From Caecitellus pseudoparvulus (Eukaryota > Protista > Bigyra: Bicosoecida), in contig CBFFRQ010000073.1 of NCBI GenBank assembly GCA_965644315.1, positions 1 through 64,000 on the forward strand: 64,000 bases of DNA, in the 5' to 3' direction. The notes beneath the pieces were generated by a model. The model was not told the origin of the DNA, ran no database searches, and worked only from the letters and a program-made list of their open reading frames with translations. Position numbers and translations under genes: made by a program. Positions 1 to 64,000 of this stretch are shown in pieces. Position 1 is the stretch's first letter; each line of letters begins with the position of its first letter.

Positions 1-1
1 A

Positions 2-658
2 GGTCACGTGCATGTCGTGCGTGAATTGTTGTCCCTCTCAGGGGCCAGGGAGGTGAACATGCATATGGGTGACAGGGAGGGCCCTGAGGCTGGCTTTCGG
101 CTGGCCTGTGCGCGCGGCCACGTCGACGTGGTGCGTGAGCTCCTTGCTCTGGGCGGCGACCGAACGGTAGACGTGCATGCGGAGAGTTGGCACGGTCGGG
201 AAAACGGCTTTTGGATGGCTTGTCACAACGGCCATGCAGGTGTTGTTCGTGCACTGCTTGCGCTGGAAGGGGACCGTGCCGTTGACGTGCACGTGAATAT
301 TGGAGATGGTCCTGAAGCGTGCTTTCGGTGTGCTTGCCACTACGGCCACCAGCGAGTGGTGTGTGAGCTGCTGGCGCTGACAGGCGACAGGGAGGTGGAC
401 GTCCACGCTGCTGATGAAGATGGCCCAGATGCTGGCTTCCGTAAGGCGTGCTCCAGAGGCGCGTACGCAGTCGTGCGTGAGCTCCTGGGGCTGACAGGTC
501 ACCGAGCCATCCCGCTGCAGGCTCGGCTGGCAGGCGGCGACATCGCGGTCAGGGCGGCTAAGGATGCGGTATGGAGTGGCACCAGCACTCGGCGCGGGCG
601 GGCCGCCATGGTGGCGCTCAGGCGGGCGGTGCGGGGGTCGCCCAAGCTCAGCCACTGA
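2..658 (+). CDS. Ankyrin-repeat protein, 5'-partial (frame open to the window edge)
   Basis: About 4-5 copies of a ~38-aa unit (FxxACxxGHxxVVRELLALxGDRxVDVHA) resembling elongated ankyrin repeats; TGA at 656-658. Confidence 0.85.
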   Translation, partial: GHVHVVRELLSLSGAREVNMHMGDREGPEAGFRLACARGHVDVVRELLALGGDRTVDVHAESWHGRENGFWMACHNGHAGVVRALLALEGDRAVDVHVNIGDGPEACFRCACHYGHQRVVCELLALTGDREVDVHAADEDGPDAGFRKACSRGAYAVVRELLGLTGHRAIPLQARLAGGDIAVRAAKDAVWSGTSTRRGRAAMVALRRAVRGSPKLSH

Positions 659-1099
659 CTCCCGGCGAAACGCAGAGGAGCCAACGCAGCAGCTCACACT
701 GTGCTGCACATGAGGGGCAATGCACTCGTAGCCTTTCTCCTTTCTGTCCCACTTTCACACCGGCTTCCGTGCGAAGAGGGGTGACAGAGCTCGATGCTCG
801 GGTGGGCAACCGCTGGCCGGCCCATTGCCCCCCTCTTCCAAGGTCTGCAGGTCTGCCACACTCGCCACGAGCCAAAGTACTCACTACCACACATCACTCC
901 ACCCCCTTCTCTACCGCTCATACTGCTCCTGGTCCAAGCACCTGCCTCTTCTGCCCAGCAGGTACGTGGGAAGGGGCAGCGCACTCGCCCGCAACGCCAG
1001 CGCCAAGCATGCACATCGAGCGAATGCGCGCCGCATCAGTGTGCCTCTGACTGTCACCACCTCCACCCCCCCGCAGATTTTCTCCGCGTTTTCGTCACC

Positions 1100-2097
1100 A
1101 TGGCCTCTGCGACGCCCCTGTACGGCCTGGACGCCGAGGTGAGGGCAGGCAGACGCCGCACGTGGTGCTTGTCACGCTGCGACACCTGAGCCGCAAAGCA
1201 CCACTGCCCGATGGTCACAGCTGAAGGCCAAGCGTGATGCCAAGTACTCCACCACGGAAGAGGACCGTGTGGTGGCGTGGCTGGAGGAGCTGACGGGGGA
1301 GAAGAAGGAGGGCACCTTCGCTGAGTGGCTGAAGGTGTGTGTGTGCAAGGCGGCGCTGCAACTTCCGCAACGCTGTGCCCTTCGCGAATGCTGCCAGCAC
1401 GCGGCCTGCCGCGCCGCCCTCCCCGCAGAACGGCGTGGTGCTGTGCAAGGCCCTGAACGCCATCAAGCCCAAGACCGTGAAGAAGTCGGCGATGAAGCCC
1501 AGCACCATGCCCTTCAAGCAGATGGAGGTGATCAAGGCGTACCTGCAGGGCTGCCGTTCTCTGGGCATGGCGGAGCACGACGTGTTCTGCACGCCCGACC
1601 TGTTCGAGGAGAAGGACCTGGGCGCGGTGGTGCGCTCCATCGTCGCGCTGTCCTCCACGGCGCAGACCAAGGTGCCCGAGTTCTCTGGGCCCACGCTTGG
1701 CGTGAAGCAGAGCACTGCGGACGCGCGGGAGGGGAAGGAGTGGCACGGCAAGGAGTTCGGCACGGGGGGCGTCGTGCCCAAGCTCATGCAGGGGTCCAGC
1801 GGCACGATGGAGAAGCAGGGTCCTTCTGTGCGTGCTCGGGAGGTGGCGGGCTTCGAAGCCTCGGGGGCCGGGTCGTCTGTTGCGACCAAGGCCATGATGG
1901 GGTCACGCGGGACGATGGAGAAGCAGGGCCCCTCAGTGCGCGCACGGGAGGTCGCTGGCCATGAAGCGTCGGGGTCTGGGTCGTCGGTTGCGACCAAGGC
2001 CATGATGGGGTCGCGCGGCACTATGGCTGCCACGAAGGGCACCGACACCACCTCCCCGACCTTTGGCGCCGATGCCGTGGCTGGGAAGCACAAGTAA
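1100..2097 (+). CDS. Calponin/transgelin-like actin-binding protein (CH domain plus calponin-like C-terminal repeats); exons 1100-1138, 1221-1334, 1429-2097
   Basis: Spliced product MASATPLYGLDAE|LKAKRDAKYS...WLEELTG...FAEWLK|NGVVLCKALNAIKP...FKQME...FCTPDLFEEKDL matches transgelin/MP20 CH motifs. Both GT-AG introns keep the frame. Confidence 0.9.
1786..2025 (+). repeat. 108-nt (36-aa) coding tandem repeat, about 2.2 copies
   Basis: GTMEKQGPSVRAREVAG(F/H)EASG(A/S)GSSVATKAMMGSR is repeated; the AAG CAG GG anchors at 1813 and 1921 are 108 nt apart. Confidence 0.9.
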
Positions 2098-2327
2098 GTG
2101 CGCCTGCAGCACCCCCCACTTCCCTATCCCCGAGGTGCGTGAGTGTTCTCTGTGAGTTTCCCTGTGCAATGCATTGCCAGTGACCCGGCCGGCCGCTGCG
2201 CGCGGCAGAGGCCGCTGCGAAGCAAAACCCACACACCTGCAGCCCTCACCCCCAACCCCAGTGGCAACCTCCACGCAGCACACTGTGCTCGCCTTGTGCC
2301 GCCTCGTGTGGGGTCGCGAGCAGCAAG

Positions 2328-3550
2328 ATGGACTCGCTGGAGGATTTCGGCGCCGGCGTCGGCACCTACAGCAGCATCTTCAACGCGTACCATGACATCA
2401 TTCACCCCCGGAAGCCCGCCAAGGAGCTGCGTGTGAACGTGCAAGTCCCTGTGAACAAGAACTTCGGCCTCACCCATGCGTACGTGTCGCCGCGTGGCGG
2501 CGGAGAGGGCAGCGGAATTTGGACAACCACCACCCCGTCCCACGCCGTGCACGCGCCTGCCAGCTGTGCTGAGGAGGTGCCCGCACCTCACCCTCCCTCC
2601 CCCGCTCCCACCTCAGCCTCAAGTTTGCCACGCTCAAGGCCAACCCGGCAGCAGCCTTGCTGGGACCAGCAGCCCCCAAGCAAGAACCAGCCGACGGCGT
2701 GCGCACCTACCACATCGGGGCGTATTTCGTCCGCGCCTCTGCCGAGGGCTACAAGACCGTCGCGCACGCGTCCATGGGCCTGTCCACGGCCGAGTCCCTG
2801 GCTACTGTGCAGAGCCAGCTCACGTCCGCCCTCACCGTGCGTGGTGCGCTGTGGGCACGGCCGGAGGGCCAGAGCACCATCTGGCACTCCCTCGCCGCCT
2901 GGTACAAGGGGGTGGACTACACAGCTGCCGTGCACACGGCCAACCTGGAGCTCCTGCACATGTCCTATCTGCAGCGCCTGGACACTGCCGGCTTGCTGCG
3001 GGGGGTGCAGGTGGGCGGCGAGCTGCTGTACGACCACGGCTGCATGTCCCTGCTGCGCCAGCGACCCGAGGCGCCCGTGCGACCTCTGTCCTGGTCCCTC
3101 GGCGTCGCGTCGGAGGTGGGCGAGGGGTACAAGGCCCTGGCGGCGGTGTGGCAGCCCAACCGCGCCAAGCTGAACGGCTTCCTGGGCCTGCAGCGGGATG
3201 TGACGGAGCACAGCACGCTGGTGGCCAAGTACGAGGTGAAGCCCTTCGACGGCACGTCAGTGGCGTCCCTGGGGTACAAGGTGCGCTTCCCCCGCTCGCG
3301 CTCCATCGTGCAGGCCGTGCTGGACTCGGACCAGACGGTGAAGGCGTCCTTCGAGCGCCGTCTCCTGTCCAACGTCAAGTTCAATGTCGCCGCCATCATC
3401 CACAAGGCGCCCAAGGTGACGCCAGGGCAGCCCCCCGCGCCTGGGCCCAGCAGCAACGTCGGCATGACCCTCACCATCGGGAACATGCCCCGTGAGCCGC
3501 TGTGGCTGTCCCCTGCTCTCCTGCGCTCCCACACCGTCCTGCACCGGTGA
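2328..3550 (+). CDS. Tom40-like mitochondrial outer-membrane beta-barrel (eukaryotic porin family); exons 2328-2479 and 2617-3550
   Basis: GTYSSIFNAYHDIIHP..ELRVNVQVPVNKNFGLTHA, YKGVDYTA, SYLQ, VGGELLY and ASLGY...QAVLDSDQTVKASFERRL follow the order of Tom40 motifs. The GT(2480)..AG(2616) intron joins the two ORFs in frame. Confidence 0.7.
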
Positions 3551-3741
3551 GCCAGCGCACCCGCACCACCTCCTTCCAGCCGCCGACGCGTTGCTAATGA
3601 CATGCCCAGTGGACACACGTGCTGAAATGCATTCCTCGCGCAGGGCAGGCAGGGCGCGCTTCCGCGCGCCGGGCGAGCAAACCTCGCGTTGCGCAGCGGA
3701 AATTGGCGAGAGAAACCGACTGCACCTCCTCACGCAGCTGC

Positions 3742-3987
3742 TCACTTGCCGCTGGCCTCTGTCGCCTTCGCAGCGCGTTCCTGGAAGTGCCTGCGGTTGC
3801 CATAGCAGTGATGCGGTGCCTGCGTCTGAGCTGGCGTGTTGAGCGCCGCCGCCACTCACTTGGCACTGAATGCAACCAAGTCCTCTGGCGCCGCTCTGAT
3901 CACAGCCTTGGTCCACTGCTTCAAGACATCTGGCAGGGCCTCGGGCACCTGGATCTGCTCAGCGCAGTACAGGGGCTCGGCGTCCAT
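3742..3987 (-). CDS. 58-aa RIIa (D/D) domain microprotein, ropporin/RSP11-like; exons 3987-3860 and 3790-3742
   Basis: Manual translation gives MDAEPLYCAEQIQVPEALPDVLKQWTKAVIRAAPEDLVAFSAK|HFQERAAKATEASGK*, with a 69-nt GTGAGT..CAG intron. It closely matches the ropporin/RSP11 N-terminus (CAxQIxIPxxLxDILKxxTKxxIRxQPxDxxxxSAxYF). Not present in the ORF track. Confidence 0.88.
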
Positions 3988-4206
3988 GCTGGGCACTTGG
4001 GAGGGTGGCGGCGCGTCTGCTCAGCGTCACCAATGTGTGTGGCGTGCCAGCCGTCGAACCGCCGCAGGAGCACGGCTCCAGAGCCTGGCTGGCTGGGCCT
4101 GTGCAGCGTGCCGTTTGAGTGCTTGGGGTAGGCGATGGCTTGCGGAGGATGGGTTTCCGACAGACTGCATTTTGAGCCGCAACGAGCATCTCTCCCCGCC
4201 AGCCCC

Positions 4207-4980
4207 TCACGCGCCAAACAGCAGCCAGTTCTTGACATCAAAGCTCTCCAAGAAAGTCTTCACAACCGCCTTCGCAGCCTCCTGCAGCTCTTCCGGGGTG
4301 GCGTCTTTCGGAAACGCAGCAGCGGTGCGCGAACGCGCGTCCACTTCAAACGGCGCGTTCAAGTGCACGACGATGTCGCTCTCCTTGCTGGGCACACGCA
4401 GCAGGGTCATGATGACGAGAACCTTGTCTCGCACTTTGTCTTGGAACTTGGGCACGTTCTGGTGCCCCACCACCTGCCACTTGGTGACACTGGTGGCTGG
4501 CGTTGCGCCGCTCGCCACGCCTTCCTGCTCACCTTCCGACGGGGCCCCTGGCAAGTGCGGCAGGGCGGCGTCCTCCAGGGGCTCAGCAGTGAGCACTGTT
4601 TCGTGCTCCCCCTCTGCCTTGTTGCCTTCCACAATGTCCTCCCAGTAGAACTGCCCCGCCTCGCTGGTGCTGCGGTCAGCCTCGTACTGGGCGATTTCGA
4701 CGATGATGCTGCGGTCCTGGTCGTCCATGAGCACTTCCTGGTTGTCTGGGATGGTCCGGAAGCGACTGCGGCGGGCGCGGGGGAGGCGCGTGGCGGCGTG
4801 CTCGTGTCAACGCGGTTTTGCCTGCGTGAAGCCAGGCCCACGTCGCAGAAGGCATGCGCCACACCTGATGTCAATGAAAGATGCCGGCAGCGTCGCGGTG
4901 ATGGCCCCTCCAAACAGCTCCACTTGCTTCTCCTCCACCGCAACCTCCGCCGGCTGCTCTTCAGTCGGAGCACTGGCCAT
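4207..4980 (-). CDS. MOG1: Mog1/RANGRF Ran guanine-nucleotide release factor; exons 4980-4865 and 4765-4207
   Basis: ELFGGAITATLPASFIDIS|RFRTIPDNQEVL...SIIVEI...LLRVPSKESDIVVHLN...SFDVKNWLLF; 99-nt GT-AG intron. Confidence 0.9.
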
Positions 4981-5194
4981 GCTTTGTGCGAGGGGACTGC
5001 GGAACTTGATGGCACAGCACGCAGCGAAACCTGCGCCTGGCGGCAGTCACACCACTGCCTTCAAAATCACACCCTATCGCACACGGCAGAAGCTTGCTGT
5101 TGATCCTGTGGCCGTTTTGCGGTGCTGCGTTTTGCTGCGGCCCGGCCACCGTGCACCGGCACACGCTGGCGACACGTCCCTCCCTGCGCCAGGC

Positions 5195-7198
5195 ATGCTG
5201 AAAATGCAGGCGGCGGCGGCGGCGTCCCTGGCCCCTGCGAGGAGGCAGGCCCTTCGGCCTTTTGGCGTTTCCATGCACGTTCCACCCGTGGCCACGCTCG
5301 TGCCACGAGCCCAGAGCTGGGAACTGCGGTGTCTGCGTTTCAGTTCGGCGTTTCATGGAAAACACGGCCGCCGCACTCGAGCCGCTGACATTGCGCCGCC
5401 CGCCAGCGTGCCCAAGGACACTTCCCGCAGCTCCACCATGTGGTCCATCGCCCGTGCAGTGCAGCGGCGGGAAGCGCCCATCTCCCAGCTGAACCACTTC
5501 CTGGAGCTGTGGGGGGAGCACCAGCGCCGGCGCCGGCGGCCCAGCGTGCAGGTCATGTCTGCCGTCATCATCGCGTACAACCAGCTGCGCTGCTTCGCCC
5601 TGTCCGTGCAATTGTTCAAGTCCTTCCCCGACCTCACCCTGAACGTGCCTGGCTACCGCGCCCTCCTCGTCGCGGCGCGCTCGGTGGGCGACGTGCAGAC
5701 GGTGGTGGTGGCGCTGCGGGCGCTGGAGGACAAAGGCCACACGCTGAACCGCGCCGAGTTCGAGTCCCTCCTCACGGCGGCCCTGCGCGCGGGGGACAGC
5801 GACACCGTGGACATGGCCCTGGCCGCCCTGGACCGCCTGCCCGGCCGCAACTCCGACGTCATGTACCGGGCCCTGCTGGAGGAGTGCGTGGAGGCGGGCG
5901 CCTTCTCCCGGGCCACGGGCGCGCTGGCCGCCCTCATTCACGACCTCAAGTCGGACGCCGCCGACGGCACACCCATGCCCGACCTCCCGGCCTTCGTCTC
6001 GGCAGCCGTTAAGGCCCTGCGCAGGGGCGCGTCTCAGGGCGCTGAGGAAACCGGGCAACTGGCCCTGGCGGCCCTGGCCCTCACTGGGCGGCGCCTGGGG
6101 CAGGGCGAGACGCTGGGCCTGCTGGCGGACGCTGGTCGCAGTGGGCAGGTGGCCCTGGCGGATGCCCTGGTGCAGCACGACACGGGGCACAGTGTCCTGG
6201 CCCCCGCCATCACCCAGCAACTGGACCTGGGCGCGGGGGCGGCGTGGGGGCCCCTCAAGGCGCCGCCTGGCTCCGACACTGCAGCTGCTGCTCTGGACCC
6301 GTGGCCCGTGTACACCACCCCCGCCTCCACCTCCCCCCTGGGGGCCTGCCACGTGGCGGCAGTGGCCACCGCTGCCATCCTCAGTCAGAGCTGGCCCACC
6401 ACGTCCTGCGTCCTGCAGCGCGCAGCAGACCTGGAGCTGCCTGTGAGTTCCGCGCTCATTGACCAGGCGGCAGGCGTACTGATGCAGCACCTGCAGCTGG
6501 ACATGGGCGCTGGGCGGCGGGGGGGGGGCGGACCCTCCCTGCTGCAAGCCCTGCACACACTGCGGGATGCCAGCGAGGAACACCTGGGCCAGAACACGCA
6601 CGAGTTCAACGTGTTCCTGGCTGCACTCCTGCGGACAGAGGTGTGGGAGGGGGCTGGGGGGGCGGGGTGTGGCCCGCAGGCGGCGCTGGAGGGGCTGTTC
6701 GACCTGGGCCACGCCGCGCCGTCAGCCCATGGTGCGGCCATGGTGGGCCCACACACCTCCGCCGTGAACATGACCACCCTGGAGCTGGTCGCAGAGGCCA
6801 GCACGCGCCCCCAGGCCGCCGCCGCCGCGCTCGCCCAGGGCGGGCCAGATCACCTCTCCCCCGCTGACTGCCTTGAGCTGGCGTCTTACCACGGCCTGCC
6901 CCCCTCCCCCACACTCCTGGGCCACGCACTGGTCAGCGCTGCGGCCGGTGGCGATGCGGAGGGGGTGGCGGCCGCCTTGGCCCAGGCTCGCGAAGGGGGG
7001 GTGACACCCCCCCCCGCCAGCCTGCGGCGTGCACTGCGGCTGACGAGCCTGGCGGGGGGGGACACGACCCCCCTCCTGGAGGAGCTGGAGGGGGGGTCCA
7101 CTGCCCCCCCTCGCCTGCACTTGGCTCTGCAGGAGCCGCTTGCCTACGACACGCCCTTTGAGAGCCTGGTTGCGCGGCGGCAGGGCAGCGTGAGCTGA
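5195..7198 (+). CDS. Pentatricopeptide-repeat (PPR)-like protein, probably mitochondrial; start codon uncertain
   Basis: Degenerate ~35-aa helical repeats (VMSAVIIAYNQ, GYRALLVAARSVGD, EFESLLTAALRAGD, MYRALLEECVEAG, FNVFLAAL) and an Arg/Ala/Ser-rich N-terminus. The ORF-track extension to 4667 overlaps MOG1 on the opposite strand. Confidence 0.65.
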   Translation: MLKMQAAAAASLAPARRQALRPFGVSMHVPPVATLVPRAQSWELRCLRFSSAFHGKHGRRTRAADIAPPASVPKDTSRSSTMWSIARAVQRREAPISQLNHFLELWGEHQRRRRRPSVQVMSAVIIAYNQLRCFALSVQLFKSFPDLTLNVPGYRALLVAARSVGDVQTVVVALRALEDKGHTLNRAEFESLLTAALRAGDSDTVDMALAALDRLPGRNSDVMYRALLEECVEAGAFSRATGALAALIHDLKSDAADGTPMPDLPAFVSAAVKALRRGASQGAEETGQLALAALALTGRRLGQGETLGLLADAGRSGQVALADALVQHDTGHSVLAPAITQQLDLGAGAAWGPLKAPPGSDTAAAALDPWPVYTTPASTSPLGACHVAAVATAAILSQSWPTTSCVLQRAADLELPVSSALIDQAAGVLMQHLQLDMGAGRRGGGGPSLLQALHTLRDASEEHLGQNTHEFNVFLAALLRTEVWEGAGGAGCGPQAALEGLFDLGHAAPSAHGAAMVGPHTSAVNMTTLELVAEASTRPQAAAAALAQGGPDHLSPADCLELASYHGLPPSPTLLGHALVSAAAGGDAEGVAAALAQAREGGVTPPPASLRRALRLTSLAGGDTTPLLEELEGGSTAPPRLHLALQEPLAYDTPFESLVARRQGSVS

Positions 7199-7223
7199 GG
7201 CGGCGAGTGTGCCAGGCACACAG

Positions 7224-7237
7224 CAATGCATGCATTG
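7224..7237. promoter_or_regulatory. CAATGCA-TGCATTG inverted pair between convergent stop codons; candidate bidirectional 3'-end/poly(A) signal
   Basis: A perfect 14-nt palindrome in the 55-nt gap between the PPR and RRP8 stops. The same heptamer recurs downstream of many other stop codons in the window. Confidence 0.4.
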
Positions 7238-7253
7238 ACCACCACTGCGACGC

Positions 7254-8307
7254 TCACCTGCGCTTGTAAATGCAGGGCTTGAGGGCAGGCGGCTCGATGA
7301 AAGGTCGCGCCTTCTTTGCGCCGTTCACTGCAGACGGCTTGGAACGTGCCTTGCGAGGGCGCTTGCGACTCTTGGTCGTGCCTTCACCTGATGGGGCGGT
7401 GGGCCCACCCTCCGCAGCCTGGGCCGTGGCACGCGCCTTGCCCCCGCCCCGTTTCTTCAGCACCGAGGGCGGCTTGCCTCCGTCTCGCAGGCGAAGGATG
7501 AAGTGTATGAAGTGCGTGTTGCTGTCGTCTGCCCGCAGTGCGATGAAGCCCTCCTGGGACAGCGCCTGCAGAAACGCCGCCACGCCAGCCTGGTGCTGGG
7601 GCGACAGCTTCGACACCAGGCGCTGCAGGGGGGGGGCGATGGAGGCGGGGGGGGGCACGTCGACCCCCTCCGGCGCGTCAGGCTCATCCCCCTCCTCGGC
7701 CCCTCTGGGCTCTGCTGCGTTGAAGCGAGACACGACCTCCGCCACCAGCAGCAGGCCGCCATCGCGCAGCACCCGCTTGGCTTCGCGCAGGAAGTCGAAG
7801 TAGTTCGTGCCCATGAGCGCCAGGCAGAAGACCGCCACGTCCACAGACGCATCTGGCAGCGGCACATTGGCGATGTCGCAGGCGGTGATGCGGTCGTTCG
7901 CAGCGACGAGGTCGAAGGAGTGCGTCTTCTGCTTCACGCTGGCCGCCAGGCGAGCCTCTCCACAGCCAAAGTCGGCCACGACGGCTGTCGCAGGCATCAT
8001 GCCGATGCGCCGGATCATGAGATCCAGTGGGTTCACCGGCCAGGACTTGACTTGTGCAGCGAACCCCGCGTGGTACTGCGCAGTGTGAGGGGTGCAGTGG
8101 CCTGCGCTGCATGCGCGTTTCACCTGCGTTTTCGCTCCGCACCTCGTCAAACAGTGCCGGGTCGCCCTGCAGCAGCTCGAACGAGTCTGCGCCCGGCGTC
8201 GTGTACATCTGTTCATTAAGCCACCTGAACTTGGAGCCTGACAGCTTTGCTGCCAGCTTCGCCTGCAGCTTGCTCAGCTTCTTCTTGCCGCTGCCTGCAG
8301 AGGCCAT
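7254..8307 (-). CDS. RRP8: RRP8/nucleomethylin 25S rRNA adenine-N1 methyltransferase; exons 8307-8143 and 8075-7254
   Basis: [61 protein letters not shown] and C-terminal LKPCIYKRR; 67-nt intron. Confidence 0.95.
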
Positions 8308-8508
8308 GCTGAGATGGTTCTGCGTTGCTGCCCCGCCACGCACGCTCCTTGCTGCCGCCCGGACCGCTGCAAAGCGGCGTTGAAATGGCGCGTGCAGGGC
8401 AAAGAATGGGGACCTCCTAGCCACCGTTCCCGCCAGTGTAAAGTGACCACCCTGCGCGACAGTGCGCGTACTGGCTGGCACAACACCCCCCCCCCCTCTT
8501 CGCCAAAG

Positions 8509-10250
8509 TCAGGGGGGGCCCCCCTCAGACAGCACCTGCGCCGCCTGCTCCTCGCTGCACACCTGCACCGCCCCCGCCACTCGCCCAAAGGCGTCTGCGA
8601 TGCCTGACGTGCCCACCTCGGCACCCTGCAGCACAACGTGAGCCCGACCCCCCCCCGGCGCCCCCCCCCCCACCACCGCTAGCCGCAGCTGCCGAAATGC
8701 GAACTGCAGCGCACGCCCTACCGCCTCCCGGCGCCAGCGCATGTGCCTGGCGCACGCGTCTTCCGTCTGCAAGGTTGCCGCCAGGCGGGTGGCGTGGGCA
8801 GTGGGGCGCGGCGGGGCGGTGGGCCCATTGCCCCGCACCGTGGCCACAGCAGCCACCGCCGCGGCATCGGAGAGCTGCCCGTAGGCGCCCCGCCCCACCA
8901 CACGCAGGGCGGAGTGTGGGAAGGACAGAGTCACCGCAGCGTAATACGCCACCGGGTCCACCAGCGTCCCGCTGCTGGCCAGCGCGCCGCTGCCGCCCAG
9001 GCAAGGCACCACAGGAGGGTCACACAGCGGCGGCAGGGGCTTGGTGGGCGGGTACAGAGCATTGCCCTCGCCGTGGGTGTCCTGGGACCCGTGGGCTTCC
9101 CGGAACACGGCGTGGAACACGGAGTCATCGTGCGCCGTGCCGGGGTCACACACCACCCCCTCCCCCTGCAGTGTCCACCCCACGTCCAACTCAACCAGCC
9201 CAGGGGGCCGGGAGGGGGGTGCCACGCCACTCTCCAGCAGAGACGCACTCAGCCCAGCGGCGTGGGACCCCTCTGCGTGCCGGCCTGCGCCACCCTCCAC
9301 CCCCGCCGAACCCGCCCAGTCATCCACCAGGATGGCAGCAATTTCCGCAGGCAGGCCGGCAGCGCCGTCACCCACGGCAGGCCCAGCTGCACCTGCCCGC
9401 CCGGCAGGCGTGTTCCAGAACACATGGTCCGTGCTCGCCCACTTGCCGTCAGGTGTGACCCGTTGCTCTGCAGCCGCCACGAGACTGGCAGGTGGCGGCC
9501 CCTGCTCCACACACCCGTGGGACAAGTGCACGTGCTGCGTTGCAAAGAGGCTGCCGTCACCGCCATCCCCCAAGTCACTGTCCGAGGGGGCCTCAGTGGC
9601 GTCCTGGGAGGGGGGGGATGCCGGCGCCGGGGAGGGTGAGGGGGGGGATGCCGCCCCACCTCCCCCCCATCGCCGGCGGGACGGAGGTGAGCCCTGTGAG
9701 CTGTGTGGCTGCTGGCTCAGTGCCAGGGGTGCCGCCCCCTCGCTCAGTTGACTCGCCACGAGAGGTGCGATGAACTCGATGCGGTGACTCCAGCCGCCGC
9801 CGCCCAGCAGCCCCGTCGCCACCAAGCAGCACTGTGAAGAGGGCAGGTGGCATGTGCTGGGGTGTGCCGCTGTGCCATGGCGCCGCGCAGGCGACGCACC
9901 TGCCGCGCAGTCAGTAGGGGCAGGCGGTGGGTGGGTCGGGCCCAGCCAGCGTTGGCGTGCTTGGCCAGCTTGTGCTGCACCCGCAGGCGCCTCCCGCGGA
10001 ACAAGGCGCCATCCAGCGCCTCCACCACGTTCCTTGCTCCAGTGAGTGTCATGGTGGTCACGCGCATGCTGGCAGGGCCGGCGTTCCAGTCAAAGACATA
10101 GCTGTGCAAAGGCTGGCCGGCCAACAGCACGATGCGCCCTTGCAGCTCCCCCACGTGCAGCTTCGGGATCCCCGAGATGAACAGCGTGAAGGACTCATCC
10201 CTGACACAAAAGTCCACCAGCTCCACGGACTGCGGGCGGTGCGAGGCCAT
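8509..10250 (-). CDS. RDM1: RDM1-like protein (RRM plus RAD52-motif domain with a long low-complexity insert); exons 10250-9900 and 9831-8509
   Basis: VELVDFCVRDESFTLFI (RRM start), LTARQ|CCLVATGLLGGGGWSHRI, YYAAVTLSFP..RVVGRG and REAVGRALQFAFRQLRLAVV are colinear with conserved blocks of vertebrate RDM1; 68-nt GT-AG intron. Confidence 0.72.
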
Positions 10251-10433
10251 GCCTCGACGCCATGCGCCTTCAAACTGAGGCTGGTGGGCTGCGCCGAAAC
10301 GCGAGGGAAACGCACGGCCACACAGAGCGCAGAAAGACGGAGCATTCCAAGAAGGACCTGTCCCACTGCGGCAGTGCAGGGTTTAAAACGTTGCATTCGC
10401 CCCGGCTGCACGGGGTCTTGTGGCCAAAGGATC

Positions 10434-12238
10434 TCACTGCGACTCGGCAGCCAACGCCTTCAGCTGCTTGTGCGTGTACACGCTGCTTGTGTGCCCGTCG
10501 CTCCACTTGACAGCGAACGCGTAGTTGCCCAGGGGGCGAATGAGAGTCGGCTGCACATCCTCCGGGACGTGCTGGGGCTGCAGCAGCGGCGCACCTGTCA
10601 TCTCATCCACGCAGCCGGCACACTGGCAGGCCAGGCGCAGGTGGCGCGCAGGCAGGGTCCAGGATGCCGCACCCTTCGTCCCCACCTCCTTCAGCGCGAC
10701 ACTGCTGGACCCGGCAGTGTGGGTGAGGAAGTACTGGGCGTTGTCTGTGCCTGCGCCTACTCCCAGTGCGTGCCGGACGCTGTGCACGGTGACAGACTGG
10801 GCCAGGTGTCGATAGGCAGCTGCAACGCGCCCGGCAGGCTCTTGCACCACCATGGGCACTCGATCCGTCGCAGAGGCCGCCAGGGCCGGGTCAATGGGCA
10901 GAGCGTGCAGGGCGGGGATGCCTGCCGTGGCGGCCAGGCTGCCTGGCGGCGGAGTGTGGGCTGCTGCGTCGTACGGCGCAGCGGCGTTGGGCGGCAAGTG
11001 CACTGCCGCTCCCGGCCCCCGCCCAAAAGGGAAGTACACGCGCCCCTCGTCCCCCTCGAACCACGCAAAGTTCTCGACCAGCGCAGAACACGGCACTGAC
11101 AGCGCCTTGAACATGTCCACGCCCTTGATGACGTCAGCCGTCGCCAGGCTGTGTGGCGTTGTGACTACCACAGCTGACGAGAAGGGCAGTTGCTGCCCCA
11201 GGCTGATGTGCACGTCGCCCGTGCCAGGCGGCATGTCCACCACCAAGACGTCCAGCTCGCCCCATCGAGTGCTGCGGAGCAGGGTGTTGATGGCAGCAGA
11301 CACCATGGGCCCGCGCATCACGGCGCCCATGCGCTGCCCTGCTGCGTTTCGCGGCGCCACCCAGCCATACGACATGCACGTCATGCCGTGCGCCGTCACG
11401 GCGTTGTGGCTGCCGTCTGCGCCCTGCAGCACTCGGTCGTCATCGGGAGTCACCAAGTGCGGCAGGCTGGGCCCATGAACATCTGCATCCAGCAACCCCA
11501 CCTTCAAACCTGCTGCCGCCAGCGTCGCAGCGAGGTTCACAGCCACAGTGCTCTTCCCAACGCCGCCCTTGCCGCTGTGCAGGCGCGTTGCAGCGCTTGT
11601 GTGGGCAGTGCAGCGGCAGCTGCGGCGGTGTCGCTGGGGCGTACCTGGTCACAGCCACGGCTTGGCGGATGCGGGTGAGGTGTGGCGCAGACTGCACCTT
11701 GGCCAGGGGCAGGAGGCGAGGTGCCGCGGGCGCCACGGTGAAGTCCAGCGGCACCTCCACGCCAGCCTTGCGCATGCCTGCTGCACACGCGCCTTGAACA
11801 CGCGTTGCCAGCTGTGCACGGTGCGGCGCAGTTGTGTGGGGCGGGGCGCGGACGTGCCGTGCGCGCTTGGTGCCGTCGCACCTCGTCTGCTGCTGGCCAC
11901 AGTGGAGGGGGCGAAAACGTTGCTTTAACAGCCGAGGGTGTCAGTCGGGGTTTCTGCGAAGTGGGTGTGGGCACGGTGGTGGGGAGCCCTGCTTGTGCTC
12001 CGCCAGTGGTCCGCTGAGGCGTGCTCACAGACACCCAGCGAGTGGCGGAAATTGGTACGTCACCCAGCAGCGGTTCGTGGCACTCCTGCAGTTCCGAGTT
12101 CACAGCTGCCTCCAGAGCTGCCTGTGCCTTCAAACTAATGCATCGCATGTGGCCTGCGCTGTTCAGTGCCCACCTCCTCGCCATGGCTCGGCAAGGCCTG
12201 CCCAGCGCCAACCTAGCTTCGCGCAACAGCACCGCCAT
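10434..12238 (-). CDS. HCF101: HCF101-type Fe-S scaffold (DUF59-like N-domain, Mrp/NBP35 ATPase, DUF971/GBBH-like C-domain); multi-exon
   Basis: GKGGVGKSTVAVNLA, GLLDADVHGPS, MRGPMV, WGELDVLVVDMPPGTGD, VEN and C-terminal LRLACQCAGCVDEMTG...GNYAFAVKWSDGH..SVY; Arg-rich presequence-like N-terminus MAVLLREARLALGRPCRAMARRW. Confidence 0.88.
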
Positions 12239-12356
12239 GCCTGTGCGTCTCTGCGCCGCGCCACGCGGCAGGCACCCAATGCGCCCAAACACCAATTGAA
12301 GTGAAGAGTACCTTTCGCGCCTGACTGAAATGTGTCCCGGCCGCTCAGCCACTGCA

Positions 12357-14937
12357 TTACGCTGACCCCCTGTGAGCCTGCCGCGCCTCCCGTGTCGCCT
12401 CGTCGAACAGCTGCACGTGCAGCAGGCGCTCCAAATCCTGTGCCAGGCGCGGCACAGCACCGCCGTCGCCGTCGGCCACCGCGCTGATCTCCGGCAGGCA
12501 CGCCTCCAGGGCATCGAAGGCAGCCACGCACCGCTGCAGGCGGCCATCCACCGCCAGGTCCACCCCGATGCTGGCCGGCTTGGCGCCACGCAGCGTGTCC
12601 CGCAGCAGCGGCGCAAAGGACGACGCCAGCCACCGCAGCGTCTTCAGGGCCACCTTGACGTACTCTTGGAAGTGCCGAGTCAGCATGCCCCGCAGCAGGG
12701 GCACGAGGGCCGTGGCCGACGCCAGGGTGATACCGGCGGCGCCTGGCCGCACCTGCCCCAGGAAGTCCGCAGCCACGGCGTGATCTCCCAACTGCACGAT
12801 GTGTGCGATGGTGCCACTGACGTCCCCGCGGCTCCACATGTCCCCCATCACGCGCAGAGCCTGCAGGCGCTGCGTGAGCTGCTCCGCCAGTGCTGCGTGC
12901 TCCAGCCGCCCCCTGGGCGCCGCCCCAGCCTTGTCGTCGGTGGCGGAGGAGGCGGCAGTGCTGGGGCGGCGCGCAGAGGCGGGGCGTGAGTGCCCCGCCC
13001 GCAGCGCCTTCCGTGCGCGCTCCTGGCCGGATAGCTTGCCTACCGCCGTGGCACCCACCTTGCCGCCGAGGGACGCCACCACCATAGTGGCCCCCAGGCT
13101 GGACTGGGGCGCCTGTGGCAGGAAGGTGGCGAAGTCCAGGCCGATGGGCTTGTCTCCCCGCTGCACAGGCACCAACTGCTTGCCGGCCAGGCGGCCCTGC
13201 AGCAGCCCCTCCAGGCGGCTGGCCGCCCCTGGGTGGCTGGGCAACGCCGGACCTCGATACACCTGCCAACGGCTCTCCCCGCCCTCCTCCTCCTCCTCCT
13301 CCTCCTCGTCTTCCTCCTCTTCCTCCTCGTCTTCTTCCTCCTCGTCCTCGGTGTCAGGCTCCCCTGCAGCCTCGCCATCCCACCCGGAGCTGTGTCCGCC
13401 GCCAGAGCCAGTGGAGGCGGCATCCGCCTCATCCGGGGGGGCGGCATCCTCCCCACTGCCCTCCTTCCCCTCCGAATCCGAGTCACTCTTGCCGCCAGAG
13501 GCGTGTGCAGCGACCCCCAGCCGTCCTGCAGCGGCCGCCGCCGCCGCACTGGCTGCTGCCGCCTGAGCGCGCACCACAGCTGCAGACACCGCAGCCATGC
13601 CGCTGGCCGGAGCGTCCACAGGGGGTGAGGGCGCGGCCTGGGGGACACTCGCCGCCTGTGCTGCGCTGAGGACGGGCGTGCTCTTGCTGGGGTGGGCTTC
13701 TGTGGCAGGCGTGGCGGGGGCGGATCGGCCCGCCGTGTACGGCGCCAAGCTGTGCACATCCAACGCCGCTACCACGGCGTGCTGGCCCTGGGGCGCTGCC
13801 ATGACGGCCGTGTGGCGCTTGTAGGTGGCGCCCGTGGCCGCTTCCACCGCCCGCCGCCGACCCGCCCAAACATCTGTGGGGGCGCCCCATCCCCCCGTCA
13901 CCGTGTCCAGGGGGCTCAGGCGGTGGTCGGGCTGGGCAGAGGGCGACAGGGCCCATGTGCGCGCCACTCCGGCGCCCACGGTGAGGAGGTGCTCGCCCTT
14001 GCCGAGGAAGCGCGGGTGGGCGCCGGCACCGCAGTTTGCGCCAGTTGCCAGGGTGGACTGGTTGTCCAAGCCGAGCACGGCCAGGTCGCCTGACACGCTG
14101 GTGGCGGCAAGGTAGAAGTCTGTCGGGTGGAAAGCTGTGGACACGACAGGGGCGGTGAAGGCCTCCCACTGCAGCAGGCGCTGGCCCTTGGTGAGGTCCC
14201 ACCACGACACGCAGCCGTCCCCCGCCCCCACCATGAGCCAGCGCCCATCAGGCGAGAAGGCCGTACTGGTGACGCCTTCCTTGTGGTCCGCGTACGAGAT
14301 GAAGTTGGCCTTGGTGCGCAGGTCCCACATCTGCACTTCCCCCGTGCTGCTGGCGGTGCTGATGTAGTTGGCGTTGGTGGGGTGCCACTGCACATTGACC
14401 ACGGCTCCCTCCCGGCAGCGCAGGACTCGTGCTGCAGCGCCTTTGCCCAGGTCAAAGACGCGCGCAGACCCAGCAGCTGCGCCACACAGCAAGAATGCCT
14501 CCTTCCTGTCGAATGCCAAGGATGTAATGGAGTCCTTGTGCCCTTCCAAGGCCTGTGCGTTGAAACAAAGAGGCACAGGCGGACGTTGGGAAGGCTGCCT
14601 GGCGTTTCACCCTGCGAAACGCCGGCACACTCACAAGCAAGGCTGCAGGGCGCCCCACACGCCAGAGATTCACCACTCCGTCGTGTCCCCCAGTCGCAAA
14701 CACTTGTGCCTGTTTAGGAACCAAGGCCTCGTGAGTGTCACGCCTTCACGCAGCGTCTGCTCGTCGCTGGTCTCACCTTGGACGAGTGGCCCAACGCCAA
14801 GCACGCCACTCCACTGTCATGTGCAGAGAAGTCATCTGCGTGTAAATCACAAGTGGAGAGCACTGGTCAGGACATGTGCAGTGTGGGAACACTGCGCCAA
14901 ACTCACGAATCACAGAGTGCACTCCAGAAGCCGCCAT
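12357..14937 (-). CDS. KATNB1: Katanin p80 WD40 subunit B1 (WD40 repeats plus con80 domain); multi-exon
   Basis: Small 5' exons give ..DFSAHDSGVACLALGHSSK|..VFATGGHDGVVNLW, followed by WD40 repeats (FSPDGRW, FHPTDFYLA) and con80 motifs KPIGLDFATFLP, LTQRLQALRVMGDMW and IGVDLAVDGRLQRC. Confidence 0.9.
13284..13349 (-). repeat. GAG/GAA trinucleotide tract encoding a poly-Glu/Asp linker in katanin p80
   Basis: (tcc)n/(ttc)n run on the + strand; translates to EDEEEEDEEEEEEDEEEEEEEE. Confidence 0.9.
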
Positions 14938-15280
14938 GACTTGTCAAGCGGTCCAGGCGCAACGTCCCACAAGCCAACTCGGACAGCTTCCAAGCTGGCG
15001 AGTCTACGCCAAAGGTTTAGCCCCCATATGCTGTAAAATGTAGTACCCGAACGCGGTACTTTGTTTGTTTTGCCATAACTCTCTGTTTGTGCGCGGAAAG
15101 GCTGTTCTCTTGTGGCACAAGAAATGACGCGACTGGGCGAGCAGAGAGAACAGTATCCATCGACTCAATGCATTTGTAAATGGGCCCCTACCACAAACAA
15201 GTAGATCATGCATTTTACACATACCACCGTCACATACTGCTACACCCCACGCTGCACTCAGGGTCGCCTCACTTGCGTGG

Positions 15281-17170
15281 TCAGGCTGCGTACTTCCAGC
15301 CGCTCACGGCAGGCAAGGCATCACTCACGAACCCCGCCACAGCGTGGTCCTCGGCGTCCACACCGCTCTCGGAGCTGCTACGCCGGGGGCGACCCCGCCG
15401 CCGCCCGTCATCCCCGCTGCCCACCCTTGGCGTGTCCGAGTCTGACGAGCCGCTCGTGTCGCTCAGAGGTGGCTTAGGCAGAGGCGCACCAGCAAACGTC
15501 TCCACCATGTCTTGCACGTACCCCGTCACGTCAGCCAGGGACGCAGAGGTGTGCACCCTGCTGCGGCCAGGTGTGCCAGGCTCCTGCTCGCAGGTGCCAG
15601 CCTCAGCTGGCACTAGCACACCCTGCCCAGCCAGCTCTTGGGCATACTGCCGCACAGCAGCCACAAGACGGCGAGGAGTTCGCTTGAGCTTGGGCACGTG
15701 GGCGCCAAAGCGGGTCTGCATGGCAGTGGGGTCCGCAGCAGAGGCGGCGCCCGGCGCGTGGCTGTGCAGGAAAGCCAGCAATGACTCGAACGCACGGGCA
15801 GGGCTGGCAGCGCCGCGTGCCCACTTGAAATCCAAGTGGCTGTAGTTCGGCTCAAAGAAGACGTAAGCTGAGGGTGGGAGCAGCTTGAGGGTGCGCACAG
15901 TGTCCACAACAGTGTCCCGGCCACCCAGAAACACGGCGGTGGGCACAGTCAAGTGCGAAACGTCGTAGCGAGGGGAAACGCCGCGCGTGCCGGGGTCAGT
16001 GTACATCTGGAACTGGCGCGCTCGGATGATTTGAAACCAGTGCACGACAGCCTTGACAGAGCAGTAGGAGTAGATGTGGGCGAAGGACACGAGGCGGTCT
16101 GTGTACGTCATGTTGCGGGACATGTCCCAGCCGAAGAGAAACACGAGGGACTGGTTGATGAGCCACATGAAGCGGCGCGGCGACAGCATGCGCCGCCACG
16201 TCTCCGACATGGACAACATCACACCCCGCCCAAAGAGCAAGTACAGGAAGTTCTCGTCACTCTCCACGAGGCTGGACAGGGCGGACGCGGCGAGACCCCG
16301 CACACCCACTGCCGCTGCCAGCGCACCGAACGCCACGACCCGGTCAGCCAAGGACGGGTCTGCTGCCAGGGCCGCGAACATCTGTGCAGTGCCCTGGGAG
16401 AAGCCCACGTATGCCAGCTTAGGCTGCTGTGTGACGTGCAGGATGCCAGCCACCATGGCCGGCACGTCGAAGCGGGCCATGTCGTCCAGCGAGAAGTTCC
16501 AGTACTCGGCGCTGTCGGGGGCGTGGTGCAGATGCTTGCACGAGTACTTGTTGCCACGGTTGTTGCCGATGAACACGTCGAAGCCCGCTGCGAGGGCGTG
16601 GCAGGGGCAGGGGTTGCGAGGCCAGCTTGCAACGGCTGGTCGCGGGGCGTCTCCTCACCTTCCACCAACAGGACAGGCAGACTGCGGCTGCCTGTCGTCA
16701 GCCATGCTTCACTGTCCTGCATGAGGCCATGTTGCAGCAGGAGGGGGGTGCGTGCAGCGCCCTGGGCTGGGCCTGCTCGAGGCAGCACGCGGTGCAGCAC
16801 CAGCACAAAGCCGTCGTCCGTCGTGACCAGGTGCTCCTCGCACTGCAGGCCCAGGTGCCGCACGAGGGCTGGGGTGTCCATCGTGTGCACGGAGGCACCA
16901 CCCTCCTCGTCCATACCCAGATGCAGGGAGAAGTTCTCCCGGATCTTCTTCACTCGCATGAAGGTCCAATCTGAACGGGGCGCACCGCTGCGGTAATTGG
17001 CTTACTCAGCACGGGCGTGCCACCTGGCCGCACGCACCGAGCAGGCCCCTGAAGGGGAACCAGGTATACGTGAAGAAAACAGCAGTCTGCACTGCGTACA
17101 TAAGGCTTGCTGCAAGAACCAGCGACAGGAGCCGGACATAGTCCAGCGCGCCCAATGCCTGCAGAGCCAT
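15281..17170 (-). CDS. Acid lipase/sterol esterase family (Abhydro_lipase, TGL1/YEH-like); multi-exon, start approximate
   Basis: EEHLVTTDDGFVLVLHR, LLQHGLMQDSEAW, GFDVFIGNNRGNKYSCKH, WNFSLDDMARFDVPA, GFSQG nucleophile elbow, YSHLDFKW; hydrophobic N-terminal segment. Confidence 0.9.
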
Positions 17171-17781
17171 CGCGAGCAGTCTTGACAGCAGAACCAAGCG
17201 AAGCGAGGCTCTTGCCTGGCATCTCCGAGGCGTGCAACGTTGGAGACAACAAAGTTCTTCCCATTTTTATCTTGCCCCGCTTGATTTGGGCTAAGCATTT
17301 GACTGGGCGCTGGCATCGGGGTGCCCGTGGGTTTGCCCATCGCCAAGGGCCGGCACTGGTCCCTGAAGCCTCTGGCACCACCGGCCTGCAGCGGTGCCTT
17401 GCAAAGCACTGCCCGCGATACTTGCAAACCACCCATCTCTCTCCACCGGCCCTGTACCTGCGACAGTTCGCGCTGCCGCACGTCCAGGGGAGCCGCCAAT
17501 CACGCGCTAGCTTGGCCGAAACGAGGTGCCCGTCTTGCACACCGAGCGTCCCTGCGCTCGAGCAGTGCAGCGCCGTGACAGGTCTTGGCAGCGCGTAGCC
17601 TGGAGGCAGAGCACCTTACCTGCCCTTACTCAGCGCCTCCCTGCACTGGACGCCCTCTTGGAGCCCCCTTCCAGCGAGCCGGCCGCTGACGTGTGGAGCA
17701 AGAGGTGCCGCAAGCGACGAGCCGAGTGTACGGTGGCCAAACGTCGGTGAAACGACGAACTCGAAGCTCCCCTCGGCAAGA

Positions 17782-20691
17782 ATGGCAGCAGCAGTAGAGT
17801 CTAAAGCGATTAAAGTCCTGGCAGCCCCGGCTGCCACCACCCCGCGCACCCAGAGCGTAGGCTGCTGCCAGAGGGTCAGCGGCTACCCGCTCACGTGGGT
17901 GACGGGTCTTGCCGTGCTCGCGGGCTCTCTGGCGGCCTACATGAGCGCTTTCGCTGGGCAATCGGAGGGGGGCAGCGGTGACGCCGACCTTGGAAGCATT
18001 GACACCATTTCCCACGAGGTGACGCAGGCGGTGGCGCTCATTTCAATCATGTTGTCCGTGGCCATCCTCATGCTGGCGCTCCTGCTGCTGCGGAAGACCC
18101 TCCTCCGCATGTGCTCCGGCAGCCAAGCCGGGCGAGGGGCGTGCTGCTCGCGACTCATGGCACCCCGGTCGGGCGTCTTTGCGTGGTTGCGGGGCGAGTT
18201 GCAGGGCACTCCTGATTCCAGCCTGCTGGCTGAGCTTTTAGGCCTTTTCTGGCTGCTGATGGGCGTGCACAGCATGATCTGCGGAGTGCTGCTGGCGCTC
18301 CCCAGCAGCCGGCCCACGGCCCTCACCTCCTTCATGGCTTGGCGGTTCATCTTTGGCTCCAATGCGAACTCCTTGATGTACCCGCTTGGGATGGTCTTCC
18401 TGCACTATGCAGATGCTGCTGCCATCGACATATACGGCACGAGTTCCACAACCCGCGTCAGGCGGTGGCTTTCCTCTTCGTTGCAGGCGTGCATGACGCC
18501 GACGGCAGCCGAGGGAGTGATAGATGCCATCACTCACTGGGGTGTTGTCTTGTTGAACTGGTTCCTCAGCAAGATCGCCGGCGTCTATGGCCCGCCGTGC
18601 ACGTCAGGTTTGCTGGATGATGCATCGCTTGGTTGCCGCGTTGCACCGCTCTTGTTCTGGCTCACAATCGTCGGCGGCAGCTTGCAGGCACTCCTGCGAG
18701 TGCTCACTCTGCGCAGCACCATTCTGAATACCGCACTTTCCCGCGTGGGGCCCACCCTCGTGGCGGGCATCCTCCTCCCGGCAGTTATTTTGGGGCCGTT
18801 CTTGCCACCCCACGTCTGGACAGTTCCTCAGAACTGGACCATCGGCATCTTCTCAGGGCTCATCGTGCCGGCCATCATCTACGTTTCCTCCCTCTTCCAA
18901 GACTTGTCCAAGGTGGGCAGCTTGACGCGCTTTCTGCGGTACATGTCGCACGAAGTGAGGGTTCCGGCCAACGCCGCAGTGCTGGCTGTGGACGAGATTT
19001 TGGGCGAGCTGCAGGGCAGCCGCGCCGCGTCTCCCAGCGGACCAAGCAGTCTTGCTGCAGCGAATTTGGCCACCACCCCCGTCAGCGAGCCGCGAGTGGA
19101 GCGATCGGAGAGCAAGGGGCACCGCGCTGGTCACGGGTTGCGTTCCTTGCCTGGCAGTGACAGCATGGAGCTTCCCCGCGCAGGCAGCCTCGCATCTACA
19201 CCCGGAATGGCAGGTGAGGGAGGAACCCACAGCATTGCCAGCGACGGGTCTGCAGGCGAAGCCAAGGTGTATGAGCCGCCCGTCGAGTCCCCAGGGCACC
19301 GTGGTGCCTGGCGCCAGTCCAAGCCACTGATTCTCCCCCCCATCCGCACCACCCCCCCACCAGCTTCTCTCTTGGCGAGTGATAAGACAGCTGCACTGGA
19401 GGACGCCTTGCTGGGCCCTGCAGTGGATGCCCGCTCCGCTCTCATGCATATGAAGGGGCTGCTGGATCGGACGCTGGACTTGGCCAAGCTTGAGGCAGGG
19501 CTGGCAGGGCTGGACATGATGCGTTTCAACTTCACGGAGCTGTGCACGTCAATAGGTTCTGCCCTGGCTCCTGCATTCCGCTTGTCTGGTGTGAGCCTGG
19601 ACTGGCGCCTGCAGGGCACCGGGCAGGGCGACGTGTGGCTGGAGGCGGATGCGCTCCGCCTGCAGCAGGCCCTCACGAACATCCTGCAAAACGGCGCAAA
19701 GTACGCTGGGCGGGGCAACCGCGTCACCGTGACGGGTTTTCTGGTGGACAGACGCGCAGCGGTGCAGGCGTCGCCCAGTGCTGGCGGGGTGGCAGTGGAC
19801 GTGGACGACTCGACTGGCGCAGGCCTCCCGGGGGCCGGCAGCGCGAAGGCGAGTGGGTGTTCCTGGATGCCGACACCCTGCCACTCATGCTGCATCTGTG
19901 GGCAGGGTGTGGATGAGGCATTAGCTACAGGGCAGCAGGCAAAGCTTGTTCTGCGCATCGTGGACACCGGCCGGGGCATGACGCCCCAGGAGCAGGCCAG
20001 CATCTTCACGCCCTTCTCCCGCCTGCACACGGCAGAGGAGGGCACGGGACTGGGCCTGAACATTGCCAAGAAAGCCATGCAGGCTCACGGCGGTGACGTG
20101 CTCGTCTGGAGTGCGGGGCGGGGACGCGGCACGACATTCACTGTCTCGGCCGTGGTGGGCTTGGCGCACCCTGTCCAGGCGGGGGAGGAAGCCGCTGCAG
20201 ATGCGAACCCTCTTGCACGCTCTGACAGCACATCTGACGTGGGGGGCGGTGCCGGCCCTGCTGCACCGCCTGGCTTGGGCTTGCATGTGCTGGTGGTGGA
20301 CGATGACACAGCCACTCGGCGCATCGTGTCGCGCCTGGTGCGCCGGCTCCCAGGTGTGGCCACAGTGGCATGTGCCAGCGATGGGCGGGAGGCAGTGTCG
20401 GCCGTGCTGGGGGATGACGCGGGGCCCATGCCGCACCTCATCACGCTGGACAACTCCATGCCACGCCTGACGGGGGAGGAGGCTGCGCTGGAGCTGCGCG
20501 CGGGGGGCTTCCAAGGTCTCATTGTGGGCATGACTGGCAACGCCCTGGCGTGCGACCTTGCGTCCTTCCGGGACGCTGGCGCTGATGAAGTTGTCGTGAA
20601 GCCTGTGCGCCGAGTGGACCTCGTGCGTGCTGTGGAGCAGGCGCTGCAGCGCAAGGGGGGCGCACCCCCCCCCGAACTGTCACCAGTGTAG
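17782..20691 (+). CDS. Membrane-bound hybrid sensor histidine kinase (multi-TM sensor, HisKA, HATPase_c, REC); single ORF
   Basis: H-box FLRYMSHEVRVP, N-box LQQALTNILQNGAKY, G1 DTGRGM, F-box IFTPF, G2 GTGLGL, receiver VLVVDDD...LITLDNSMP...MTG...VKP; roughly 8 hydrophobic segments in the N-terminal ~370 aa. Confidence 0.93.
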   Translation: MAAAVESKAIKVLAAPAATTPRTQSVGCCQRVSGYPLTWVTGLAVLAGSLAAYMSAFAGQSEGGSGDADLGSIDTISHEVTQAVALISIMLSVAILMLALLLLRKTLLRMCSGSQAGRGACCSRLMAPRSGVFAWLRGELQGTPDSSLLAELLGLFWLLMGVHSMICGVLLALPSSRPTALTSFMAWRFIFGSNANSLMYPLGMVFLHYADAAAIDIYGTSSTTRVRRWLSSSLQACMTPTAAEGVIDAITHWGVVLLNWFLSKIAGVYGPPCTSGLLDDASLGCRVAPLLFWLTIVGGSLQALLRVLTLRSTILNTALSRVGPTLVAGILLPAVILGPFLPPHVWTVPQNWTIGIFSGLIVPAIIYVSSLFQDLSKVGSLTRFLRYMSHEVRVPANAAVLAVDEILGELQGSRAASPSGPSSLAAANLATTPVSEPRVERSESKGHRAGHGLRSLPGSDSMELPRAGSLASTPGMAGEGGTHSIASDGSAGEAKVYEPPVESPGHRGAWRQSKPLILPPIRTTPPPASLLASDKTAALEDALLGPAVDARSALMHMKGLLDRTLDLAKLEAGLAGLDMMRFNFTELCTSIGSALAPAFRLSGVSLDWRLQGTGQGDVWLEADALRLQQALTNILQNGAKYAGRGNRVTVTGFLVDRRAAVQASPSAGGVAVDVDDSTGAGLPGAGSAKASGCSWMPTPCHSCCICGQGVDEALATGQQAKLVLRIVDTGRGMTPQEQASIFTPFSRLHTAEEGTGLGLNIAKKAMQAHGGDVLVWSAGRGRGTTFTVSAVVGLAHPVQAGEEAAADANPLARSDSTSDVGGGAGPAAPPGLGLHVLVVDDDTATRRIVSRLVRRLPGVATVACASDGREAVSAVLGDDAGPMPHLITLDNSMPRLTGEEAALELRAGGFQGLIVGMTGNALACDLASFRDAGADEVVVKPVRRVDLVRAVEQALQRKGGAPPPELSPV

Positions 20692-20828
20692 AGCCTGGGT
20701 GCTTGCGCCCCGCCCGCAAATGCAGTACGCTTCTGTGGTGCCGTTTTCCCACGCGGAAGGCTCCTACTGGCGCTGTAGAAGCCGCCCGCCTGCGCTTGAG
20801 CACACCGGCCCTGGCAATTACCGCAGGC

Positions 20829-22337
20829 ATGGAGGCGCCCAGCGTAGCTGATGTGGTGGAGGGACTGCGCCGGGAGCCGGCCCGCCTGCGTGAGGAGGAG
20901 GAGGAGATTTCTCGCCAGCTTCGAGAGCTCTCCTTGGAGAAGTCAGCCGTGCACCTGGCTGCTCACAACGCTGACAAGCAGGTGTCGGCGTGTGTGCTGG
21001 AGGTGCACCAGCACCTCTCCGCTGCCACGCAGCAAGCCGCTGCCCTCGCCGCAACACAGACAGATGCGCTGCGCCAAGCAAACACAGCAATGGAAGCAGT
21101 GGCCAGCGTGGGCGACCTGTCAGACCAGCAGTCGACGTTGCACGACGTGTTGGAGCTGCCACAGGTGATGGAGGCGTGTGTGCGGGCTGGCATGGCAGGC
21201 GACGCCGCGAAGCTGGGAGGCGTCGTCCTGCGCCTACACCTGGCGCACGGCGGGCCAGCGGCGCCGGAGTCAGTCCAGCGCCTCCTGGACACTCTCGTGT
21301 CCGACGCTGTGGCTGCGCTGCGGGAGCAGGCTGCACGCCTGCAGCGCGCGCTGCAGCGGGACGCCGCCCTCTCCGCCGCCCTGGACAACGTGGGGCACCT
21401 CAGGGACACGCTGCGCCTCCTGCAGGGTCTGGACGAGGCACAGGAGCCCGACGCAGAGCAGGCAGAGGCTGCCTGCCGTGCCGCCTTCCTCGCAGCAAGG
21501 CAGACTGGCCTCGGGCGTGCAGGGGAGGGGGGCACCGGCGGCAGTGGGCGCCCAGGGGCTGCGTTCCGGCGCCAGACTGACACCTTTGCCCGCGTGGTGC
21601 GGGACACGTGTGCCCAGTACGGCGGCATCTTCCACAGTGGCGCACCGCCCCTGCAAGTGCTGGTGGCGGACACTCCCTTTGCGCAGTGGTTGGAGGGGGT
21701 GGTGCGGGTCTGGGTGGATGACCTCGTGGCAGTCCTGCCCAAGGTGCATTCCAGTGCAGACGTAGCAGCCTTGCAGGAGGCCGCACTTCACGCGTGCGCC
21801 GTGCTGGGCGGCCTGGGCACAGACCCCTCGCCACAGGTGCAGGCGCACTTTCAAGCACACGTAGTGGGTCAGCTAGCGCTGGCGTGGGCGGCAGGCGCTG
21901 AGAGCCTGACCAGCACCATCGCCTCGGCGGCGGCATCGCAGCGGGCTGGGGCCTTGGTGGGCGGCGGGGACTTGAGGGTGGGGGATGCGCCGGACACGGG
22001 CAGCGGGGCGGGGTCGGCTCCCTCCACCTTGGCTGTGCCGACCGAGGCCTTGAGGGTGCCGTGTGTGGGGGCGTTTGCTGCAGCTTGCCAGCGGGCATGG
22101 AAGGAGTGGCGGGCGCTGGTGCCACCAGGGGGCGCCGCCCAAGTCCAGGCTGCGCTGGATCTGTGCTGCGGCAGGGTGGCCAGCGCGTTGCGCACGCTTC
22201 AGCGCAGCGTTGTGCAAGGGGGGGGGGCGCGGGACGTAGAGTGGCGGCACGCCGCGGATGCTGCAGTGCAGGCAGTGAAGTTGGGTGCGTTGCCTGTGTT
22301 GGAGGGCATTGCTGCGGACGTGCAGGGGTGGGCGTGA
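20829..22337 (+). CDS. COG8: Conserved oligomeric Golgi complex subunit 8 (Dor1 family)
   Basis: LRREPARLREEEEEISRQLRELS, LHDVLELPQVMEACVRAG, LDNVGHLR, FLAAR and QYGGIF are Dor1/COG8 motifs. Confidence 0.85.
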   Translation: MEAPSVADVVEGLRREPARLREEEEEISRQLRELSLEKSAVHLAAHNADKQVSACVLEVHQHLSAATQQAAALAATQTDALRQANTAMEAVASVGDLSDQQSTLHDVLELPQVMEACVRAGMAGDAAKLGGVVLRLHLAHGGPAAPESVQRLLDTLVSDAVAALREQAARLQRALQRDAALSAALDNVGHLRDTLRLLQGLDEAQEPDAEQAEAACRAAFLAARQTGLGRAGEGGTGGSGRPGAAFRRQTDTFARVVRDTCAQYGGIFHSGAPPLQVLVADTPFAQWLEGVVRVWVDDLVAVLPKVHSSADVAALQEAALHACAVLGGLGTDPSPQVQAHFQAHVVGQLALAWAAGAESLTSTIASAAASQRAGALVGGGDLRVGDAPDTGSGAGSAPSTLAVPTEALRVPCVGAFAAACQRAWKEWRALVPPGGAAQVQAALDLCCGRVASALRTLQRSVVQGGGARDVEWRHAADAAVQAVKLGALPVLEGIAADVQGWA

Positions 22338-22548
22338 TAATGTAGCGTTTCTCGTCAACACCCCCCCCCCCCCCCTTGCACCACCCCTTGCCTCGCTGAC
22401 CCTCGTTGCAGAGGCAAGTGTGTTCAAAAACCCACGTACTTCCCACTTTTCACGCCTGTACAATTGCAGTGTGCTCGTGCCTGCAGTGATCCCCCCGTAC
22501 ACCCTGTGCCTGTGCCTGGAAAGCGGAACCACACTTCGCACCTTCGCG

Positions 22549-24500
22549 ATGGCTGCCGTTCGCTCCAAGGCTCTCGAGAGCCTGCGCCGCCTCAACGCTG
22601 TGGCAGCTGCAAGTGTGCCCTCTGGGGCATCCTTCTGCTCCCTCTACAGCGCCGTGGCGTGCCCCATGTCCACCATGGCGACAGGGGCTGCTGCCGTGAA
22701 GCAGGGCGGCATGCCCCAGGGCACCCCCGCCGCTGGCGGCGCCCCTGCCCAGGACGACCTGAAGACCATGCCCGACGAGGAAATCGTGAAGCTGCTGTCT
22801 GCAGGCGTATTCCCTCACCACAAGCTGGAGAGCCTGCTGGGTGACGCAACGCGGGCAGTGCACATCCGCCGGAAGCACCTGGAGGTGACGCTGTCCGCAA
22901 GCGAGCTGGGCGATGCTGCCGCCGCTTCTGTGGCTGGCTTGCCTGTGGATCGCTTCAACGAGGATGTCTTCTACCAGTCCATCGAAGGCACCAACTGCGA
23001 GAACGTCATTGGGTGAGTCCCACGCCAGGTGTTCCCGAGTGCGGGGTTTCGCTTGCAGCTGCCCTGGGCGCGCTGGGGCAGAAGGTTTGCACTTTCCCTG
23101 CCCTCCCCGCGCCCCCGCAGGTACATCCCATACCCAGTTGGCGTCATTGGCCCCCTTACACTGGATGGCAAGGACGTTCATGTGCCCATGGCCACGACAG
23201 AGGTGCGCATTGCCGCGGGCGTTTCCGGCGCACCAGCGCCACCCAAACCGTCCGGTACTTGCACTCGCTTCCCCCTCCCCCCTCACAGGGCGCCCTTCTG
23301 GCCAGCGCCAACCGAGGCGCACGTGCCATCTCTCTGGCAGGAGGTGCCACCACCAACCTCCACGATGACGGCATGACCCGTGCCCCCCTCATCAAGATGC
23401 CCACGACGGCTGCCGCAGCCGAGCTGAGGGCGTGGGTGGAGCAGCCTGAGAACTTTGCCACATTGGAGGCAGCCTTCAACTCCACCACCCGCTTCGGCAA
23501 GCTGCGCAGTGTGACGTGCACTGTCGCCGGCCGCAACGTCTTCGTGCGTTTCCGCTGCTTCACTGGTGACGCCATGGGCATGAACATGATCACCAAGGGC
23601 GTCGCCGAGGCGCTGACGGTGCTGCAGAGCGAATTCCCCGCCATGCGCCTGCTGGCCCTCTCTGGCAACATGTGCACGGACAAGAAGCCCTCTGCCGTGA
23701 ACTGGGTCAACGGCCGCGGTAAGACCGTCACCGCCGAGGTGCACCTCACGGGCGACATCCTGGCCAAGGTGCTCAAGACCAACGCCGACGCGCTGGTGGA
23801 GCTGAACACCGCCAAGAACCTCGTCGGCTCCGCCATGGCTGGCTCTGTCGGCGGCTTCAACGCCCACGCCTCCAACCTCGTCACTGCCGTGTACCTGGCG
23901 ACGGGGCAGGACCCCGCCCAGAACGTCGAGTCCTCCAACTGCATCACGCTGTTTGAGAAGGACGAGTCTGGGGACGGCGTGTACGCTTCCGTCACCATGC
24001 CCTCCATTGAGGTGGGCTCCGTCGGCGGCGGCACGTCCTTGCCTGCCCAGAGCGCCGCCCTGTCCATGATGGGCGTCAAGGGTGCCTCCCAGGACACGCC
24101 TGGTGCCAACTCCCAGCAGCTGGCACGCATCGTGGCCGGCGCGACGCTGGCCGGTGAGCTCTCCCTCATGGCTGCGCTCACCTCCGGGGATCTCCTGTCT
24201 GCACACATCAAGCTGAACCGCAAGACGGCGCCAGCTGGTGTGGGTGCAGACACGCCTGCCGCTTCCCCAGCAGGCATTGCTTCCTTCTCCACCGCCACGG
24301 CGGGTGGCGCCGCCGGCTCCGGCCGCCGCTCCCGCTCCCCCTCCGTGCACCCTCACGCTGGGCCCGGCGGAGGTGTCGGCGCCTTCAAGGTGCCCACGGC
24401 TGCCGTCGCCCCCGGCCGCCGCTTCTTCGCTGCCCCCCGGGTCACCTCCCCTGACCTGGACATGGACGGCAGCGAGACCCCTCGCCTGACCGTGCCCTGA
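22549..24500 (+). CDS. HMGR: Class I HMG-CoA reductase, soluble type; exons 22549-23012, 23121-23202, 23289-24500
   Basis: CENVIG|YIPYPVG, PMATTE|GAL, TGDAMGMNM, LSGNMCTDKK, GTxGGG-like GSVGGGT, AGELSL, catalytic His in HIKLNR; both GT-AG introns keep the frame. Confidence 0.96.
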
Positions 24501-24576
24501 GCGGCGCCCCCGCGCCTCCACATGGCACGCGGCACGCGCGTGCACGAGTGAATTGCAATGTACCCACAACCCCACC

Positions 24577-25808
24577 TCACGCCTCAGCCGCCAGCGCCAG
24601 GGCGTTGGCGAGGCGGGTCACTTCCTCCAAGTTGCCAAGCTTGCCTGCCCACGCCAGCCAGTCCACGGAGTCACCTGGGTCGCTGCCAGCAGCAGCGAGA
24701 GCCCCCACGATGGGCGCCCGGCCGCAGTTGTCCCCTGACAGCGCTACGTTGGTGCGCACGGCAGTGGCAAAGTGTGGCGGCACCGTGCTGCTCACTGCGA
24801 ACAGCGCCAACGGCACCGACATCTTCAGGTCGCACGCTGGCGTGTACTTCTTCGAGATGGCAGCGAGCTCGCCGCTGGCCGACTTGGCGTCCTCCACTGC
24901 CCCTGTTGCCAGCGTGATCGCCTCGCTGCTGGCGGTGGCGCTGGAGAGTCCCTCGGAAATAGCCGACCCAAGGTCAGTGCCGGCGATGGCGGCTGCCAGG
25001 CTGCGCACAAGGGCCAGGGACACCACCACGGCGTCGTCAGTGTTCACCAGCGTCCGCACCACCGCCTCTGTCTTGGCATCCAGCTCCGCGCTGCCGGCGA
25101 AGCGAGCTGCAAGGATAACCAGCGTGCCTAGGATGGTGGAGTCGCCGTGCTCCGTGGTGCCGGACAGCGGCCCAACCTTGGCTGGCCCCCCCTCAGCTGT
25201 CATCTTTGCGATGAAGGCCTTCAGCACGCTGGGCATGTACCCCGTGTACGCGCCACCCGGACCTGTGTCGGACGCTCAGGAACGGCGTGCGCGCAGGCAC
25301 GAAGGCATGCTTTGCACGACACGCACCGAATGTCGCCAGCACCTTCGTCTGGAAATCCTCCACGTCAAGGTCGCCCTTCTCAATCAGGGACCGCGCCAGG
25401 ACGAGGCCCAGCTCCGTGTAGTACGTCGTCTGCTTGGCAGAGCAGGTGGGTGTGACCACGGAATCCCCGCAGTTCGGCGACGGTCTCACTCACGTCACCT
25501 GTCTTGAGGGTGCTGTGCGCAAAGTACGCGGGTACACCAGCATGGTAGGTGCCACTAGCATCCTGAGGGATGAACGCGAAGTCCCCCTTGTTGTGCTCAG
25601 AGGCAACTTGCTCCACGCGCGCCTGGGCAGTGGGACGCAGTGCGGCGTGGTGAAACTCCGCAAGCCAAGCCCCGCGCGCTTAATGCGCACGCACGACGTC
25701 GTACACCCAATGCACAGGCATGGCAGCAGCATCTGCGACTGCTGCACCCAGAACCGCAAGGATGCGCCGGCGCGAAGATGCACTGGCGGCAGGCACTTGA
25801 GAGGCCAT
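24577..25808 (-). CDS. ADP-ribosylglycohydrolase family protein (crystallin J1/SelJ-like subgroup); multi-exon
   Basis: AVLGAAVADAAAMPVHWVYD at the N-terminus and AVRTNVALSGDNCGRAPIVGALAAA at the C-terminus; the middle exons are reconstructed only approximately. Confidence 0.8.
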
Positions 25809-26012
25809 GACGAAAGTCTGCCTGGCGTGGTCAGAGGGGGCAATAGGTGCGTCGCGGTTTGCAGCAGTGTCAGGTGTAAGCAGACAAACGTATGTGTGTG
25901 GATTGTGACACCCAGAGCTAAAACGTGCACCACTCTTTGCCGCCGTTCGACGCACACCCACCCCCCTCTCCAGCTGCCTGCCAAGTGGCTGCCTCAGCAT
26001 CAGCTCCACGTC

Positions 26013-27506
26013 ATGGCACAGCGTATTGCCGTCGTGGGCGGCGGCCCTGCCGGGCTAGCCTTTGCGTACACCTTGCGGAGAGTGTGCCCGACAGTTGGCA
26101 TTGACATTTTTGAGGCGTCCTCTCGTTGGGGTGGCTGGCTGCACACTGCTGAGCAAGACGGCTTCCTCTTTGAGCGGGGCTGCCGAGGCATCCGAGCAAG
26201 TTCCGCAGCTGGCGCTCGAGCACTGGACCTCGTCTCATGCCTGGGATTGAGCGCCCAGGCGCTGCCTGCTGCTGCTGAAGCCAACAAAAGATACATTTGG
26301 TACAACGGGCAGCTCTCCCAGGTTCCGAGGTCGCTCGTGCAAGCAGCGCAGTGGCCGTTGTTGGGCAGCCCACTGGCGCTGCTGCGCTCGGCGCTGTCCA
26401 CCGCTCCCGCGTTGCAGCCAGGGGAAGACATCTCAGTGCGGGACTTGGTGACGCGGCACTTGGGCGAGGCGGTGGCAGACAACATCGTCGATGCAGTGCT
26501 GTCTGGTGTGTACGCTGGGGACGCTAGGCAACTCAGTGCACGCAGCGTGTTGCCGTTCCTGGTTGACTGGCTGCAGGCTGGACAGGGCAATCTTGCCCGA
26601 GGCGCAGTCACGCGCGTCGCCACCACCCACTCTGCACCTGGGCCAGAGCCAGCTCGGATGTTCCCCAGAGACCCCCTGCGAGACACGCTTCGCCGGGCCT
26701 CCAGCGTGAACTTCGTGAATGGCATGAGCACCCTCCCTCGTGCGCTGGCGGGCGCACTGGGTCGGGAGGGTGCCGGGCTGCACTTGCAGCAGCCCATTGA
26801 CAGCTTGGAAATGGGAGTCGATAACCAGAGCGTGCAGGTTTGCAGTGGCGGCGAGCGCCATGGGCCGTACGACTACGCCGTCCTTGCCTGCCCGGCGCAC
26901 GCAGCTGCCCAGGCCGTGCAGAGCGTCGCCGCCACCGCAGCGAGCGACCTGAGAGGCATCCCCTCTGCCTCGGTAAGCACAGTGTGTATGGGGTGGAAGA
27001 GCGCCTCCCACCACCAAGTGCTGGGCGGAAGGGTTGGCTTCGGCTACCTCGTCCCATCAGCCCAGCGCAGCCTCGCCCCTGGCGTTCTTGGCGTCGTGTG
27101 GGACAGCTGCGCCTTCCCTGGGCAGGCGCCGGGCGATGCCGGGGGTGTGAGAGTCAGCGTCATGTTTGGGGGTGCGACTGTGTCTGGGCACCCCAACTCT
27201 TGGAGCGAGGGCGAGCTCAAGGAAGCTGCCGTGGCGGCCCTCGTGAACCACCTGCACGGCGGCGACGCGGCTGCGCTGCCACAGCACGACACAGTCCTCG
27301 TACAGCGCTCAGACAACTGCATTCCCCAGTACACCCTTGGCCACGGAAAGAGAGTGTCAGGAGCCCGCAGCGACATCGCCCGCGCTTTCGGAGGCAGGGT
27401 GAGCTTGCTGGGCAACAGCTATGACGGGGTTGGGATTGCGGACACCCTAGCGGCTGCGCAGGCGGCCGCCTGGGAAATGGCATCCACCTTGCGCAGCATC
27501 AGATGA
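26013..27506 (+). CDS. PPOX: Protoporphyrinogen oxidase (HemY/PPOX)
   Basis: IAVVGGGPAGL FAD motif, FEASSRWGGW, FERG, GVYAGD..LSARS, GFGYLVP, LGVVWDS, CIPQYTLGH, GNSYDGVG. Confidence 0.95.
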   Translation: MAQRIAVVGGGPAGLAFAYTLRRVCPTVGIDIFEASSRWGGWLHTAEQDGFLFERGCRGIRASSAAGARALDLVSCLGLSAQALPAAAEANKRYIWYNGQLSQVPRSLVQAAQWPLLGSPLALLRSALSTAPALQPGEDISVRDLVTRHLGEAVADNIVDAVLSGVYAGDARQLSARSVLPFLVDWLQAGQGNLARGAVTRVATTHSAPGPEPARMFPRDPLRDTLRRASSVNFVNGMSTLPRALAGALGREGAGLHLQQPIDSLEMGVDNQSVQVCSGGERHGPYDYAVLACPAHAAAQAVQSVAATAASDLRGIPSASVSTVCMGWKSASHHQVLGGRVGFGYLVPSAQRSLAPGVLGVVWDSCAFPGQAPGDAGGVRVSVMFGGATVSGHPNSWSEGELKEAAVAALVNHLHGGDAAALPQHDTVLVQRSDNCIPQYTLGHGKRVSGARSDIARAFGGRVSLLGNSYDGVGIADTLAAAQAAAWEMASTLRSIR

Positions 27507-27511
27507 GTACG

Positions 27512-30500
27512 TCACAAGTCGCTATACTCGTGCTCGGCAGCCCCCGTCTCACCATAGCTGGCGTGGGCAAAGCCGCCCTCAGCGCCGCCAAGCTCACCGT
27601 CGTCTTCGTCAAAGTCCTCCACAACCTCCCCGTGCTTGGCAGGGTCGTACAGCTCGAATCCCTCACTCGACTGAAGAGAGGCAGAGCTTGCCTTGCTCCC
27701 ATCACCCTTTTGCTGCTGCTCGTGCCGGTCCTGGACCCCTGCTTTGCCCGCAGCCTTGTCCCACATCAAGCTGGCACCCTCACCCAGCAACATCTGCTTG
27801 AGCCCCCTGACGCCCTCCTGCATCTCACGGTTGCGCGTGCGGTACGCTGTCATGTTCATCTTCGCAACCTTCCTCCAGTGCTTGTAGGACTTCAGGTTTT
27901 CTGCTTCCTTGGTTAGGCGGCGAGAGACAATGTCTGCTGCAGTGTTGCGCCGGATGCGGGCGCGGCCCTGCTCGACCCTGGCCTCTTTTGCTGGCAGCAC
28001 AGTCAACTCTGGTGGAAGCGCGACGTTTTTCAGTCGATGGGCAAAGTACCTAAAGTGCGCATGGTGGGGTGGCTTGCCTTTGCGCGCAATGAACACTCCG
28101 CCTCCCCATACCTGCCCCGCTCGAAAGCGCCCCTCGTAGCCAAAGTCCCCCTTGTACGGGAGTGGGTAGTCGTCAAACTTGTCGTACTTTGACATTGCTC
28201 CACGCGTTCGACCATACACGTCCTCATCACTGCTGCTGCCGCTGTCGCTGTCTGACGATGCCCCGACCTCCCCCAGAGCGCCCACTGCAGCGGCGCCTCC
28301 CCCGCGCACAAAGCGGTTGAACCTCGCTTGGCGCTTCTCCCGCCGGGCTCGTCGCCGCCGAGCCTTTGCTTCCTGCACCTCTTCATACTCCTTCATGGAT
28401 GAGACACCCTTCAGCTGCCCGCCTTCGCCGGGCGCTGCCGCAGGCTCTGTGTCTTTGGCAAGTTCTGTGAGGTCCGCTGCCGGGCCAGGTGTGCTCCCCC
28501 CCTTGGCAGCCGCTTGCTGCTTCAGTTCCTTCGCTGTCATTGCGTGAAGCGCTTCTCTCTGCAAGGTATCGGGGGGGTTGTGCAGTTCGCTCTGCGTCCG
28601 CTGTCAGGCGAGCGCGTGCCCGTGAGACTCACCCGTTGCAACTTAGCGGCTTCCTGCCGCTCATCACGGTCAACGTTCAGGAAGGACAGCTCTCCGAAGC
28701 CATTCCTGAAGCCATCCAGGAAGTAACCAGAAAATGTTCCTTGAATCAAACTCACTTGCCCCTCTCCATGACCCTGCAGCAGGCCTCGCTCGAAGCGCCC
28801 CTCCATGCGACCCAGAGTCAAGTCTGCACTCGTACCCTGCCCGTGCAACTCGCCGTAGCGAAAGACCCCGAGCTGATTGACATCAGCGAAGGAACGCATG
28901 CCAGTCCCGTGGAGCATGCCATCCTTGAAGGTGCCCTCCATCACACCGCCTTGGCTGTCAATGTACTTGCCCTTGCCGTTCGGCACGCCTTGCCTCACTT
29001 CACCCTCGTACCGGGCTGTGCAACAAGCAGCGAGGACAAGTGCTCACGAAACACATGCGCTGTGCCACAGTTTAGACCCACATCCATCTGTGAACCTCAA
29101 GGAGCAGTGCCCCTCCAGCAGGCCGTCACAATACTCGTCTCCTTGCAGCAGGGAGGCCCTCAATCTGCGTTTTGGACAAGCGTAGGTCCCCCTGGCCAGG
29201 TCCCCGTTCGCGAAAACTTGCGTGCCTCGACCTCTGCGGCGAAAATACATGTGCGTTCGCTGAGAGCCTCGATGTCATGCCGGGGCTGCCGTACCTTCTC
29301 CGCTCACGCTTGAAGTGCCCCATGAACTTGCCGGACAAGTTCAGCTGAACGCCCAGCCCATGGCGCAGGCCACGAAGCCAGCCGCCCGAGTAGTACCCGC
29401 GGTCATCTGGAAACTTGAACATGCCCTTGCCATGCTTACGCCGGACCACGCGCACTCCGCGCATGTTCACCTCTTGAAAGTCACCTGGCAGCATCGGGTC
29501 CCAGTGCGACTTTGTGGACAGGGGCGGTTCTGCGGCAACGCGGCTTGGGCAGTGACCCTAGGGGCAGTGTATGGCACTGAATACTGCCCAGAGGGCCTAC
29601 GCACTGCTTCTGAACTTGTGAAAGGCAACCTTAAAGTCTGCCCAGTTGTACTTGTGTGTGGCAAGGTACGCCAGACGCGCTCCTTCCGTCGCGTTCGCGA
29701 AGTCAATCGTCCATGTGCACGATTCTATGGGCTTGTGTGTGTGCACCTTGTTCAGGATAAATGGAGTGTTCAGCGGATCATCTCGCTGCGATTGCATGAA
29801 CTGCACCTTGAAGGCCATGCGCTTCTCGCGGGCCCGTGCATCTTCCAACTGTGCAGCGACCATGGCCAGGCGCTTCTTCTTGATGGCCACCTCCTCTGCC
29901 ACAGTCTTGACCCCCTGCGGACACAAGAGAAGAAAAAGGTGCCAAGATGGCGCAGGTCATTCTTTTCGGGCTGCCCGCTAGCTTTACCGGAATGTGCTGG
30001 TTGGGGATGGAGTCAATCAAGTCTTGTGCCTTTCGCATGTCCTCCCGCGCCTCTTCCAGCCCAACCCTCGTCGCAACCCACTCAGGGTCATCGTCATCCA
30101 GTCCGGCCAACAGCCAGCAGGTGAGGGTTCGCGAGTCTACCTCTGGTGGCACGAAGTCTGCTACAAGCTGCACTGATCCACGGTACTCGTCCTGCTCGAG
30201 GCTGTCTGGTTCAAGCTCCGGCCACACCTTGGCCTTCACATAGTACCCCTCTGGAGGTGGTGCGCACTCCTCTTGCCAGTCTTGCGGCAAGAGGATGTTG
30301 CCAGTGCTTGCTTCGACGAAGAACTCGGCTTCGCAGGCAAAGGTGCTGTGGCGAGGCAAAGCAGCAAGAGGTGTGGATGGTTCTTCATGGCGTTGGAGTG
30401 CACCACGCAGGCCTGTGCCTTACGCATTCACAGTCTTGGGATTTGACAGCCGCACTCGGGGGATGAGCCTGCGGGAAGGCCACAGTGAAGTGCCACGCCA

Positions 30501-30637
30501 GGCCAGTGCAGGCGTTGAAACGCCACGCCGCCGCACCGAAAGCTGGTTGGCTTGCCTTCGAAGCCAATCCTGACGTAGAGCTCTGATTTGCGAACATCAT
30601 CTAAAGGCCGTTGGCCAAACTCGGCCTCAGCAGCCAT
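27512..30637 (-). CDS. MORN-repeat protein with coiled-coil segments; multi-exon, boundaries approximate
   Basis: Successive minus-strand ORFs carry MORN motifs (KHGKG...YYSGGWLRGLRHGLG, RRGRGTQVFANGD, PNGKGKY...MEGTFKDGMLHGTG, YEGRFRAGQVWGGG) and are linked by short GT-AG introns. Confidence 0.75.
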
Positions 30638-31268
30638 TGTGCCGACTAGCGGGAGGGGGAGCGGTTTGGAGGCGTTCACAAGCCTGCGGGGTCACAGGGA
30701 GTGGTGTCTGCCCTCGCCGTGAGCGCTGCGGGTTGTTTGCCCGGGCTGTGCGCTGCTAGCGGCACAGCTGGAAATCGAGCGATTATGCTGAGCCCTGTGT
30801 TTTGACGTCCCCCCTCCTGCTTCGCCTGCCCCCTGCTCACACAGCTTCGCAGCGCAGGAGCCTTGCCAGTCACAAGGGGTTGAAGGGCCCTCGTGTCAAC
30901 TTTGCGCAGAGCTGGCAGCCCAAAACAAACAAAAAATCAAGGTGCCACACACATCGAGGCCCCGCAGCGCTATACCAGGGTGCGCGCTTGCCAACCGCAC
31001 GCCCCGCGACAGTGAGTCGGGCTGCTGGCGCGAAGCGACGTTTCATGTGCTGGGTTTGCCAGAAGACTTGGCACGCGTGCGACGGCGTTTCCGACTCACC
31101 TGACGCACCACAGAGCACAGACTCTACAGTTTATTTGCCACACGAAGCCACTTCTTGCTGGTTGTCGCCTTGGCGTGTGGAGAGCGTGGAAGCAGGCTCA
31201 CCCTCTGCTGCCTTGCGGAAACTGGAGCACTGGCTGCTGAAGCTTCCCTTGCCACGTGAACGGTAGGC

Positions 31269-33434
31269 ATGCAAGTCAACTTGCCAGAGTGGGACGACGA
31301 ACGCAGCTCAGATGAAGGTCGGGGTCCGTCTCCAATTTCACCTGCCTCTCTCACTCCTGACGAAGCTCCGGAGGCACCACTGCATGACCACCTCGTGGAT
31401 GTGCCTTGCCGCCCGCAACCACACACCCTTACGGTGACACTATCACCGGGATTGACTACTGTGCGGGCAGACGAGGGCGAAGCTGATGATCGACCCGGTA
31501 TTGGCTCCCAGGCAGCTCCGCAACGGGACCGTGCCACTCCTCCAGACGAAAGCGACGTCCCGCTCCCTCGCTTTGTGAGCAGCCTCTCGGCGTCGCAAGC
31601 TGCTGAGGAAGACGGTGCTGCCAGTCAACAAGACGCAGTACTGGCTACCCTGGACAGTCTTATGCTGGCTGCCGTAGGGCCGAGTTCGCAGTCCCAGGAT
31701 TCAGTGGCAGCACCCCCCCACACAGTGACGCTGGACCTGTCCGCAGCGCTCTCGGCTCGAGCATCAGAACGGCCTGGCCCGCCCTCCCCTACCCTACCAT
31801 CCTTGCCCTCTCAAGAGCTCGTGCAGTGGACACAGAACATGCAAGGCCCGGCCCACACCCCAGGGGGGGGGGTGACGCAGGCTCTACAGCGGCTGCGCAG
31901 GCGGCCTTCCCACCGCAGCCGCATGCATTCCCCAGGCAGCGTGCACAGTCGTCTGTCAACAAAGTCGCAGCTCTCAACAGCTTCCTCTGTTTCACACCAC
32001 GCGAAGGCGTGGAATGCAGGGGTACGGGGGGGGGCCACGGCCGCCATTAGCGGAGGTGGCGGTGCGACTGCACGCCTAGCGCCGACACACCCGCCCAGTG
32101 TGCCCCTCGTCAATGGCAGGCTTGCATGGCGCCGCAAGGCAAAGAGCTCTGGATACGGCCAGAAGCCTGCTGCGTCCCACGCACGCGCCAGCCGCGCCTC
32201 AGCGAGCAACCTTGGTCCGCCAAACGCTCCTCCCCAGGACAGTAGCTCCGCTGCCCCAAGGCAGGACCCGCTGCCCCGCCGTCGTCTGCTGGACAGCTTG
32301 CTACAGCACTTGCGCCGGTCTGGCTGCGTCAGCATGGCAGATGCTCGGCGATCGGCCTTGTTGCTGGTCTCTGACGCGGCAGCTCTGCATGCCGCCGAGG
32401 CCGCCGTGGTGCGGGGCGTTCAGCCTGCCCGGGTGGCCAGCGTCCTGGCCGCGGGACTGAGCGGCGATAGCACAACTGCCGCATCCCAGCACAGCTACAT
32501 TTCCCACTTGCCCGATGCCGAGGTCCGGGCGCGCCTGCAGCGCCTCATGCACGGCACCAGCCAGCCTGCTGACCAGGAGGTTGACGGCAGCTCCGAGCTC
32601 AGTTCGACCGCCTCCAGCAGTGCTTCAGTACCGCAGCAGCAGCCCAGCAAAGACCCCACCCTGGAGCCAGGCGCCATGGTGGATCTGGATGACGCCAGTG
32701 ACGACGCCAGCTCTGCGGATGCCAGCCAGCAACCCACGCCAGCATTCATGGACACACCCCGTAGTGCACCTGTCTTTGGAAGAGCCAGCAGCGTAGAGGG
32801 TGGTGTGCGCGGCAGGGGCCAGGGTCGCCGCCCTCCGCGAGTGCCGGCACGGCAGGTTTCCACTGACACGCACTACTCTGCGCTGTCAGCGGTGGCCGCG
32901 GCGGCGTCCGTATCAGGCGGGTTGCCTGGTGGGCGCACCCGCCGCACGGCATCCACTGGAGCTGGAAGCGTGACTTCGTTTACAGCCGCCCCACTGCGAT
33001 CGTCCGGCAGCCGGCTTCAGCAGGCGTCCAGTGACATCAGCTCTGCCTCAGCACGGCGTGCACCAGGCAGCAGTTTATCGACACCCCGGGATCCACCAGA
33101 ATCGGTGCGGACACCCACGTCCAGCGCCCAGGAGGCGGACTTGGACTCGTCCTCCACCCAAACGTCTCCGTCCCGTGCAACGGGCAAGGCCTCCTCTCCG
33201 CAAGCTGCTGCGGAAGTACTGCATGAGGTCCCGGAAGACTTCCCGCCCTCCCCTGCCACGTCCGTTCATGGTGAGGCACAGCCGTCCCCACCCACCCCTC
33301 TGGATGAGCCACCCGCGCCGTCTGGTGGGACGGAAGCCCCACCTTCCAAGCCATCTGTCGCAGAGGAGGCGCCCTCCCGAGGCTGCTGTGCATGGTGGCC
33401 GTGGAAGCGCCAGGGCTCAGCGACGTCTGCCTGA
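31269..33434 (+). CDS. Hypothetical Ser/Ala/Pro-rich, largely disordered protein (721 aa)
   Basis: Long ATG-initiated ORF filling the gap between flanking genes; no recognisable domain; ends in a GCCAWWPWK motif. Confidence 0.6.
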   Translation: MQVNLPEWDDERSSDEGRGPSPISPASLTPDEAPEAPLHDHLVDVPCRPQPHTLTVTLSPGLTTVRADEGEADDRPGIGSQAAPQRDRATPPDESDVPLPRFVSSLSASQAAEEDGAASQQDAVLATLDSLMLAAVGPSSQSQDSVAAPPHTVTLDLSAALSARASERPGPPSPTLPSLPSQELVQWTQNMQGPAHTPGGGVTQALQRLRRRPSHRSRMHSPGSVHSRLSTKSQLSTASSVSHHAKAWNAGVRGGATAAISGGGGATARLAPTHPPSVPLVNGRLAWRRKAKSSGYGQKPAASHARASRASASNLGPPNAPPQDSSSAAPRQDPLPRRRLLDSLLQHLRRSGCVSMADARRSALLLVSDAAALHAAEAAVVRGVQPARVASVLAAGLSGDSTTAASQHSYISHLPDAEVRARLQRLMHGTSQPADQEVDGSSELSSTASSSASVPQQQPSKDPTLEPGAMVDLDDASDDASSADASQQPTPAFMDTPRSAPVFGRASSVEGGVRGRGQGRRPPRVPARQVSTDTHYSALSAVAAAASVSGGLPGGRTRRTASTGAGSVTSFTAAPLRSSGSRLQQASSDISSASARRAPGSSLSTPRDPPESVRTPTSSAQEADLDSSSTQTSPSRATGKASSPQAAAEVLHEVPEDFPPSPATSVHGEAQPSPPTPLDEPPAPSGGTEAPPSKPSVAEEAPSRGCCAWWPWKRQGSATSA

Positions 33435-33530
33435 GCCAAGTTCTGCTGAGTGGAGCAGTGTGAGCTGACTGCAAGGCACCACACTTTGCACGAGCGCACC
33501 TCACACAAGCACGTCAGAACTGCATTGGGC

Positions 33531-35339
33531 CTATGCCTCCGGCGTCTCCTTCTCCACCTCGGTCTCGCCGTCACTCTCTCCGTCTTCCCGCGCTGCAGCC
33601 GCCGCTGTGGCGATGGACTTACCAGTGCCCGAGCGTGTGAGGGCGCTCAGGTGGTTTTGGGCCAGGGTCGCGCACAGCATGCAGGCTGAGCAGACAGTGA
33701 AGACGGCTGTGGAGGAAAACTTGCCAATGTTCACGAGCACCAGCATGACGACGATGTTGAGGCCGACACGGAAGATGTTCATGAGCGTGGAGCGAATCTC
33801 CTCTGGCACGTGCTCCGAGCGCTGGATGCCGACGAGGGGGAAGTACAGCCCACACACCACCTCGAAGCCGCAAAAGGCCAAGAGCAATACATGGGGACTG
33901 CCCGCCACGAAGATGGGCGCAGTGAGCAGCATCGTGGCTGCTGCGAAGGCCAGCGTCGCCAGGTCTTCCACACGCAGGGATTTCAGGAGCGGGGCGACGG
34001 ACCGCGAGCCCAGCATAATGCATGCCATGAAGGAAGCGAAGATGAGGCCGTGTGGGACGAGCTCGGCGTCCACGTCCGCATCAGGGTCGGACGCAAGCAA
34101 TGCGGACTTGGCAGCGCCCTCCAGCGCAGGCGTCCACATGAACACGAAGATGAACATGGCCCCCTCGTACAAGGACTGAATGATGGCAAGCATGGCGATC
34201 TTCTGGTCTGCGGTGGGGTGGGCGGAGAAGTAGCGGCACGCGGTGCAGCAGGTGCTGCAGGCATCGCGGCGCCAGCGCTGGGCACGCACTGCTGGCGATG
34301 GCTTGCAGGCCAGCCTTGAAGCCGGAAATGGCCCCACTGAAAGAAGTAGCCCCCACTGAGGCAGTGCCAGTGTTCTCTTCCCAGGTGAAAGTGACGAGGG
34401 CCAAGACGCCCACCAGGACAAGAGAGGCCAGGTCGAATGGGGCCACAGGCCCGGCAACCTGGTTTGCCAAGGAGGCCAGCAGTCCAGCCAAGATGGCAGC
34501 GACTCCAGAGCTGAAAGTCATCAGGGTGAAGGTCTGGTTCAGCCACTCCTTGGGGTACACGGCCTTGTTGTGTGCGCTGACCATCCACGACTCAAAGGAC
34601 TGCGCAGGGGTGGGCACACGCGAACGGGCGGCGGTGGTGGATGGTTCCCCGCTGGCGTCTCGCATGGCACTCACGGAGGACAAGATGGAGGTGGCGATGC
34701 CGCCCAAGATGCGACCGAGCATGAGAACGTGGAAGTTGTTGAAGTGCTTGGTGATGCAGGACGCCATGTAGAACACCGCAAACAGCTTGCAGTTCAGCGC
34801 CCGTCCAAACTTGTCACCCAAGCCAGCCACGACTGTCCCAAGCATCAGACTCGCACCAAAGCCAGCAATGAACTGAGCAACGTGCGCGAGTGCAACGGTG
34901 GGTTTGGGCAAGGCTGCCTGCAGTGCCCTCGCTCCCGTGGCAGCCGAAAGCGGCGCTAGCTGGCAGACGTTTCAATGTGAAACGCCTGGCACCCACTCCA
35001 AACTGTTACTCACCAGAATGCCAATGTCCTCCTGACTGAAGCCGTACGTCGCATACAAAGCATACACGTACGGTCCCTGTGAAACAAGAGCGGCAGCGGG
35101 GCAGGGTCCGTGCTCTCAGCAACGGCTTGCAGTTTGCAAAGGCGGCGCACCTGGAGCCAGTCAGAAAGGGATGCAAGGAAGTACACAGCCAGGAAACTGC
35201 GTTGGAACTTCTTGAAGTCATCTGTCGTCGTATCTGAGGACGTGCCACGGTTCTGTGCGTACACGACGCCGGCACAGGCCATGGCAAGGGCGCCAAACAC
35301 GACGAGGTAGAACCCCGTGTCGCTTCCACTGGACAGCAT
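33531..35339 (-). CDS. MFS molybdate-anion transporter (MFSD5/MOT2 family); multi-exon
   Basis: FKKFQRSFLAVYFL...DWLQ|GPYVYALY, LMLGRILGGIATSIL, FESWMV..H, QSLYEGAMFIFVFMWTP, PHGLIFASFM, RSTLMNIFRV. Confidence 0.92.
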
Positions 35340-35601
35340 GCTGAACGGCTGTTCAAACTGGGCCACAACCTGCGCACCACGGCACAGCACAAGCAGGAAA
35401 GTGCGAGCTGGCGCTTGCAGGCAAAACACACTTTCTCTGCTGTAGTGCACAGCAGGGGAGTTTTTGTGACTGCACCTTGAATTGCCACAGTCTCGCGCCA
35501 GGTCCGCTACACAGCTGTACCAAGCCAGGGTCCGCGGAGCGTGCCCTTCTCGCTCAAAGCCTTGTACGAGCTTGCATTAGTGCATCGGGCTGCTGATACT
35601 A

Positions 35602-36306
35602 ATGGCCAAGGAGAGCCTGTGGTCTGAAACGTGGCCCCTGATCAAGGCGCTGGCTCTGGTGGGCATGACGCAGGCCTACGTTGGCGAAATCACCGTGGTG
35701 CGGAAATCACTTCCCAACACATCGCGCTTGCTGCGCTCCGCTGGCCAACGTGTATCGCCCACAACGTCGCAGAGCCAAGGGCCATCCATGCTACCAACGC
35801 TGCAGCAGACTGGTGACATTCTGTTTGTCGACAAGCTTTCACCTCGCTGGCGCCCCATCCAGCGTGACGAAATCGTGGTGGCTGCGTCCCCCCACAAACT
35901 AGGCGAGGCCGTCTGCAAGCGTGTACTGGCCTTGGTGAGCCCTTCACACACAGCACGCGACACCGACTTCAACCTGCATTCTGCTGCACCTGTTGTGGTC
36001 CTTCACAGGAGGGCGACGTTGTCACAGTTGGCGGGTCCAGCATGAGAGTGCGGGTGAGAGCTGCTGACTCGCGCGCCTCCCAGCCCGCCATGCCGCGGCA
36101 CCACTTTGGCTAACAACGGCCCGCAGATCCCCCCTGGACACGTTTGGCTGGAGGGTGACAACAAAAGCAACAGCACAGACTCTCGGAAGTATGGGCCTGT
36201 ACCGCTGGCGCTGGTCAAGGGCCGCGTCATCGGTCGCATGTGGCCTCCCCAAGATGCCTGCTGGTTTGGGCCTTCCAGCCCAGAGCCCTTGCAGGCTGAG
36301 CGGTGA
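35602..36306 (+). CDS. IMP1: Mitochondrial inner-membrane peptidase subunit 1 (S26); about 4 exons
   Basis: GPSMLPT (catalytic Ser), VCKRV (catalytic Lys), [30 protein letters not shown]. Confidence 0.9.
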
Positions 36307-36469
36307 GCAGAGGACCTGCACAGCGAAGGACCCGTGCAGGCTCTGGGGCCAGTGGTGGGAAAGACGGGCACCCCCCCGTGCCCACGGCGCGCCAGGCAGG
36401 CATCGCCACGACCTCCACATAATGAAGACATGCATGGCACTTTGAGGGCCAGGCTTGGCGCTGGGCAGA

Positions 36470-36991
36470 CTAGTCGTACTGCTGCCGCAGCACCATCTCT
36501 TCCTCGCTCCGCCACACGCGGAAATCTTCACCGACGCCACTCTGGCCATTCATGCGCTGGTGCTTCACCCTGTCCTTTGCAGACACCTTGTCCTTCTTCG
36601 GTCCAGATTTGGAGACTGCTGCAGCCGCCGCTGCGGCGGCCGTGGCAGCTTCGGCGGCGGACGCTTGCAGCTCCGACCTGCGGCTGGACTTGGCACGGTG
36701 CGCATTTGAGGAAGGTTCCGGCTCAGGTGCGGGAAGTTCACGTTTTCTGACATTGGAGGCCAGCTTGTATCCGGCTCCTGTTCCGTCCTCCTTGTCCCTC
36801 GCAGCATCCACGTGGGTGGACTTCAAGAATGCAGGGCCACCAGCGTCATCTGCAGCATCCAGCAAGTCTGCCGCTGTAGGCAGCACGGGGCTACCTTTTC
36901 GGCCAGATTCCTTTTTGTTTGGGCACGAGGCTGGGCTGTGTATTGAGCCTTCGCTATCGCTGCTGTCTGAGGAGTATGCCACAAGCGCCAT
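36470..36991 (-). CDS. Small conserved hypothetical protein (173 aa)
   Basis: N-terminal LVAYSSDSSDSE and C-terminal KDRVKHQRMNGQS...WRSEEEMVLRQQYD, resembling an uncharacterised eukaryotic family that ends in WKSExEMxLRQQ(F/Y)D. Confidence 0.7.
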   Translation of the reverse strand: MALVAYSSDSSDSEGSIHSPASCPNKKESGRKGSPVLPTAADLLDAADDAGGPAFLKSTHVDAARDKEDGTGAGYKLASNVRKRELPAPEPEPSSNAHRAKSSRRSELQASAAEAATAAAAAAAAVSKSGPKKDKVSAKDRVKHQRMNGQSGVGEDFRVWRSEEEMVLRQQYD

Positions 36992-37376
36992 TTCGGACGA
37001 GTTTCATGCGCGTTTCGGCTTCGCATGGCAGCCGGTAGGAGCGCGTGTGGGGAGTGTGATGCCCGATTCGGGCGTGGTGTATTAATTGTCCGTGGGAATG
37101 GGCAGTGCTGGCTGTGCAGTTGCGCGGGTGGCCCTCATGCCTTGGCAAGGGGCTCTCTACATGTGCGCTCCAGCTCCACAGCATTTGCACGATGACTGTA
37201 ACTTCCAACTTCCTCCAAATGCAAACCCAATCACTTGCAGGTTGGCTGAAACGCGCGCTGACCACTTGCTTGTGGAAGGGTCCCAGTCAAGTGGGCGGCT
37301 CGTTGGGCGAGCGGTCGTGTGTCGCAGACGCAACACGCCTTGCCACCCTCTCTCCACGGGAACCCTGCACCTCAGT

Positions 37377-40300
37377 ATGGACGGGGCAAGCGTGTACAGG
37401 GAGCCTGACCAGGGTCTGGTTTTTCATCCCGCAGCGTCAGCTGGACACGCACCCTGTCCCGCGTTTGTCGATGCCACCGCCGTTTGCCAGGGTTGCGGGT
37501 TCTTAGGAGGGCTGGTCTTCATGACCGGCCTGGGCGTGAAGGTCTGCCCCATGTGCGCCTGGGCGATGCCAGCGCAGGGGGCTGGCCCCAGTGTGTACCT
37601 CGGAGCATTTCATCCCACCGCGGGTGGCCTCACCATATTTCTATCGTACGGGCATGACGGGCTGACAGACGTGTCCCGCCACCTCACGAGAGTGTTGAAG
37701 AAGCGGGGGCACTCCGTGTGGTTCGACGAGACGTCCCTAACGTCAGGCTGCGACTGGGCGCGAGAGATGGCGGCAGGCCTCTCCAATGCGCGCGCTGCAG
37801 GCCCCCGAGGGCGCGTCATCGCCATGCTGGCCCAGCACGGCTTCCGGCGCAAGGATGGCATGGCCCAGGGGTACTGCCACCGGGAGGTGGCGGAAGCCTG
37901 CCAGACCATGCCTCAGTACCTCCTGCCCATCATGCTGGAAGACATGGAGCCGCCTGCCTGCCTGCGCTCCATGCAAGCCCACTTCTTCGACATGCGGGGT
38001 GTCCTGACGGCGCGAGCATCACCCCCTCACCCCAAAGCCTCCCCCCCTTGGGGTGGCGGCGGTCTGACCCCCGAGGAGTGGCAGGCCTTCCTGACCAGGG
38101 ATCCAGGCATGATCACTGCCGTGAATTCCATCGTGTCCATGCTGGAGACAGGCCACTTTGGCCCGCCACTGGTCCCTGAATCCCTGTGGTGTGAAATGGC
38201 AGCAGGGACAGGAGCTGCTGCAGCGGGTGCGGGGGCAGCTGCGGCGGCAGAGGCCGCGGAGCTGGAAGGGGCCAAGGAGAAGCCAAGAATCTTCATTTCC
38301 TGCGACTCCAAGGCTGCTGCTGTCGGGCAGTACATCGCTACCTACCTTCACGGCGCTGACTATGAAGTGGCCTTCGATGCCGAGGTGGCTTCGTGGGGTG
38401 ACGAGCGGGGGCAGGCCTTTCGTGAGGTGCGGCGGGCATACTTGAAGTCGGCTATTTTTTGGACGGCAGGCAAGACCAACAGCTGGGGCGCGTATAAAGC
38501 TCGGCGGGACGAGCTGCTGGGCGCAGCGTCCGCTGAAGCCCGGGGAGGAGGAGGGGACCCAACACCCACCGGCGTGTCAGGATCCCCCCTTGCTGCCGAC
38601 GACGCAGATGACACGGGGGCAGCTGTGCGACAGGGCTCCACCAAGGCCTGTGAGGCGCCAGTGACCAAGCCTGGCAAGTGCCTCTTCATCATGACTCGCG
38701 ACTCTGTCCTCAGGTCCGAGGCGCCGGGTTCCAACAAGTCCGGGCAGTGCAAGGACGAGTTTGACCTGGCCTTCTCCAAGGGCATCTCCTTCATCCCCTT
38801 GAAAGCGGAGGAGTGCACGGCCCCACTCTCCATCGTCGGATTGCAGTACCTGTCGCTGTCGCGGGCTGTGGAGCGGGACGCCGCTGGCGCGCTGGTGGTG
38901 AAGGAAGAGGCGTTCGCCGCCGTGCTGCCGCAAATCTTGAAAGGCCTCACCGGCTCCCTCGCCTCCGAAGGTGAGCAACTGGTGAAGTCCAACCGCATCA
39001 GGCGCGGCTTGCAGCCATGCGACTACAAGGCGTACTTGGAGCAGTGCTTGGGGCGCATGTTCTTCCCACCCCCCTCGTGTGTGAGCCGCGCCGAAGAGTG
39101 GCTTGCGGCCGCCTCTGCACGGGCGAAGAGCGTCGTGGCTAGCTCCACAAGCAGTGCCTCGATTCTCCGTGGTGCGAGCGTGATGGTGGTGCAGGGGCCA
39201 GTGGGGACCGGCAAGACCGCCTTCGTGCGGCACCTGGCTGACGAGTGGGGCGCCGTGCGTGCACAGCACATTGCTGCAGAGGGGGATGACGCCAAGCTGT
39301 CTGCGCTGCGGGCCATCTCCAGCATTGCATACCAGCTCACGCGGGCCTTCCCGTCCCTGACTGAGATGCTACTCAAGGACTCCTTCTTGGAGAAGCGCCT
39401 ACCGACGCTGACGGCCAGGCGGTGGTTTAAAGACCTCTTCATTGAGAAGCTGCAGCAAGCGGTCGTGTGGGAGCCACTCGGTGAGGGCAAGGAGCCCCCT
39501 CTTGTCATCGTCATGGTGGACGGCGTGGACTTGATGGTGGATGCTGACAGCGAGGACAAGGTGAACACCTTCTTGGAGTGCTTGATGCAGTTCGCCGAGG
39601 ACATGCCAGCCAACGTCGCATTCCTGCTCACTTGCCGCAGCACGTCCTATTGCGACCCACACTTTGGTACGCTGGAGTCTTTGCTGGCAAGGCTGCACAC
39701 CAAGGGCGCCGCAACGTCCATGCTGCCGATGATGGACCCAGCCGGTGCGAGTGAGCGGGAGGACTGCATTCGCAAGTACCTCAGGGATGCCCTTCCGAAG
39801 GCGGTGCCCCCTCCCGCCCCGACGGATGGTGGTGGTCTGGCTCTAGGAAGCCATGGGACACCCACACCAGACCCATTGTCGAGGCAGGAGCAGGGCTCAA
39901 GCCTCACGCGAGAACGGCGCCAGAGCTCTGTGCTGGCCGAGCTGGGCGTTGGAGCCTCAAGCATGCTCGAGGCAGACGGTCCTTGGGCTTCGCAGGTTGC
40001 CAAGGCCACCGACTGCATCGTGCAGCGCTCGGAGGGCGTCTTTTTGTACGCTGTTCAGATCATCAGAGACCTCAAGTCCGGAACAAATCTTTCCCTCAGC
40101 CGCCCTGAAGACTTCCCTTGGGGCCTCCAGAACATGCACCGGGTACTGCTGACACAGGCATTCAAGCCAGAGGACAAACTCAGCGAGACCCTGAGCGGCA
40201 AAGTACTTGCAGTGCTGGGCGCCACTCGAGAGCCCATGAAGCTGCAGCAGCTGGCGAAGATTCTTGGGACGAAACTCAGCGACGTTGATCATGCTGTGTC

Positions 40301-41849
40301 GAAGCTCCAACCATTGCTCCGGTACCGCGACGACGGCGTCGTGCCCGCGCATGGGAGGGTGCTTCCGTGGTTCGAGTCACCTGAAGCTGGGCGCTTCAAG
40401 ACCTTCCCCGCACACGGCCACACGTGGATCATACAGTGGTGCTTGACCGCAATCAGAAGTGAGGAGAGCATGAAGAGCATGTCCGTCCCTACCAGCTATG
40501 CTGTTCGGCACTTGGAAGCGCACTGTGGGCTCGCTCACGACGAGACTGTCGTTGCGGAAGCGCGACAGCTGATGAAGTCCAAGGAGTTTCTTCAAAAGTA
40601 CAGGACCCAGCTTGTTGGCGATCAAGGCATGTCCGCATTTTACCACGATTTCCCACCCAAAGCTGGGCGGGAGCGCTCTGAGGCGATTTTGCGCGGAAAG
40701 CCCGAAGGCTCATTCCTCATGCGCAACACGTCGGATGACCAGCTCTGCATCAGCTTGCAGGTGAACCAGAATGCTAGACTGTACACACAGCACTTGAAGA
40801 TCCTTCCCACAGTCCTGCCTGCAGATTCACAAGAGCTTCTTCGCGTGTTCAGCCAGCTGCGCTCCAAGTTTGATATGCTGATCAGTCAGGGGTGGCCGCC
40901 ACGCGCCACGGAGGGCCCCCTTGCAACGGAGATGGCTGAATTGTTGCAGCATGCAGCCCAAGAAACCATGTACTGCACCCAGCCTCTGTTGGGCATCCTT
41001 GACGAGCATCGCAGACTGGGTCTGGCAACTGTTGACGAAGCCTTCCTCAGCCAGTTCGTGTTCCCGAATGCCGTGTCGCTGGTGCAGCACTACATGGAAA
41101 TGGGCACGCTGCTTTGGCCAGTTGCACCGCAGGCGCAAGTCCCTCAGGTGGATGGTGGCTACACAACTGCGAGCACGATGGCTGAGGTGCGGGGCAGTGC
41201 GTTCCCTCCGCCGGTGCCAGGCAACCCTCCTGGCCCACCCCAAGCCGCGGCCCACTCCAGCCATGGCAGCCAGTTCCGGGCTGATTCCGAGCCACAATGG
41301 GTCCCAACAGGTCCCAGTGCAGCCTCTTCGACGTATGACGCTGCGTATGCCCCCTCAAACTGCCCTGGCTCCTTTCCCGGCCAGCTTCCCCCCCCCGGCG
41401 CAGCAGCACCAGCCGCAACGGGCATGGCCCCGCCGGCGTTCATGTCGACACGGTCACAGGCGCCAAGTCAAGGCACGCGGGGTCCGCCGGCATTTGCATC
41501 GATGCGTTCACAAGCGCCAGGCCAAGGCATGCGGAGTCCGCCGGCGTTCATGTCGACACGGTCACAAGCGCCAGGCCAAGGCACGCGGGGTCCACCGGCA
41601 TTTGCGTCGACAAGGTCGCAAGCGCCAGGCCAAGGCATGCAGGGACAGTTTGGGACGGGAGTGCAGCACCATGCTCACACCGCTGCCTCGACGTATGACG
41701 CTGGGGGATTCGGGCAGCCGCTGGCAGCGCCAGGGCAGGGCGCTCCGGGCGGCAGCATCCCCTGGCATGGCACAGGCCCAGCTGTCCCATTTGGGGACCA
41801 GTCGAGCACCCAGGAAGACCAGCCGGGATCTCAGTCAATGTTCCGATAA
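37377..41849 (+). CDS. NLR-like protein: CxxC..CxxC Zn-ribbon, TIR, TIR, STAND/NACHT-like NTPase with winged helix, SH2, Pro/Gly/Gln-rich tail (ORF open from 37086)
   Basis: TIR1 IFLSYGHD..LKKRGHSVWFD..GCDW..YCHREV; TIR2 IFISCDS..CLFIMT..QCKDEFDLA..FIPL; Walker A GPVGTGKT; AISSIAYQL; Walker B IVMVDGVD; FLLTCR; RSEGVFLYA; SH2 FYH..RERSEAILRGKPEGSFLMRNTS..LCISL..HLKI...FPNAVSLVQHY. Confidence 0.88.
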   Translation: MDGASVYREPDQGLVFHPAASAGHAPCPAFVDATAVCQGCGFLGGLVFMTGLGVKVCPMCAWAMPAQGAGPSVYLGAFHPTAGGLTIFLSYGHDGLTDVSRHLTRVLKKRGHSVWFDETSLTSGCDWAREMAAGLSNARAAGPRGRVIAMLAQHGFRRKDGMAQGYCHREVAEACQTMPQYLLPIMLEDMEPPACLRSMQAHFFDMRGVLTARASPPHPKASPPWGGGGLTPEEWQAFLTRDPGMITAVNSIVSMLETGHFGPPLVPESLWCEMAAGTGAAAAGAGAAAAAEAAELEGAKEKPRIFISCDSKAAAVGQYIATYLHGADYEVAFDAEVASWGDERGQAFREVRRAYLKSAIFWTAGKTNSWGAYKARRDELLGAASAEARGGGGDPTPTGVSGSPLAADDADDTGAAVRQGSTKACEAPVTKPGKCLFIMTRDSVLRSEAPGSNKSGQCKDEFDLAFSKGISFIPLKAEECTAPLSIVGLQYLSLSRAVERDAAGALVVKEEAFAAVLPQILKGLTGSLASEGEQLVKSNRIRRGLQPCDYKAYLEQCLGRMFFPPPSCVSRAEEWLAAASARAKSVVASSTSSASILRGASVMVVQGPVGTGKTAFVRHLADEWGAVRAQHIAAEGDDAKLSALRAISSIAYQLTRAFPSLTEMLLKDSFLEKRLPTLTARRWFKDLFIEKLQQAVVWEPLGEGKEPPLVIVMVDGVDLMVDADSEDKVNTFLECLMQFAEDMPANVAFLLTCRSTSYCDPHFGTLESLLARLHTKGAATSMLPMMDPAGASEREDCIRKYLRDALPKAVPPPAPTDGGGLALGSHGTPTPDPLSRQEQGSSLTRERRQSSVLAELGVGASSMLEADGPWASQVAKATDCIVQRSEGVFLYAVQIIRDLKSGTNLSLSRPEDFPWGLQNMHRVLLTQAFKPEDKLSETLSGKVLAVLGATREPMKLQQLAKILGTKLSDVDHAVSKLQPLLRYRDDGVVPAHGRVLPWFESPEAGRFKTFPAHGHTWIIQWCLTAIRSEESMKSMSVPTSYAVRHLEAHCGLAHDETVVAEARQLMKSKEFLQKYRTQLVGDQGMSAFYHDFPPKAGRERSEAILRGKPEGSFLMRNTSDDQLCISLQVNQNARLYTQHLKILPTVLPADSQELLRVFSQLRSKFDMLISQGWPPRATEGPLATEMAELLQHAAQETMYCTQPLLGILDEHRRLGLATVDEAFLSQFVFPNAVSLVQHYMEMGTLLWPVAPQAQVPQVDGGYTTASTMAEVRGSAFPPPVPGNPPGPPQAAAHSSHGSQFRADSEPQWVPTGPSAASSTYDAAYAPSNCPGSFPGQLPPPGAAAPAATGMAPPAFMSTRSQAPSQGTRGPPAFASMRSQAPGQGMRSPPAFMSTRSQAPGQGTRGPPAFASTRSQAPGQGMQGQFGTGVQHHAHTAASTYDAGGFGQPLAAPGQGAPGGSIPWHGTGPAVPFGDQSSTQEDQPGSQSMFR
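41430..41645 (+). repeat. 54-nt (18-aa) coding tandem repeat, 4 copies in an A-B-A-B pattern
   Basis: [18 protein letters not shown] / PPAFASMRSQAPGQGMRS / PPAFMSTRSQAPGQGTRG / PPAFASTRSQAPGQGMQG; units start at 41430, 41484, 41538 and 41592. Confidence 0.95.
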
Positions 41850-42044
41850 AATTGAACCTTCCTGTCTCACTGTTGCACACAAGTCACGCGCCCCCAAGCT
41901 TCTGCTTGACCTGCCTTGTGTCCGACGCCAGGCTGTGCCGTCGATTCAATCGCACGCCAGCGGGGAGCACAGCTGGTCAGTGGGGGCGTATTGCCCGCCC
42001 AGGATTTGCACGTAGGACCTGGATCCTTGGTTGCGGTTTGCCAC

Positions 42045-43442
42045 ATGGCTGCCGGGCAGTCGGACGGCGACCATGAAGCCTTATTGCAAGAGGTGGCAGC
42101 AGTCCTTGCGGAAATTGGGACAGACTCGGCAAGTGGGGCGCAGGCATCCGTGACTGGAGAGGGCACAGCAGAGCAAGGGCAGCACCAAGGCGACACTGAA
42201 GGTGAAGACGGCAGCGCGTGCCCCGATTGGATGGGCCGCGCTCTGAAAGCAGAGGCTCAGGTGTCGTTGCTACAAGACCAAGCGTCAGCGGTCCGAGACT
42301 CGGTTCGTGACTTGGGTCGTCAGACTCGTGTGGCTTGCATTTCTGTGACTTGAGCCTCGGCCCCTTCGCAGTTCCGGCAGGAAAAACTTCACCTCGAGGG
42401 GCAGATCGAAAGCTTGCGAGACCAGGTCGAGATGCGAGAAAGCGACCTGGACCAGGCGTTCGCAACGCTGCTGCAGGCGGACGCAGAGCTACTGCGGTTG
42501 GCATCAGAGGCAGGCGAGCGAGCTGGGGGGGCAGGGGGCACCGCCGACGACGAAGCCATCCAGCAGCTGGAGAAAGATCTGGAAGCTGCGCGGTGGAAGG
42601 CAGACAACCTGGAGCGGCAGCTGGACAGCGCCCACTTCGAGCTGACCCGCCTGCGGGGAGAGGAGATGGCGTCGCCCACGGCAGCAGACTCCGCCGCCCC
42701 TTCGCGCTCGGACCTGGAGCGCATGGCCCACACTCTGACCCTTGCCGAGCTGAGGGAGCACTACGTGCGCCTGCAGCTGGAGGTGGCTGGCTCTCGCAGC
42801 ACCTTCGCCGAGAAGGACGCGGAGATCAAAGACCGCACAGAGGCACTGGTGAAGGCCAAGACGGAGCTGGCCCAGCTGCGCACCGAGGTGGGCAGCGTGG
42901 AGGCCGTGATCGAAGAGAACGAGCAGCTGCGCGCCATGCTGCTGGACACCAAGGCAGCTGCGGAGGAGGCCGCCCGCAGGCGGCCGTCAGCTGCGACACC
43001 CCCCAAGGGCAAGGTTTCCGGGCGAGGCAGTGGGGCAGGCCTGGCGGGCTCCTCTGCCTCCATCTCAGCGGAGAAGGGCGTGAGCTCCAACCCCCTCGCG
43101 TGGTTCTCCAGCTTTCTCGGGGGGGGGGCTGACAGCGACCCGCCTCGCACGCGCCGCCCCACGGTGTTTGGCGGGGCGGGCGCCGACGGCAGCGAGAGCC
43201 TCGAGGCTGAGCCACGCCGGCGCAGCACAGTGCGGGCGTCGCCACGCCCCACCCCGCCGCCATCGCCGGGACCAGAGGACGAGGGCTGGGGCGGGGAGGG
43301 GGCCGCGCCTCCCATGGCACCCCTGCCCGCCACCGCCGTGCCAGGCACAATCTCCAGCCCGGCTCACACAGAGGGCATGCCGGGTGCCGAGCATAGCAAG
43401 CCAGATGCAGGCGAGTTCTCCGACTCCGCTTCAGACAGCTGA
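42045..43442 (+). CDS. Coiled-coil protein of unknown function; probably one intron near 42290-42370
   Basis: Heptad-rich E/L/A/K/R stretches (IQQLEKDLEAARWKADNLERQL; LVKAKTELAQLRTEV) followed by a disordered tail. Confidence 0.6.
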
Positions 43443-43446
43443 CACG

Positions 43447-45149
43447 TCAATGCACTTGCGCACCCCGCGTGAGGAAGGCAGTGCAGATGCACCACACCAT
43501 GGGCATGGCCAGGTTGTCCATCACACCCACGAACGTCTCCACACCAGAGCACAGCACGGACGTGACCACCACTGCACCTGCCAGGGGGTCGGAGGGCCCA
43601 AGCTGCGACAGGTGCTCGCCCACCACGCCCAGCGCCAACCAGACCACCTCCACGGCACTGCCGCCCTGTGCCGCCGCTCGCGCGCCTGCCTCCAGACCCC
43701 GAGCAGCCGCCACGCAGCCCAGTCCACACAGCAGCATGGACAGGGCTCCGGCAGCGCTGCCTTCCACAGTCTTGCGCGAGCCTGGCCAGGGCAGGCGCCC
43801 AGCCATGCGCCCCACCACAGCCGCTGCCGTGTCTCCGATGCCCACCGTCAGCACACCGCCCAGCGCGAACAGCAGGGTGGACCGCCCCGCCAACTCCTCA
43901 TCTGCAGTCTCGCCCAGGACAGCCAGCCACACAGGCATCGCACAGCCCAGCAGGAGGTACACGTGGGTCAGGATGAGCACGCCTTCATCCCGCTCGTCTG
44001 TGAACTGCACCATGTACGTGTGCAGCGCCTGCCCCACACCTGGTGCACGCACGGCCCTCAGGCCATCCAGCACCAGCAGCAGCAAGGTCGCCCCCGCCAA
44101 GGCCAGGGCCAGGAAGCGCAGGTCCAGGGCAATGCCGGGCAGGAACATGGCCACTGCGGCGATGTGGAAGGCCTTGCGAATGACGATTTGCGGCAGCGCG
44201 CCTGACTTGGGCTGGTACCGTACTGACGACAGCAGCAGGGCGAGACAGGCGGCCCACCAAAGGAGCAGTGCCTGGCGCCGCCGCGTGCCCACCACCAGCA
44301 TGGCAACCCACACGACCCCATTCCCACGAACCTCCCACGACACGGCGAGGGCCAGACTCAGGAGCGCCAAGAGCCCAGTGGATACCAGCGCCACCCCAGC
44401 CAGCACTCGAAACGTGAAGTCTTGGGCGGCAGACACGGCAACAGAGTTGTGGGGTGCGGCTTTAGCCTGGGACAGGGTGAGGCCTGCGTGGTTGCGCCCC
44501 AAGTGCACGAGGAACGGGAGGCTCAGACAAAACGCCCCTGCGGCATGCAGGAGCATGAGGCGCAGGGTCTGGCAAGCCAGGCGAGCAGGCAAGTACGCTG
44601 CCGTAGCAGGCTCTGGCCAGCTGAGGAAGCGCTTCGCCAACTCGCCGATGGGGCTCCACGAGAGGTGAAGGGCGAGTATGCCAGGTGCCAAGCTGGAAGC
44701 CGTGGCTGCAGCAAACTGCTGCAGCAGAGTCGCTTCCCTCCACGTGACGGCTGGCGTCAAGACTTGTCTGGAGACGAGCCGTGAGACCACTGCTGAGGCA
44801 AGCCACGCGGCGGTGAACTGCCCGGCAGCTACTGTATGTCCTGTGCAGCAGGATTCGCAGAAGATTACACAACAAAGCTGGGGACCGCTGCTCAGCACTG
44901 GTGCTCACCTCTGCTCAGCGAAAGAAGCGCAGCACAAAAGTAGCAGCCTGCGGAAATTGCTTCCCTCCACACATCCGTAGTGCGCGACTGGCTTAGAAGG
45001 CTACATAGAAACAGAGAGACGATGTGCGGGACTAATGACTGAAGGGGTGATACTTCATCTTGCACCAAGGGACTTGTCGGAAGGCAAGCGAGGATCCCGG
45101 GCACCAGCAACGCAGACGCAAGGCGGTCCAGCACGAGGCTGGTCTGCAT
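43447..45149 (-). CDS. DOLK: Dolichol kinase (Sec59/DOLK); 5' exons approximate
   Basis: RKAFH, FTDERDEGVLILTHVYLLLGCAMP, GIGDTAAAVVG...WPGSRKTVEGS, E..MDNLAMP; many TM segments. Confidence 0.9.
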
Positions 45150-45317
45150 CGTGCCGCTCTACGTTCCCCACGAGAGACGAATTGTGCAAGCAACGCGCAG
45201 GGGAACCAGGTACCCTACGAAATCACGCAATGCCCTCAGTGCTTTGCGCAAGGGCACGTTGCAAGTCCGTTTTCATTGTGTTTTGTAGGGCAGGGGGTAA
45301 GGCACCTGATTGCTGCC

Positions 45318-46822
45318 TCACAGCTTGGCTTGCTGCGCTGCGCGAGCAGTGTCCAGCACCTTGCCAAGCTTCATGGCCAGTGCCATGTTCCCCTTCAGCT
45401 TCAACTTGCCTCGCATGAAAGCCTGCTGGGCATTCAGCGTGCCAGCTCCTAACTGCACCATGACGCTGTCAGGCACGCACACAGTCAGCGCTGCCTTGGT
45501 ACTGCCGGCCTGCTCCCCCTCGTACTCCACAGCCGCCGGCGCATTCTTGAACTGCGCAAGCCAGTGAGCTGTGCCTCCATCTGGTCCATCTGTCACAGAG
45601 AAGCGGATGATCGCACCCACTTGCAGCACCGTCTCTTGCTCAGCGCCAGCGGCGCCGGCGGCCAGCGCCTCAAATACCGCATCACTGGCAAAGCCAGGGC
45701 CTGCTGGCACAGGCGGTGCATCTGGCTCAGACATGTGCTGCATGATCAGACCGAACACTTCTTGGTTGCTTTCCGGGTGGTCTGCCTCGGCGAAGTCCGT
45801 GATGGCCTTCCACGACTCGCTGACCGTTTCCGGAGAGTACTTGTTCCACACGTCACAGGCCTGGGCTGGTGTCATGGACAGTGCGGGGGGGGACGCCGTG
45901 CCGGACGCTGCTGCGACACCTGTTGGCAGCCGTGAGAAGGCGCCTTTGCTGCGTTCCCAGCGGAGCTTGGCCACCCACCCGGCTCCCAGCTCAAACACCC
46001 CGCCGTTCTCCTCGCAGCTCTCATGTGCCAGGAAAGCCACGGCCGGCGCGGCGTACTCAGGCTTGAGCGACGCCAGTAGCTCGGCTGGAAGGACCGTCTC
46101 TGTCATCCTGCTGGCGGCGATGGGGGCGACGCAGTTGACGTGAATGTTCCGCCGCCCGCCCTCCAGCGCCAGGACGTTGGTGAGCCCCACCACAGCCAGC
46201 TTGGCAGCAGAGTAGTTTGCCTGCCCAAAGTTGCCGTACAGCCCTGCTGCAGAAGAGACGAAGATGACGCGGCCGTACCTCGCCTCCCGCATGTGGTTCC
46301 AGGCAGCACGCGTGACGCTGTATGCGCCGCGGAGGTGCACGGCCAGGACCGACTCCCACTGTGCCTTGCTCATCTTTTGGAAGCTGCCATCCCGCAAGAT
46401 GCCCGCATTGTTGATGAGAATGTCCACCTTCCCGAAGGCTTTCAACGCGGTCTCCACCACTGCCTCGCCTCGTACCACATCATTGTAGTCAGCCACTGCC
46501 TCGCCACCAGCAGCTTTGATTTCAGCGACCACAGCGTCTGCTGGGCGCCCTGAGGAGCCAGATCCATCTAGAGCCCCACCAACATCGTTCACAACTACCT
46601 GTGATGCACAGGCACGCCAGAGCCCATGCGTGAGCCGCTCAAGGGGCGCCACAGTAGTGGTGGGCTTGAGGCAGTGCACCAGCACACCACGCCGAGCAGC
46701 CAACGCACCTTGGCGCCACGGGAAGCCAGCAGCAGCGCGTATGCACGACCCAGTCCGTTTCCAGCTCCGGTGACAATGGCCACCCTCCCGTCAAACCTGA
46801 GCTGCTTCGGGCTGCTGGCCAT
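45318..46822 (-). CDS. Peroxisomal (3R)-hydroxyacyl-CoA dehydrogenase-SCP2 fusion (MFE-2/HSD17B4-like, lacking the hydratase); exons 46822-46709 and 46598-45318
   Basis: [18 protein letters not shown]|[31 protein letters not shown]2 motif [23 protein letters not shown]-terminal PTS1 -AKL. Confidence 0.93.
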
Positions 46823-47227
46823 GGCACCTGCGATCCACACGGCCGGCCTTGCGTAATGCTTGAAAGCAATGGTGCCTGCCCAGCCTGGCAAGGCGCATAC
46901 AAAGCTCTGACTGGATGCCCAACCGTTCAAGAATGGGCTTGTAGCATAGCTTGGGATTTGGAGAATGGCGTGCTATGTAGAGGGGGGAGTGTTGTAGATG
47001 TGGAGCGTACCCTGTCGTGTCGCAGTCCTTCTATCTCTAGCAGACACTGTCAAACAACAAAAGTATGCTACAACAAGGAACCCCACTATTTGCATCCCAA
47101 ACTCTCATTGCCCTTCGCCTCGTTCTTCCGCTTTCTGTGAAGAGGCGCAGAGGCTCGGTTTGGCCGGCGTTTCGGCGTCGTTTCGCCATTGCTCCCCTTG
47201 CTGGAGACGCTGCTTGTGCTTCGCAAG

Positions 47228-49114
47228 ATGCAGGTCCATGTTCAAGATGCAGTAGCAGTTCTGCGAGGGGTTTCGTTGGTTGCACGGAGTTTCATTGGCA
47301 GGGCGGCTCCTTCCCTGCACGTTGCGCCCAGCAATCTATTGAAGGCGCAGCATGACGTCATCCGTGGGGCCAGACCCTCGTCAGCGCCGTCTTCCGATCG
47401 CAGCACGAGCGTGGCGCCGGTTCCCAAAGCAGCCAGACCATCGCTAAGAGACCGTGCTCGAGCTCCTAGAGTGCAGCCCTCCTCCCCGCTGGAACTTTCG
47501 TCCGCGAGGCAGCTGCAAGAGAAATACGTGCCTGCCTCCAGAATCCAACGTGCCGTGGGCTTTGCCGGCATGGCAGCGGGCGTCGTCGGCAGCACCTTAT
47601 CATCACTTGTCAGCAGTACCTCCACGGAGGCGCCAGTGGCCCAGCGCCAATCTCCTGGCGGACCTGGCACCGCCGTCCCCAGCCTGTTGCCTGCCCGGCT
47701 GCAAGCGGCGCTGTTGTCCGAGGAGAACGCCGAGCGCATGGCTGAGGAGCTGTGCCGCATGCGTGGCGCGGCGTTGAAACTGGCACAGATGATCTCCATA
47801 CAAGATGAGCGGCAGGTGCCCCCCGTGCTAGCTGCTGCGCTGGATCGTGTGCGCGCCGCAGCGCACGTGATGCCGACGCAGCAACTCGAGTCCACGATGC
47901 AAGGCGAGCTCGGCGGCGCATGGCGGGAGACATTCGCGGAGTTCGATGACAAGCCTTTTGCTGCTGCCTCCATTGGGCAGGTGCATGCGGGTCTGCTGGT
48001 CGATGGGCGTCACACAGTCAGCAAGGTGCAGTACCCTGGCGTGGCAGACAGCATTGACTCAGACATTCGCAACGTGACGTCCCTGCTTACCATGACGCAA
48101 GCCCTGCCTCGTGGCCTGTTCTTGGAACACGCCATTGACACCCTGCGCGAGGAGCTGGCGGAAGAGTGCGATTTTGAACTGGAGGCGTCCAAGCAAGAGT
48201 CGTTCACGCGCATGATGGCGCAGGCGAACGCCATCGCGCCCTCTGCCGGACAAGCAGGCTTGCAGGGGTTCCCAGATGGGACCCTCTTTGATCTCAAGCT
48301 GCCAGCAGCGCCCTTCAAGTTGGAGGTGGCAGTTCCCGACCTGCCGTTGCTGCACGTGCCGCAGGTGGTCTCTGCTGCCTCCTCCAGGGGAGTGCTCACG
48401 ACTACATTTGCCCCAGGAAAGGCCATCGATCACGTGGTGCACCAGCCCCAGCACGTGCGAGACGCTGTGGGTACAGCTCTCTTGGCATCTGTCATGCAGC
48501 AGCTGTTTCAATTCCGGTCGATGCAGACTGACCCCAACTGGGGCAACTACTTGTACGATGATCACAGCAACGTCCTCACGCTCATCGACTTTGGCGCTCT
48601 GCAGAGTTTTGACGACACCTTCGTCGACAGCTACCGCGATCTCGTCTGGGCAGCTGCGAACGGAGACCGAGACGCCATGCTGCGCACTTCCACGCAGCTG
48701 GGTTTCCTGACGGGTCACGAGGATCGCGCCACGGTCGAGGCATCCCTCGCAGCCGGGCTCCTCGTCGGCGAGCCGTTCGCGGCGGCCCCTGGCTTTCGCG
48801 ACCTGCCACATGGCAGCATTGAGCGCTATGCGCCACAGTTTGCATTCGACTTCGCCTCTTGCGACATGACGCTTCGCGTGGCCGAGTTTGCTGAAACCAT
48901 GGCCAGGGGCCGCCTGGCCCCCCCTCCTCCCCAGGCATACTCCTTGCACAGGGTGTTGTCTGGGGCATTCCTCACATGTATGAAGTTGCGAGCACGGGTT
49001 CCAGCCCGCGCGCTCCTGGAAGACCTGCTGCACGGCACCCCCTCCGACCGCCCTGACATCACAAGCGATGTGGACCCAGCTCGCCCCCCCCAGCCGAAGC
49101 AGCCGAGAGAGTAG
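47228..49114 (+). CDS. COQ8: COQ8/ADCK3-type ABC1 atypical kinase
   Basis: LCRMRGAALKLAQMISIQD, PFAAASIGQVH, KVQYPGVADSIDSD, MQTDPNWGNY, LIDFG, YSLHRVLSGAFLTC. Confidence 0.95.
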   Translation: MQVHVQDAVAVLRGVSLVARSFIGRAAPSLHVAPSNLLKAQHDVIRGARPSSAPSSDRSTSVAPVPKAARPSLRDRARAPRVQPSSPLELSSARQLQEKYVPASRIQRAVGFAGMAAGVVGSTLSSLVSSTSTEAPVAQRQSPGGPGTAVPSLLPARLQAALLSEENAERMAEELCRMRGAALKLAQMISIQDERQVPPVLAAALDRVRAAAHVMPTQQLESTMQGELGGAWRETFAEFDDKPFAAASIGQVHAGLLVDGRHTVSKVQYPGVADSIDSDIRNVTSLLTMTQALPRGLFLEHAIDTLREELAEECDFELEASKQESFTRMMAQANAIAPSAGQAGLQGFPDGTLFDLKLPAAPFKLEVAVPDLPLLHVPQVVSAASSRGVLTTTFAPGKAIDHVVHQPQHVRDAVGTALLASVMQQLFQFRSMQTDPNWGNYLYDDHSNVLTLIDFGALQSFDDTFVDSYRDLVWAAANGDRDAMLRTSTQLGFLTGHEDRATVEASLAAGLLVGEPFAAAPGFRDLPHGSIERYAPQFAFDFASCDMTLRVAEFAETMARGRLAPPPPQAYSLHRVLSGAFLTCMKLRARVPARALLEDLLHGTPSDRPDITSDVDPARPPQPKQPRE

Positions 49115-49724
49115 AACTGACGGAAAAATGCAGCGCTCGTGCCCAGATGGGCGGCGGAGCCTGGGCATCCGCCTGGTGCTCGTCGGCGCCGTCACTCGTG
49201 GAGCTTGGGCACGTTGCCGTGGTCTGGCACTCAGCCTCCGCCCACCCATCGCAGGCGCCCAAGGATGCCGACGACGGCAGAAAACCCGCGTGGGCGAGCT
49301 CACCGTCCAGTGTCGCGTCATCCCTCGAGCTCCCGGTGAGCAGGATGCTTGGCGTCAAACGACAGAGGCCAGTGCCGTGCTCTGCGCCGACGGGAGCCAG
49401 AGGGCGAACTGCCCCTGGATGAACCAGAAGGGGCGGATCCCCCGCTGTACCACAGTGGACCCCCATGCGCAGCTCCATGAAATCCGGCGTGCGGTTGCTT
49501 CCCGGAGCGAATTGGATCAGGACTGGGTTCTCACACGTGGCCCGCTGGGCGCCGTCGTCAGGGTGGTCACACACCCCGTTTGCAGGCGGAGCGTGGGCAG
49601 CACGGCCCGCAATGGACCCTCCTCGCCGCCTGGCAACTGCAGCGGAGGGGGTGGGTTTCACCAGGATCTGAATGACCGGCCAGCAGCCTTCCCCTGAACA
49701 CTTGCAGGTGAAAGCTTCGCTCAT
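49059..49724 (-). CDS. Possible hypothetical protein (221 aa), overlapping the COQ8 3' end
   Basis: ATG-initiated ORF in an otherwise empty ~1-kb gap; no recognisable motif. Confidence 0.3.
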   Translation of the reverse strand: MSEAFTCKCSGEGCWPVIQILVKPTPSAAVARRRGGSIAGRAAHAPPANGVCDHPDDGAQRATCENPVLIQFAPGSNRTPDFMELRMGVHCGTAGDPPLLVHPGAVRPLAPVGAEHGTGLCRLTPSILLTGSSRDDATLDGELAHAGFLPSSASLGACDGWAEAECQTTATCPSSTSDGADEHQADAQAPPPIWARALHFSVSSTLSAASAGGGELGPHRL

Positions 49725-50195
49725 GGCTGATTTGTGCAGCAGGAAGTGCTAGATCAAGTGGTCCACAGTGTGATGCGGTGTGGAGACCAGCTCAAGTGCT
49801 GGGGTGAAGTATGGATCCAAGGAGGCAGCTGGGCAAAACGAAAGCGGAGAAGGCCACAAAAACATACTCGCGAGGTGAGGAATATGACACATGGGAGACT
49901 TTGCAGAACATTCTGCAGGGGTGCGACGAATTGGATCAAGTCCCTCTCATGCAGTAGAAGGCGGGTCACTCTGCACCGAGCAAAGCGCAAGAGCCTGGGC
50001 GCACGCGCCGCCGTGCGTCCCTCACAGCCGGTGCAATGTCCACGCCTTCGCAAGGCAGTGCAACCTAAGTAAGGGGCACCGAAGGACAAGGGCTGCCCCC
50101 TTCCCCTTCTGCAGACGTACTGTTGCGCATGCTTTGAAATAAAATTTCATCGACGGGTACTGAAACTGCCCTCAAGGGCTTCGAGTGGCGGACAT

Positions 50196-52846
50196 TTAGC
50201 TCTGCTGTGAGCATGCCCCCGAAGGCAACAGGAGGCTGCCCCTTCCCCAAGCCGCCAACGTGCATGTTGCTGAGTGCAACTGCCTGTCAGGCAGGGACAT
50301 CCACTGCACCGTGACTTGCTCCGAGGGCCCACCGGCCATGCTCAGGCGTAGAGTGCCTTGTCGGGAGTCCGCGCTTGCGGAGACGAAGCGGATCGGGGAC
50401 ATGGGGACGAACTTGGCGACTTCCCCAAGCACAACAAAAGACGCCCCTCCTTCGCTTGAGAAGGCAGGCGCCAAGTGCCACAGTTGGAAGGCTGTCTTGT
50501 GCAGAGCCGGCAGGGACACGGCGTGGAAGGGCTGCAGGGTGCGTGATGGGTCGCCGTCCCTCCACGCGAAGAAGGAAGCGTTCTGCACGGGTCCAAGCAG
50601 AGGAATCTGCAGCACCTCAGGCCCAAAGACAAAGGGCTGCCACAGCGTCGCAGCGAGGACGGTGCCCCAAGTCATGCCCCCCACCGCGCTGTACGTTTGC
50701 CACAGCTCGCCGTCGGGGCCTGCCCCGCCAAAGGACCGGAATGTGAAAGTGGCATCGACGGCCGTCGCTGGGCGGGAGGGGTGCAGCAGTCTGCCCTCTG
50801 CCGTGCATGTCCTCAGGATGTTCGTGCGGTTCAGGCAAGTTGCACAGTCGCTGGGCCCAACGGGTCCAGAAGAGAGCACACTGACGGCAGCTTCAAGGGG
50901 GGCTGCCGTTTCAGCTGTGAGGGGGCCCCAGTGGTTCCCAGGCTGGGGACCGTTGCGACTCCAAAAGGTGTCCTTCCACGGCACCAAGCCGACAGCGTGG
51001 GCGAGCAGGGACGAGACGCCAATCCTGTGCGGCAGCGGAGGGCAGGGGGCGTATGTGGACCCGGCAGCACAAGCACGCATAGAAGATGTACGTACGAGAA
51101 CTGGTCATTGTCCGGGTGGTAGTCATCGGACACTCGGATTTGGGTGACGGCTGGGACTTCCAGGCTCTGCAGCACATGGCGGGGGTAGGGCATGCAGTAC
51201 TGGATGGACACGCCTGCGGCATCGGCGCCGGCGCCCATCTGCAGCAACCACTGCCGCCCAACTGTGGGGTCTGACAGGGTGATGGCCATGTCCTCGAATT
51301 CGTTGTGCAGCCAGTCCTGCTCATACGTGAGGAGGCCCCAGTGGGTCGCGTTTGTGAGGAGGTCCACCCAAAACGCCGTCTCCACGGGGATGGCCTTGCC
51401 GCTGTGCGCGTCCAGCTCAAAAGCATACGCCCCACCGTTCTGTCGCGCGTACTGCGTGAGGTTGGACCAGTAGCGGTTGTGGGCGACAAAGCGCATGTTG
51501 GTGCTTTCAGAGAGGCTGGCCAAGCCCTGCGGCAACTCTGCCGGCATGGCCGTCCAGTTCAACACCCCATCCAGCGGGCCTTTCCAGTACCACCAGCTGT
51601 CCAGCTGCATGTAGCGGAAAGGAATGCCTGCGGCGCGACTTGACGTAGCCACTGCTGTGAGTGCAGCATTGTAGTCGCTGTACTTTCCCGTGTCGTAGTA
51701 GTAGCTGCGCAGAGAAGGGCGGGCGAGTGGCGTGTAGCGCGCTGCGGCCTGCGGTGCTGCCGGGCAGCGCACACGTACTAGCCGCCATTGTCAGTGTAGA
51801 ATGAGAGGTGGTTCATAGTGAAGTCTGCCCGGCTTGCCTGCCGCGACTTGTGGTACCGCCGCCGCAGCAGGGCGCCCCACCCCTCCATGGTTGCACTGAC
51901 GCCGGACCCGGCGAACACCATTGTGGACAGGGTGAAGCCGGGCGGGATGAAGTCATACGTACCCATGAGTCCGAATGCCATGGCTCTGGAAGCATTCACA
52001 CGGGCCTGGGAGGCCGCCATGAACTCACTCGCGGGCGAGAGGACCAGCGTGTTTTGCGCTGAGGAGTTGTCAAACAACGCCAATGGCACGCCACCAGATA
52101 TGCCGCCTGGCAGCAGGCCCCACTGCTCAGCGTTGTACCTGCCTTGCCACGTGCACTGCAGGACGGTGTCTGGGCAGGCCATGTTGCCAGCGTAAGTCAT
52201 GAAGCCCAGGGGCACCTCCGGCTCCCCTTCGAACGTCGGGAAGCGGGTGGACACGTCGCTGCGATCACCGTTGCCTGTTGCCGAGATGCCGTCTGGGAAG
52301 TGGTGCTCCAGCACAATCAAGGGTTGGCTGGCAGTGTAGTCCCTGACCCGGGTGATGAAGGAGATGGCGGGGTCCTTGGGGGCTTTCCAGACGAATTCAT
52401 GCACCATCGCATCTGCAACGCGGCGCGGAAGCAGTGAAGGGGAACTTGGTTTCGAGCCAGTCGGCAGCCCCAAGCGACTTGCTCACCTCCAAAGCCATCG
52501 ATGGCCGCTGACACGGACAGGGCAGTTGCTTGGAGGTCTCCGGTGGTGGAATGCAGCCACGCTCCCTTCACAAGGGCGGCAGTCTGAGCATCGATGCAGC
52601 GCTTGCCTGGGTGTGCTTCAGCTGCACTGCACTTGTTGCTGCCTTCCTTACATCTTTCGAATTCAGCCACAGCGCGCCATCGACGCGGACAGAGAACCCT
52701 CCATCCGCTGTAACAGACACATTCAACGTTGGCGGTGGGCCATGGGGCAGTAGGTCACCAAGCTGTGCAGTGTGTGACGGCGGGCTGGCTGCGGCTCCAC
52801 AGGCGAGCGCCGCAGCGGTAACCACAAGGGCGGCAAGGGAGGGCAT
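50196..52846 (-). CDS. Secreted glycoside-hydrolase-like protein (TIM barrel, clan GH-D-like, uncharacterised family); multi-exon
   Basis: Signal peptide MPSLAALVVTAAALACGAAA; LSFYTDNG, IPFRYMQLDSWWY, VAHNRYW, YEQDW, IQYCM, RVSDDY and SSGPVGPSD; several N-X-S/T sequons. Confidence 0.7.
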
Positions 52847-53288
52847 GTCGTTCTACAAAAGCTGGAAACAGTACATCCGGACTATGAAGTCCAGGTTGAG
52901 TGGGTTGAACATTTTCCAGGGTCCTGAATTTGGTCGACTTGGGCGAGACCGCGCGGTCTTGCCACGTTTTTTATTTCGGGCTGGCAACCGTGCCACTGGA
53001 TTCCACGAACATGCTGCACCATCCCACATTTCCTCTCATCAACAATGAAATGTGCGCCGCAATTCCTATGCGGTTGCATGGCAGCCTTGGCTCTCAGCCC
53101 TGGCCAGCGGTGCCTGTACGTCGCTGTTGCCATCTCCGCCGCTTTGTGTGGCCGAACCGGAAGCAGCGAGCGCACATCGCACCCTACAACTACACTCTTC
53201 TAGGCTCCTCTTGCGTTATTTTCGGCATCCCAAGGGAAGATAGGGGCATCTTCACCCTTCGCATTGTATCCAGGGGGAATCACTGCCA

Positions 53289-56000
53289 ATGGGGACGTCA
53301 CTGCACTTCGGTCGCCAGCATGGCTGTCTGCGGAAATTGCTTTGGCGACGGAGGCTGTCAACTGCGCAACTCCGCCTCACACTGGGTGCAGCAGTGTTGC
53401 TGTGTGCGGGCATTCTCACATGGCACGTACTTTCCATCAGGTCAGCAACTGGGCATGCCCTGATGTCATTCTCAGGACCCGCCTCTGCCTGCTTAGCGGT
53501 GCCTGACCTGGCCTCTGGACCTGCCCCCGCAATGGACTTCACAGTCTTTGCCGACTCTTGCGAAAGCGTCTCGCCGCTCTTGGAACACATGAGGGCCCTG
53601 AGGCTCGGCCTGACAGATCCGTCTTTCTCCAAATTGCGGCCGAAGATGGTGCTGGATGCACCGCTCCACCTGGTCGTTGCAGCCACTGGCTCGCAGCACG
53701 CGGCCTGCCTCCGCAGCCTGCAGGAGGCGACACACGGCACGCAGCAACCTTTCTCCATCCGCATCGTAGACCCCGCCGTCTACCCAGCCCACCCTACCAG
53801 CTCAGCAGACGAGACGCGCGTGGCGTCCCTCATGCTCGCATCAACACTGCGAGTCAACGGGCACCCTGAAACGCACCAGGAATCGCACCTCCGCCTGGTG
53901 GCCTCGGCAGCCACCTTGTTGGATCGCGGTGCAGAGGCCTTCACTGCGTTGCTGTGGGAGTGCGCGTCTCAGGCCGAGGTCAAGCCGCCCCCAGACCTGC
54001 CCCCCCCACTCCCAGAGTCCTCCGCTGCCCAGCCCCCCAGTGTGCTGGCCATCGGGTCCAGACGGGCGGCCTACCTCGTCCAGGCAGTGCTGGAGCACGA
54101 TTTGAAGCGCAGTCCGTGGGCAACTGAAGCCTGGCACGGCGCGCGAGCGTGGCAGCCCTCAGCACCCCCGAACCAGGCTGCCAGGGCTTGGGCCTGGTTC
54201 ACCACCACTGCCAGGGCCTGGGCGATGGCCATGCGATCGCCCTGCAGCGTCGTGACAGTGCAGAGCGACTCAGGCGATCCGAAGCCAGAGCGGGTGGCCT
54301 GTGGTCGCATGCCGGCTGGGAACGTCTCAACGCGGCAACCGGCAGCCCTGCCGGCGTACAACCCTGTGCTGGGGGGACACAGCCCCCCACACCCCATCGG
54401 AGCCCCATCTCACCCGGCGCCATTTTTCGGCCCCGGTGAGCTGGCGGTCGTGGATGGGCTGGCCAGGGATGCCGTGGCAGGGGCTGCAGCCACGGCGCTT
54501 GCCATACAGCAGCTGCGGGTTGACCGCGAGTCGGCGCAGGCCACTCTGAACGGCACCTGTCTGTACGTGCCCACGTGGCTGGGGCGCTCCTTCTGGTGCA
54601 GTCCGTGGCAGCGCTCTCTTGCGGAGAGTGCGCGGGCTTTGCAGGAGCGGCAGAAGGAGCAGGTGGCAGATCAGTACCGCGTATCACAGATGACAGTGGC
54701 CGCATGCACTGTCCGCAAGTCCACGAAGGGAGACGGCACGCGAACGCTCCCCCCTGCCGTGGCCGCTCTAGCCACTGACGAAGCCTGCCGTGGGGTGGAG
54801 GCGTGTACTGCGGGGGAAGCATGCCTGGCTTGGGATGCTCCCCAGTGCGCCGTGGCGAGCGGGCAGTGGAAGTTCCACGTGTACCCTGCCCGCCACGCAG
54901 CGGGCACTGGCATGTCAGACGTCATGCGCCAGCTGCGCAAGGTGCTGGCTGCGCACCCTCGTGCCACGTCAGACCCGGAACAGGCGTGTCTGTTCTTCGT
55001 TCCCCTGGACACGCTGGATCGGGACCTGCTGTCTCCCCTGTACGGAGGCGGGAACCTTGAAGAGCACTTGTGGACTCTGCCCCAATGGAACGCCAGGGGC
55101 CAGGGCGCTGGCTCCAACCACATCGTGCTCAACTGGTACACAGGCGCCTTCCCTGAGTACGCCCCATGGTCAGACCTGCGCCTGGGCAGGGCGGTGTTCG
55201 CCTCAGCTGCCCACACGCAGAGCACACTGCGAGAGGGCCACGACATCGTCCTGCCGCATGTTAACCTGCACGCGCTCCGCAAGGGCGCCGGGGCCGTGAG
55301 TTGGTGGCGGCAGGAGGCACTGGAGGCAGCGCTGACGGGCTCGTGGCTGTGTTCTGCCGCTGGCGCCGTCGCCGGGTCCTGCGGCGGCATGCTTGCGCCA
55401 GACCAGCGCAGCACTCTAGTGTCTTTCAAAGGCAGCGCATACATTGAAGACCAGGGGGTGGAGCGCCTGCAGCTTTGGGGGCTGAGGCAGCACACTGGCT
55501 GGGAGCACATCCACCTCCAGTGTGACCATGGCCAGCAGCTGGTCGCGCTGCGAGAGCGAGGCTCCCCCATGGCGCAAGCCACCTGTGCAGAAGCCATGGA
55601 CGACTGGGCGGCATCAGACCCGTTCCAGGCCCTGCTGCGCGACTCCACCTTCTCCCTCGTGCCTTCTGGGCGGCGCCAGGCGTCATACCGCCTCACAGAG
55701 GTTATGGCCGCGGGTAGCATCCCGGTCATACTCGGCACCGGGCTGCGCCTGCCCTTTGAAGAGGTGCTGGACTGGGATGCCATGTCTGTGCACAAGCATG
55801 GGTGGAAGGACGTGGGCAAGCTGCCTGGGCTGCTGGCGCAGCTTGCGGCGGATGGGCGCACACTGGCCTCCATGCAGGCAGCGTGCGTGCAGGCCTACCA
55901 AGCCCACCTGGCCTCCATGGAGGCCATCGCAGACACCCTGCTGCTCGTGCTTGACCGGCGCCGTGAGCAGGCTGGTGCCACCGCTGCAGAGAAAGGGTGA
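53289..56000 (+). CDS. Exostosin-family (GT47) type II membrane glycosyltransferase with a long N-terminal luminal region
   Basis: N-terminal TM (LTLGAAVLLCAGILTW); KFHVYP, TSDPEQACLFFVPLDTLDRD, NHIVLN, FKG, STFSLVPSGRR..SYRLTEVMAAGSIPVIL, LPFEEVLDW. Confidence 0.88.
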   Translation: MGTSLHFGRQHGCLRKLLWRRRLSTAQLRLTLGAAVLLCAGILTWHVLSIRSATGHALMSFSGPASACLAVPDLASGPAPAMDFTVFADSCESVSPLLEHMRALRLGLTDPSFSKLRPKMVLDAPLHLVVAATGSQHAACLRSLQEATHGTQQPFSIRIVDPAVYPAHPTSSADETRVASLMLASTLRVNGHPETHQESHLRLVASAATLLDRGAEAFTALLWECASQAEVKPPPDLPPPLPESSAAQPPSVLAIGSRRAAYLVQAVLEHDLKRSPWATEAWHGARAWQPSAPPNQAARAWAWFTTTARAWAMAMRSPCSVVTVQSDSGDPKPERVACGRMPAGNVSTRQPAALPAYNPVLGGHSPPHPIGAPSHPAPFFGPGELAVVDGLARDAVAGAAATALAIQQLRVDRESAQATLNGTCLYVPTWLGRSFWCSPWQRSLAESARALQERQKEQVADQYRVSQMTVAACTVRKSTKGDGTRTLPPAVAALATDEACRGVEACTAGEACLAWDAPQCAVASGQWKFHVYPARHAAGTGMSDVMRQLRKVLAAHPRATSDPEQACLFFVPLDTLDRDLLSPLYGGGNLEEHLWTLPQWNARGQGAGSNHIVLNWYTGAFPEYAPWSDLRLGRAVFASAAHTQSTLREGHDIVLPHVNLHALRKGAGAVSWWRQEALEAALTGSWLCSAAGAVAGSCGGMLAPDQRSTLVSFKGSAYIEDQGVERLQLWGLRQHTGWEHIHLQCDHGQQLVALRERGSPMAQATCAEAMDDWAASDPFQALLRDSTFSLVPSGRRQASYRLTEVMAAGSIPVILGTGLRLPFEEVLDWDAMSVHKHGWKDVGKLPGLLAQLAADGRTLASMQAACVQAYQAHLASMEAIADTLLLVLDRRREQAGATAAEKG

Positions 56001-56220
56001 GCGAGGAGTACCCAGAGCTCGCATACTGGCGTTGCCTTGCAAGGCCCTCCTCGCACAGGGGCAGCCGAGCAGCACAGGCCAGGCGCAGCCAAAACACACT
56101 GCAGGTGCTCAGCCAGTGGCAGGGAGCGTGTCAGTGGGATTTCTGAGGCTTCCGCGTCCTGCAGTGCACGGTACAAGCCCTGTGCAGGGCCCGTTCCAGG
56201 TGGCCAGGCGCAGCAACACC

Positions 56221-59200
56221 ATGGCGGCGGCAAGCTCAGTAGCGCCACTGCCGCTGGATGATGCGACACTCAGCCAACTTGCTGGGATTCTAGAGCAGAC
56301 TCTAAACCCTGATGATGGCGTGCGGGCCAAAGGTGAGCGCCTGCTGGCGCCGCTAGTGTCATGCTGCGCAAGTTCCGCACACCGCTGCCCCTCCACCCAG
56401 CACAAGAGAATTTGCTGCGACAGGTGGCTCCAAGGCCGCAGTATGCAGTGGCTCTCTTGAACATTCTGAAGGTTCCCTCGTTTTCGGCTGGAGTCAAGCA
56501 GCAGGCTGCCATTCAGTTCAAGAACCACATCAAGAAGTACTGGGCTGCTGTGCGTGTGGCGCGGTAACGGCAGCGGCGCGCATGCCTGGCCGCAGCTGGC
56601 ATGCCTTCCCCCGCTCCGCAGGGAGACGAGGCTGACATCTGCATCCCCCAACAAGACCGGGGCCTCGTGAAGCAGCACCTCATCAACCTTATGGCCGAGG
56701 TGCCGAAGCTTGTGCGGCTACAGCTGGGCGAGGCAGTGGGCACTGTGGCCAATGCCGACTTCCCTGACAACTGGCCCAACCTGTGCCAGGAGCTGGTGGC
56801 CCGCCTGGACACCAGCAATATGGACGTCACCAATGGCATGCTCGCAGCCACTGCGGCGGCCTTCAGCCGGTTCGATGGCGCCTTCGACTCTGGTGCGTCT
56901 GCCAGCGTCAGGCAGGAACTCGCCCACGCTGTCCCACGCTCACTCGAGCCGCTTCACCCCCTGCTACAGATGCCGTGCGGTACCCGCTTGTTGCCGCCTT
57001 GGAGGGCTTCCAGCGGCCCCTGACTGAGCTCTTCCACAAGCTGATGCAGGAGGTGGCGTCTGCCCCCGCCGACGCCAAGGCGCTGACACCCCGCTTCCAG
57101 GTACGGCGGCCCATCCTGCGTCGCCCGCCAGACACTTGCACAGCTCGACCACTATGCGGACTCCGCAGGCGCTGGCGACATGCTGCCGCATTTTCTACTG
57201 CCTGAACTACATCGAGCTGCCCGAGTTCTTCCTGGACAACATGCAAACGTGGGTGGCCATGTTCCTGCACTTCCTCTCCTACTCGAATGCCGCGCTGGAG
57301 GACCCCGACGAACTCATGGTGCCGGGGCCCGTGGAAACCCTGCAGACGGAGATCATGGCCTGCATGGCGCTGTACGCGGAGAAGTTTGACGACGACTTCG
57401 AGGAGCACATCCCCAAATTCGTGGACGCCACGGTGCGTGTGCGGCCGCGACACCCCTCCGAGCCAAGCAGCCCCTGCACTCGCCCCCCACGCATCCCCCT
57501 TGCAGTGGAAGCTCTTGCAAGCCGCCAGTGCTGGATCAGTCGCCAGTGTGCCCAAGTATGACGGTACGTGGGTTTGCGCCATGCTTGCTCTGGCGCATTC
57601 GGGGGGTGTGCCTTCCTTGCAGCTTCGGGGCGTCTGACCCGCCGCTGCCCCACCACCCCCCCAACAGCACTTCCTGCCCATACTACCGACGGCATGCTTG
57701 CCATGCAGCCCCCGGAATTACCGCAGTGCACACCCTCCCCCCCTCCTTTCTCAGGCCTCGTCACGCAAGCCATTCGCTTCTTGTCAAGTGTCGTGTCCAA
57801 GAGCAGCCAGGCGCAGCTCTTCGCGAACCCGGCCACTCTGCAGGCCATGTGCCAGAGCGCCGTGCTGCCCAACATGGCGCTGCGGGAGGCAGATGAGATC
57901 GCCTTCGAGGAGAACCCGAAGGAGTACATCATGCGTGACATTGAGGGCTCCAGCTCCGAGACGCGGCGAGCGGCAGCCAGCAAGATGATCAAGGGCCTCC
58001 TGGTGTCATTCTCGCAGGACGTGACGAAGCTGTGCATGGGACTGGTGGACAGCCTCATGCAGGAGTACGCCACCGCCCCAGATGCCAAGTGGAAGGAGAA
58101 GGATGCCGGGCTGGCCCTGCTGTCAGCTCTGGCCGGCCTCACCAGCTTGCGCTCCAAGGGCGTGCAGGAGTTGAACCCACAAGTCGACATCGTCGCAGTG
58201 CTCAAGTCCTACATCATCCCCGAGCTGCACCTGACCGGCTCTGAAGCAGCCAAGATCGAGAGCACGCTGCCCACTGGAGCTGCCATCATCAAGTGCACGT
58301 GCTTGAACTTCATCACGGCATTCAGGCAGCACTGGTCTGCAGCCGTCATGACCGACCTCGCCCCCCTCGTCGCCATGTGGCTCAAGTCCCCCATGGTGGT
58401 CGTGCACTCGTACGCAGCCGTGTGTCTGGAGCGCATGCTGACGGTGAAAGAGGCCGCCCAAGGCTCCAGCACGGGTACCATGCGCGTGCCTGCCCCGACA
58501 GTGAAAGCAATTCTCAACCTGGCGCTGTCAGCGTCTCTGCAGCGCGTCGCTGCAGTCGGGCAGGCAGCTGGCGCTGCCTCTGCTGGCAGTGCAGGTGTGC
58601 TCGGTCGGCAGGATGGCAATGGGGAGAACGAGTGGATGATGCGCCTGGTGCTGCGCATGTTGGTGGCTGCCGACACGGACGCAGCGGGCGTGATTGGCGA
58701 GGTGCTGCAGGTGCTGGTGAAGGTGGCAGAAGCTGTGCTGAGCAACCCAGCGGCACCCAACTTCAACCACCACATGTTCGAGGCAGTGGCTGTGCTCATC
58801 AAGATCGCAGTCAAGGTGCATGCTGCCGACCCTGCGAAGGTTTCAGCCGCTGTGGATGAGTTGGAGGGCGCGCTCATGCCGTTGTTCAACACCATTCTGC
58901 AGAAGGACGTGACGGAGTTCGTGCCCTACGTGTTCCAGCTGCTCGCTTCGCTGCAAGCGCACAAGCCTGCCCCCCAGCCAGGCCAACACACCCTCTCTGC
59001 CGGCATGCAGAGCCTGGCAACGTCCCTGGTGCAGGCCAGCCTGTGGGAGCGCAAGTCCAACATCCCTGCTCTGTGCATGCTCATGACAGCTGTGCTGGCC
59101 AAGGGCGCCGCTTTCATGGTGGCACAGAAGAAGATCATGCCGGTGTTGGGAGTGTTCCAGAAGCTCATGTCCGCGGCGTCCACGGAGGACTACGCGCACC

Positions 59201-59913
59201 ACCTCCTCCGCTGCGTCATCCTGTACGTGCCCATGGAGGTGTCCCAAGCCTCACTGCCGACCGCCCTCTCCGTCATCCTGACGCGCATGCAGACCAAGGG
59301 CTCTGTGAAGACTGCTAAGGCGTTCGTGGTCACGATGTGCCTCATCGCCAACAAGGCCGGCGGCGCCACCGCTGTGCAGCTCGTGGAAGCCATCCAGCCC
59401 GGCCTCTTCACAGACCTCCTGACGTCAGTCGTCCTTCCCCACGCGAACGCCATCATCGCCAAGCACGACCGTCGCACAGTCATTGCTGGGCTGGCGGCGC
59501 TGGCAGGAGATGTCGAGGCGCTGCTGCAGCCCGCCAACTTGCCCCAGTGGCAAGCCGTCGCATCTGTCATCGTGCAGCTGCTGGAGGCACAGGCAGACAC
59601 AGCAGCATCTGCACAGCACGCTGCTGCTGCTCGGGTGGAGGCCGCTCTGGAATCTGCAGATGCCGCGCCAGCAGGCTTCGACACTAAGTTCTCACGGCTG
59701 GCCCACGTGTCCGTCCCAGGCTCCATGCAGCGTGGTGGCGTGGAGTACATCCCCGCCGCAACCGACCTGCGTGCCTGCTGGATCGAGAAGCTGAAGGGGG
59801 TGGTGCAGAAGGTGGGCGTTGCTCAGTGGCCTGCCTTGACATCTCAGATGGAGGCGCCCATTGCCGGCGTGCTCAAGCAGTACCTAGCGAGTGCAGGTGT
59901 GACTGTCAGCTAG
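56221..59913 (+). CDS. CSE1: Exportin-2 / CSE1 (importin-alpha export receptor); multi-exon
   Basis: AAIQFKNHIKKYW, ADFPDNWPNL, IFYCLNYIELPEFF, FEENPKEYIMRDIEGS..ETRR, VVHSYAA, PNFNHHMFE, ILQKDVTEFVPYVFQLL, LGVFQKL. Confidence 0.95.
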
Positions 59914-59925
59914 TGGCAATGCATT

Positions 59926-62900
59926 TTAGGCCAAGTTGGCGCATGTCAGCGTCAGAACATCTCCCGCCACCATCCAAGGGAAGGCGTGGGGTTGCAAGCG
60001 CTGGCACCCGTCTGCCTTGAAGGCAGACCACGTTGCGGCGTAGTACGCAAGTGCCAGCCGCTGCAGCTCAAATGGCAGCTCCAGTCGGCCCCTGCACAAC
60101 GCTACTGCTTCGGCCGACGGCTCTGAAGCTTCCAAAGATACGGCGACTTGCGAACAGTGAGCCGCCCGAACCACCTGACAGGCCACGTGCAGCATCCGCA
60201 CACGCGCTGCCTGCACTGCCTCAGGAATGCTACGGCTGCCCAAACTCTCACAGAATGCGTGCATGTGTTCCACTGCGGCCTCTGCATAGTCTTCCGCGTG
60301 GAGGCTGTCGCAAGCCGCCACGAGCTGCGGATGTGGAGCCATGCGAAGCAGCGTGGCTGGCATCTCCTGAGCAGGAGCGGTCGAGGGCACTGCCTCTGTC
60401 AGCAGGGGCGTGCCTTGGCTCAAAGACTCGACTGCTGGAAAGCCGAGGATCATGCTTTCATTGGGGTCACTGGAGCCGCCTGCTGCCTGGTACACCACGG
60501 GGCCTTGCCCGGAGCACAGCTCCAACACGAAGGATTGCAGGGCAGTCACTGGTGAAGGTGGCAAGGCCGCAGAAGGCACGCGAATCGGAGCAGCTCCCTG
60601 CCTTCCTCCCCCGTCACTGGCACACAGCCACTCAGGGAGGCCCGGGAACAAGCGCACCTCGAAGTCTTCGCCGGCAGAGCCGTGAAATCCAGTGTGACTC
60701 GGCGCGGGCACACCTTCAGTCCCCGGCGGCAGACGCACCAGGAGCCCAGCCTTGGCAGCATCCACAGCTGCTGCCGCAGTGGTCGCCAGCGATGCAGGTT
60801 CTCGCTGGAGGGCAGCCCAGCCAGGCGACAGCGGCGTTCCCGCCACCCGCTGCAAGTGCACGGCACTGCGTAGGGCGAGGTCGAGCCAAGCCGTGTGCCC
60901 GTTAGCTGCCCGCCCCAGAGCGTTGTCTCGCGCACAGGCAAACAGCCAGTCCACAGCCTGCCCGGTGGCTACGCTGCCATCCTCAAGCGGGGTCCCAAGC
61001 ACGTCTTCTAGGCGCTGCCCTGCCCTGGGCTTGAGCCGATCAGCAGCAGCTGCCTCCACAGCAGCAAGGGCATCGAGGGCAGGTGCGGAGGGGGAGATGA
61101 AATACTGCTCAAAGAGTTTGGATGATTGCAATTCATCCGCGAATCGTGCCTGAGCTTCTGCGAGTGCTGTGGCAATGCTGGGCTCCCAGCAAGCCCAAGC
61201 TTCGTCACCATCGAAGTCTCCTCCTGCCAGCAGGCGCGCCACTGAGCCGTGCCGCCACGAGACTGGGAACACCACGACGTCAACGAGGGCATGCCTGTAG
61301 GACAGCACTTCGTCCAAGGACAGGGGGGAAGACGACGGGTCCCCGTGCTGTTTCATCCACTCGGAAACCAAGTCCACGCCCTGCAGCGTCAGGACGTCGT
61401 GCGCAGCGAGGCACGGAGTCCTCGCAAGTGCAATGGTGCCCAGCACACACCCGTCCTGTGAGATGGCAGGGTCTTGTCCTGGTCCGGCACTTGCATCTGA
61501 AATGCGCATGAACACTTGATGCGGCCGGAGCAGCCCTGTCGGGTCCGGCAGCATCAACAGGCGGCGGGATCGGCCAATAGGCGCGCACAGTTTCTCACTG
61601 AGACGCTCCAAGGCCCGCGTTTGAAGCTGCACAAGGATGCGTGTAAGCTCGTGCTCGCCCCACAGTCCCGCCTTCAGCATCAGCCACGCGCGCCGCGACA
61701 GCAGGGGGGCACACCCTCGAGCCCACTCGCCCTTGGAGCTGGCCTCATCCACGGGGAGCCAGGGCCACCGCCCTTGAGTCTGTTGATCTGGATCTGCTTC
61801 TGTGCTGTGATCAATGTGTGCCCCCATGGTTCGCAGGGCAGCCATGGCTGCCTGCAGGGACTGCGTCATGTTCTTGAACTGCAATGTGGCTGCTTCAAAC
61901 GGCTGCTCAAGGCACTCAAGCGGCACCCCCCATGCAAGGAGAAGCATGACAATGCCTTTGTTGAGTGAAGCTGGACCACTGGGACCACTCCATCGCAGCA
62001 CTTCCACCTCGCACTGGCTGATGTGGGCGGGAGACACTGGGGCTTGCGGCCCTGGCGCAACGTACTTGCGCTGCGAATCCCGCCCCAGAACTACGAGGCC
62101 CTCCTGCAGTGCTGCATGCAACTGGACAGAACTTGCCAGGCAGGTCTCGATGCTCGCTGGCTGCGTAGCTTGCTCCTCAGGGTGGAGGGGTGGAGCCTTA
62201 CTTGGTGTTCGGGGGTCAGCAAACCAAATGCCCTTGTAGGGCCCGATGCGAGCCTGGAAAGCAGCCGGCGGCGAGCCGCCCACGGGAAGCTCTGCAACTT
62301 GAACTTGAAGGGTGTGGCTACAGAGGCTTGACAAGGCAGCCAGGCTGGGCAAGGTGGCATGGACGTCAGGCCCGTCGCCGCTTTGCAGCAGGAAGGGCCG
62401 CGGCGGACGCAAGCTTGCTCGCTGGGCCACTGCACTGCGGAACAGGGACCAGACGAGGGCTATGCCCGGCAATGAGATAGGCGCGCTGCCGTCTGTCAGG
62501 GCTTCGCCTGTCTCGGGGAGCACTTCGTCCGGCACGTGTGCGAACCGCAGCAGCGCCAGGTGAATGTCCACGGGCACTTGGCTCCCAGCCGCCGACGCTG
62601 CGACAGGCAGACGCGGCGGGGCCCAAATTGGTGGCACACCCTGCCGCTCACAGGCCGACACACACCCCACTGCATACTTGGTCAACATACCGACCAGCCT
62701 CGCGGCAGCACCTTGCCACGAGGCGGCGTCTGGGTCGCCCGCTGCCCGTTGAAACACAGCAAAGCCACAGGGGATGGTCTTGGACAGCATCAAGTTGACG
62801 CGCGCGATGCGCTTGGCAGGAGAAATCGAAGAGTTTCCTGGCAACTGCTGGGCAAAGTGCCAAGCCAGGGCCTGTGGCACTGACAAACGTGGCAATTCCG

Positions 62901-63516
62901 GGAGAGTCACAGCATCTTGCATGGGGCAGCTGCCGACAGAGTTGTGGGTGCACAGCGCGTACCAAGAGCCCTTTCGGGGTTTGCAGTGAAAGATTCGCCA
63001 GCAAGATGATGCAGTAACCAGGTGGATGTGGGGAATAACGCTGCTTGGGTGAGCAGAGCTGCCTGTCGAGCGCTTTGCGGCTGAGAGCGCTGCAAAAGCT
63101 GGTACCGCCTCCACCTTTTCACCACAAGCAGGACAAGCTTCCGATCCCTGCCCGGCCACGGACACAGCATGCACAATGCTGTCCATGTCCCCTTGTGTGA
63201 TACTTGCCAGCCTACTCCACCCCATGGCACGCTGCAGGCGTGAAAGGCGCTGCAGTCCCTGCAGCACCACAGTCACCTGCACCACAAACCCACCCAGACT
63301 GGGGGAGGCTTGCTGCCCAGTGGCCAGTTGCAGTCTCAGGCCAGGTGCCCATAGAGGGCATGCATGAACGGCCGGCTCTTCGACAGCCCCTTCAGGCTGG
63401 CTGGCGTGGGCCATGTGCCGGATGCTGTAGGCAGGCAAAACGCAGGCGAAACTCCATGCAATGCTCACAGCATCAGGCGATGGCAATGAGACGCCTCCAA
63501 ACCCTCGAAAAGACAC
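59926..63516 (-). CDS. Cellular (RNAi-type) RNA-dependent RNA polymerase with a DFDGD catalytic motif; 5' end unresolved and may extend upstream by splicing
   Basis: FQARIGPYKG, R.SQ.KY, PDPTGLL...VF, ARTPCL...DV, DVVVFP, LAGGDFDGD..W (DFDGD at about 61204-61218), AVDAAKAG and C-terminal FPW. Confidence 0.9.
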   Translation of the reverse strand: MSFRGFGGVSLPSPDAVSIAWSFACVLPAYSIRHMAHASQPEGAVEEPAVHACPLWAPGLRLQLATGQQASPSLGGFVVQVTVVLQGLQRLSRLQRAMGWSRLASITQGDMDSIVHAVSVAGQGSEACPACGEKVEAVPAFAALSAAKRSTGSSAHPSSVIPHIHLVTASSCWRIFHCKPRKGSWYALCTHNSVGSCPMQDAVTLPELPRLSVPQALAWHFAQQLPGNSSISPAKRIARVNLMLSKTIPCGFAVFQRAAGDPDAASWQGAAARLVGMLTKYAVGCVSACERQGVPPIWAPPRLPVAASAAGSQVPVDIHLALLRFAHVPDEVLPETGEALTDGSAPISLPGIALVWSLFRSAVAQRASLRPPRPFLLQSGDGPDVHATLPSLAALSSLCSHTLQVQVAELPVGGSPPAAFQARIGPYKGIWFADPRTPSKAPPLHPEEQATQPASIETCLASSVQLHAALQEGLVVLGRDSQRKYVAPGPQAPVSPAHISQCEVEVLRWSGPSGPASLNKGIVMLLLAWGVPLECLEQPFEAATLQFKNMTQSLQAAMAALRTMGAHIDHSTEADPDQQTQGRWPWLPVDEASSKGEWARGCAPLLSRRAWLMLKAGLWGEHELTRILVQLQTRALERLSEKLCAPIGRSRRLLMLPDPTGLLRPHQVFMRISDASAGPGQDPAISQDGCVLGTIALARTPCLAAHDVLTLQGVDLVSEWMKQHGDPSSSPLSLDEVLSYRHALVDVVVFPVSWRHGSVARLLAGGDFDGDEAWACWEPSIATALAEAQARFADELQSSKLFEQYFISPSAPALDALAAVEAAAADRLKPRAGQRLEDVLGTPLEDGSVATGQAVDWLFACARDNALGRAANGHTAWLDLALRSAVHLQRVAGTPLSPGWAALQREPASLATTAAAAVDAAKAGLLVRLPPGTEGVPAPSHTGFHGSAGEDFEVRLFPGLPEWLCASDGGGRQGAAPIRVPSAALPPSPVTALQSFVLELCSGQGPVVYQAAGGSSDPNESMILGFPAVESLSQGTPLLTEAVPSTAPAQEMPATLLRMAPHPQLVAACDSLHAEDYAEAAVEHMHAFCESLGSRSIPEAVQAARVRMLHVACQVVRAAHCSQVAVSLEASEPSAEAVALCRGRLELPFELQRLALAYYAATWSAFKADGCQRLQPHAFPWMVAGDVLTLTCANLA

Positions 63517-64000
63517 GGTGTGCTATGTAATGCTCTGAGCGCCCCTTGGGCACCCCAGGTTGTTTCGGAGGATTTTGCGTATGCGAGTGCAGTCCGCGCA
63601 TCATGTCAACTTGTCGTCCGACTCAAAACTAATTTCATAAGGACGGGAAGCTTCTGCCGGGAATGAATTGGTTGCAAGCCAGACCTTAGGGTTGCCGTTG
63701 GAGCCTTGCTGCTCGCTGACGTGCCTGCCCAGCACTTGCCAGGCTTGTTGCCATGGCAGCGATTGTGCGAGACGAGGAGGGTGACACTCCAGCAGGCGGC
63801 GCCGCCACCGGCTCTGGCGAGGGCTCATCAGGGCATGAAGAAATCCTAGCTGAGATTGAGCGCGTGTGGGCCATGGCAGACACAGACCAGGGAGGCACAA
63901 TTGACGCACAGGAACTGAGCGGTGCGTGGAGAGCGCCTCTCCCTTGTGAAGGAGGCAAGTTGAGCCCTCAAGGGAACACACGCGTGCCACAGAGCTCATG

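What the first reader, a model, noticed from the sequence alone, without database searches (positions are those of the whole stretch)
37377..41849. TIR-TIR-STAND-SH2: an NLR-like receptor with a phosphotyrosine-reader domain in the sensor position
Seen in sequence: one uninterrupted ORF carries two TIR domains (from about 37635 and 38289), a P-loop NTPase (GPVGTGKT at about 39195; Walker B IVMVDGVD at about 39510; SIAYQL; GVFLYA; winged-helix-like region), and then an SH2 domain (GSFLMR at about 40707-40724, with the invariant FLxR Arg, and FPNAVSLVQHY at about 41061). Established: TIR-NACHT proteins of bacteria, fungi and protists normally end in WD40, TPR, ANK or LRR sensors, and SH2 binds phosphotyrosine. 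Inference: here the repeat sensor is replaced by SH2, so Tyr phosphorylation could control STAND oligomerisation and TIR activation. That would be a guard-type immune or cell-death switch linked to phosphotyrosine signalling in a protist. I do not know of a described protein with this architecture.
Basis: partly seen in the sequence, partly recalled or inferred. Interest (0 to 1): 0.92.

Follow-up and report, generated by a model that had tools for sequence, protein, structure and literature searches.

The report
NLR-like switch with phosphotyrosine reader
This marine protist gene belongs to an old family, apparently not yet described and also present in Phytophthora and other water moulds, in which a bacterial-type immune switch has lost its usual repeat sensor and ends in an SH2 domain, so tyrosine phosphorylation may control an NAD-cutting enzyme.

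Summary
One intronless 1490-aa ORF encodes TIR-TIR-STAND(NACHT/NPHP3_N)-SH2.

The protein is not unique. It is a divergent member of a low-copy stramenopile family of 34 sequences examined here: Phytophthora, Pythium, Globisporangium, Aphanomyces, Saprolegnia, Achlya, Thraustotheca, Platysulcus and unassigned contigs. UniProt calls them only 'SH2 domain-containing protein', and I found no paper on the architecture.

On a STAND-only tree the SH2 carriers form one group (SH-aLRT 93, below the strong-support line) beside prokaryote-type Zn-TIR-STAND-WD40/TPR proteins; one of these sits in a TIR-STING operon. The TIR1 Glu (aligned to SARM1's catalytic Glu), the P-loop Lys and the SH2 FLxR Arg are invariant. 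The TIR2 Glu and the last Walker B Glu are not. The genome encodes TK-signature kinases and a second, unrelated STAND-SH2 gene.

Best reading: a phosphotyrosine-gated STAND switch driving a TIR NADase (~0.45). Gating, NADase activity and an immune role are all inferred, none shown. The scan noted this stretch before (s1-677817).

The parts
37377..41849 (+). Whole intronless gene, 1490 aa: Zn ribbon-TIR-TIR-STAND-SH2-low-complexity tail
37485..37556 (+).
37626..37991 (+). TIR1 (aa 84-205); Glu170 (CHRE; family CLNE) is invariant and aligns with the SARM1/TIR-1 Glu of WVHKE
38280..38870 (+). TIR2 (aa 302-498) with a low-complexity insert; Glu461 present here but D, Q or H in most family members; keeps the C-terminal motif that joins the single prokaryotic TIR to STAND
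39009..40601 (+). STAND module of NACHT/NPHP3_N/TANC type with helical and winged-helix parts; Walker A 39195-39218; Walker B 39507-39530 (DGVD, last Glu missing)
40638..40802 (+). SH2 N-half (betaA-alphaA-betaB-betaC-betaD) with Arg1098 (alphaA2), Arg1116 (betaB5), Thr1118, His1139 (betaD4), Lys1141 (betaD6)
40812..41042 (+). ~77-aa helical insert in the SH2 betaE/EF region, shared only with the L005 homolog; coding-like base use and no replacement change against the sister strain
41043..41123 (+). SH2 C-half (betaF-alphaB-betaG)
41127..41846 (+). Pro/Gly/Ala/Ser-rich tail; GYTT at 41157-41168 shared with the L005 homolog; 54-bp x4 repeat at 41430-41644; fastest-changing part of the protein

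Best explanation
A phosphotyrosine-gated STAND switch with a TIR NADase output. An early stramenopile took a prokaryote-type Zn-TIR-STAND-repeat protein, duplicated the TIR and replaced the WD40/TPR sensor with an SH2. Step 1 (shown by sequence and model): the SH2 has a complete pTyr pocket and is fused, without a flexible linker, to the last helices of the STAND module. Step 2 (inferred): binding a pTyr site on a kinase substrate in trans, or being clustered on one, releases the resting state. Step 3 (inferred from STAND biology, own knowledge): nucleotide exchange and ring assembly. Step 4 (inferred): the rings bring TIR1 domains together and these cleave NAD+ through Glu170, either depleting NAD+ or making an ADPR-type messenger. 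TIR2 serves as scaffold or spacer. The trigger is most likely infection or stress signalling.
For: In all full-length members examined, the TIR1 Glu (32/32 with that region), Walker A GK[ST] (34/34), SH2 betaB5 Arg and an alphaA2-region Arg (34/34) are kept, despite ~25-35% identity. The TIR1 profile hits SARM1/TIR-1 best, with Glu aligned (E 5.6e-11). The STAND-SH2 junction G-x-x-x-F/Y-H is conserved. Closest non-SH2 relatives carry WD40/TPR at this position, and the Bacteroides one lies in an operon with TIR-STING, a metallo-beta-lactamase fold and RyR. The genome has kinases with HRDIAARN/GPIKWMAPE and HRDLAARN, the TK signature used in PMC3019232. A second, unrelated STAND-SH2 gene exists in the genome.
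Against: No binding or enzyme data. No lineage-specific expansion: one copy here and 1-2 per oomycete species among hits, unlike typical NLR repertoires. The last Walker B Glu, present in 117 of 129 prokaryote-type relatives, is absent from 33 of 33 SH2 carriers counted, so ATP cycling may be weak. No full-length classical tyrosine phosphatase was found. The full-length model failed (pLDDT 35), so SH2-STAND packing is unknown. The insert disturbs the +3 specificity pocket in this member.
Confidence: 0.45

Rival explanations
1. A conserved physiological signalling scaffold, not an immune or death switch: the SH2 only localises the protein to pTyr sites, and STAND and TIRs act as assembly platforms, as in TANC/NPHP3-type proteins.
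For: Low copy, vertically kept across oomycetes, Platysulcus and this host; purifying selection in the core; Pfam WHD_TANC1 and NPHP3_N hits; Walker B Glu lost and TIR2 degenerate.
Against: The invariant TIR1 Glu and SARM1-like site argue for a kept enzyme; the ancestry is from defence-associated proteins.
Confidence: 0.25
2. The SH2 reads phospho-Ser/Thr or another phosphorylated ligand (Spt6-like), for example its own tail, rather than pTyr.
For: 23 of 27 oomycete-type members end in a conserved L/I-N-R-x-I-S motif; the window tail is Ser/Thr-rich; Spt6 SH2 binds pThr (PMC7530234) and is the top VIA row, tied within 1 Z with pTyr-binding SH2s; P. infestans has only two TKs (PMC3019232).
Against: The pocket has the canonical pTyr set alphaA2 Arg, betaB5 Arg, betaD4 His (PMC7530234); the R-x-I-S motif is absent from the window protein and several members.
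Confidence: 0.15
3. Cis or reciprocal control by the protein's own tail tyrosine: pTyr1262 (GYTT) either bites back into the SH2 (Src-like off state, firing on dephosphorylation) or links two molecules (STAT-like on state).
For: GYTT lies just after the SH2 in both the window protein and the 35% identical L005 homolog, where it is the only tail Tyr; chance of a shared Tyr 4-mer 0.003-0.025 in shuffles, noticed post hoc.
Against: Oomycete and Platysulcus members have no such tail Tyr, so it cannot be the family mechanism.
Confidence: 0.12
4. Artefact: misassembly, fused gene model, or chance SH2 match.
For: The SH2 Pfam score is only at the cut-off in this member.
Against: Independent contigs span the fusion; the same order of domains occurs in about 30 other clusters.
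Confidence: 0.01

Closest known systems
Oomycete 'SH2 domain-containing protein' entries (e.g. UniRef100_K3WAX1 Globisporangium ultimum; P. sojae PHYSODRAFT_470533; S. parasitica SPRG_12621; A. astaci H257_11773) and Platysulcus PLAT6337.2
   Same: Same TIR-TIR-STAND-SH2 order (the Platysulcus entry starts inside TIR2) and same conserved residues; one group on the STAND tree.
   Different: Database entries only; I found no description of the architecture. The window member is ~25-35% identical, has a 77-aa SH2 insert and a long tail, and lacks the C-terminal NRxIS motif.
Prokaryote-type Zn-ribbon-TIR_2-NACHT(NPHP3_N)-WD40/TPR/HEAT proteins (bacterial NLR-related proteins; e.g. Bacteroides cellulolyticus WP_154042508.1)
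   Same: Zinc ribbon, TIR with GYCLNE motif, same STAND subtype; nearest relatives in both protein searches and the Atlas.
   Different: Repeat sensor instead of SH2; usually one TIR; Walker B DxxDE intact. Taxonomy was confirmed for only a few of these rows.
SARM1 / C. elegans TIR-1
   Same: Best solved-structure match for TIR1, with catalytic Glu aligned; activation by forced TIR proximity is the inferred shared logic.
   Different: SARM1 uses ARM and SAM domains and senses NMN/NAD+ (own knowledge); no STAND, no SH2.
Plant TNL, fungal NLR and animal TeTIR-STAND proteins (TEP1, NWD1/2, NPHP3; bioRxiv 10.64898/2026.09.21.753143)
   Same: Tripartite effector-STAND-C-terminal layout with a TIR or TIR-like NADase effector.
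   Different: All end in LRR, WD40, TPR or ANK repeats; the preprint has no mention of SH2, oomycetes or stramenopiles.

Membership tests
STAND NTPases (NACHT/NPHP3_N type) | P-loop domain scoring as NACHT/NPHP3_N with Walker A GK[ST] | tested here: met
STAND NTPases (NACHT/NPHP3_N type) | Helical and winged-helix domains after the NTPase | tested here: met
   GxFLYA and P-x-G motifs align across the family; WHD_TANC1 over cut-off in relatives
STAND NTPases (NACHT/NPHP3_N type) | Walker B hhhDxxDE | tested here: inconclusive
   First two acidic positions kept, last Glu absent in 33/33 SH2 carriers against 117/129 relatives
STAND NTPases (NACHT/NPHP3_N type) | Nucleotide-dependent oligomerisation | not testable with these tools
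   No multimer model or assay; full-length monomer model unusable
NLR in the strict sense | C-terminal superstructure-forming repeat sensor (LRR/WD40/TPR/ANK) | tested here: not met
   No repeat domain; SH2 follows the STAND helices directly. It is NLR-like, not an NLR.
NLR in the strict sense | Role in immunity or non-self recognition | not testable with these tools
   Only indirect: defence-type operon of a bacterial relative
SH2 domain | Central antiparallel sheet flanked by alphaA and alphaB | tested here: met
   N-half confident; alphaB side low pLDDT in this member because of the insert, but clear by alignment to relatives
SH2 domain | Arg betaB5 plus basic alphaA2 or betaD6 and His betaD4 | tested here: met
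   Arg1116, Arg1098, Lys1141, His1139 (definitions PMC7530234)
SH2 domain | Binding to phosphotyrosine | not testable with these tools
   needs a binding assay
Enzymatic TIR (SARM1/TIR_2 NADases) | Catalytic Glu in alphaC, TIR1 | tested here: met
   Glu170 invariant, aligned to SARM1 Glu
Enzymatic TIR (SARM1/TIR_2 NADases) | Catalytic Glu in alphaC, TIR2 | tested here: inconclusive
   Glu461 in the window protein, Platysulcus and one Saprolegniales paralog group; D, Q or H in the rest
Enzymatic TIR (SARM1/TIR_2 NADases) | NAD+ cleavage | not testable with these tools
   needs an assay

The most novel reading that the evidence does not exclude
Stramenopiles have an ancient, undescribed class of NLR-like receptors that are switched by phosphotyrosine instead of by a microbial ligand. 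SH2 was placed in the sensor slot at least twice independently (TIR-TIR-NACHT-SH2, and a CHAT-like-STAND-STAT-type-SH2 gene in the same genome), coupling tyrosine kinases to an NADase and perhaps a caspase-like protease in an immune or cell-death pathway that Phytophthora also keeps.
Probability: 0.33. Interest if true: 0.92.

Novelty: new variant of a known kind. Interest (0 to 1): 0.73.

Why it matters
P. infestans has only four plausible SH2 proteins and two tyrosine kinases, and the role of tyrosine phosphorylation in oomycetes was left open (PMC3019232). This family is presumably one of those four SH2 proteins (not checked against that paper's list) and gives a concrete, testable output: a SARM1-like TIR on a STAND switch. 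If right, it shows an NLR-like protein gated by a post-translational mark through a single modular reader. It would also show a bacterial defence module being wired into eukaryotic kinase signalling, and offer an entry to immunity or programmed death in heterotrophic stramenopiles, using organisms that are genetically tractable.

Tried and rejected
Word-based homolog search with the window protein found only a sister strain, one 35% homolog and one bacterial-type protein; the SH2 region alone found only the sister strain. The family appeared only with a profile search. Full-length AlphaFold2 from a two-sequence alignment failed (pLDDT 35) and was not used. NCBIfam and PADLOC gave no family assignment beyond generic TIR hits. 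Intron in the SH2 insert: rejected. Upstream start at 37086 or 36552 (as in the ENA 1765-aa call): rejected, the region changes like non-coding DNA and overlaps a minus-strand ORF. Ten literature searches found no paper on the architecture; the one STAND+SH2 hit concerns sponge TRADD-N proteins. The library lacks most subscription papers, so this is not proof of absence. The source organism of the L005 homolog could not be identified. One search was in the wrong frame and is void. The careful tree did not finish; the quick tree was used. The spliced CHAT-like gene in L010 was searched exon by exon only; the joined step was left out.

Full report
Observation. Pfam gives TIR_2 at aa 87-207 (64 bits), a weak second TIR (E 3.9e-5), NPHP3_N and NACHT above their cut-offs, and the N-half of an SH2 at 21.1 bits against a cut-off of 21.

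Gene structure. A 99% identical strain (L006) has the same gene in the same neighbourhood. Against it the folded core has 23 synonymous and 8 replacement changes, the SH2 with its insert 3 and 0, the tail 14 and 11, and the open frame upstream of the ATG 2 and 7. So the start at 37377 is right and the insert is coding. In public runs, a contig of X9 spans 36700-41455. X1 shows a spliced GT..AG joint in the next gene (42301-42371), so it holds some mRNA-derived sequence, and it crosses the STAND-SH2 junction unspliced (40485-40869). X4, only guessed to be RNA, covers the whole SH2 without a skip. X7, on record as RNA-seq, has short pieces in the STAND part. No single transcript spans the gene.

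Host. The window is contig 73 of a 30.6-Mb, GC-rich, intron-poor eukaryote. Its 18S gene is 1697 nt and looks stramenopile to me (own knowledge, no phylogeny made). An earlier unchecked note of this scan places it among bicosoecid flagellates. A neighbouring gene clusters at 90% with a protein of the Symbiodinium sp. KB8 assembly, which from memory carries bicosoecid contamination.

The family. A homolog at 35% identity (P0002; L005:2508-6245) has the same zinc ribbon, two TIRs, STAND and split SH2. A profile of the two against 1.84 billion proteins returned as next-best hits proteins that Pfam reads as TIR_2, NPHP3_N/NACHT, WHD_TANC1 and SH2 (30-35 bits). They come from Globisporangium, Phytophthora, Aphanomyces, Thraustotheca and Platysulcus tardus. 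A search from the Globisporangium protein added Pythium, many Phytophthora species, Achlya and Saprolegnia, about 30 clusters with SH2, one or two per species, named only 'SH2 domain-containing protein' or 'hypothetical'. Two further divergent members come from unassigned GC-rich contigs. The window genome has one copy.

Origin. All other hits lack SH2 and are mostly Zn-ribbon-TIR-STAND proteins ending in WD40, TPR or HEAT repeats; the Atlas look-alikes are bacterial clusters of this kind. On a maximum-likelihood tree of the STAND region alone, the 22 SH2 carriers are one side of a branch against 74 others, SH-aLRT 93 (quick search; long branches for the window group; not a starred branch). 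Shared derived traits back a single origin: TIR duplication, the conserved STAND-SH2 junction, and loss of the last Walker B Glu (33 of 33, against 117 of 129 relatives that keep it). The Bacteroides relative lies in an operon with a metallo-beta-lactamase fold protein, TIR-STING and RyR, a defence-type context. Transfer from prokaryotes to an early stramenopile is the simplest reading, but the tree is unrooted and no donor was tested.

Residues. TIR1 Glu170 is invariant in eukaryotic and prokaryote-type rows, and a TIR1 profile matches SARM1/TIR-1 best with this Glu on the WVHKE Glu. The TIR2 position holds Glu in the window protein, Platysulcus and one Saprolegniales paralog group, and Asp, Gln or His elsewhere, so TIR2 is probably a scaffold. 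Walker A is intact in 34 of 34. The SH2 keeps Arg betaB5 in all, an Arg at or next to alphaA2 in all, and His betaD4 in nearly all; the window protein also has Lys betaD6 (pocket definitions from PMC7530234). A model of aa 1036-1254 is confident for the SH2 N-half and weak for the insert and alphaB; every listed Foldseek row is an SH2-containing chain, and VIA-align superposes the core at 1.5-2 A, with modest Z of 5-6 because only half the domain is well modelled.

Context for phosphotyrosine. The genome has at least two kinases with the TK catalytic loop: HRDIAARN with GPIKWMAPE (L016) and HRDLAARN (L020). PMC3019232 uses this signature for the two P. infestans TKs and notes only four plausible SH2 proteins there, with the role of tyrosine phosphorylation unresolved. 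No full-length classical tyrosine phosphatase was found. A second gene (G000:C18, L010:1578-4795) joins an AAA_16/NB-ARC-like STAND to a STAT-type SH2 (30 bits), behind exons with HFSG|HG and AACHS motifs that resemble a CHAT protease. Its STAND was not found by a search with the window's STAND-SH2, so this looks like an independent fusion. I searched its exons apart and left the joined model out; Pfam did not confirm CHAT on the single exons.

Mechanism. The best-supported reading is a pTyr-gated STAND switch: the SH2 binds a phosphorylated site, the STAND module exchanges nucleotide and assembles, and clustered TIR1 domains cleave NAD+ (0.45). The anatomy and conserved residues are shown; gating, assembly, enzyme activity and biological role are inferred. 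Rivals: a physiological scaffold with SH2 only as an address (0.25); a pSer/pThr reader, given the conserved NRxIS end in 23 of 27 oomycete-type members (0.15); control by the protein's own tail Tyr1262, shared as GYTT with the L005 homolog only (0.12); artefact (0.01).

Membership and novelty. It is a STAND protein and works like an NLR, but it fails the repeat-sensor criterion of NLRs proper. The architecture is already in public databases, uninterpreted. Ten full-text searches found no paper on it; the library is incomplete. I rate it a new variant of a known kind, interest 0.73.

Noticed in passing
L010:1578-4795 (G000:C18, about 250577-253794): Second STAND-SH2 gene: CHAT-like exons (HFSG|HG, AACHS; split by introns), AAA_16/NB-ARC-like NTPase and a STAT-type SH2. 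Looks like an independent fusion. Exons searched apart only.
   Followed up: partly
L001:70-2268 (G000:C93): The only other TIR_2 gene found in the genome: ARM-like repeats followed by a TIR (62.7 bits), SARM1-like layout without SAM hits.
   Followed up: partly
L004:490-2100 (G000:C68): Protein with one clear SH2 (29.5 bits) and a preceding degenerate SH2-like segment lacking the FLxR Arg.
   Followed up: no
L016 and L020 (G000:C18, G000:C13): Two kinases with tyrosine-kinase catalytic loops (HRDIAARN/GPIKWMAPE; HRDLAARN); L016 also has a SAM-like segment. Candidate writers.
   Followed up: partly
L038:4480-9999 and L039:3-4997 (G000:C56, C43): Two large CHAT-STAND proteins; no SH2 hit in the parts fetched.
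   Followed up: partly
L029/L030:4001-9093: Bacteroides operon: Zn-TIR-STAND, metallo-beta-lactamase fold, TIR-STING, RyR domain; closest named prokaryotic relative of the family.
   Followed up: partly
window 36470-36991 (-): 173-aa ORF head-to-head with the gene, 385 bp apart; no Pfam hit; possible shared promoter.
   Followed up: no
window 42302-42370: 69-nt GT..AG intron in the downstream coiled-coil gene, seen spliced in run X1.
   Followed up: yes
L028:1-5401: The divergent member P0079 lies next to a 4154-aa gene with two kinase domains; not seen beside other members checked.
   Followed up: no
P0161, P0168 and other oomycete members, C-terminus: Conserved L/I-N-R-x-I-S motif after the SH2 in 23 of 27 oomycete-type sequences; possible basophilic kinase site.
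   Followed up: partly
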